Translations under genes and position numbers: made by a program | IMG/VR virus record: IMGVR_UViG_2541047787_000003 | Span: 1 to 9,992 of that record | Origin: a virus | Taxonomy: Duplodnaviria; Heunggongvirae; Uroviricota; Caudoviricetes | Length of the DNA: 9,992 nt | Reading direction: 5' to 3' (one strand) | In this document: in pieces, positions 1-9,992 of the stretch | Numbering within the stretch: position 1 is the first letter of the stretch | Layout: each line of letters starts with the position of its first letter | The notes under the pieces: generated by a model | What the model saw: the letters and a program-made list of their open reading frames with translations, nothing else | What the model was told of the DNA's origin: nothing | Database searches by the model: none

Positions 1-672
1 ATGGCAGCGACGCACACACTCCCTCTGGCGTCACCGGGCATGGCGCGCATCTGCCTTTACGGGGATTTACAACGATTTGGCCGCCGCATCGACCTTCGTG
101 TGAAAACGGGGGCTGAAGCCATCCGCGCACTGGCCACACAGCTCCCGGCGTTTCGTCAGAAACTGAGCGACGGCTGGTATCAGGTACGGATTTCCGGGCG
201 GGACGTCAGCACGTCCGGATTGACGGCGCAGTTACATGAGGTTCTGCCTGACGGCGCTGTGATTCATATTGTTCCCAGAGTCGCCGGGGCCAAGTCAGGG
301 GGCGTATTCCAGATTGTCCTGGGAGCAGCCGCCATTGCCGGATCATTCTTTACCGCCGGAGCCACCCTTGCAGCATGGGGGGCAGCCATTGGGGCCGGTG
401 GTATGACCGGCATCCTGTTTTCTCTCGGTGCCAGTATGGTACTTGGTGGTGTGGCGCAGATGCTGGCACCGAAAGCCAGAACTCCCCGTACACAGACAAC
501 GGATAACGGCAAACAAAACACGTATTTCTCCTCACTGGATAACATGGTTGCCCAGGGCAATGTTCTGCCCGTTCTGTACGGTGAAATGCGCGTGGGGTCG
601 CGGGTGGTATCTCAGGAAATCAGCACGGCAGACGAAGGGGACGGTGGTCAGGTTGTGGTGATTGGTCGCTGA
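1..672 (+). CDS. I: Tail assembly protein I (lambda gpI-like), complete 223-aa ORF
   Basis: ORF starts at ATG position 1 and ends at TGA 670-672. The translation (MAATHTLPLASPGMARICLYGDLQRFGRRIDLRVKTGAEAIRALATQLP...EGDGGQVVVIGR) matches lambda gpI as I recall it, including the Gly/Ala-rich hydrophobic middle. It sits directly upstream of J, as in lambda. Confidence 0.9.
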   Translation: MAATHTLPLASPGMARICLYGDLQRFGRRIDLRVKTGAEAIRALATQLPAFRQKLSDGWYQVRISGRDVSTSGLTAQLHEVLPDGAVIHIVPRVAGAKSGGVFQIVLGAAAIAGSFFTAGATLAAWGAAIGAGGMTGILFSLGASMVLGGVAQMLAPKARTPRTQTTDNGKQNTYFSSLDNMVAQGNVLPVLYGEMRVGSRVVSQEISTADEGDGGQVVVIGR

Positions 673-690
673 TGCAAAACATTTTATGTG

Positions 691-718
691 AAACCGCCTG
701 CGGGCGGTTTTGTCGTTT
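691..718 (+). terminator. Intergenic I-J stem-loop followed by a T-rich tract (terminator-like hairpin or RNA stability element)
   Basis: aaaccgcc (691-698) pairs perfectly with ggcggttt (703-710) around the 4-nt loop tgcg, followed by tgtcgttt. It lies between two co-transcribed late genes, so it may act only as a partial terminator, pause or processing site. Confidence 0.3.
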
Positions 719-732
719 ATGGAGCGTGAGGA

Positions 733-3700
733 ATGGGTAAAGGCAGCAGTAAGGGGCATACCCCGCGCGAAGCGAAGGACAACCTGAAATCATCCCAGAT
801 GCTGAGCGTGATAGACGCCATCAGTGAAGGGCCGATTGAAGGTCCGGTGGATGGATTAAAAAGCGTACTGCTGAACAGTACGCCGGTGCTGGACAGTGAG
901 GGGAATACCAACATCGCCGGTGTCACGGTGGTGTTCCGGGCTGGTGAGCAGGAGCAGACTCCGCCGGAGGGATTTGAATCCTCCGGCTCCGAGACGGTGC
1001 TGGGTACGGAAGTGAAATATGACACGCCGATCACCCGGACCATCACGTCGGCAAACATTGACCGACTGCGTTTTACTTTCGGCGTGCAGGCACTGGTGGA
1101 AACCACCTCAAAGGGGGACAGGAATCCATCGGAAGTCCGCCTGCTGGTTCAGATACAACGTAACGGTGGCTGGGTGACGGAAAAGGACATCACCATTAAG
1201 GGTAAAACCACTTCACAGTATCTGGCCTCGGTGGTGGTGGATAACCTGCCGCCGCGCCCGTTCAGTATCCGGATGCGCAGGATGACGCCGGACAGCACCA
1301 CAGACCAGCTGCAGAACAAAACGCTCTGGTCGTCATACACCGAAATTATCGATGTGAAACAGTGCTACCCGAACACGGCACTGGTCGGCGTGCAGGTGGA
1401 CTCGGAGCAGTTCGGCAGCCAGCAGGTGAGCCGTAATTATCATCTTCGCGGGCGCATTCTGCAGGTGCCGTCGAACTATAACCCGCAGACGCGGCAATAC
1501 AGCGGTATCTGGGACGGAACGTTTAAGCCAGCATACAGCAACAACATGGCCTGGTGTCTGTGGGATATGCTGAACCATCCGCGCTACGGCATGGGGAAAC
1601 GTCTTGGTGCAGCAGATGTGGATAAATGGGCGCTGTATGTCATCGGCCAGTACTGCGACCAGTCGGTGCCGGACGGCTTTGGCGGCACGGAGCCGCGCAT
1701 CGCCTGTAATGCGTACCTGACCACACAGCGAAAGGCGTGGGATGTGCTCAGTGATTTCTGCTCGGCGATGCGCTGTATGCCGGTATGGAACGGGCAGACG
1801 CTGACATTCGTGCAGGACCGACCGTCGGATAAGGTGTGGACCTATAACCGCAGTAATGTGGTGATGCCGGATGATGGCGCGCCGTTCCGCTACAGCTTCA
1901 GCGCCCTGAAAGACCGCCATAATGCCGTTGAGGTGAACTGGATTGACCCGAACAACGGCTGGGAGACGGCGACAGAGCTTGTGGAGGATACGCAGGCTAT
2001 TGCCCGTTACGGTCGTAACGTCACGAAGATGGATGCTTTTGGCTGTACCAGCCGGGGGCAGGCACACCGCGCCGGGCTGTGGCTGATTAAAACAGAGCTG
2101 CTGGAAACGCAGACCGTGGACTTCAGCGTGGGCGCAGAAGGGCTTCGCCATGTGCCGGGCGATGTTATTGAAATCTGTGATGATGACTATGCCGGTATCA
2201 GCATCGGCGGGCGCGTGCTGGCGGTAAACAGCCAGACCCGGACGCTGACGCTCGACCGTGAAATCACGCTACCATCCTCCGGTACCACGCTGATAAGCCT
2301 GGTTGACGGAAGTGGCAATCCGGTCAGCGTGGAGGTTCAGTCCGTCACCGACGGCGTGAAGGTAAAAGTGAGCCGTGTTCCTGACGGCGTTGCCGGATAC
2401 AGCGTGTGGGGGCTGAAGTTGCCGACGCTGCGTCAGCGCCTGTTCCGCTGTGTGAGTATCCGTGAGAACGATGACGGCACGTATGCCATCACTGCCGTGC
2501 AGCATGTGCCGGAAAAAGAGGCCATCGTGGATAACGGGGCGCACTTTGACGGTGACCAGAGCGGCACGGTGAATGGTGTCACGCCGCCAGCAGTGCAGCA
2601 TCTGACCGCCGAAGTCACTGCAGACAGCGGGGAATATCAGGTGCTGGCGCGCTGGGACACACCGAAGGTGGTGAAGGGCGTGAGCTTCCTGCTCCGTCTG
2701 ACCGTGACAGCGGATGACGGCAGTGAGCGGCTGGTCAGCACGGCCCGGACGACGGAAACCACATACCGCTTCAGGCAGCTGGCGCTGGGGAACTACAGGC
2801 TGACAGTCCGGGCGGTAAATGCGTGGGGGCAGCAGGGAGATCCGGCGTCGGTATCGTTCCGGATTGCCGCACCGGCAGCACCGTCGAGGATTGAGCTGAC
2901 GCCGGGCTATTTTCAGATAACCGCCACGCCGCATCTTGCGGTTTATGATCCGACGGTACAGTTTGAGTTCTGGTTCTCGGAAAAGCGGATTGCGGATATC
3001 AGGCAGGTTGAAACCACAGCCCGCTATCTTGGTACGGCGCTGTACTGGATAGCCGCCAGTATCAATATCAAACCGGGCCATGATTATTACTTTTATATCC
3101 GCAGTGTGAACACCGTAGGCAAATCGGCATTTGTGGAGGCCGTCGGTCGGGCGAGCGATGATGCATCCGGCTATCTGGATTTTTTCAAAGGCGAGATAGG
3201 GAAAACCCATCTGGCTCAGGAGCTGTGGACGCAGATTGATAACGGTCAGCTTGCGCCTGACCTGGCTGAAATCAGGACGTCCATTACGGATGTCAGCAAT
3301 GAAATCACGCAGACCGTCAATAAGAAACTGGAAGACCAGAGTGCGGCAATTCAGCAGATACAGAAGGTTCAGGTTGATACAAATAATAACCTGAACAGCA
3401 TGTGGGCTGTGAAGCTGCAGCAGATGCAGGACGGACGCCTTTATATCGCGGGTATTGGTGCCGGTATTGAGAACACCCCTGACGGCATGCAGAGTCAGGT
3501 GCTGCTGGCGGCGGACAGGATTGCGATGGTTAATCCTGCGAATGGCAACACAAAACCGATGTTTGTTGGTCAGGGCGATCAGATATTCATGAACGACGTG
3601 TTCCTGAAACGCCTGACGGCTCCCACCATTACCAGCGGTGGAAATCCACCGGCATTTTCCCTGACACCGGACGGGCGACTGACGGCGAAAAATGCGGATA

Positions 3701-4212
3701 TCAGTGGCAGTGTGAATGCGAACGCCGGGACGCTCAACAATGTCACGATTAATGAAAACTGTCGGGTTCTGGGAAAACTGTCTGCGAACCAGATTGAAGG
3801 CGATCTCGTTAAAACAGTGGGCAAAGCTTTCCCCCGGGACTCCCGTGCACCGGAGCGGTGGCCATCAGGGACCATTACCGTCAGGGTTTATGACGATCAG
3901 CCGTTTGACCGGCAGATTGTTATTCCCGCGGTGGCGTTTCGTGGCGCTAAACATGAGCGGGAGAATAACGATATTTATTCGTCATGCCGCCTGATAGTGA
4001 AGAAAAACGGTGCTGAAATTTATAACCGTACCGCGCTGGATAATACGCTGGTTTATACAGGTGTTATTGATATGCCTGCTGGTCGCGGTCACATGACGCT
4101 GGAGTTTTCGGTATCAGCGTGGCTGGTAAATGACTGGTATCCCACAGCCAGTATCAGTGATTTGCTGGTTGTGGTGATGAAGAAATCCACAGCAGGTATC
4201 ACGATTAGCTGA
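733..4212 (+). CDS. J: Host specificity protein J (central tail fiber / tip attachment protein), 1159 aa
   Basis: ATG at 733 preceded by an RBS-like ggagcgtgagga. The long ORF translation ([20 protein letters not shown]...[55 protein letters not shown]...) matches lambda gpJ through the N-terminal and central parts as I recall them. Gene order I-J-lom is as in lambda. Confidence 0.95.
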
Positions 4213-4232
4213 ATTTTCATAACCCATATGCG

Positions 4233-4259
4233 GGCGCCATTTCTGGCGCCTTTTTTATT
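4233..4259 (+). terminator. Rho-independent terminator downstream of J (tJ-like)
   Basis: Palindromic GC stem ggcgcca (4233-4239) / tggcgcc (4244-4250) with loop tttc, immediately followed by ttttttatt (4251-4259). It starts 21 nt after the J stop. Confidence 0.7.
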
Positions 4260-4280
4260 GCAGAAAAGCGAGAGGTAATT

Positions 4281-4880
4281 ATGCGTAAAGTTTGTGCAGC
4301 CATTTTGTCCGCAGCCATCTGTCTGGCCGTATCCGGTGCGCCTGCATGGGCGTCTGAGCAGCAGGCCACACTGAGCGCAGGGTATCTTCATGCCCGTACG
4401 AACGCTCCCGGCAGCGATAATCTGAACGGGATTAACGTGAAATACCGTTATGAGTTTACGGACACGCTGGGGCTGATTACGTCATTCAGTTATGCCAACG
4501 CTGAAGATGAGCAAAAAACGCATTACAGCGATACCCGCTGGCATGAGGATTCCGTGCGTAACCGCTGGTTCAGCGTGATGGCGGGGCCGTCTGTGCGCGT
4601 GAATGAATGGTTCAGCGCGTATGCGATGGCAGGCGTGGCTTACAGCCGTGTGTCGACTTTTTCCGGGGATTATCTCCGCGTAACTGACAACAAGGGAAAA
4701 ACGCACGACGTGCTGACCGGAAGTGATGACGCTCGCCACAGTAACACCTCTCTGGCGTGGGGAGCTGGCGTGCAGTTTAACCCGACCGAATCCGTGGCCG
4801 TTGATGTCGCTTATGAAGGCTCCGGCAGTGGCAACTGGCGCACTGACGGGTTCATCGTGGGTGTCGGTTATAAGTTCTGA
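4281..4880 (+). CDS. lom: Outer membrane protein Lom (Ail/Lom family beta-barrel), 199 aa with N-terminal signal peptide
   Basis: ATG at 4281 with RBS gagagg 7 nt upstream. The translation starts MRKVCAAILSAAICLAVSGAPAWA (a signal peptide with an AxA cleavage motif) and ends ...DGFIVGVGYKF with a C-terminal aromatic residue, typical of outer-membrane beta-barrels. It matches lambda Lom as I recall it, in the same position after J. Confidence 0.9.
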   Translation: MRKVCAAILSAAICLAVSGAPAWASEQQATLSAGYLHARTNAPGSDNLNGINVKYRYEFTDTLGLITSFSYANAEDEQKTHYSDTRWHEDSVRNRWFSVMAGPSVRVNEWFSAYAMAGVAYSRVSTFSGDYLRVTDNKGKTHDVLTGSDDARHSNTSLAWGAGVQFNPTESVAVDVAYEGSGSGNWRTDGFIVGVGYKF

Positions 4881-4906
4881 TTAGCCAGGTAACACAGTGT
4901 TATGAC

Positions 4907-4934
4907 AGCCCGCCGGTTCAGGCGGGCTTTTTTG
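4907..4934 (+). terminator. Rho-independent terminator downstream of lom
   Basis: Stem agcccgcc (4907-4914) / ggcgggct (4921-4928) with loop ggttca, followed by tttttgt (4929-4935). It lies between the lom stop and the side tail fiber start. Confidence 0.65.
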
Positions 4935-4944
4935 TGGGGTGAAT

Positions 4945-7900
4945 ATGGCAGTAAAGATTTCAGGTGTACTGAAAGACGGTGCAGGTAAACCGGTACAGAA
5001 CTGCACAATCCAGCTGAAAGCAAAACGTAACAGCACCACGGTGGTGGTGAACACGGTGGCATCTGAAAATCCGGATGAAGCCGGGCGTTACAGCATGGAC
5101 GTTGAGTACGGTCAGTACAGCGTTATTCTGTTGGTGGAAGGATTCCCGCCGTCACATGCCGGGACCATCACCGTGTATGAAGATTCCCGACCCGGTACGC
5201 TGAATGATTTTCTCGGTGCCATGACGGAGGATGATGCCCGTCCGGAGGCACTGCGCCGCTTTGAACTGATGGTGGAAGAGGTGGCGCGTAACGCGTCCGC
5301 AGTGGCGCAGAACACAGCAGCCGCGAAGAAGTCAGCCAGCGATGCCGGCACATCAGCCCGTGAGGCGGCAACCCGTGCGACTGATGCTGCAGGCTCAGCA
5401 CGTGCAGCCAGCACGTCAGCCGGACAGGCCGCGTCGTCGGCTCAGTCAGCGTCTTCCAGCGCAGGAACGGCATCAGCAAAGGCTACTGAAGCATCAAAAA
5501 GTGCTGCCGCTGCAGAGTCTTCAAAAAGCGCGGCAGCCACCAGTGCCGGTGCAGCGAAAACGTCGGAAATGAATGCCGCAGCATCACAAAAATCTGCGGC
5601 CACATCTGCATCCACCGCGACCACGAAAGCGTCAGAAGCTGCCACCTCAGCCCGGGATGCGTCGGCTTCAAAAGTGGCGGCAAAATCATCAGAAACGAGC
5701 GCTGCCTCGAGCGCCGGCAGTGCAGCTTCCTCGGCAACGGCAGCAGGAAATTCCGCGAAGGCCGCAAAAACGTCTGAGACGAATGCGGATAACAGCGCAC
5801 AGGCGGCAGCAGACTCACAAACTGCATCGGCAAACTCCGCGACAGCAGCCAAAAAATCAGAAACCAACGCGAAAAATAGTGAGTCAGCAGCAAAGGTCAG
5901 CGAAACCAACGCTAAAGCGTCAGAGAACAAGGCGAAAGAATATCTCGACAAGGTCGGGGGACTCGTCAGCCCGATGACGCAATACGATTGGCCTGTTGTT
6001 ACTGCTAGTGAGTCTCTTTACATCAAGATCGCGAAACTTTCCGATCCTGGAACCAGCAGAAGTCATGTAACGCTAATGGTTACTAACGCTGGTAACTACG
6101 GCTCCCCTTACGGAAACATTGACTTTATCGAGATCTCGGCGCGCGGTCTGCCTTCTTTGCTTAGTGCGGATAATGTTTCTCGTCATCTGAGTATACGCCG
6201 CTTAGGGTCAACCGGGCTGACCGATAACAACCAGATGCGTTACGGCCTGGTTAAAGGTGACGGCTTTATTGAGGTTTGGGCATTCCAGGGTGCGTTTATT
6301 AACGACGCAAAGGTTGCGGTGCTGGCGCAGACAACACTAAACACAGAATTATACATTCCAGACGGATTTGTTAAGCAAACCGCCGCGCCTTCTGGATATA
6401 TTGAAGGCAACGTTGTAAGGATTTACGACCAGGTAAACAAGCCGACTAAAGCAGATTTGGGTCTTTCTAATGCTATGCTTACAGGCGCTTTCGGTCTTGG
6501 CGGTAGCGGGATATCAACAAACGGCAAGATGAGCGATGTAGAGATCTTAAAAGCTCTGCGTGACAAAGGTGGTCATTTCTGGCGCGGTGATAAGCCGACC
6601 GGAAGCACGGCGACCATTTATAGCCACGGTTCTGGTATATTCTCGCGGTGCGGCGATACGTGGTCAGCGATCAATATCGACTACTCAACCGCGAAGATTA
6701 AGATCTATGCCGGCAACGATGCCCGGCTTAACAACGGGACTTTTAGCGTCAATGAGCTATACGGCTCGGCAAACAAGCCGTCGAAATCGGATGTTGGACT
6801 TGGCAACGTAACGAACGATGCGCAGGTAAAAAAAACCGGCGATACAATGACCGGTGACTTGACAATCAAAAAAGGTACACCGTCAGTCTTCCTGCGGGCA
6901 GACAGTGGAGTCACCGCTTTGCGGTTTTATACTGGCGATAACACAGAGCGCGGCATAATCTATGCTGGTCCTAACACTGATTCGCTTGGCGAAGTTCGCA
7001 TCAGGGCAAAGACAGCAGGGGGGACATCAGGAGGGGATCTTGTTGTTCGTCACGACGGGAGGGTTGAAGTCCGTGATCTCACAGTAGCGTATAAAATTAA
7101 AAGCAGAACGATTGAGATTGCAAATACCGACACTGACTCATCGGCAACTACGCTAAGCATCTATGGAGTACAGCACACGCCGTTGGTTTTAACGCGTTCT
7201 GGTTCTTCTGAAAATGTGTCCATTGGGTTTAAGTTAGACAACATGAACCCAAAGTATCTTGGAATTGATACTAATGGGGATCTGGCTTTTGGTGAGAGTC
7301 CTGATCAGAAACAAAACAGCAAATTGATCACGCAAGCGAAACTCGACAAGGGATTAACGATTGGTGGTCAACTGGCTTTCAAAGGTACGACAGCGTTTTC
7401 AGCCGTTGCTACGTTCAGTGCCGGGATAGCAGGAGCCATCGAGCCGGAAAACATTGACGGCCAGACGGTTAATCTTAACAACCTGACCATCATCAAGTCA
7501 GATGCCGGGGCAGTTAAATACTATATTTGTCCATCCTCTGCAGGTGGTGCAAATATCACCAACAAGCCTGACGGCGTAACAGGTAACTTTTTGCTCCGTG
7601 TTGAATCGACTCGTAAGGTTAGGGATTCAGATTATGCGAACATGCAAACGCTGATTAACAGCGACACAAAACGTATATACGTTCGCTTTGTTGTTAATGG
7701 AAACTGGACAGCGTGGAGTCAGGTTGTTGTTTCCGGATGGAATCAGGATGTAACCGTCAGGTCGTTAACCTCGACGACTCCATCAAAATTAGGTGGCGGG
7801 CGGATTGATGTGCTTGGAAGTACGTCAGATTATGGCAGCATGAATTGTACCGTTCGTGGTGTTGATAGCACTGGAACCAATTCGGCGTGGTCGGTAGGCA

Positions 7901-8724
7901 CATCAGAAAGCACAGGCAAAATGTTGTTCCTGAAAAACCACAGAAGCAGCGCTCAAGTGCTGTTAAATGGCGATGATGGCGCGGTTCAACTACTAAGTGG
8001 CACTGTTAACGGTGCTACAGCGCAGGCGCTAACCATCAACAAAGATGAGGTTAACTCAACTGCCGATTTAGTAATTAGAAAACAAACAGGGACTGGCAAT
8101 CGTTTTGCTTTACTTAATTCAGGTAATTCAGAACTACCAGTTAGTATCAGGGTGTGGGGTTCCAGTACTCGACAAAACGTTTTTGAGGTTGGCACGTCTG
8201 CTGCGTATCTGTTTTATGCGCAAAAAACAACAGACGGGCAAAACCTTACTGTAAACGGAAGTGTTAACTGCACCACACTGAATCAGTCATCAGACCGCAG
8301 ACTGAAAGAAAATATCGAGATTATCGATAACGCGACTGACGCAATCCGCAAAATTAATGGATACACGTACACGCTCAAGGAGAATGGGGCACATTGCGCC
8401 GGGGTTATAGCCCAGGAAGTTGAAGAGGCCATCCCGGAGGCCGTTGGTTCATTCATCCATTACGGTGAAGAGTTGCAAGGTCCGACCGTTGACGGCAACG
8501 AGCTACGCGAAGAAACGCGCTATCTTAATGTTGACTACGCCGCCGTGACGGGCTTACTTGTTCAGTTCGCCCGTGAAACAGATGATCGCGTTACCGCGCT
8601 GGAAGAGGAAAACACAACGCTACGTCAAAATCTGGCAACAGCAGACACCCGGATCAGCACTCTGGAAAATCAGGTAAGCGAACTGGTTGCACTTGTCCGG
8701 CAGTTAACAGGAAGCGAACATTGA
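4945..8724 (+). CDS. stf: Side tail fiber protein, chimeric: lambda Stf-like N-terminus, Ala/Ser-rich shaft, divergent distal receptor-binding region, and C-terminal self-cleaving intramolecular chaperone domain
   Basis: The ORF track calls 4939-8724 from a GTG, but the ATG at 4945 gives MAVKISGVLKDGAGKPVQNCTIQLKA..., which matches the lambda Stf N-terminus as recalled and has a ggggtg RBS upstream. The distal part carries fiber-type motifs (NKPSKSDVGLGNVTNDAQVKKTGDTMTGDLTI). The C-terminus carries the S-D-R-R-L-K-E-N motif and a terminal coiled coil typical of peptidase S74 chaperone domains. Confidence 0.85.
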   Translation: MAVKISGVLKDGAGKPVQNCTIQLKAKRNSTTVVVNTVASENPDEAGRYSMDVEYGQYSVILLVEGFPPSHAGTITVYEDSRPGTLNDFLGAMTEDDARPEALRRFELMVEEVARNASAVAQNTAAAKKSASDAGTSAREAATRATDAAGSARAASTSAGQAASSAQSASSSAGTASAKATEASKSAAAAESSKSAAATSAGAAKTSEMNAAASQKSAATSASTATTKASEAATSARDASASKVAAKSSETSAASSAGSAASSATAAGNSAKAAKTSETNADNSAQAAADSQTASANSATAAKKSETNAKNSESAAKVSETNAKASENKAKEYLDKVGGLVSPMTQYDWPVVTASESLYIKIAKLSDPGTSRSHVTLMVTNAGNYGSPYGNIDFIEISARGLPSLLSADNVSRHLSIRRLGSTGLTDNNQMRYGLVKGDGFIEVWAFQGAFINDAKVAVLAQTTLNTELYIPDGFVKQTAAPSGYIEGNVVRIYDQVNKPTKADLGLSNAMLTGAFGLGGSGISTNGKMSDVEILKALRDKGGHFWRGDKPTGSTATIYSHGSGIFSRCGDTWSAINIDYSTAKIKIYAGNDARLNNGTFSVNELYGSANKPSKSDVGLGNVTNDAQVKKTGDTMTGDLTIKKGTPSVFLRADSGVTALRFYTGDNTERGIIYAGPNTDSLGEVRIRAKTAGGTSGGDLVVRHDGRVEVRDLTVAYKIKSRTIEIANTDTDSSATTLSIYGVQHTPLVLTRSGSSENVSIGFKLDNMNPKYLGIDTNGDLAFGESPDQKQNSKLITQAKLDKGLTIGGQLAFKGTTAFSAVATFSAGIAGAIEPENIDGQTVNLNNLTIIKSDAGAVKYYICPSSAGGANITNKPDGVTGNFLLRVESTRKVRDSDYANMQTLINSDTKRIYVRFVVNGNWTAWSQVVVSGWNQDVTVRSLTSTTPSKLGGGRIDVLGSTSDYGSMNCTVRGVDSTGTNSAWSVGTSESTGKMLFLKNHRSSAQVLLNGDDGAVQLLSGTVNGATAQALTINKDEVNSTADLVIRKQTGTGNRFALLNSGNSELPVSIRVWGSSTRQNVFEVGTSAAYLFYAQKTTDGQNLTVNGSVNCTTLNQSSDRRLKENIEIIDNATDAIRKINGYTYTLKENGAHCAGVIAQEVEEAIPEAVGSFIHYGEELQGPTVDGNELREETRYLNVDYAAVTGLLVQFARETDDRVTALEEENTTLRQNLATADTRISTLENQVSELVALVRQLTGSEH
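5280..5950 (+). repeat. Low-complexity Ala/Ser/Thr/Lys-rich repetitive coding region (fiber shaft) within stf
   Basis: About 220 aa dominated by A, S, T and K with recurring K-x-S-E-(T/M)-N-A units, for example aaaacgtcggaaatgaatgcc, aaaacgtctgagacgaatgcg, aaaaaatcagaaaccaacgcg and aaggtcagcgaaaccaacgct. This explains the many spurious overlapping ORFs called here in other frames. Confidence 0.6.
8293..8721 (+). other. Predicted C-terminal intramolecular chaperone / autoproteolytic domain (peptidase S74-like) of the tail fiber, about 143 aa, released after trimerisation
   Basis: Motif NQSS|DRRLKENIEIID (codons at 8281-8319) has the Ser and Lys spaced 5 residues apart, as in the catalytic Ser-Lys dyad of endosialidase-type chaperone domains. 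It is followed by ...YLNVDYAAVTGLL... and a terminal heptad-like stretch RVTALEEENTTLRQNLATADTRISTLENQVSELVALVRQL. Confidence 0.6.
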
Positions 8725-8907
8725 TATCCTTCAAGCTCTGAAGGAGGCTGTTCCCGGTACGTTCAGACTGTTGTTGAGCTGGAAATCGCAACGGAGGAAG
8801 AAACCTTGTTGCTGGAAGCCTGGAAAAAGTATCGGGTGTTGCTGAACCGTGTTGATACATCAACTGCACCTGATATTGAGTGGCCTACGAACCCTGTCAG
8901 GGAGTAA
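8725..8907 (+). pseudogene. tfa: Remnant of a tail fiber assembly (tfa) gene 3' end, with no start codon
   Basis: The 60 codons immediately after the stf stop, in the same frame, read [60 protein letters not shown]. The ...[25 protein letters not shown]... portion is the conserved C-terminal signature of Tfa-family assembly chaperones as I recall it. There is no ATG/GTG/TTG start in this frame and no N-terminal Tfa domain. Confidence 0.6.
8779..8862 (+). repeat. Direct repeat copy A (tfa 3'-end sequence), partner at 9828-9911
   Basis: ctggaaatcgcaacggaggaagaaa (8779-8803) is identical to 9828-9852. Similarity continues through ...tatcgggtgttgctgaaccgtgttgatacatca, which pairs with ...tatcgggtattgttgaatcgagttgatacatca; by eye roughly 80% identical over about 84 nt. 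Confidence 0.7.
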
Positions 8908-8921
8908 TCATTGGGATTATG

Positions 8922-8954
8922 CCGCAGCACGTCTTAAGCAAGAACGTGCTGCGG
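8922..8954. other. Strong hairpin (11-bp perfect inverted repeat) at the convergent junction between the tfa remnant and the methyltransferase gene; possible bidirectional terminator
   Basis: ccgcagcacgt (8922-8932) and acgtgctgcgg (8944-8954) are exact reverse complements around an 11-nt loop. A T-run (8965-8970) follows on the + strand but overlaps the methyltransferase codons, so it is not a canonical terminator. Confidence 0.4.
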
Positions 8955-8961
8955 TTGGATG

Positions 8962-9630
8962 CTATTTTTTCCCTGAAGCGGAAAACATTACTACAGTACC
9001 TTGAACCTTGGTTTTAACATTCTCGAAATGCTCTGAGAGTATATGTGTTAAGCCTTCTTCGGAATCTTTTGTGTTTGAAAAGATACCTTTCTGATTGTAA
9101 ATGCGCATCAGTTTTTGACCGAAGCTATTGTGCACAACTCCATCGCCAAGAATTGTGGCTCCGTATAGAGTTCCATCGTCAGTTAAGGCCTGCGCCGCAT
9201 TGCGTATTACACAGCATTTTGTAGATATATTTCCAGGCAGGCAGTGAAGAAGGTAAAACATGGAAATGGAATCAAATTGACCATGTAACGCCGCGGGATA
9301 AGGTTCAAAAACATCATGGTTAATTTTATGTTTAATTTTTGATTCCCCAGCCCTTGTAGATGCCGCGTTCAGGCTAGCTTCGTTCAAATCCATTAAAGAT
9401 ATCAGACTACTCTCAGGTACGTGAGTAAGGTAAAACCCAGTTCCAACACCAATATCCAGATGGTTGTTACCTAAATGTTCCAGAAAGTGTGGAAGAAGGT
9501 GTTCCTTTGTAGGACATCCCCATGCAAGCCGATTTGATACTCCCAAAACCCACCAGTCATAAAGCTTTAGGGTAAGTGGTGTGTAAATTTTAGCCCCATC
9601 ATCTGTGTTTTTTTTCATTAATTTCACCAT
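8962..9630 (-). CDS. Class I SAM-dependent methyltransferase, 222 aa, substrate unknown; AT-rich cargo (moron) gene
   Basis: Minus-strand ORF from ATG (9628-9630) to TAG (8962-8964). It has Rossmann-fold methyltransferase motifs: motif I HLDIGVGTGFYL (GxGxG), an acidic residue ending beta-2 (LISLMDLNEAS), and motif II FDSISMFYLLHCLPG. No DPPY/NPPY or PCQ/ENV DNA-methyltransferase motifs were seen. Composition is visibly AT-richer than I, J and lom, and orientation is opposite to the late operon. Confidence 0.75.
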   Translation of the reverse strand: MVKLMKKNTDDGAKIYTPLTLKLYDWWVLGVSNRLAWGCPTKEHLLPHFLEHLGNNHLDIGVGTGFYLTHVPESSLISLMDLNEASLNAASTRAGESKIKHKINHDVFEPYPAALHGQFDSISMFYLLHCLPGNISTKCCVIRNAAQALTDDGTLYGATILGDGVVHNSFGQKLMRIYNQKGIFSNTKDSEEGLTHILSEHFENVKTKVQGTVVMFSASGKK

Positions 9631-9659
9631 GTTATAGTTTTATTTGTGAATTAAATCAA
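9631..9659 (-). promoter_or_regulatory. Candidate sigma70-type promoter for the methyltransferase gene
   Basis: On the minus strand: TTGATT (complement of 9654-9659), a 17-nt spacer, then TATAAC (complement of 9631-9636), immediately upstream of the start. The region is AT-rich so chance matches are likely, and the leader would be very short unless the second ATG (9616-9618, giving MKKN...) is the true start. Confidence 0.25.
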
Positions 9660-9686
9660 TTATGGCGATGAATTACAAGGGGTTAA

Positions 9687-9992
9687 ATGCTGCCGCAGCA
9701 TAGCGATATTGAAATAGCATGGTATGCTTCGATACAGCAGGAGCCGAATGGCTGGAAGACCGTCACCACACAGTTCTACATCCAGGAATTCAGTGAGTAT
9801 ATTGCGCCACTGCAGGATGCTGTAGATCTGGAAATCGCAACGGAGGAAGAAAGATCGTTGCTGGAGGCATGGAATAAATATCGGGTATTGTTGAATCGAG
9901 TTGATACATCAGTAGCTCTGGGTATGAAGCTGTTTGTAACTCATGTTACAGTAACAGCCATTACTATCTCGAAGGTGCAAAATGTATATTGA
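9687..9992 (+). CDS. Small Tfa-like protein (tail fiber assembly C-terminal motif with divergent tail), 101 aa; possibly a truncated or alternative tfa
   Basis: ATG at 9687 with RBS aagggg 5-6 nt upstream; stop TGA at 9990-9992. The translation contains ...[29 protein letters not shown]..., homologous to the Tfa C-terminal signature, but then diverges ([26 protein letters not shown]) and lacks the terminal APDIEWP motif. It is too short for a full Tfa. Confidence 0.5.
9828..9911 (+). repeat. Direct repeat copy B (tfa 3'-end sequence), partner at 8779-8862
   Basis: See copy A. The 25-nt core ctggaaatcgcaacggaggaagaaa is identical, with flanking similarity to ...gttgatacatca. Confidence 0.7.

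Follow-up and report, generated by a model that had tools for sequence, protein, structure and literature searches.

We estimate at about 85% the probability that positions 4945–8724 of the window, a 9,992-nt stretch of viral DNA, contain an intact stf, the side tail fiber gene of a lambdoid prophage inserted at a DLP12-type site beside ompT in E. coli, and that its product is a multi-module mosaic. Four modules succeed one another in the protein: a lambda-type collar with its proximal coiled coil (aa 1 to ~280), which would fix the fiber to the tail tip; a shaft resembling the L-shaped tail fiber pb1 of phage T5 (aa ~284–960); a tip that is not T5-like but is common to fibers of other coliphages (aa ~961–1117); and an intramolecular chaperone of the S74 type (aa 1118–1261).

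An uninterrupted gene with a lambda-type front

The gene lies on the plus strand, as do all features described below, and forms one continuous ORF from ATG 4945 to 8724 (1259 codons plus TGA in the ORF listing of the window), free of stop codons and frameshifts. An alternative GTG start at 4939 gives a 1261-aa ORF, to which the residue numbers used here refer (for numbering from ATG 4945, subtract 2). The true start is almost certainly ATG 4945, matching both lambda (MAVKISG) and the PGAP annotation, and an SD-like GGGGTGA lies directly 5' of it. The gene order is I, J, lom, stf, with stf in the lambdoid tail operon position after J and lom, and the window is 95% identical to lambda DNA across I–J. 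The insertion site is that of the cryptic prophage DLP12, tfa fragments and an inserted methyltransferase gene are found downstream, and in at least one strain (H13) the gene is broken by an IS2, all of which might mark the locus as part of a defective DLP12-like prophage in decay, its fiber non-functional and the intact ORF incidental. We consider such decay improbable, since the 3.8-kb ORF stays open, the upstream I, J and lom are full length, the catalytic and attachment motifs are all conserved, a plaque-forming phage genome has a functioning near-relative, and the conserved and variable blocks track domain boundaries, as selection predicts.

The stretch 4945–5346, which holds the collar (tail-attachment) domain and the first part of the shaft, matches the Pfam prophage tail fibre N-terminal family PF08400 over aa 3–136 (E=5e-72; 240.5 bits against a cut-off of 26.6), and aa 3–96 match the structure of the Ur-lambda Stf collar (residues 1–94; PDB 9e7m; E=3e-51). 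With aa 1–115 also 96–99% identical to many lambdoid phage Stf proteins, the lambda Stf attachment region of ~110 aa proposed in the first-pass annotation is confirmed. The next segment, recognized by composition and homology, is an Ala/Ser-rich coiled-coil shaft (5284–5943, aa 116–335) that ends at a KEYLD motif and is as GC-rich as had been claimed (Ala+Ser 58%, GC 0.586, GC2 0.74, GC3 0.49); it is homologous to both the proximal coiled coil of lambda Stf and T5 pb1 aa 36–205. Collar, linker and proximal coiled coil are 80–95% identical to Ur-lambda Stf up to aa ~300, with the gene in the same position. In Ur-lambda, twelve copies of Stf form a collar at the gpV/gpM junction (PMC12617516), and attachment is presumably identical here. 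From nt ~5787, however, the window's stf is unlike Ur-lambda Stf throughout, and the fiber lacks the gp37-like distal coiled coil and the OmpC-binding domain.

A lambda/T5-type crossover within the Ala/Ser shaft

A three-way alignment and breakpoint test placed the change from lambda-type to T5 pb1-type sequence at 5733–5787 (~aa 265–283). At sites that distinguish lambda from T5, the window sides with lambda in 49 of 54 cases before nt 5733, and after nt 5754 it sides with T5 in 62 of 79 (Fisher P=4e-16 for the best split, uncorrected). Across 5690–5780, lambda and T5 DNA are themselves identical at 24–26 of 30 positions, and lambda stf and T5 ltf share a shaft patch of ~100 nt at ~85% identity. 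DNA homology to lambda stops at nt 5786, homology to most E. coli stf genes is lost at 5783–5786, and breakpoints in the E. coli population lie at ~5786 and ~5918. The crossover thus falls inside the Ala/Ser shaft, 150–200 nt upstream of the junction first proposed at ~5940, while 5918–5940 is a genuine second breakpoint that separates different S74-type fibers within E. coli. In the literature that we searched, we found no explicit description of this lambda/T5-type junction.

A shift to AT-richer sequence at ~5950 had also been claimed, and raw GC does fall there (0.59–0.63 over 5250–5850, 0.48–0.49 over 5850–6450). Composition along the gene is accordingly not uniform in sliding windows, but the step is confined to codon position 2: at ~5940, GC2 drops from 0.74 to 0.45, whereas GC3 is 0.49 before and 0.53 after. 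Because GC3 does not fall, the step reflects amino-acid content (Ala/Ser codons) and not different ancestry. The GC drop near 5940 marks a domain boundary, and T5 pb1 has the identical shaft-end boundary at KEYLD; the codon-position split rules out the step as a sign of foreign origin.

These observations bear directly on the possibility that AT-rich foreign DNA was captured recently, in this lineage only, from ~5940 onward, with the composition step as its junction. Although raw GC drops by about 0.10 near 5900–5950 and the population breakpoint at ~5918 is real, such a capture is very unlikely given the steady GC3, the T5-type sequence already present from ~5754, the shared KEYLD shaft end, and the presence of the junction in phages Ayreon and vB_EcoS-640R1 and in hundreds of E. 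coli genomes. Moreover, identity to T5 of just 52% at the amino acid level and 70% at the DNA level makes this an old event, and in T5 itself the shared shaft has a T5-like GC3 of 0.28 and is therefore also old.

Shaft, tip, chaperone and tfa relic

The pb1-like shaft spans 5788–7818 (aa ~284–960). Window aa 157–1028 align with T5 pb1 aa 36–880 at 51.9% identity over about 870 residues, and the DNA is 70% identical over nt 5677–6862, so that T5 pb1, named at first only as a candidate relative, proved correct. Per 30-aa block, identity to pb1 is 40–83% until aa ~960 and below 25% beyond it. A profile as long as pb1 (phrog_24369, 1396 positions) aligns with aa 211–969 (E=3e-293), and T5-like Salmonella phages and Klebsiella phages are 54–59% identical over the pb1-like part. 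Apart from the Ala/Ser shaft ending in KEYLD, the two fibers share a KPSKSDVGL motif; they differ at the front, where the first ~35 residues of pb1, its N-terminus for docking to the T5 collar, are absent and the lambda collar domain stands instead.

Of the two fiber motifs reported earlier for the distal region, NKPSKSDVGLGNV was located at aa 612 (nt 6772), and GDTMTGDLTI follows it at aa 634 (nt 6838). An internal variable cassette (6829–7548, aa 631–870) begins near GDTMTGDL and is visible as a drop in identity to the Ayreon and 640R1 fibers: the three blocks before it (aa 541–630) are 83–100% identical to 640R1 and 67–83% to Ayreon, the cassette itself is about 50–63% identical to either, and most blocks after it are at 83–100%. 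At least four further module boundaries were found, at aa ~327, ~631, ~870 and ~1105. The proposed module swap therefore stands insofar as a lambda-type front is joined to a different fiber lineage, but it is not a single two-part exchange, and the tip is not T5-like.

The distal tip (7819–8289, aa ~961–1117) is presumably the receptor-binding end of the mature fiber. Here, no significant similarity was detected by BLASTP (E>1) to the polymannose-binding domain of T5 pb1 (aa 970–1263), and hhalign against pb1 aa 970–1396 found no alignment beyond the cleavage motif; at the sequence level, we thus rejected the view that the tip is a mannan-binding domain diverged from that of T5. The tip measures about 157 residues as against the 294 of pb1's bullet-shaped domain, with similarity undetectable by sequence. 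It is common, by contrast, to the Stf of lambdoid phage mEp460 (70%) and to the fibers of FritzHoffmann and the 111.8-kb phage slur09 (62%), and the GC3 minimum of the gene (0.32) lies at aa 1021–1110. Sequence and profile matches in the PDB were limited to the lambda Stf collar domain, the chaperone-like region of S16 gp37 (6f45), T4 gp34 repeats and, weakly, lambda gpJ residues 800–894 (E~1e-4), and gave no clue to the receptor. The NCBIfam search returned no meaningful family, its single match being a spurious coiled-coil hit to SMC. An AlphaFold2 monomer of tip and chaperone (aa 931–1261), built on a 22-sequence alignment, had a mean pLDDT of 53 and a pTM of 0.31, a poor model overall in which only the helix at the C-terminus and some of the tip exceeded a pLDDT of 70.

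The claimed S74-type C-terminal chaperone (8290–8721, aa 1118–1261) was recovered: PF13884 (Peptidase_S74) matches aa 1118–1169 with 60.1 bits against a cut-off of 22, and the SDRRLK motif (Ser1118 to Lys1123) aligns with SDARLK of T5 pb1 (Ser1264 to Lys1269). The two fibers thus share a C-terminal S74 chaperone with the motif S-D-x-R-L-K, although the domains can be aligned only around it. Ser188 and Lys193 of the aligned fragment are invariant in 22 homologs, in which the last ~100 aa of the C-terminus are nearly invariant as well. The roles of the cleavage residues in pb1 were established by biochemistry and structure (PMC4690869), and by analogy, we predict self-cleavage before Ser1118 with Lys1123 as the presumed partner.

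Downstream, a tfa relic (8761–8907) without a start codon follows in frame behind the stf stop and preserves the final 48 codons of a tail fiber assembly gene of lambda type (38 of 48 amino acids identical to lambda Tfa residues 147–194), in agreement with the decayed tfa noted in the first pass and with PGAP, which also annotates a truncated tfa here. Homology to lambda DNA returns at 8762–8956 (85%) and covers only the last 146 nt of tfa. Since it resumes exactly at the relic, the distal part of stf and most of tfa were replaced as one block. The window contains no intact tfa, nor the lambda arrangement of a gp37-like distal region with a separate downstream Tfa chaperone; in contrast to Ur-lambda with its Stf and Tfa, the fiber brings its own chaperone, predicted to be cleavable. 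Some function might in principle still come from two tfa fragments that persist nearby. Nothing was found in support of stop-codon readthrough into the relic, which would be in frame by chance one time in three.

Distribution, origin and use

The Stf of phage Ayreon (MF807953) is 82% identical in amino acids end to end, and that of vB_EcoS-640R1, a partial record, is 87% identical along its length. Together with the mEp460 Stf, both share the position after J and lom, the collar-to-S74 architecture and an identical left junction. Ayreon even has the same stf TGA followed by the 48-codon tfa relic, which also lies behind stf in strain LH13-b. Ayreon differs in that the downstream methyltransferase gene is missing, identity in the cassette (aa 631–870) is just ~55%, and that in the tip and chaperone start (aa 1051–1170) is 70–83%; given the divergence of cassette and tip, receptor specificity may differ. 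No full tfa occurs within 4 kb downstream of the Ayreon stf. Ayreon is a phage isolated on E. coli K-12 whose temperate nature was shown, and its genome announcement does not discuss the fiber. Because side fibers are dispensable for plating in both lambda and T5 (PMC12617516), Ayreon's viability is no proof of folding without Tfa. At least 80% of the gene is present in 305 complete E. coli genomes, whereas strain LH13-b shares only the flanks (4901–5918 and 8251–8887). A special event in this window is therefore not what we see: the design is old and common, and the architecture is already known, having a RefSeq product name and occurring in sequenced cultured phages. From end to end, the protein can indeed be aligned with a known set of fibers (Ayreon Stf; phrog_6578), yet the mosaic reading stands, as those fibers are the same chimera.

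The family is nevertheless often divided in databases, where many entries are ~620-aa "proteins" starting inside the ORF. PGAP splits the locus into an N-terminal "pseudogene" (4945–5922) and a "pyocin knob domain-containing S74 family peptidase" (5974–8724, window coordinates). That these are truly two genes, a truncated stf and an independent S74 peptidase gene starting at ATG 5974, is scarcely credible even though RefSeq splits identical copies in the same way, since the frame is open throughout, the split falls where different PGAP protein models end (suggesting an annotation artefact), Ayreon and 640R1 each annotate a single Stf that matches over the whole length, PGAP itself names a fused protein in LH13-b, and a distal part without the collar domain could not attach to the tail.

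For the multi-module stf, we propose that the left junction arose by homologous or relaxed-homologous recombination within the ~100-nt shaft segment common to lambda stf and T5-type ltf, with transfer either from a T5-like phage to a lambdoid phage or the reverse. The right-hand junction would lie just short of the 3' end of tfa, with a single block replacing the lambda distal receptor-binding region together with most of tfa, and cassettes may later have been exchanged between the conserved shaft end on one side and the chaperone domain with the tfa relic on the other. More tentatively, and with considerable doubt, these flanks might act as standing homology arms (left, 5690–5918, the identity patch and shaft end; right, 8251–8907, the chaperone domain and tfa relic) that let receptor-binding cassettes move repeatedly between T5-like or other coliphages (slur09, FritzHoffmann) and resident lambdoid prophages, the relic being kept as a right arm toward Tfa-type fibers and not by accident. 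By analogy with T5 pb1 and the K1F endosialidase, the C-terminal chaperone would guide three chains into a trimer and would then cut itself off before Ser1118 through the Ser–Lys pair and expose the tip. The exposed tip may bind a cell-surface receptor, probably LPS or a polysaccharide, and speed adsorption before J meets the main receptor; a separate Tfa would probably not be needed.

Mosaicism of tail fibers between unrelated phages is textbook knowledge, and with this architecture named in RefSeq and present in sequenced phages, the scientific importance of the finding is small. Its practical side concerns annotation, as PGAP split this intact 1259-codon gene in several RefSeq copies examined, which can mislead predictions of prophage intactness and host range. 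The natural fiber also resembles the engineered chimeras of lambda Stf with K1F, K5 or P2 (Brödel et al. 2024, PMC11338833) in joining the lambda Stf N-terminus to a foreign distal receptor-binding module, and the K1F fiber, too, has an S74 chaperone (PMC4690869). Those chimeras, which are artificial and fused at lambda Stf aa 393 or 528 and not at ~aa 265–283 as here, retarget lambda particles, with efficient cosmid delivery in the case of lambda-K1F (PMC11338833). The natural junction at about lambda Stf aa 265–283, in a segment common to T5-type fibers, and the KEYLD shaft end are thus ready-made fusion points that could serve to retarget lambda particles without Tfa.

Architecture of the stf gene and its annotation

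The window comes from a lambdoid prophage and represents its distal tail region. Tail assembly gene I (end portion, 1-672), J (733-4212) and a full-length Ail/Lom family gene, lom (4281-4880; PF06316, E = 5e-126), are followed by the long open reading frame of the side tail fiber gene stf (4939/4945-8724). Numbered from GTG 4939, the stf product (Stf) comprises 1261 aa; translation almost certainly begins at ATG 4945 (subtract 2 from residue numbers), which is preceded by a Shine-Dalgarno-like GGGGTGA and opens with lambda's MAVKISG. In several of the identical and near-identical copies examined, PGAP divides the gene into an N-terminal 'pseudogene' (4945-5922) and a 'pyocin knob domain-containing S74 family peptidase' (5974-8724; stf lies at 6007-9786 in L001). 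The reading frame is continuous across this split, and many database entries for the protein family are correspondingly shortened to ~620 aa.

All features listed in the first-pass annotation were found in the sequence. The lambda-type N-terminus carries the collar domain (PF08400, aa 3-136, E = 5e-72) and matches residues 1-94 of the solved Ur-lambda Stf (PDB 9e7m, E = 3e-51); over aa 1-115 it shares 96-99% identity with many lambdoid Stf proteins. It is followed by an Ala/Ser-rich shaft (aa 116-335; 58% Ala+Ser, GC 0.586), by the two fiber motifs that had been quoted (aa 612 and aa 634), and by a C-terminal S74-type chaperone domain (aa 1118-1261), in which PF13884 (Peptidase_S74) scored 60.1 bits (cut-off 22) at aa 1118-1169. 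The equally anticipated shift toward AT-richer sequence is seen near nt 5850-5950, where raw GC falls from ~0.60 to ~0.48.

Position of the lambda/T5-type junction

This compositional step at ~5940 had been read as a sign of foreign origin and as the junction itself; neither reading held. By codon position, the drop falls almost entirely in position 2 (0.74 to 0.45) and stems from Ala, Ser and Thr codons, while GC3 shows no drop (0.49 in the shaft, 0.53 over the 295 codons that follow). The step marks where the Ala/Ser coiled coil stops, at a KEYLD motif, and pb1, the L-shaped tail fiber protein of phage T5, has an equivalent coiled-coil end at KEYLD, residue 205. Elsewhere, GC3 is ~0.6 in I, J, lom and the first 150 stf codons, reaches its minimum of 0.32 at aa 1021-1110, within the presumed receptor-binding tip (aa ~961-1117), and returns to 0.52-0.58 in the chaperone domain.

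Pairwise comparisons located the change of lineage upstream. Blocks of 30 residues are 80-95% identical to lambda Stf as far as aa 300, beyond which identity is abruptly lost, with DNA homology to lambda (85%) stopping at nt 5786. Identity to T5 pb1 is 70-83% starting at aa 241 and 40-80% on to ~aa 960, with 70% DNA identity over nt 5677-6862. A three-way alignment revealed that the lambda and T5 fiber genes themselves have one shaft segment in common (24-26/30 identical DNA between lambda stf and T5 ltf, the pb1 gene, across nt 5690-5780), directly 3' of which lies a 21-nt lambda insertion (ARSSETA) absent from the window and from T5. At sites that differ between lambda and T5, the window agrees with lambda at 49/54 up to nt 5733 and with T5 at 62/79 from nt 5754 (Fisher P = 4e-16 at the best split, uncorrected). 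Because of these homology ends and the site-by-site test, the crossover is placed at ~nt 5733-5787, within the coiled-coil shaft and 150-200 nt upstream of the proposed junction. In this patch, the two genes are alike enough to permit homologous or relaxed-homologous recombination.

The earlier coordinate nevertheless coincides with a genuine second breakpoint, between S74-type cassettes, although it is not the lambda/foreign junction. In a survey of E. coli genomes with nt 5500-6300 as the query, homology ends recurrently at ~5783-5786 for most stf genes, stfR included, and at ~5917-5918 for other S74-type fibers. In support of this second breakpoint, strain LH13-b carries at the same chromosomal site a 906-aa fiber that matches the window at 4901-5918 (95%) and 8251-8887 (85%), the latter covering the end of the tip, the chaperone domain and the tfa relic, while its centre is different. 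The mosaic is not limited to two modules, as seen in phages Ayreon and vB_EcoS-640R1, whose Stf proteins are 82% and 87% identical to that of the window overall; identity falls to about 55% over aa 631-870 and is high on either side. Within this variable cassette, T5 ltf is 82% DNA-identical to nt 7213-7336, an unusually conserved island. A profile of homologs also gave a weak match (E~1e-4) to lambda gpJ residues 800-894 (PDB 8iyk, 8xcj) at nt ~7250-7520 (~aa 770-861; coordinates estimated from profile positions).

Right junction, downstream genes and chromosomal setting

The decayed tfa (tail fiber assembly chaperone gene) noted earlier was recovered at nt 8761-8907. It codes for no more than the C-terminal 48 residues of a lambda-type Tfa (38/48 identical) and lacks a start codon. 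Lambda homology returns at nt 8762-8956, comprising the last 146 nt of tfa and ~50 nt beyond; thus, one block, 5787-8761, occupies the place of lambda's distal stf and most of tfa. The 48-codon relic is in frame with stf, directly behind its TGA stop (8722-8907), and Ayreon keeps exactly the same arrangement; the in-frame placing is probably chance together with common ancestry.

Between this relic and a second tfa-derived ORF lies a class I SAM-dependent methyltransferase gene (222 aa, 8962-9630, minus strand, GC ~0.42), which looks like an inserted cargo gene, because Ayreon homology jumps from 8997 to 9657 and omits it. The second ORF (9687-9992+) has its own ATG and reaches the window end; PGAP labels it a truncated tfa. 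It matches phrog_2341 (an 88-position profile annotated as unknown function) end to end (E = 5e-56) and bears the Tfa C-terminal motif (Caudo_TAP profile positions 75-121).

Identical copies in complete E. coli chromosomes adjoin ompT and envY, where K-12 has the cryptic prophage DLP12. The lom gene is a divergent allele; with the search sensitivity applied, no more than 58 nt could be aligned to lambda lom. Up to nt 3229, J shares 95% DNA identity with lambda J; the value is 78% over 3399-3762, and the last ~450 nt of J gave no DNA match to lambda J. The C-terminal 399 aa of the J product match the solved 'A8 gpJ' variant (PDB 9wca, E = 3e-157) more strongly than they match lambda J (E = 6e-136), so the primary receptor may not be LamB.

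Relatives and proposed working of the fiber

That phages exchange fiber modules horizontally has been known for a long time, and the window's stf is an ordinary, already catalogued mosaic fiber, correctly recognized as such at first pass. The closest known objects, the Stf proteins of Ayreon, 640R1 and mEp460, have the same design, which is also reflected in the RefSeq product name 'prophage tail fiber N-terminal domain and S74 family endopeptidase-containing protein'. At least six complete E. coli genomes carry a 100% identical copy of the gene, and 305 E. coli genomes contain 80% or more of it. Our literature searches found no paper describing the lambda/T5-type junction itself.

The tip displayed no detectable similarity to the T5 polymannose-binding domain. 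The Stf tip of lambdoid mEp460 shares 70% identity with it, and fibers of FritzHoffmann and slur09 (a 111.8-kb phage) share 62%. Searches of PDB and NCBIfam returned nothing informative on the tip, and the AlphaFold2 monomer model built for aa 931-1261 was of low quality (pLDDT 53).

The working steps of the fiber can be proposed from established knowledge of its component families. The trimer would be held on the tail by the lambda collar domain at the gpV/gpM junction, where 12 Stf copies make up four fibers (PMC12617516). The C-terminal domain of T5 pb1 acts as an intramolecular chaperone and is removed at Ser1264, aided by Lys1269, after trimer folding, and uncleaved pb1 shows no receptor competition (PMC4690869). 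The window's S1118 and K1123 lie in the same S-D-x-R-L-K motif, and both positions are invariant in 22 homologs. By analogy with pb1, the chaperone would self-cleave after trimer folding, leaving a mature fiber predicted to end at residue 1117, and a separate Tfa should be unnecessary. Ayreon, a demonstrated temperate phage isolated on E. coli K-12, carries the same fiber with a tfa relic only, consistent with Tfa independence. Engineered lambda-K1F Stf chimeras allow efficient cosmid delivery by lambda particles (PMC11338833). Both cases are supportive and fall short of proof, since side fibers are dispensable for plating of lambda and T5 (PMC12617516). Since lambda's OmpC-binding region is entirely absent from the window's Stf, it can safely be inferred that receptor specificity has been altered relative to lambda.

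Follow-up and report, generated by a model that had tools for sequence, protein, structure and literature searches.

The lambda-type side tail fibre (Stf) of a lambdoid prophage, encoded within the 9,992-nucleotide stretch of viral DNA analysed here (the window), very likely ends in a self-cleaving intramolecular chaperone of the Peptidase_S74 (S74) type with a Ser-Lys dyad. We consider this the best explanation of the locus as a whole. The features on which it is built are listed below, with residues numbered from the ATG at 4945.

4945..8724, + strand: stf, the side tail fibre gene, 1259 codons plus a TGA stop in a single open frame
4945..5346, + strand: lambda-type Stf N-terminal (tail-attachment) domain, aa 1-134 (PF08400)
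8287..8292, + strand: predicted scissile bond S1115/S1116, from alignment to S16 gp37 and the pb1 and MyRF precedents
8290..8292, + strand: putative catalytic nucleophile S1116, position 1 of the Pfam S74 profile, invariant in 38 homologues and kept in phage Ayreon
8305..8307, + strand: putative general base K1121 (Ser +5), invariant in the 38 homologues
8290..8721, + strand: C-terminal intramolecular chaperone domain, aa 1116-1259 (Pfam core aa 1116-1167; AlphaFold; Foldseek)
8443..8532, + strand: long beta-hairpin ('tentacle'), aa 1167-1196 (model strands 87-97 and 107-116)
8536..8709, + strand: C-terminal helix, aa 1198-1255 (model helix 118-175), predicted to form a trimeric coiled coil

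The C-terminal chaperone domain and its Ser-Lys pair

An earlier note on this DNA had placed a Ser-Lys dyad of the kind found in endosialidase and pb1-type chaperones within a motif SSDRRLKEN. Read in the frame that opens with the ATG at 4945, 8287-8313 encodes exactly these nine residues (aa 1115-1123), of which the first seven are S1115, S1116, D1117, R1118, R1119, L1120 and K1121. The interval 8287-8307 assigned to the motif begins at the right position but stops early, as it covers the seven codons S1115-K1121 while the nine-residue motif runs to 8313. The five-residue spacing between Ser and Lys was correctly read and corresponds to S1116 and K1121.

Spacing by itself carries little information in this protein. 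The pattern S-x4-K occurs 13 times, against 7.3 +/- 2.5 in composition-preserving shuffles, and is not usefully above chance; it is the domain-level match that makes the occurrence at position 1116 non-random. Only this occurrence has the context SD..LK. The excess of 13 over the roughly seven expected would suit a chance motif in a Ser/Lys-rich protein, yet the domain HMM, residue conservation, Foldseek and profile-to-PDB alignments all converge on the single occurrence at S1116, which refutes the chance reading and leaves it practically no probability.

The search with the Peptidase_S74 profile, proposed as a check in the earlier note, was carried out and returned PF13884 at 60.1 bits (E = 2.6e-16), nearly three times the gathering score of 22. 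Lack of such a match, which that note named as a refutation, is thus not what was observed. The alignment places aa 1116-1167 on profile positions 1-57 of 58, with S1116 at position 1, and identifies the domain as S74. At the extreme C-terminus of the fibre (aa 1116-1259 of 1259), the domain has 144 residues, a mass of 16.0 kDa and a pI of 4.5 (computed). Across 38 homologues, down to approximately 26% identity, S1116, D1117, K1121, G1153 and I1155 are the same in every sequence, and only S1115 of the serine pair changes. K1121 corresponds to endoNF K916, MyRF K592 and pb1 K1269. The invariance of S1116 and K1121, in agreement with the fold and the profile alignments, supports the proposed endosialidase/pb1-type dyad, with these two residues as the predicted catalytic pair that opens the chaperone domain.

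The fold of the region was examined in an AlphaFold monomer model, which had a mean pLDDT of 84.7 and exceeded 90 over most of aa 1116-1259; the 35 residues before the predicted cut were poorly modelled (pLDDT 39-66). The order of the modelled elements, an alpha/beta body followed by the long hairpin and the long C-terminal helix, is that expected for the family, and weak coiled-coil Pfam matches were obtained at aa 1216-1257. When the model was compared with the PDB by Foldseek, all 11 matches at E < 0.01 were chaperone/ICA domains (7dc3, 3gw6 and 3gud, representing the MyRF ICA, K1F endosialidase and the GA-1 neck appendage), and the next matches jumped to E > 0.5. TM-scores to the solved chaperones reached only 0.36-0.59, a modest range but one to be anticipated when an elongated protomer is modelled without its partners in the trimer. 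A profile search of PDB sequences recovered S16 gp37 (7e-25), the MyRF ICA (8.5e-15) and the GA-1 chaperone, and the motif aligned residue for residue with all three. T5 pb1 (4UW8) was recovered neither by the PDB sequence profile nor by Foldseek, so that the link to T5-type fibres rests on tblastn matches of approximately 29% identity to T5-like L-shaped fibres and on shared family membership.

Comparison with these relatives indicates what is shared and what is particular to this fibre. Of the solved structures, S16 gp37 (PDB 6F45), the distal subunit of a Salmonella phage long tail fibre, is the closest in sequence and was already found with a single sequence (E = 2.8e-9). The two proteins share the motif (NVS^SDRRIKKDI in S16, NQS^SDRRLKENI here), the sequence GxIAQEVE and the C-terminal helix. 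They differ in that S16 gp37 comes from a T-even myovirus, its cleavage exposing a docking surface for the separate adhesin gp38, whereas the chaperone here is longer (144 aa), has a longer hairpin and helix and is followed by no gp38-like gene. With T5 pb1 and K1F endosialidase the domain shares PF13884, the Ser/Lys+5 dyad, the order of elements and the placement at the very C-terminal end of a trimeric fibre or spike, although identity to 3gw6 is only 14-16% in the structural alignment and neither the pb1 bullet domain nor the endosialidase stalk precedes the chaperone. The top Foldseek match was the MyRF ICA (PDB 7DC3; E = 7e-6, 25% identity), in which S587/K592 is the equivalent dyad and Y615, near the cut, aligns with Y1142 here. 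Unlike the fibre, MyRF is a eukaryotic ER-membrane transcription factor, whose hairpin takes the shape of a 'donut' instead of a tentacle and whose ICA domain stays on the membrane while the N-terminal part is released (PMC8326128).

Predicted cleavage and maturation of the fibre

Position of the cut was predicted from characterized relatives. S16 gp37 is cut between two serines, with release of the C-terminal ~113 residues (PMC7917993), and since its site DLNVS^SDRRIKK aligns with TLNQS^SDRRLKE here, a cut is predicted at S1115/S1116. Such a cut would leave aa 1-1115 (115.7 kDa) as the mature fibre and set free a chaperone of 144 aa and 16.0 kDa. The earlier note had the mature fibre ending near residue 1116 and a C-terminal fragment of ~143 aa; by the cut-site precedents of S16 gp37, T5 pb1 and MyRF both values are off by one. 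A genuine S74 chaperone cut after S1116, as those values would require, is unlikely. The closest solved relative, S16 gp37, carries a near-identical motif and is cut between its two serines. T5 pb1 is cut at Thr1263/Ser1264 and the Ser departs with the chaperone (PMC4690869), as it does in K1F. The MyRF cut was located at P586/S587 by mass spectrometry and is abolished in S587A and K592A (PMC8326128), and the solved GA-1 chaperone chain likewise begins with Ser, its opening 'SDERHK' being aligned to S1116. A search of the literature on lambdoid Stf with an S74 or intramolecular chaperone, Ayreon, mEp460 and PhiR70 returned no processing experiments.

By homology with these systems, we propose the following route to the mature fibre. 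The C-terminal helices would associate into a trimeric coiled coil and bring three nascent chains into register, in the way that a C-terminal triple coiled coil drives trimerisation in pb1 (PMC4690869) and MyRF (PMC8326128). The beta-hairpins would then embrace the distal fibre domain and template its folding; in pb1 and endoNF the hairpin embraces the preceding fibre domain (PMC4690869). Once the trimer is correctly folded, K1121 would activate the S1116 hydroxyl and the chain would be cut at S1115/S1116. Release of the acidic 144-aa chaperone would unmask a fibre tip ending in ...CTTLNQS(1115), so that the mature virion protein would comprise aa 1-1115 and the 16-kDa fragment would be absent from virions. 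With the chaperone built in, a separate Tfa, on which lambda-type fibres normally rely, would be dispensable, and only tfa remnants are left.

In endoNF and pb1, a stalk residue of the neighbouring subunit (R897 and R1250, respectively) couples cleavage to correct folding of the trimer. This Arg lies 14 residues before the Ser and is absent here, where position -14 is T1102. As read from the monomer sequence, the nearest Arg upstream of S1116 is R1076, with none within 39 residues. Given the key role ascribed to endoNF R897 (PMC8326128), the chaperone might fold the fibre but stay attached, catalytically silent for lack of a stalk residue to complete the active site. We regard such silence as improbable. 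MyRF cleaves without any stalk residue (PMC8326128), and the stalk Arg is thus not a universal feature; S16 gp37, of the same distal sequence type, is cleaved. Strict conservation of Ser, Asp and Lys over the whole homologue set implies selection for catalysis. Moreover, the S1264A substitution blocks cleavage of pb1, and the uncleaved form fails to compete for receptor or to block infection (PMC4690869), so a retained domain here would probably disable the tip. Self-cleavage therefore remains the preferred reading.

A further function could be imagined for the cleavage products. In S16 gp37, the separate adhesin gp38 docks on a strand ...CRDLNVS, to which the tip strand here, ...CTTLNQS, is similar. 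Once exposed, this tip might bind an adhesin encoded elsewhere; alternatively, the acidic 16-kDa trimer could have a function after its release. If either were true, the fibre would be more than a standard self-contained one. No gp38-like adhesin gene is adjacent, the downstream region consisting of tfa remnants and an opposite-strand methyltransferase, and we hold both ideas to be very improbable.

The side tail fibre gene and its tfa remnants

The gene carrying the domain was characterized over its full length. Translation from the ATG at 4945 meets no internal stops in 4945-8724, and the full-length protein has a computed mass of 131.7 kDa. Its N-terminus matches PF08400 (phage_tail_N) at 240.5 bits over profile positions 1-134 of 134, and PHROG tail-fibre families match the protein. 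Over its first ~840 nt, stf shares 94-95% identity with many lambdoid phages. The identical RefSeq locus has the gene order L-K-I-J-lom-stf, and chromosomal prophages of E. coli hold the gene at 100% identity. On this sequence evidence the reading frame is identified as the Stf of a lambdoid E. coli prophage of siphovirus type. The domain preceding the chaperone is T4 gp34-like at the sequence level. No meaningful family emerged when the fibre was scanned against NCBIfam, where the only match, to SMC on the Ala/Ser-rich shaft, fell below threshold, and a search of aa 601-1115 of the fibre body against PDB sequences gave only chance-level antibody and FKBP matches. PGAP attaches the label 'pyocin knob' to the fibre, for which the same PDB search gave no support. 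Tandem Repeats Finder detected no DNA repeats in the gene; the Ala/Ser shaft, which looks repetitive, is therefore compositional.

A full-length orthologue is present in Escherichia phage Ayreon (MF807953, ATP61598.1). The two genes are 85% identical in nucleotides from end to end, and the last 179 residues of the proteins, where the Ayreon motif reads SSDRDLK, are likewise 85% identical. The Ayreon protein has 1252 aa, against 1259 here, and carries no annotation beyond 'side tail fiber protein'. Ayreon itself is a viable temperate siphovirus that was isolated on E. coli K-12.

Public annotation treats the locus differently. In PGAP, 4945-5922 carries the remark 'incomplete, missing C-terminus' and another CDS opens at 5974, and RefSeq accordingly has a pseudo N-terminal fragment and a separate 916-aa S74 peptidase. 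Taken at face value, this split would make the region two genes, or a decayed pseudogene from which no fibre is made. The placement of the locus fits decay, as ompT and envY lie downstream and the site is that of the defective prophage DLP12 in E. coli K-12. Against this, the frame is open through all 1259 codons, the viable phage Ayreon has its full-length orthologue as one CDS, and at least 305 genomes retain at least 80% of the gene. In addition, one RefSeq record gives a homologue a name beginning 'prophage tail fiber N-terminal domain and S74 family ...', which seems to denote the combined architecture. A split or decayed gene is accordingly improbable, the division into a pseudogene and an 'S74 peptidase' being an annotation artefact. 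The issue bears on expression and not on the identity of the motif.

Downstream of stf, the window contains two pieces of the tail fibre assembly gene tfa.

8725..8910, + strand: tfa remnant, the last ~45 codons (PF02413 Caudo_TAP), directly after the stf stop and in frame
9687..9992: second tfa C-terminal remnant (Caudo_TAP profile positions 75-121)

The PF02413 match at 8725-8907 scored 72.7 bits and covers only profile positions 86-130 of 131. PGAP marks both pieces 'tail fiber assembly protein, missing N-terminus', and no intact tfa gene was found downstream of stf, only these C-terminal remnants. The stf stop/tfa-remnant junction is almost base-for-base the same in Ayreon. That ribosomes might read through the TGA of stf into this in-frame remnant was considered and rejected as meaningful: a shared frame is a 1-in-3 coincidence, the remnant comprises no more than the final ~45 codons of tfa, and recoding has no support.

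Lambda Stf is assembled with a separately encoded Tfa. The locus here resembles lambda Stf/Tfa in its PF08400 N-terminus and in the gene order I-J-lom-stf, and differs from it in having a built-in S74 chaperone and tfa only as C-terminal remnants. Because tfa persists only in this form, the gene represents an Stf variant with a built-in chaperone. In other fibres, too, the chaperone is either built in as a domain or supplied separately as Tfa (bioRxiv 10.1101/2024.09.12.612763). The locus may record a switch from separate Tfa to built-in S74 chaperone in lambdoid side fibres, a more modest reading but one better supported than an adhesin-recruiting tip or a functional free trimer. Such a switch could have come about by recombination at two conserved sequences, the 5' end of stf and the 3' end of tfa.

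Distribution and practical use

The feature is already known and ordinary, and it is labelled in public annotation, where RefSeq/PGAP names the identical sequence 'S74 family peptidase'. Its value is practical only and it opens no new biological question. For proteomics, the virion protein would be expected at 116 kDa and not at 132 kDa. For the engineering of lambda-type side fibres for host-range retargeting, the C-terminus could serve as a cassette movable without a tfa gene; a preprint on lambda-vector engineering does not mention chaperones. Among complete E. coli genomes, 813 of 5426 carry the module; by tblastn it is also present in 867 phage records, which include T5-like L-shaped fibres and T-even distal fibres.

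The side tail fibre gene and its neighbourhood

The frame that opens with the ATG at 4945 and closes with the TGA at 8722-8724 comprises 1259 codons and, on translation, shows no internal stops (residues are numbered from this ATG). The prophage tail fibre N-terminal domain PF08400 covers residues 1-134 over its entire profile and, together with the place of the frame after I, J and Ail/Lom, forms the basis on which we assign 4945-8724 to a lambdoid prophage as its side tail fibre (Stf) gene.

Features of the window around stf and within it
1-672: lambda tail assembly protein I, upstream neighbour of stf
733-4212: tip attachment protein J, upstream neighbour of stf
4281-4880: Ail/Lom outer-membrane protein, upstream neighbour directly before stf
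~5290-5950 (residues ~115-335): Stf shaft, rich in Ala, Ser, Lys and Thr
8725-8910: first tfa remnant, last ~45 tfa codons, beginning immediately 3' of the stf TGA and in frame with stf
8962-9630, minus strand: class I SAM-dependent methyltransferase, sandwiched between both tfa remnants
9687-9992, plus strand: second tfa remnant, Caudo_TAP profile positions 75-121

Several complete E. coli genomes carry chromosomal DNA that is 100% identical to the gene. At the identical RefSeq locus (L001), ompT, envY and ybcH follow just downstream, the place at which K-12 has the defective prophage DLP12. The closest isolated phage, Ayreon, matches the entire gene at 85% identity and carries it annotated as a single 1252-aa side tail fiber protein; it is a viable temperate siphovirus whose isolation host is a K-12 derivative (PMC5764929). 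The RefSeq annotation pipeline (PGAP) divides our frame in two: 4945-5922 (L001 6001-6978) becomes a pseudogene, 'prophage tail fiber N-terminal domain-containing protein, missing C-terminus', while 5974-8724 (L001 7030-9780) is a CDS of its own for a 916-aa 'pyocin knob domain-containing S74 family peptidase'. Because the frame has no stop and the Ayreon orthologue is annotated as one CDS, this division seems to be an artefact that evidence-driven annotation produced on a mosaic gene. A gene that is truly split, or that is not expressed, is very improbable, and either would bear on expression in this strain and not on the nature of the motif described below.

Between lom and stf, at 4915-4950, the sequence is GC-rich and then passes into a run of T (GGCGGGCTTTTTTGTGGGG), and Ayreon has an annotated terminator at the matching position. 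A GTG at 4939, two codons 5' of the ATG, is an alternative stf start. An IS2 element interrupts the orthologous fibre gene in strain 2017-03-3CC (genome match H13, NZ_AP027783.1 2661693-2666808).

The shaft has a weak SMC-like coiled-coil match. Tandem Repeats Finder found no DNA repeats in stf or its shaft, and the repetitiveness of the shaft is therefore compositional and not a product of recent duplication. An NCBIfam scan of the fibre returned nothing useful, and a PDB sequence search with the fibre body gave chance matches only. Residues ~1060-1144 (window ~8122-8376; SIRVWGSSTRQNVFEVGTSAAYLFYAQK...), the stretch that leads into the predicted cleavage site, resemble at the sequence level part of gp34, the proximal long tail fibre of T4 (PDB 4uxe, 5nxf and 9x3r; E 1.5e-4 to 1.5e-3). 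These matches indicate a lambda-type Stf onto which a segment of T-even-type fibre has been grafted.

The Ser-Lys motif and the Peptidase_S74 domain

Translation of 8287-8313 in the stf frame confirmed the motif SSDRRLKEN (S1115-S1116-D-R-R-L-K1121-E-N), which the earlier note had read as an autocleavage site of a chaperone domain. The span it gave, 8287-8307, covers only the first seven of the nine codons; the Ser and Lys that it described as five residues apart are S1116 and K1121. The pattern S-x4-K occurs 13 times in Stf, with 9 of the 13 in the Ala/Ser/Lys-rich shaft; shuffled sequences contain it 7.3 +/- 2.5 times. The spacing alone is barely informative in so Ser- and Lys-rich a protein, and the significance of the motif therefore hangs on its domain context. 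That it is itself a chance S-x4-K has already been refuted, and the probability left to this reading is negligible.

The Pfam search proposed for the motif gave a significant match to PF13884 Peptidase_S74 ('chaperone of endosialidase') at residues 1116-1167 (60.1 bits against a gathering score of 22, E = 2.6e-16), with profile position 1 at S1116. A query with the last 179 Stf residues against the protein database returned 110 homologues, nearly all with PF13884. An alignment (A1) of 38 of these, with identity down to ~26% and including metagenomic and non-enterobacterial sequences, contains only five invariant columns (S1116, D1117, K1121, G1153 and I1155), and the position of S1115 varies freely. 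A monomeric AlphaFold model of residues 1081-1259, built from this alignment, has a mean pLDDT of 84.7 and consists of a small alpha/beta body, a long beta-hairpin (residues 1167-1196) and a 58-residue C-terminal helix, an order of elements that matches the one published for the pb1 and endosialidase chaperones (PMC4690869). All 11 Foldseek matches of the model to the PDB at E < 0.01 are intramolecular-chaperone/ICA domains, namely those of MyRF (7dc3), K1F endosialidase (3gw6) and the GA-1 neck appendage (3gud); the next match has E = 0.57. Searched against PDB sequences, the alignment profile found S16 gp37 (6f45, 7e-25), the MyRF ICA (8.5e-15), the GA-1 chaperone and another tail fibre (8jov). 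In S16 gp37, 8jov and GA-1 the motif's Ser, Asp and Lys are all aligned, while the MyRF crystal chain has Ala at the Ser position and aligned Asp and Lys.

The chaperone-domain reading is thus supported by the family profile, the conserved dyad, the fold and the residue-level PDB alignment. HMM family membership, dyad conservation, fold and C-terminal position are what the analysis itself establishes; by all computationally testable features the Stf C-terminus belongs to the Peptidase_S74 / C-terminal intramolecular chaperone family, and its autoproteolysis is predicted.

In the E. coli Stf chaperones the hairpin is ~25 residues longer (GEELQGPTVDGNELREETRYLNVDY) than in most distant homologues (A1 columns ~455-480, residues ~1170-1195), and the C-terminal helix is 3-4 heptads longer than in the sister E. 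coli group P0037 and P0041 (A1 columns ~520-565, residues ~1225-1259). These differences suggest that tentacle and coiled-coil lengths may be tuned to the fibre domain served.

Predicted cut site and maturation

In T5 pb1 the processing site lies between Thr1263 and Ser1264; S1264A blocks processing, and the Ser departs with the chaperone, as it does in K1F (PMC4690869). MyRF is cut at P586|S587, as located by mass spectrometry, and loses cleavage in S587A and K592A; these two residues have been equated with S911 and K916 of endoNF (PMC8326128). A passage of PMC7917993 citing Dunne et al. 2018 gives the S16 gp37 cut as DLNVS^SDRRIKK, which aligns column for column with TLNQS^SDRRLKE of Stf, and the solved chain of the GA-1 chaperone begins SDERHK. 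The three cuts and the GA-1 chain start agree, and by analogy the scissile bond of Stf is predicted to be S1115|S1116. The predicted mature fibre comprises residues 1-1115 (computed 115.7 kDa, pI 8.7) and the predicted released domain residues 1116-1259 (144 aa, computed 16.0 kDa, pI 4.5). Judged by the homologous cuts, the mature end at 1116 and the fragment of ~143 aa proposed in the earlier note are each off by one. The Ser of phi29 was modelled on the mature side in weak density, which leaves a small probability for a cut after S1116.

The course of events would follow pb1, endoNF, S16 and MyRF. The C-terminal helices would nucleate a trimeric coiled coil, the hairpins would clasp the distal fibre domain and serve as the template for its folding, and K1121 would activate S1116 in the correctly assembled trimer only; the chaperone would then be released and the fibre tip unmasked. 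Receptor competition by pb1 is a property of the cleaved form only (PMC4690869). In endoNF and pb1 the active site is completed by an Arg that lies 14 positions ahead of the Ser and is supplied by a neighbouring stalk subunit (PMC4690869, PMC8326128). At -14 from S1116 this stalk Arg is absent in Stf, where T1102 takes the position and the nearest upstream Arg is R1076. Its absence need not be disqualifying, because MyRF cleaves without any stalk residue and uses aromatic residues instead, including Y615 (PMC8326128), which aligns with Y1142 of Stf. The 35 residues before the predicted cut are poorly modelled, which is to be expected when a trimer of intertwined chains is predicted from one chain. 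The papers searched contain no account of any lambdoid Stf of this kind being processed. That the domain is retained and does not cleave is highly unlikely in view of the strictly conserved Ser, Asp and Lys and of the S16 precedent.

The tfa remnants and spread of the module

The first tfa remnant corresponds to Caudo_TAP profile positions 86-130 of 131 (72.7 bits) and, unless the internal TTG at 8806 is counted, has no plausible start codon of its own. The second remnant shares 78% identity with it across an aligned core of 36 residues, and PGAP marks both pieces as lacking N-termini. The order remnant, methyltransferase, remnant resembles tfaD-ybcY-tfaX at the DLP12 end in E. coli K-12. The intact tfa of lambda-type Stf is missing here, and the protein is therefore a Stf variant with a cis chaperone. 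The junction between the stf end and the remnant is nearly base-for-base alike in Ayreon, whose Stf retains SSDRDLK; this phage is viable, and a functional phage thus manages with a built-in chaperone and without an intact tfa beside stf. Other coliphage fibres carry either a built-in chaperone or a separate Tfa (bioRxiv 10.1101/2024.09.12.612763), a pattern that the Ayreon arrangement fits. The remnant at 8725-8910 is probably the scar of the recombination that imported the fibre C-terminus with its chaperone.

At least 80% of stf was found in 305 of 5426 complete E. coli genomes, whereas the chaperone-coding 438 nt were found in 813. In the phages mEp460 and PhiR70_1 the match extends over only 51% and 38% of stf, in two aligned pieces each, and the PhiR70_1 chaperone is 88% identical to that of Stf. 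Such distributions mark the S74 chaperone as a mobile module. A protein search found it in 867 phage records, which include T5-like L-shaped fibres, T-even distal fibres, rV5-like fibres and endosialidase-like proteins. The Stf variant with a cis S74 chaperone is common and already recognised; RefSeq applies S74 names both to the identical sequence and to a homologue ('prophage tail fiber N-terminal domain and S74 family ...', the remainder of the name not being displayed), so the finding is correct but already known. Three points deserve mention: the cut site corrected by one residue, the PGAP artefact and the sign of module exchange left by the tfa remnant.

Several of the database entries P0012, P0013, P0030, P0069, P0071 and P0073 show the chaperone tail fused with domains foreign to it (phage tail tip, ParB, terminase) and probably arose as chimeras in gene calling or assembly. 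The name 'bZIP transcription factor', given to one alphaproteobacterial S74 protein, apparently stems from the coiled-coil helix.

Follow-up and report, generated by a model that had tools for sequence, protein, structure and literature searches.

A methyltransferase gene between two tfa remnants in a DLP12-type prophage: signs of cargo exchange through conserved tfa ends

Organization of the locus

The window—the whole stretch of 9,992 nt that was analyzed—comes from the tail end of a lambda-like E. coli prophage of the DLP12 type, with genes I, J, lom and stf. The features that concern us here are these:

4939–8724, plus strand: side tail fibre gene stf (Pfam PF08400, E = 5e-72; PF13884, E = 3e-16)
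8762–8907, plus strand: tfa 3' remnant, copy 1, of ~48 codons and without a start codon (translation; PF02413; blastn against the tfa genes of K-12, Turner and O157)
8921–8955, no strand assigned: stable hairpin between the tfa remnant and the methyltransferase 3' end (fold, -28.6 kcal/mol, z = -3.67)
8962–9630, minus strand: class I SAM-dependent methyltransferase of 222 aa (Pfam Methyltransf_12 and Methyltransf_23; intact homologue of the K-12 pseudogene ybcY)
9631–9686, no strand assigned: divergent spacer of 56 nt between the methyltransferase gene and the tfaX-like ORF (consensus scan)
9687–9992, plus strand: chimeric, tfaX-like ORF of 101 aa (tblastn against phages; Pfam; translations of relatives)
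9780–9916, plus strand: tfa-derived part of copy 2 (blastn against full-length tfa genes, 86–88% over 9780–9911)

The stf protein combines an N-terminal prophage tail-fibre domain with a C-terminal Peptidase_S74 intramolecular chaperone, and its gene forms the left-flank module of the window phage. The copy 1 remnant starts 38 nt past the stf stop, homology to K-12 tfaD running from 8762 on; phages mEp460 and Ayreon have the same S74 end, likewise with a tfa remnant after it. Copy 2 ends at 9916/9917, where it joins a flank that leads to an alpha/beta hydrolase gene and ompT, and where K-12 homology stops. Both copies translate, in direct orientation, to the Tfa motif: copy 1 matches Pfam PF02413 (Caudo_TAP) at profile positions 86–130 of 131 (E = 4e-20, 72.7 bits), and the ORF that contains copy 2 matches it at positions 75–121 of 131 (E = 9e-18, 65.1 bits). 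Each match lies above threshold (22.1 bits) and each is restricted to the C-terminal part of the profile.

In the chimeric ORF only residues 27–77 are Tfa-like; residues 1–26 and 78–101 had no relatives outside this locus when searched by tblastn against phages. Phage Ayreon has 9657–9773 in common with the window, without the tfa part. An in-frame TGA disrupts the ORF in K-12, and a frameshift does so in phage 2G7b; it therefore probably does not encode a functional protein. A functional Tfa was considered for either copy and rejected: the domain is partial in both, copy 1 lacks a start codon, and copy 2 is chimeric, with an ORF that is broken in relatives. Judged from their sequences, each copy is what remains of a lambda-type tfa gene, a C-terminal fragment, and copy 2 is truncated at its 5' end. 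They come from different tfa alleles (84% identical). Relatives such as strain SFE8 have an intact tfa of full length immediately before appY, and the tfaX-type tail is that gene's ordinary end. An earlier note on this DNA, made from the sequence alone, had offered as one option that most of one tfa was deleted; a 5'-truncated copy 2, whose tail ends a full-length gene in SFE8, fits this.

The methyltransferase scores 37.1 bits against Methyltransf_12 (cutoff 30) and 29.7 bits against Methyltransf_23 (cutoff 27), matches PHROG 2132, of unknown function, at E = 1e-155, and is annotated as WP_000239871.1 in a genome of identical sequence. Its best solved-structure matches, UbiG and juvenile-hormone-acid methyltransferases, are weak (E ~2e-3). 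A DNA methyltransferase, a restriction–modification enzyme or a known defence system was considered and rejected: DNA methyltransferase families are absent among its Pfam and NCBIfam matches, the latter generic or weak, and PADLOC returned a single weak match, to mad2 (E = 0.0025, 14.7 bits). Most likely it is a small-molecule or protein methyltransferase, and putative lysogenic-conversion cargo.

The hairpin was rejected as a canonical intrinsic terminator; it is stable, but has no U-run directly after it, and a terminator scan of 8650–9992 found no canonical terminators. Its base, 8916–8922, is a recurring mosaic joint, at which homology to phage Turner and to O157 begins, with unrelated DNA to the left. 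In the spacer, a minus-strand promoter-like site, TTAACC-16-CATAAT (9686–9659), matches the consensus; the corresponding ybcY/tfaX spacer of K-12 has an RpoD site and binds H-NS by genomic SELEX (PMC3946193).

The direct repeat

A repeat search of the window returned one direct repeat family only, its two copies 1049 nt apart:

8764–8862, plus strand: direct repeat copy 1, 99 nt (repeat search; 83/99 identical)
9813–9911, plus strand: direct repeat copy 2, 99 nt (repeat search; identical core at 9828–9852)

By scripted count the copies agree at 83 of 99 positions (84%), and outside these 99 nt the in-register similarity falls to chance level on the left and on the right. Within the repeat, a 25-nt core, CTGGAAATCGCAACGGAGGAAGAAA, is identical in both copies, at 8779–8803 and 9828–9852. 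When the 25-kb locus that carries the window sequence is searched by blastn, one copy finds the other at E = 1.5e-25, and so the match is not due to chance.

The earlier note had placed a tfa-end stretch, twice in direct orientation, at 8779–8862 and 9828–9911, with an identical 25-nt core and the methyltransferase gene in between. The coordinates are correct, and the repeat reaches 15 nt further left; a script reproduced the core, and the gene does lie between the copies, on the minus strand. As for the note's concern that similarity might be confined to the core, alignment gave 83/99 over 99 nt, homology that runs well past it.

Could the similarity mean no more than that two functional genes have kept the same protein motif, and be irrelevant to recombination? 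Many Tfa proteins, from lambda, P2-like phages, APSE and P1, do share the conserved motif. Set against this are the state of copy 1, a 48-codon remnant without a start codon, and of the copy 2 ORF, chimeric and broken in K-12 and 2G7b; the upstream stf, which has an S74 chaperone of its own; and the hybrid junctions, described below, that are found in natural genomes. Together these make the motif explanation very improbable.

A constant module between variable flanks

The locus is already annotated in E. coli K-12, where DLP12 carries tfaD (b0561), ybcY (b0562, a pseudogene) and tfaX (b0563) in the gene order and orientation of the window, and the window is its intact-phage version. Positions 8762–9916 align with MG1655 at 582.0–583.1 kb with 96.97% identity over 1,155 nt, collinear across the tfa end, the methyltransferase and tfaX. 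The two differ in their state and in their flanks. The phage tail genes are intact in the window, set against DLP12 of K-12, and the methyltransferase is an intact protein of 222 aa rather than a pseudogene. On the left, the window has a tfa remnant behind an S74-type stf, whereas K-12 has a nearly full-length tfaD. To the right of 9916, the tail of the window tfaX has been replaced by one that leads to an alpha/beta hydrolase, whereas K-12 has a normal tfa tail that leads to appY. The appY neighbor of K-12 gives way to an alpha/beta hydrolase gene and then ompT in the genome of identical sequence, in 2G7b and in Turner; that genome has the argU/ompT neighborhood, as does DLP12 in K-12.

The locus is widespread. 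Counting those in which at least 80% of 8600–9992 is present, 2,493 or more of the 5,426 complete E. coli genomes have it, and so do phages 2G7b, ev243, PhiR26_1, PhiR29, PhiR30 and PhiR49_1. Its carriers are integrated at one of three attachment sites, argU, ompW/trp or potB. Two segments do not vary among carriers: one follows copy 1 and comprises the hairpin and the methyltransferase, the other precedes copy 2 (9631–9812). The outer flanks vary. To the left of copy 1 lies an S74-type stf in the window, a full-length tfaD in K-12, gp25 in 2G7b, and a recombinase fragment in strain H105. To the right of copy 2, the tail VALGMKLF... leads to hydrolase–ompT in the window, VAPDIEWLIQP leads to appY in K-12, and other tails are found in H105 and in AR435, where the tail leads to potB. 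The mosaic joints gather on the two borders of the conserved tfa block, at 8762–8807 on the left and at 9911–9916 on the right.

Genomes without the cassette

In 24 complete genomes, the outer flanks of the locus are joined through a single hybrid tfa end, and the cassette is absent exactly between the tfa ends. These 'cassette-less' genomes were recognized as one-piece, full-length matches to synthetic junction queries; for the S74/potB and tfaD/appY searches the queries were 700 nt long, queries of 885–951 nt having joined two pieces in cassette-bearing genomes. They fall into three flank contexts: S74/hydrolase (6 genomes), S74/potB (9) and tfaD/appY (9). No cassette-less genome matched a junction query that combined the tfaD-type left flank with the hydrolase-type right flank. 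Single-nucleotide polymorphism (SNP) phasing, with 96–127 informative sites per genome and 0–2 of them discordant, puts the switch from copy 1 to copy 2 inside the repeat, in about three distinct intervals, one of which is the 25-nt core:

8779–8803, plus strand: 25-nt identical core, copy 1; crossover interval in cassette-less CE0026a, KMi025 and WGI31CT
8830–8841, plus strand: second crossover interval, TATCGGGT(GTTG); cassette-less STEC308, GTEN_24 and Res13-Lact-PER13-34
8848–8885: switch in MIN10

The earlier note had proposed that the repeats would allow the cassette to be deleted or exchanged between prophages, and had suggested that related genomes be compared for its presence or absence precisely between tfa ends. 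Both states exist, and the 24 complete genomes in three contexts, with their switch points inside the repeat, bear the proposal out. Its further suggestion, that the cassette arrived or is retained by homologous recombination between tfa ends, holds: the switches do fall within the repeat. The tandem arrangement itself required one non-homologous joint, at ~9780–9790, the left edge of the tfa-derived part of copy 2.

That joint lends something to a less eventful account, in which the tfa ends are passive scars of illegitimate recombination, the cassette-less genomes never acquired the cassette, and their hybrid look is just tfa allele variation. SFE8, which has a third tfa allele in an intact gene, shows that a distinct, intact tfa with a tfaX-type tail exists, and the same switch intervals are seen again across contexts. 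What makes this account improbable is the make-up of the hybrids. In each of the three contexts the hybrid end matches that context's own copy 1 on the left and its own copy 2 on the right, over ~100 informative sites with 0–2 discordant. The right-hand SNPs are specific to each of the three contexts, and the match covers these as well as, in WGI31CT, the nonsense codon of K-12 tfaX: its hybrid, full-length tfa has the same in-frame TGA. Even had the cassette never been gained in these genomes, its presence in register in three contexts would still require crossovers in the tfa block.

Nor is it easy to credit a site-specific recombinase or transposase with moving the cassette, the repeats being its sites or a target-site duplication. 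Invertases of the Pin/Cin type adjoin tfa in relatives—in Turner, and as fragments in H105 and M505—but in the window the repeats neither enclose nor adjoin a recombinase or transposase gene, the repeats (99–190 nt, only 84–89% identical) are unlike a target-site duplication, and the crossovers, instead of sharing one fixed site, are spread over about three intervals. The chance that this explanation is correct seems to us close to negligible. Its two specific forms were rejected. A transposon- or IS-borne cassette with a target-site duplication is at odds with the absence of a transposase from 8725–9992 and with repeats of 99 nt at 84%; an invertible tail-fibre segment of the Gin/Cin/Pin type is at odds with copies in direct orientation and with invertases that occur only in some relatives, not in the window. 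Gin/Pin-family invertases act on inverted sites at the constant/variable junction of stf, and are not known to act on direct repeats in tfa 3' ends.

Cassette-less genomes are rare, 24 against ~680 occupied genomes in the same three contexts, the latter number inferred by subtracting cassette-less genomes from match counts and including many K-12 laboratory derivatives. The identical runs shared by the copies are short (25 nt, and 8–12 nt), and so recombination between them should be rare. The cassette-less genomes could represent loss, a state in which the cassette was never gained, or an alternative crossover product, and could be ancestral. CE0026a and the window agree at only 94% over the 5.4 kb to the left, and so CE0026a is not a recent deletion derivative of the window phage. 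The recurrence of the same two crossover intervals in three contexts could in part reflect shared hybrid alleles rather than independent events, although the right-hand SNPs differ with the context in each case.

Proposed origin and mechanism

Taken as a whole, the findings are best explained, with a probability that we put at roughly 85%, by bracketed cargo of single, illegitimate origin in which the tfa block serves as a recombining homology arm. The arrangement would have arisen once, when a non-homologous joint at ~9780–9790 fused the DNA upstream of the methyltransferase gene to about codon 137 of a resident tfa, the methyltransferase being transcribed backwards, presumably, from its own promoter region. 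From then on the conserved tfa block could act as a portable homology arm. Homologous recombination in the block, within one genome or between collinear lambdoid genomes, would swap the left tail-fibre module, swap the downstream arm on the right, and remove or add the ~1-kb cassette: a crossover at copy 1 would keep the cassette, whereas one between copy 1 and copy 2, or the pairing of an incoming single tfa end with copy 2, would leave a cassette-less, hybrid tfa end. Catalysis would probably be by phage recombinases of the Red/RecT type, which tolerate ~12–16% divergence, or by RecA. The pattern in the genomes is observed, the mechanism is what we infer from it, and cassette flux by tfa-block recombination is, to that extent, supported.

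A bolder version is rather unlikely to be right. The ybcY cassette might be cargo that brings homology arms of its own, able to enter or leave any tfa-bearing lambdoid phage by recombination, the tfaX remnant being retained for mobility rather than merely not yet decayed. If so, self-carried arms would explain why the cassette is found in close to half of E. coli genomes and at no fewer than three attachment sites; and if this were general, conserved fragments of structural genes would be a recognizable class of mobility signal for phage cargo.

Mechanistically, this is ordinary phage mosaicism; the locus is not new, its novelty is modest, and the current understanding of mosaicism is unchanged. 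What the locus provides is a documented natural case of phage cargo shuffling, with switch points resolved to within 8–40 nt in complete genomes and with a conserved gene fragment of ~100–150 nt, in copies only 84–89% identical, as the exchange point. It also explains two long-standing K-12 annotations: tfaX is the 3' end that is left of a tfa that was once complete, and ybcY is cargo with a tfa end on either side. When prophages are annotated, a tfa remnant signals a module boundary within the cargo region that follows the tail fibres, a region that in other strains holds defence genes.

Comparison with known exchange systems

The conserved 3' regions of tfa/U genes are said, in work attributed to Haggard-Ljungquist and colleagues in 1992 and to Sandmeier in 1994, to be exchange points in tail-fibre mosaics. 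The window likewise has its joints at the edges of the tfa block, and the block is found also in the Tfa genes of lambda, P2-like phages, P1 and APSE. Unlike those exchange points, the window has two blocks in tandem around cargo unrelated to tails, and the outcome of exchange is the presence or absence of that cargo, not a change of host range.

Morons, or exchangeable cargo, occur downstream of lambdoid tail-fibre genes, as in the lambda b region, and the effector loci of EHEC, a subject attributed to Tobe and colleagues in 2006, are reportedly exchangeable too. The position occupied here, behind the S74 stf and the tfa remnant, holds a TIR protein and a reverse transcriptase in M505; a GIY-YIG nuclease, a Dcm methyltransferase and a restriction enzyme in BS90R-A; dinI and int in mEp460; and catalase and ferritin-like genes in O157. 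Unlike these, the cargo of the window has a second tfa end on its right, and hence homology arms on both sides.

Temperate phages recombine with defective prophages through short, diverged homologies, among them stf/tfa of Rac and Qin; lambda Red and other Rad52-like recombinases are mainly responsible, and a divergence of 12% reduces the frequency only ~100-fold (De Paepe et al. 2014, PMC3945230). The natural hybrids described here look like products of such relaxed recombination, with the difference that De Paepe et al. (2014) quantified exchange in experiments with lambda and phi80, whereas the evidence here is comparative only.

Other rearrangements at the locus

In phage Turner and in O157:H7, other cargo separates the upstream tfa from the methyltransferase gene, and thus the left tfa end is not always its immediate neighbor. 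Two genomes were considered for other roles and rejected. PRO_A-1478, a candidate cassette-less genome, has both the tfa remnant and the methyltransferase gene, with an IS3 inserted between the two. JNE132847 (H112), a candidate tandem duplication of the kind expected as the reciprocal product of unequal crossover, has an ordinary full-length tfa followed by the cassette and tfaX, the pieces having been joined through the repeat. At ~9705–9784, on the minus strand, PGAP marks a frameshifted DinI fragment in AR435 and PRO_A-1478; this was not borne out by tblastn, in which neither of two phage DinI proteins had a significant match. Phage Ayreon, finally, has lost the methyltransferase gene through a microhomology deletion unrelated to the repeat.

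The repeat pair and its tfa alleles

By its ORF list and a Pfam scan, the window covers the rightmost genes of a lambda-like late operon, with the tfa repeats and the methyltransferase gene immediately downstream of the tail fibre gene:

1–672, tail assembly protein I
733–4212, tip attachment protein J
4281–4880, Lom
4939–8724, side tail fibre (stf), 1,261 aa, with a prophage tail-fibre N-terminal domain and a C-terminal Peptidase_S74 (S74) intramolecular chaperone
8764–8862, first tfa 3'-end repeat (copy 1)
8962–9630, minus strand, methyltransferase gene, 222 aa, between the two copies
9687–9992, tfaX-like ORF, 101 aa, containing the second repeat (copy 2)

A repeat search finds a single long direct repeat in the window, 8764–8862 and 9813–9911, of 99 nt at 84% identity and a spacing of 1,049 nt. 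By scripted count, 83 of the 99 positions are identical, there is no mismatch in the 25-nt core (8779–8803 and 9828–9852), and in-register similarity outside the repeat is at chance level, left and right alike. The copies match each other by blastn (E = 1.5e-25), and both match PF02413 (Caudo_TAP), in its C-terminal third only. The direct repeats of tfa ends that the earlier note had placed around the methyltransferase gene are thus confirmed as described.

Copy 1 is read in the frame of 8725; copy 2 then continues VALGMKLFV.... The tfaX-like ORF is chimeric, with relatives beyond this locus for residues 27–77 only (tblastn, 50,697 phage records), and it is disrupted in K-12 and phage 2G7b; it probably does not yield a functional protein. 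The two copies derive from different tfa alleles, because they are 84% alike mutually, yet each is 97–99% identical to its own counterpart in other genomes; the same figures rule out a recent duplication in place as the origin of the repeat.

What is left of tfa at copy 1 is an orphan 3' end of 48 codons, starting 38 nt past the stf stop codon. Tfa should be dispensable for this fibre, since the stf (4939–8724) ends in an intramolecular chaperone of its own. Phages mEp460 and Ayreon, and several hundred E. coli genomes, have this joint between S74 end and tfa remnant too.

A constant module between variable flanks

The locus is already annotated in E. coli K-12 MG1655, which matches window 8762–9916 at 97% identity. 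Its genes there are tfaD (b0561), the methyltransferase pseudogene ybcY (b0562) and tfaX (b0563), and they belong to the cryptic prophage DLP12, beside appY and ompT. One genome is identical to the window across 8600–9992, in an argU-integrated DLP12-type prophage with an alpha/beta hydrolase and then ompT downstream. Of 5,426 complete E. coli genomes, 2,493 carry at least 80% of this stretch, and it occurs also in the sequenced phages 2G7b, ev243, PhiR26_1, PhiR29_1, PhiR29_2, PhiR30_1 and PhiR49_1.

Ten related loci, compared by pairwise blastn and by translation, define what is constant (L numbers below mark related loci, each in its own coordinates). Every carrier has the stretch past copy 1—tfa tail, hairpin (8921–8955) and methyltransferase—and the stretch ahead of copy 2, 9631–9812. 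On the left, homology begins between 8762 and 8807, and what precedes copy 1 varies: an S74-type stf in the window and AR435, a nearly full-length tfaD in K-12, an unrelated gp25 in 2G7b, and a recombinase fragment in strain H105. On the right, homology stops at 9911–9916, and what follows copy 2 varies too: VALGMKLF... leading to hydrolase–ompT in the window, VAPDIEWLIQP leading to appY in K-12, a different tail and a second hairpin in H105 (where the repeat spans ~190 nt at 89%), and a different tail leading to attR and potB in AR435. The right-hand part of copy 2 covaries with the right flank, and the carriers occupy three attachment sites: argU, ompW/trp and potB.

In O157:H7 F8492 (L007, 7091–9440) an IS66-family element, ISEc8, has inserted precisely where the tfaX block ends and has duplicated window 9910–9918; the window and K-12 diverge at that same position.

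Genomes without the cassette

Synthetic junctions consisting of left flank, 25-nt core and right flank were searched for in complete E. coli genomes, and a full-length match in one piece without the methyltransferase was counted as cassette-less. The S74/hydrolase context (left flank/right flank) gives six such genomes (CE0026a, KMi025, STEC306, STEC307, STEC308 and Eco_23-3571) against 14 with the cassette; the S74/potB and tfaD/appY contexts give nine cassette-less genomes each, and a tfaD-left/hydrolase-right junction had no match in these genomes. In the annotation of eight cassette-less loci, stf is followed by a single tfa or tfa remnant and then immediately by the right-flank genes.

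SNPs were phased against both repeat copies of a genome from the same context that carries the cassette, with 96–127 informative sites per comparison and 0–2 discordant. Copy-1-type sequence gives way to copy-2-type inside the repeat, in these intervals (copy-1 coordinates):

8779–8803 (the core): CE0026a, KMi025, WGI31CT
8830–8841: STEC308, GTEN_24, Res13-Lact-PER13-34
8848–8885: MIN10

The switches fall into about three separate intervals, always in register and free of indels, which indicates homologous recombination rather than a site-specific or illegitimate event. The earlier note had proposed exchange by way of tfa ends, and these natural recombinants support it, the cassette being present or absent between tfa ends in three flank contexts. 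Any given cassette-less genome may represent loss, a never-gained state, or an alternative crossover; in CE0026a, for example, identity to the window is only 94% across the 5.4 kb on the left.

WGI31CT has a hybrid, full-length tfa with the in-frame TGA of K-12 tfaX. In SFE8 there is a third tfa allele, intact and with a tfaX-type tail, which may represent the state that preceded arrival of the cassette.

Most simply read, the conserved tfa block would act as a homology arm. Because lambdoid genomes are collinear, a single crossover between the tfa end of an incoming phage and copy 1 would swap the tail-fibre arm and retain the cassette; a crossover with copy 2 would yield a recombinant without it, and an intramolecular crossover between the copies would delete it. 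Lambda Red and other Rad52-like recombinases have been shown experimentally to join short homologies between phage and prophage, stf/tfa included, and 12% divergence lowers recombination frequency only about 100-fold (De Paepe et al., PMC3945230). Mechanistically this is phage mosaicism of the standard kind, by way of conserved tfa ends; what is new here is that presence or absence of the cassette is explicitly mapped to crossovers within the repeat.

Joints and losses outside the repeats

One non-homologous joint was required for the tandem arrangement itself. In copy 2, homology to tfa starts only at about 9780–9790, and phage Ayreon has 9657–9773 in common with the window, then unrelated DNA. 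Ayreon has also lost the methyltransferase (L005, 5381–5411), through a ~660-nt deletion from window 8998 to about 9658 that has a few bases of microhomology at its ends and keeps the last 36 nt of coding sequence—a route independent of the tfa repeats.

Cassette homology in phage Turner and O157:H7 F8492 begins at 8916–8922, the hairpin base. Between upstream tfa and methyltransferase, Turner has an invertase and small ORFs, and F8492 has catalase and ferritin-like genes and an IS. Remnants of invertible tail-fibre segments occupy this interval in some relatives: a Pin-type DNA invertase follows the functional tfa in Turner (L004, 3354–3944), and an inverted tfa'–stf' pair with a truncated recombinase does so in H105 (L008, 1845–4130).

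A 10-nt direct repeat, TGCCGCAGCA, lies either side of the methyltransferase gene (8920–8929 and 9691–9700), its left copy at the recurring mosaic joint 8916–8922; by a rough estimate, chance alone would give about 0.7 such matches in a region this large, and the repeat may be without significance. In K-15KW01, a degraded DLP12 remnant (L010, 3909–5232), the methyltransferase is frameshifted and tfaX deleted, homology stops at window 9716 with ompT directly after, and an internal deletion in the upstream tfa ends within the repeat block, at window 8791.

The methyltransferase and other cargo

The methyltransferase is of the class I SAM-dependent kind (Pfam) and belongs to PHROG 2132, a group of unknown function. 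It is only weakly like characterized enzymes—UbiG and juvenile-hormone-acid methyltransferases among solved structures (E about 2e-3), with weak matches in NCBIfam and PADLOC—and matches no DNA methyltransferase or defence model in Pfam, NCBIfam or PADLOC.

The hairpin between the tfa remnant and the methyltransferase 3' end is stable (–28.6 kcal/mol, 8905–8980 folded; z = –3.67), with no U-run directly after it on either strand, and it was not called by a terminator scan. A sequence scan predicts a promoter-like site in the 56-nt divergent spacer; the K-12 ybcY/tfaX spacer has an RpoD site and binds H-NS by genomic SELEX (PMC3946193). At ~9705–9784, minus strand (L009, 5075–5154; L011, 6719–6798), RefSeq annotates a DinI-family gene, frameshifted and truncated at its C-terminus; two phage DinI proteins gave no significant similarity there by tblastn.

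Other strains carry quite different cargo behind the same S74 stf and tfa remnant, and the position is a general, variable cargo hotspot of which ybcY is one occupant. Replacing the ybcY-type methyltransferase are genes that look defence-like: a TIR-domain protein and a reverse transcriptase in M505 (L012, 4609–8470), and a GIY-YIG nuclease, a Dcm methyltransferase and a type II restriction enzyme in BS90R-A (L013, 4648–8504).

Follow-up and report, generated by a model that had tools for sequence, protein, structure and literature searches.

The window analyzed here, a stretch of 9,992 nt of DNA (positions 1 to 9,992 of IMG/VR record IMGVR_UViG_2541047787_000003), is the tail end of a lambdoid prophage. 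Pfam matches give the gene order I, J, lom and stf, and the prophage is of a type that is integrated beside ompT/envY/nfrA, where Escherichia coli K-12 carries the cryptic prophage DLP12. The side tail fiber gene stf is followed by a 3′ piece of the tail fiber assembly gene tfa, a hairpin, a convergent methyltransferase gene and a second tfa piece (Table 1).

Table 1 Features of the window at and around the junction between stf and the tfa remnant.
Feature	Coordinates	Strand	Description and evidence
stf, side tail fiber gene	4939-8724	+	1261 aa; PGAP-style start ATG 4945; stop TGA 8722-8724
Exchanged cassette: S74-type distal fiber module and filler	5787-8761	+	blastn versus PhiR26_1
Peptidase_S74 intramolecular chaperone domain of Stf	8287-8721	+	Translation, Pfam, alignment with 6F45_A
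Filler between stf stop and tfa-derived sequence	8725-8761	+	37 nt, seen only within the junction
Transition zone	8762-8778	+	12 of 17 bases match intact tfa (TTCAGACTGTTGTTGAG versus TTCAGGATGCTGTAGAT)
tfa 3′ remnant proper	8779-8907	+	Last 42 codons and TAA; alignments, Pfam
GC-rich hairpin just 3′ of the tfa stop	8921-8955	+	T-run 10 nt later; folding
ybcY-like class I SAM-dependent methyltransferase	8962-9630	-	Pfam Methyltransf_12/23/25; annotations of TK3046, PhiR26_1 and K-12 ybcY
Second tfa piece, K-12 tfaX type	9687-9992	+	101-aa ORF with ATG

The N-terminus of Stf matches Pfam phage_tail_N (residues 3-136, E = 5e-72) and its C-terminus matches Pfam Peptidase_S74 (PF13884; residues 1118-1169, E = 2.6e-16). 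The C-terminal region carries SSDRRLKEN, a cleavage-type motif with Ser and Lys, at 8287-8313 and a coiled-coil at its end. Its stretch 'LNQSSDRRLKENIEII' could be aligned with 'LNVSSDRRIKKDIKAF' in the fiber of phage S16 (6F45_A; E = 1.8e-9), SSDRRLKEN being placed against SSDRRIKKD of the S16 protein. In possessing a domain with the S-D-R-R-L-K motif, Stf resembles the S74-tipped fibers and tailspikes K1F endosialidase, T5 pb1 and S16 gp37. Unlike in these proteins, the domain is mounted on a lambda-type Stf N-terminus, and its self-cleavage after folding of the trimer is a prediction. Fibers of other coliphages have been described as relying either on a chaperone domain of their own or on a separately encoded Tfa (doi 10.1101/2024.09.12.612763). 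Because Stf ends in its own S74 intramolecular chaperone, a separate Tfa would not be needed. An Ala/Ser/Thr-rich low-complexity stretch (…AAGSARAASTSAGQAASSAQSASSSAG…) is located at residues ~120-330 of Stf (window 5300-5950). In the prophage of E. coli TK3046 (L001), positions 5646-9425 correspond to window 4945-8724, and stf is annotated there by PGAP as two features, a pseudogene for the N-terminal part and a separate 'pyocin knob domain-containing S74 family peptidase'; the window ORF is continuous over 1261 aa. The TK3046 prophage is otherwise near-identical, and the window differs from it left of ~6000.

After the TGA of stf, 60 codons remain open in the same frame (8725-8904) up to a TAA at 8905-8907, as an earlier note on this DNA had described. 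The note took all 60 codons for the C-terminus of Tfa. This identification stands for the last ~48 codons, whereas the 12 codons in front of these do not come from tfa, and the tfa-derived part of the region is 8762-8907. Residues 13-57 of the translation match positions 86-130 of the 131-position Pfam profile Caudo_TAP (PF02413, E = 4.2e-20), at 72.7 bits against a profile cutoff of 22.1 bits. By tblastn, residues 147-194 of lambda Tfa (orf-194) are homologous to window 8761-8904 with 79% amino acid identity. The translation also aligns with the conserved C-terminal domain of Mu Tfa (U), at residues 133-174 of 175 in PDB 5YVQ_B. A search of four proteins against NCBIfam gave 0 matches. The region was further aligned, as DNA and protein, with the intact tfa genes of PhiR26_1, K-12 (tfaD), lambda, tfaQ and the GPEC1354 prophage. 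Near-identity to intact tfa genes starts at 8779 (CTGGAAATCGC...), and 8779-8907 is ~98% identical to the intact tfa of PhiR26_1 and K-12 tfaD. Judged from these alignments, this segment belongs to the conserved C-terminal helical domain of Tfa. The transition zone that precedes it is probably the crossover or a degraded edge, and BLAST matches to tfaQ-type genes start at its first base, 8762.

The remnant is located on the + strand from the base right after the stf stop, as is usual for a tfa gene downstream of its fiber gene. There is no in-frame ATG or GTG within 8725-8907, the earliest in-frame start-type codon being TTG at 8806. No Tfa N-terminal domain was detected in the window by tblastn with the Tfa proteins of lambda and PhiR26_1, and the single Tfa-like stretch besides the remnant corresponded to residues 132-182 of lambda Tfa (9765-9917). 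Phage Ayreon, which has a complete 44.7-kb genome and K-12 as host according to its record, carries the same stf-remnant junction, and tblastn found no other Tfa-like sequence in that genome. The earlier note had called the fragment a pseudogene with neither a start codon nor an N-terminal Tfa domain, and these results bear it out. Consistently, the identical sequence (window 8773-8907) is labeled 'tail fiber assembly protein; incomplete; missing N-terminus' by RefSeq/PGAP. In the passage of PMC9608196 that cites North et al. 2019, Tfa is described as modular, with a variable N-terminal domain that binds the fiber and a conserved C-terminal helical domain that trimerizes. Unlike lambda-type Tfa, the remnant is without the N-terminal fiber-binding domain (about 145 residues in lambda Tfa), a start codon and a usable ribosome binding site, and it would not be a functional member of the Caudo_TAP family. 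From the missing start codon we infer that the remnant is not expressed.

The filler was not found outside the junction, either by blastn against E. coli genomes and phages or by exact scans of IMG/VR and of GTDB species genomes (0 matches in two exact scans of the latter). It contains AAGGAGG at 8741-8747, in which the earlier note saw a strong Shine-Dalgarno-like element without a usable start codon after it. Indeed, no ATG, GTG or TTG occurs 4-14 nt downstream of this heptamer, but the element itself is not significant, since AAGGAGG is present once in the window against 0.88 copies expected by chance. The shared reading frame requires the junction to be in frame (1 in 3) and 12 filler codons to be free of stops (about 0.56), for a joint chance of ~0.19. 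Therefore, the shared frame is not evidence of design. Both the AAGGAGG and the in-frame placement are compatible with chance, and a functional explanation is needless. We also considered that AAGGAGG might serve a downstream gene in related S74 fibers. The S74 homologues of mEp010 and MagusPhagus diverge from the window exactly at the stop codon and have a terminator directly after it, and this candidate was rejected. The filler is in keeping with an illegitimate joining event as well as with one that was homologous within a divergent tfa.

By blastn, PhiR26_1, which has an intact stf-tfa pair, is homologous to the window at 4195-5786 (92%) and 8762-9992 (98.9%) only. Between these shared flanks, PhiR26_1 carries an ordinary distal stf and a full 194-aa tfa, whereas the window carries a 2,975-nt S74-type module. 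A counterpart of this cassette is absent from PhiR26_1, lambda and K-12 DLP12, where distal stf and tfa codons 1-146 are found instead. The cassette borders lie at about stf codon 283 and, in the alignments with intact tfa genes, at tfa codon 147 (breakpoint window 8762-8779), and about 440 nt of tfa 5′ sequence are missing. The low-complexity stretch of Stf lies just before the left border at 5786 and may represent the left-hand recombination zone. The same flanks around an intact stf-tfa pair support the proposal of the earlier note that the fragment is a deletion or recombination scar where a new distal fiber module was joined to an old tfa.

The sequence to the right of the cassette (8762-9916) is 97% identical to the tfaD-ybcY-tfaX region of K-12 DLP12 (K-12 582,0xx-583,1xx). 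The shared stretch comprises the tfa 3′ end, the hairpin, the ybcY methyltransferase gene and the second tfa piece. However, K-12 tfaD, at 187 aa, retains the greater part of Tfa apart from a changed N-terminus, compared with the last 48 codons in the window, and DLP12 has lost stf altogether, whereas the remnant in the window abuts an intact S74-type stf. The methyltransferase gene is a cargo gene flanked by two tfa 3′ pieces. The second piece is tfa-like only at 9765-9917 and continues with unrelated sequence after '...NRVDTS'. A 99-nt direct repeat (8764-8862 and 9813-9911, 84% identity) brackets the methyltransferase gene, which suggests that unequal recombination involving two tfa 3′ ends brought in this cargo.

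The hairpin is conserved in PhiR26_1, K-12, 2G7b and Ayreon, and it was inherited along with the tfa 3′ end. Folding of 8900-8975 gave -34.4 kcal/mol (z = -5.3), and a simple terminator scan did not call the hairpin at 8921-8955. Going by its folding energy, it is possibly a late-operon terminator between stf/tfa′ and the convergent methyltransferase gene. A weak Rfam match to CssrB at 8891-8953 was below threshold (32.6 bits versus 76) and is accounted for by tfa sequence, and we rejected it as an RNA gene. In addition, PGAP annotates a 45-aa GTG ORF at 8880-9017 (+) as hypothetical protein WP_001309429.1. As it shares sequence with the last part of the remnant, with the hairpin and with the convergent methyltransferase gene at its 3′ end, the ORF is probably spurious.

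Matches over the full length of the junction (window 8660-8840) were obtained in 805 of the 5,426 complete E. coli genomes searched. It is also found in three isolated phages (Ayreon, mEp460 and PhiR70_1), and its identity is 95-100% across these genomes and phages. Among 19 IMG/VR copies, 8720-8783 is invariant, and the copies diverge from ~8886 onward into different contexts. In 27 junction copies, a patch of 109 nt from tfa occurs as 20 alleles, which are up to ~15% different from one another, and some of these alleles are also carried by intact tfa genes. When the sequences 3′ of the tfa stop were clustered, the present junction (class A) showed at least 10 downstream contexts, five of them common with intact tfa, in an IMG/VR sample that was partly ascertained on the junction itself. 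These data indicate a single origin of the junction followed by spread, and the scar would thus be old and widespread.

A scan of IMG/VR for the tfa 3′ core yielded 68 intact and 71 shortened genes, the latter including two other independent junction classes. In class B (phage 2G7b, L002 3990-4100), the junction is at GCAACGGAGG, after a different fiber module and a 99-aa hypothetical gene. In class C, it is at GGAAGCCTGG. Remnants of this kind occur at the IMG/VR loci L030, L037, L033 and L046, among others, and each of the two classes is combined with several of the same downstream contexts. In experiments, recombination through Red/RecA took place between lambda and the prophages Qin and Rac by way of stf/tfa homology (De Paepe et al. 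2014, PMC3945230). The pattern of the window junction across contexts matches recombination of this kind, and here, as in lambdoid mosaic linkers and Red-mediated stf/tfa exchange (PMC3945230), a short conserved stretch flanks interchangeable cassettes. Unlike the lambdoid linker patches, the patch in the window is a dead gene fragment and not part of a working gene, and its role is read from the pattern of exchange. The combination of an invariant left side, a polymorphic patch and many contexts points to recurrent homologous recombination within the conserved tfa 3′ end, which would have served as a homology patch for cassette swaps.

Taken together, we interpret 8725-8907 as a start-less, non-functional tfa pseudogene relic left by a fiber-cassette swap, with a probability of about 0.85. 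In the order of events that we infer, an ancestral lambdoid phage would have carried stf followed by tfa. Recombination would then have swapped the sequence from about stf codon 283 through tfa codon 146 for a foreign distal fiber module ending in a Peptidase_S74 domain, which would fold the trimer and then cut itself off, making a separate Tfa dispensable. Because the incoming fiber brought its own S74 chaperone, the loss of Tfa would have been tolerated. All that survived of tfa would be its conserved C-terminal helical domain, devoid of a start codon and of the N-terminal domain that binds the fiber. The S74 fiber cassette may subsequently have moved among prophage backbones by using two homology arms, the conserved stf 5′ end on the left and, on the right, a tfa 3′ stretch of ~105 nt that hardly varies among most lambdoid tfa genes.

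A stronger proposal is that the tfa 3′ patch is kept by phage-population-level selection as a dedicated linker for swapping host-range fiber cassettes. It is favored by the existence of at least three independently truncated classes (A, B and C), each with the same backbone set downstream, and we regard it as unlikely. If it were true, fiber swaps would be possible whether or not the incoming fiber needs Tfa. Almost every copy of the remnant is free of frameshifts and stops, and one could take this as a sign of constraint and against the relic interpretation. However, its divergence is low and its alleles appear to have been imported from intact genes. Recombination with intact alleles would have brought the polymorphism into the remnant, and a dN/dS-style test would therefore say nothing about constraint.

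The intact frame might alternatively serve a short Tfa peptide. A Shine-Dalgarno-like GGAGG (8794-8798) is well spaced, at 7 nt, from the in-frame TTG at 8806, and internal initiation at this codon would produce a 33-aa peptide corresponding to the last helix of Tfa, with a residual or new role. However, the arrangement GGAGG-N7-TTG is simply the T-E-E-E-T-L-L codons of every intact tfa, many alleles have TCA TTG instead, and TTG is a weak start. Moreover, the fiber-binding N-terminal domain is missing from such a peptide (PMC9608196). We therefore consider a functional peptide very improbable. There is similarly little likelihood that the region is an sRNA gene or a functional stf 3′ UTR and not a dead coding remnant. 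A cmscan search matched Rfam IS009 (RF02111) at 8664-8864 (95.4 bits, E = 4e-22) and again at 9710-9913 (107.3 bits), and a stable hairpin is present after the remnant. Nevertheless, both matches are under the gathering score of 117, and the consensus of the model reads as tfa coding sequence, with the score coming from the unpaired, sequence-conserved 3′ half. The predicted pairs are few and some of them are non-canonical. From this comparison, an IS009 'sRNA' match in a prophage probably marks a tfa gene or a remnant of one.

Readthrough of the stf UGA, by which some ribosomes would add a 60-residue tail with the Tfa trimerization helix to the fiber, had been judged unlikely in the earlier note, and we consider it extremely so. 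The UGA is followed by 60 open codons in frame, and this arrangement is kept in every junction copy. However, all class A copies come from one inherited junction, so the frame is a single observation to which the joint chance of ~0.19 applies, and the independent class B is out of frame (in L002 the distance from the CDS start, 3694, to that of the tfa-frame core, 4052, is not divisible by 3). A UGA followed by U, as at the end of stf, is an efficient termination context in E. coli, and a recoding signal was not found. The extension would also be attached to the S74 chaperone domain, a part predicted to be removed from the mature fiber by cleavage. Finally, a sequencing or assembly error concealing an intact tfa, a possibility named in the earlier note, has a negligible probability, given the same junction in 805 complete genomes and three independently sequenced phages and the plain lack of about 440 nt of tfa 5′ sequence.

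The remnant by itself matters little. It is widespread, ordinary and already annotated as a pseudogene, and annotations and counts of tail fiber assembly proteins should leave it out. It is a clean, datable example of host-range change in a lambdoid prophage, in which a self-chaperoning S74 tip would have displaced a Tfa-dependent tip. For the engineering of lambda-type Stf chimeras, S74-type tips are expected to work without tfa. Our results make a mild addition, in that the dead tfa end appears still to serve as a recombination patch for host-range cassettes. A dead gene end of ~105 nt can thus go on as a homology arm for cassette exchange.

Follow-up and report, generated by a model that had tools for sequence, protein, structure and literature searches.

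The methyltransferase gene near the end of the 9,992-nt viral sequence analysed here (the window) was an intact allele of Escherichia coli K-12 ybcY (b0562). The encoded protein was 100% identical to RefSeq WP_000239871.1 ('class I SAM-dependent methyltransferase') and matched phrog_2132 over profile positions 1-218 of 218 (E = 1.2e-155). The segment 8700-9992 was 100% identical to the chromosome of E. coli CFS3273, where it belongs to a DLP12-type prophage and is followed by an alpha/beta hydrolase gene, ompT, envY, ybcH, nfrA and cusS. The gene is not new, and the initial annotation overstated its novelty: it is ybcY, long annotated across thousands of genomes, and its PHROG has no known function. 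With rather better than even confidence, we read it as a self-contained small-molecule methyltransferase moron, which would have its own, probably H-NS-silenced promoter and would benefit the lysogen. The features of the locus are listed in Table 1.

Table 1. Features of the window, by position, with the strand and the basis of each assignment.
Feature	Position	Strand	Basis or remark
Lambda_tail_I	1-672	+	Profile match
gpJ	733-4212	+	Profile match; all domains present
Ail/Lom	4281-4880	+	Profile match
Side tail fibre (stf)	4939-8724	+	1,261 aa; prophage tail-fibre N-terminal domain, C-terminal Peptidase_S74 self-chaperone domain
Decayed tfa remnant	8725-8907	+	Directly after the stf stop; no start codon; C-terminal ~45 Tfa residues
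Perfect 11-bp inverted repeat (hairpin)	8922-8954		Between the late-operon end and the methyltransferase stop
RefSeq-annotated methyltransferase CDS	8962-9630	-	222 aa; ATG start in the ORF listing
Methyltransferase CDS from the probable true start Met5	8962-9618	-	218 aa; homologue and PHROG 2132 starts, strain A33, model
SAM-binding motif I, HLDIGVGTG	9436-9462	-	Residues 57-65; invariant in the 58-sequence alignment
Putative Shine-Dalgarno sequence, GGTGA	9624-9628	-	5 nt upstream of the Met5 ATG; read from the sequence
Candidate sigma-70 promoter, TTGATT-17-TATAAC	9631-9659	-	-35 at 9654-9659, -10 at 9631-9636; hexamers as in K-12
Second candidate promoter, TTAACC-16-CATAAT	9659-9686	-	Consensus scan
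TfaX-like ORF	9687-9992	+	101 aa; divergent from the methyltransferase gene; C-terminal Tfa part only

In K-12 MG1655, ybcY is annotated as a pseudogene between tfaD and tfaX, upstream of appY and ompT. The DNA of the two alleles was 99% identical. The K-12 lesion was a 2-bp deletion, from ATGAAAAAAAAC to AT--AAAAAAAC, which destroyed the Met5 ATG and shifted the frame relative to the upstream ATG; the identical lesion occurred in 2 further genomes. The initial annotation had named disruption in close relatives as a reason to give up its reading. Such disruption was found in the K-12 lineage only, and the allele was intact in 9 of the 12 loci inspected in E. coli, Shigella and E. albertii. The publications consulted that name ybcY gave no function, and searches of the literature with the accession numbers and the PHROG identifier were empty. 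In the single assay found, knocking out ybcY in K-12 was without effect, and the K-12 allele was already a pseudogene. Because the K-12 copy is dead, neither knockout collections nor screens in K-12 can inform on ybcY.

The true start of the methyltransferase is probably Met5 (ATG at 9618-9616), giving a protein of 218 aa. Met5 was the first aligned residue in all 57 of the 57 homologues in a 58-sequence alignment, and the PHROG 2132 profile (218 positions) also began there. In E. coli A33, ACG replaces the annotated upstream ATG, and PGAP calls a 218-aa protein at that locus. Given these homologue and profile starts, the A33 substitution and the spacing of the GGTGA sequence, the shorter coding sequence in Table 1 is the most likely one. 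Met5 is also favoured by the position of the first candidate promoter: its -10 hexamer directly adjoins the annotated ATG at 9630, so that transcription would be expected to begin downstream of this codon. An A8 tract follows Met5; phase variation through it was considered and rejected, since the tract length was constant across all intact alleles inspected. Matches to Pfam families, 2,296 homologues and purifying selection (see below) made this ORF far more than a chance reading frame.

The window represents the late or tail end of a lambda-like prophage, in which the other long ORFs matching known phage families were all on the plus strand. The 222-aa ORF is thus directed against the late operon, as the initial annotation had described, and the AT-richness it had reported was also borne out: the GC content of the ORF was 40.5% (GC3 35%) vs 56.4% over positions 1-4900 and 48% in the C-terminal part of stf, so that a difference from the flanking phage DNA was present. 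Just 1% of 669-bp windows across the sequence had a lower GC content than the ORF. The same annotation had placed the gene between a decayed tfa remnant and a Tfa-like small ORF, and translation, the Caudo_TAP profile and PGAP identified both as tfa remnants. PGAP labels both pieces incomplete tail fibre assembly proteins. The TfaX-like ORF, the counterpart of K-12 tfaX, matched Caudo_TAP at profile positions 75-121 only and also matched phrog_2341. Both remnants contained a 99-bp direct repeat (8764-8862 and 9813-9911, 84% identical). A 10-nt direct repeat, TGCCGCAGCA (8920 and 9691), was considered as the ends of a cassette and rejected, as chance alone would yield about one exact match of this kind per 1.5 kb. 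A search of the locus for structured RNA yielded only sub-threshold Rfam IS009 matches, which reflected the repeated tfa sequence.

The methyltransferase gene and the TfaX-like ORF are separated by 56 bp; the sequence of this spacer and its promoter hexamers were identical to those of K-12. In the K-12 ybcY/tfaX spacer, Shimada et al. observed an in-vitro genomic-SELEX peak of RpoD holoenzyme, with the same hexamers predicted, and the spacer is flagged as H-NS bound (PMC3946193). H-NS silencing of the predicted ybcY promoter is likely, and since the segment is AT-rich, expression is probably kept low by H-NS. The promoter consensus scan gave 2 sites vs 3.0 expected by chance. The gene had been proposed to have its own promoter and to be expressed from the lysogen. 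The first part agrees with the in-vitro RpoD site of the K-12 allele, as the same hexamers occur here; the part concerning in-vivo expression did not find support, and a literature search returned no in-vivo transcription evidence for an intact allele. The hairpin had a fold energy of -28.3 kcal/mol on the plus strand and -23.6 kcal/mol on the minus strand (z about -5), with a U-run on the plus strand only, and is probably a terminator that separates two convergent transcripts. For the methyltransferase transcript, the scan called no intrinsic terminator, and the hairpin had no U-tract on the minus strand.

With thresholds of at least 95% DNA identity over at least 80% of the ORF length, the gene was carried by 3,799 of 5,426 complete E. 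coli genomes (~70%), with up to 4 copies per genome. It was also present in 14 sequenced lambdoid phages at a protein identity of at least 98.6% (2G7b, ev243, Turner, Kati, the PhiR series and others), and no other record among 50,697 phage genomes gave a full-length match. In phage 2G7b, the gene order was stf, tfa, methyltransferase (minus strand), tfa fragment, alpha/beta hydrolase (minus), ompT (minus) and int, which is the classic cargo region between tail fibres and attachment site. The same slot held other cargo in relatives, consistent with the cargo hotspot downstream of the tail fibre genes of lambdoid prophages that had been suggested for this position. K-12 contained appY in this slot. 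In an O157 strain, genes for a Mn-catalase, two ferritin-like proteins and a general stress protein had been inserted beside the methyltransferase gene, which was followed by an IS66 element. Strain A33 had lost the prophage almost entirely and kept the intact methyltransferase gene and ompT, with an integrase fragment and the tRNA gene argU as immediate neighbours; the linkage to ompT outlasts prophage decay. In the plaque-forming phage Ayreon, position 8997 was joined straight to 9657, a clean 659-bp deletion that left the last 36 bp of the gene. The phage can therefore do without the gene, and its absence is the derived condition. The atypical GC content, the spacer between divergent genes, for which an in-vitro RpoD site was mapped in K-12, the hairpin after the stop and the Ayreon deletion together fit the pattern of a moron.

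The protein matched Pfam Methyltransf_12 (E = 5.5e-9), Methyltransf_23 and Methyltransf_11 above their cut-offs, and Methyltransf_25 just under its cut-off. The family alignment of 58 sequences contained 54 invariant columns, including the SAM-binding motifs. D81 and D106 were invariant in all 58 sequences and may contact the ribose and the adenine of SAM, respectively; Asp73 of Rt-PmtA is a class I precedent for such a role of an acidic residue at the SAM site. Three further invariant motifs were an N-terminal one specific to the family (Y16...Y24-D-W-W-V-L...N33..W37.C39.T41), one following beta-4 (Y126-L-x-H129-C-L-P-G) and a C-terminal one (G-A-T...H167-N...Y178-N..G-I-F-x-N..D). An AlphaFold2 model built from the same alignment (mean pLDDT 90.9, pTM 0.88) placed three N-terminal helices (residues 9-51) above a Rossmann core of seven strands and showed a conserved helix-loop-helix insert (169-199) before the last two strands. 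According to the modelled seven-stranded sheet and the motifs, the protein is a class I Rossmann SAM-dependent methyltransferase; Pfam, structure prediction and Foldseek all agreed with the initial annotation of a class I enzyme with intact SAM motifs.

The nearest solved folds found with Foldseek included PmtA, JHAMT, PfPMT, NNMT, CouO and SgvM. The ranking was flat, and most of the nearest folds were small-molecule methyltransferases (PmtA, DhpI, JHAMT, UbiG, PfPMT). Sequence-profile matches among solved structures were JHAMT (E = 1.2e-5) and UbiG (E about 2e-3), both restricted to the SAM core. No specific NCBIfam model was matched: those for CpaM, RquA and PmtA gave 16-17 bits vs cut-offs of 175-390. 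The protein could not be placed in the quinone methyltransferase family (UbiE/Coq5, UbiG, RquA), since the RquA model scored 16.4 bits vs a cut-off of 175.

In a database of 5.8 billion proteins, 2,296 homologues were detected, and 1,322 among the 50%-identity representatives. A single 222-aa protein cluster had 6,589 member sequences. The dN/dS values against orthologues were 0.06-0.21 where dS was unsaturated, which indicates purifying selection. A scan of one genome per species located relatives in 269 stretches. The best 80 of these 269, all at 50% identity or more, came from Enterobacterales (among them Yersinia pestis, Erwinia amylovora, Proteus, Providencia, Morganella, Photorhabdus and Pantoea), Pasteurellaceae, the Pseudomonas syringae, cichorii and viridiflava groups, Xanthomonadales and Oxalobacteraceae. 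In the 9 loci inspected (Salmonella, Enterobacter, Yersinia, Aeromonas, Citrobacter and Acidobacteria), the gene was mostly monocistronic and stand-alone. Some settings were ordinary chromosomal ones, beside liv ABC transporter genes in Enterobacter and between an ArnT-like gene and cybB in Salmonella, and some homologues adjoined integrases, transposases or island cargo of the DinI, CdiI or PerC type. A conserved operon partner was sought by clustering the ORFs within 4 kb at the best 80 of the 269 loci and rejected, as synteny was at the genus level only; the neighbour clusters that crossed genera were SDR and LysR, two very abundant families whose presence is probably due to chance. Enterobacterial copies were AT-rich wherever they were located (39-47% GC). 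Distant representatives were fused to cytochrome P450, PilZ or RCC1 domains. The product appears to be a self-sufficient enzyme whose gene was mobilised repeatedly.

The favoured scenario is that of a single-gene moron, which DLP12/lambda-like phages would have acquired from the chromosome of a gammaproteobacterium, in the cargo region behind their tail fibre genes. Its product is predicted to be a compact cytoplasmic class I enzyme, with the N-terminal helices acting as a lid over the Rossmann core, that would need no partner protein. The most likely methyl acceptor appears to be an N or O atom in a small molecule, such as a metabolite, a xenobiotic or a lipid head group; the enzyme could be an N-, O- or C-methyltransferase, and DNA is an unlikely substrate. 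The gene would be transcribed in antisense to the late operon, from a sigma-70 promoter of its own that lies in the spacer between it and tfaX, and any benefit would accrue to the lysogen and not to phage growth. A small-molecule substrate is favoured by the structural and sequence neighbours, together with the absence of DNA-methylase motifs, of a defence match and of a relation to YmfD.

Alternatively, the substrate might be a macromolecule (an rRNA or tRNA base, a ribosomal protein or an elongation factor), whose methylation would alter translation or the drug or phage sensitivity of the lysogen. Family members have a median pI of 8.9; this mildly basic character is compatible with RNA or membrane binding and, together with the flat list of neighbours, leaves room for RNA or protein substrates. 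However, the top structural and sequence neighbours were mostly small-molecule enzymes, the protein has no RNA-binding or target-recognition extension, none of the NCBIfam rRNA or tRNA methyltransferase models was matched and the present copy is near neutral (pI 6.9). We therefore regard a macromolecular substrate as unlikely.

A role as a single-gene anti-phage defence or counter-defence, for example through methylation of a signalling nucleotide or of a phage or host component that blocks superinfection, was considered quite improbable. Defence genes are common in the cargo hotspots of prophages, the homologues lay repeatedly beside integrases, transposases or DinI- or CdiI-type cargo, and the Proteus copy adjoins genes that, judged by eye, resemble IbrA/IbrB. 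Yet the search against known defence systems (PADLOC-DB v2) gave nothing better than a marginal match to mad2 (E = 0.0025, 14.7 bits) and no conserved partner genes, and many orthologues reside in ordinary chromosomal contexts devoid of mobile elements (Enterobacter, Salmonella P0096, Pseudomonas). The identity of at least 50% across Gammaproteobacteria and the low dN/dS are also unlike those of arms-race genes.

The resemblance to PmtA is the most specific lead to a substrate. It would imply a phospholipid N-methyltransferase that converts phosphatidylethanolamine (PE) to its mono- and dimethyl forms or to phosphatidylcholine (PC). Lysogenic conversion would then act on the membrane of wild E. 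coli and would be invisible in K-12 with its broken gene. Two invariant tyrosines near the N-terminus, Y16 and Y24, could be the counterparts of Tyr10 and Tyr17 in Rt-PmtA, whose active site includes Tyr10, Ser120 and His147. To our knowledge, E. coli is not known to make methylated PE or PC. The R-type PmtA (PDB 8ys9) shared 15-17% identity with the ybcY product, with a negligible margin over other methyltransferases: its lead over unrelated small-molecule enzymes was less than 1 Z unit. The NCBIfam PmtA model (NF045882) scored 16.2 bits vs a cut-off of 390 and aligned with residues 56-127, the SAM core, only. In Rt-PmtA, a C-terminal helix is reported to be functionally important, and the helix and Arg residues bind the membrane; the model of the ybcY product ends in two beta strands and has no such helix. 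On balance, a PmtA-like activity seems very improbable.

It is hardly credible that the gene is a decaying, non-functional passenger like the tfa fragments around it. The K-12 pseudogene, the Ayreon deletion and the decayed surroundings would fit such a fate, but the gene was intact in most of the inspected loci and survived in the minimal DLP12 remnant of A33; the low dN/dS, the invariance of all SAM-binding motifs and the size of the 222-aa cluster are equally at odds with decay. An orphan DNA methyltransferase, either Dam-like or the remnant of a restriction-modification system, can be practically dismissed: phages often carry orphan DNA methylases and the modelled class I SAM fold would suit one, but the translation contained neither the (D/N/S)PP(Y/F/W) motif of the N6-adenine/N4-cytosine class nor the PCQ motif of the C5-cytosine class, the Pfam families N6_N4_Mtase, MethyltransfD12, N6_Mtase and DNA_methylase were not matched, and the 218 aa amount essentially to the core fold, with no target-recognition domain. 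The statement that DNA-methylase motifs are lacking stands, as the sole ENV tripeptide (residues 203-205) was isolated, not conserved in the family and not paired with a PCQ motif. Motifs, Pfam matches and genomic context thus support the initial annotation in treating the gene as cargo and not as an ordinary restriction-modification or Dam-like methylase.

The small-molecule reading can be extended, as a speculation that we hold to be doubtful: the YbcY family might represent a methyltransferase that has so far escaped recognition, is widely conserved in Gammaproteobacteria and acts on a common small molecule of the cell or its environment, perhaps a lipid head group as with PmtA, most natural E. 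coli acquiring the gene through DLP12/lambda-like prophages. If so, a lysogenic-conversion trait affecting membrane chemistry, or detoxifying a metabolite of the host or of a competitor, would have been missed through the 2-bp frameshift in K-12 and H-NS silencing. In the accessory genome of E. coli, ybcY encodes one of the commonest uncharacterised enzymes, and O157 and UPEC strains are among its carriers. Knowing what the enzyme methylates would close a gap in annotation and might bring a lysogenic-conversion trait to light. The initial annotation was a correct re-discovery of an annotated gene and not the description of a new kind of system, and the gene is a reasonable target for enzyme discovery.

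K-12 ybcY, WP_000239871.1 and PHROG 2132 represent the same gene in the same tfaD-ybcY-tfaX-ompT context, and the present copy is distinguished from that of K-12 by being intact, whereas the K-12 copy lacks the Met5 ATG. YmfD of the K-12 prophage e14, a putative SAM-dependent methyltransferase of 221 aa, is also prophage-borne, uncharacterised and of the same size, but its sequence is unrelated; paralogy was rejected as BLASTP detected no similarity (E = 15). The likeness to the small-molecule O- and C-methyltransferases UbiG, UbiE/Coq5 and JHAMT was confined to the SAM core (profile positions about 41-163), and the family motifs YDWWVL...N..AW.C (N-terminal) and HN.FG.KLM..YN.KGIFSN (C-terminal) were specific to the YbcY family. 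With the morons found behind the tail fibre genes of lambdoid phages (lom, bor, ompT, appY and effector loci), ybcY shared the niche, the AT-richness, the opposite orientation, a predicted promoter of its own and the capacity to be lost by the phage. While those morons have known roles in the envelope, virulence or regulation, ybcY encodes an enzyme with no known substrate.

The site of the methyltransferase gene is a variable cargo hotspot. In E. coli O157 FDAARGOS_293 (positions 2290-8362 of comparison locus L025), genes for a Mn-catalase, two ferritin-like proteins and a general stress protein were inserted at this slot, between tfa and the methyltransferase gene, which was followed by an IS66 element. 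In E. coli A33 (NZ_CP028742.1; positions 2870-5854 of locus L024), all that remained of the DLP12 prophage was the tRNA-Arg gene, fragments of integrase and tfa genes, ompT and an intact methyltransferase gene encoding 218 aa. The methyltransferase gene and ompT, both cargo genes, survived the loss of the phage in this strain.

In the plaque-forming phage Ayreon (MF807953; positions 3033-3036 of locus L016), window position 8997 directly abutted 9657. This clean 659-bp deletion (window 8998-9656) removed the methyltransferase ORF together with its -10 region and spared the final 36 bp of coding sequence, a remnant that was also the sole match in E. coli CH4797. In K-12, ybcY has lost 2 bp at the Met5 ATG, adjoining an A8 tract; two other E. 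coli genomes carried this allele. There was no sign of phase variation at the A8 tract, the length of which was constant across intact alleles.

Features in and around the methyltransferase slot (window coordinates)
Feature	Position	Strand	Remarks
Side tail fibre (stf), 1,261 aa	4939-8724	+	C-terminal Peptidase_S74 domain
IS009 (RF02111) match, first tfa remnant	8664-8864	+	95 bits
45-aa hypothetical protein WP_001309429.1	8880-9017	+	RefSeq annotation
Inverted repeat	8922-8954		between late-operon end and methyltransferase stop codon; perfect 11 bp, 11-nt loop
Site of the K-12 ybcY lesion	9616-9630	-	
IS009 (RF02111) match, second tfa remnant	9710-9913	+	107 bits

The inverted repeat between the two converging transcription units formed a highly stable hairpin (-28 kcal/mol, z = -5), with a U-run 9 nt beyond it on the + strand only. 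The hairpin likely serves to terminate the convergent transcripts, but it was not called in a consensus terminator scan of the window. WP_001309429.1, the ORF of which spans the hairpin and overlaps the methyltransferase 3' end on the opposite strand, is probably a spurious call.

The Peptidase_S74 domain of the side tail fibre (residues 1118-1169), an intramolecular chaperone, preceded a coiled coil. A fibre that acts as its own chaperone does not require Tfa, in keeping with the decayed state of the tfa genes downstream. PGAP split stf into a pseudogene and a fragment in strain CFS3273. At both tfa remnants, Rfam IS009 matched below its gathering score of 117; rather than a structured RNA, these matches probably mirror the repeated tfa sequence that defined this sRNA candidate.

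Among distant representatives of the methyltransferase family, fusions to a cytochrome P450 (P0244, 719 aa), a PilZ domain (P0261, 388 aa) and RCC1 repeats (P0167, 743 aa) were found, which weakly suggest that other lineages use small-molecule chemistry and control by c-di-GMP. In six Proteus loci, the methyltransferase orthologue adjoined genes for a PAPS-reductase-like and a ParB-like protein, an arrangement conserved only within Proteus. Judged by eye from their sequences, these two neighbours appear to resemble IbrA and IbrB.
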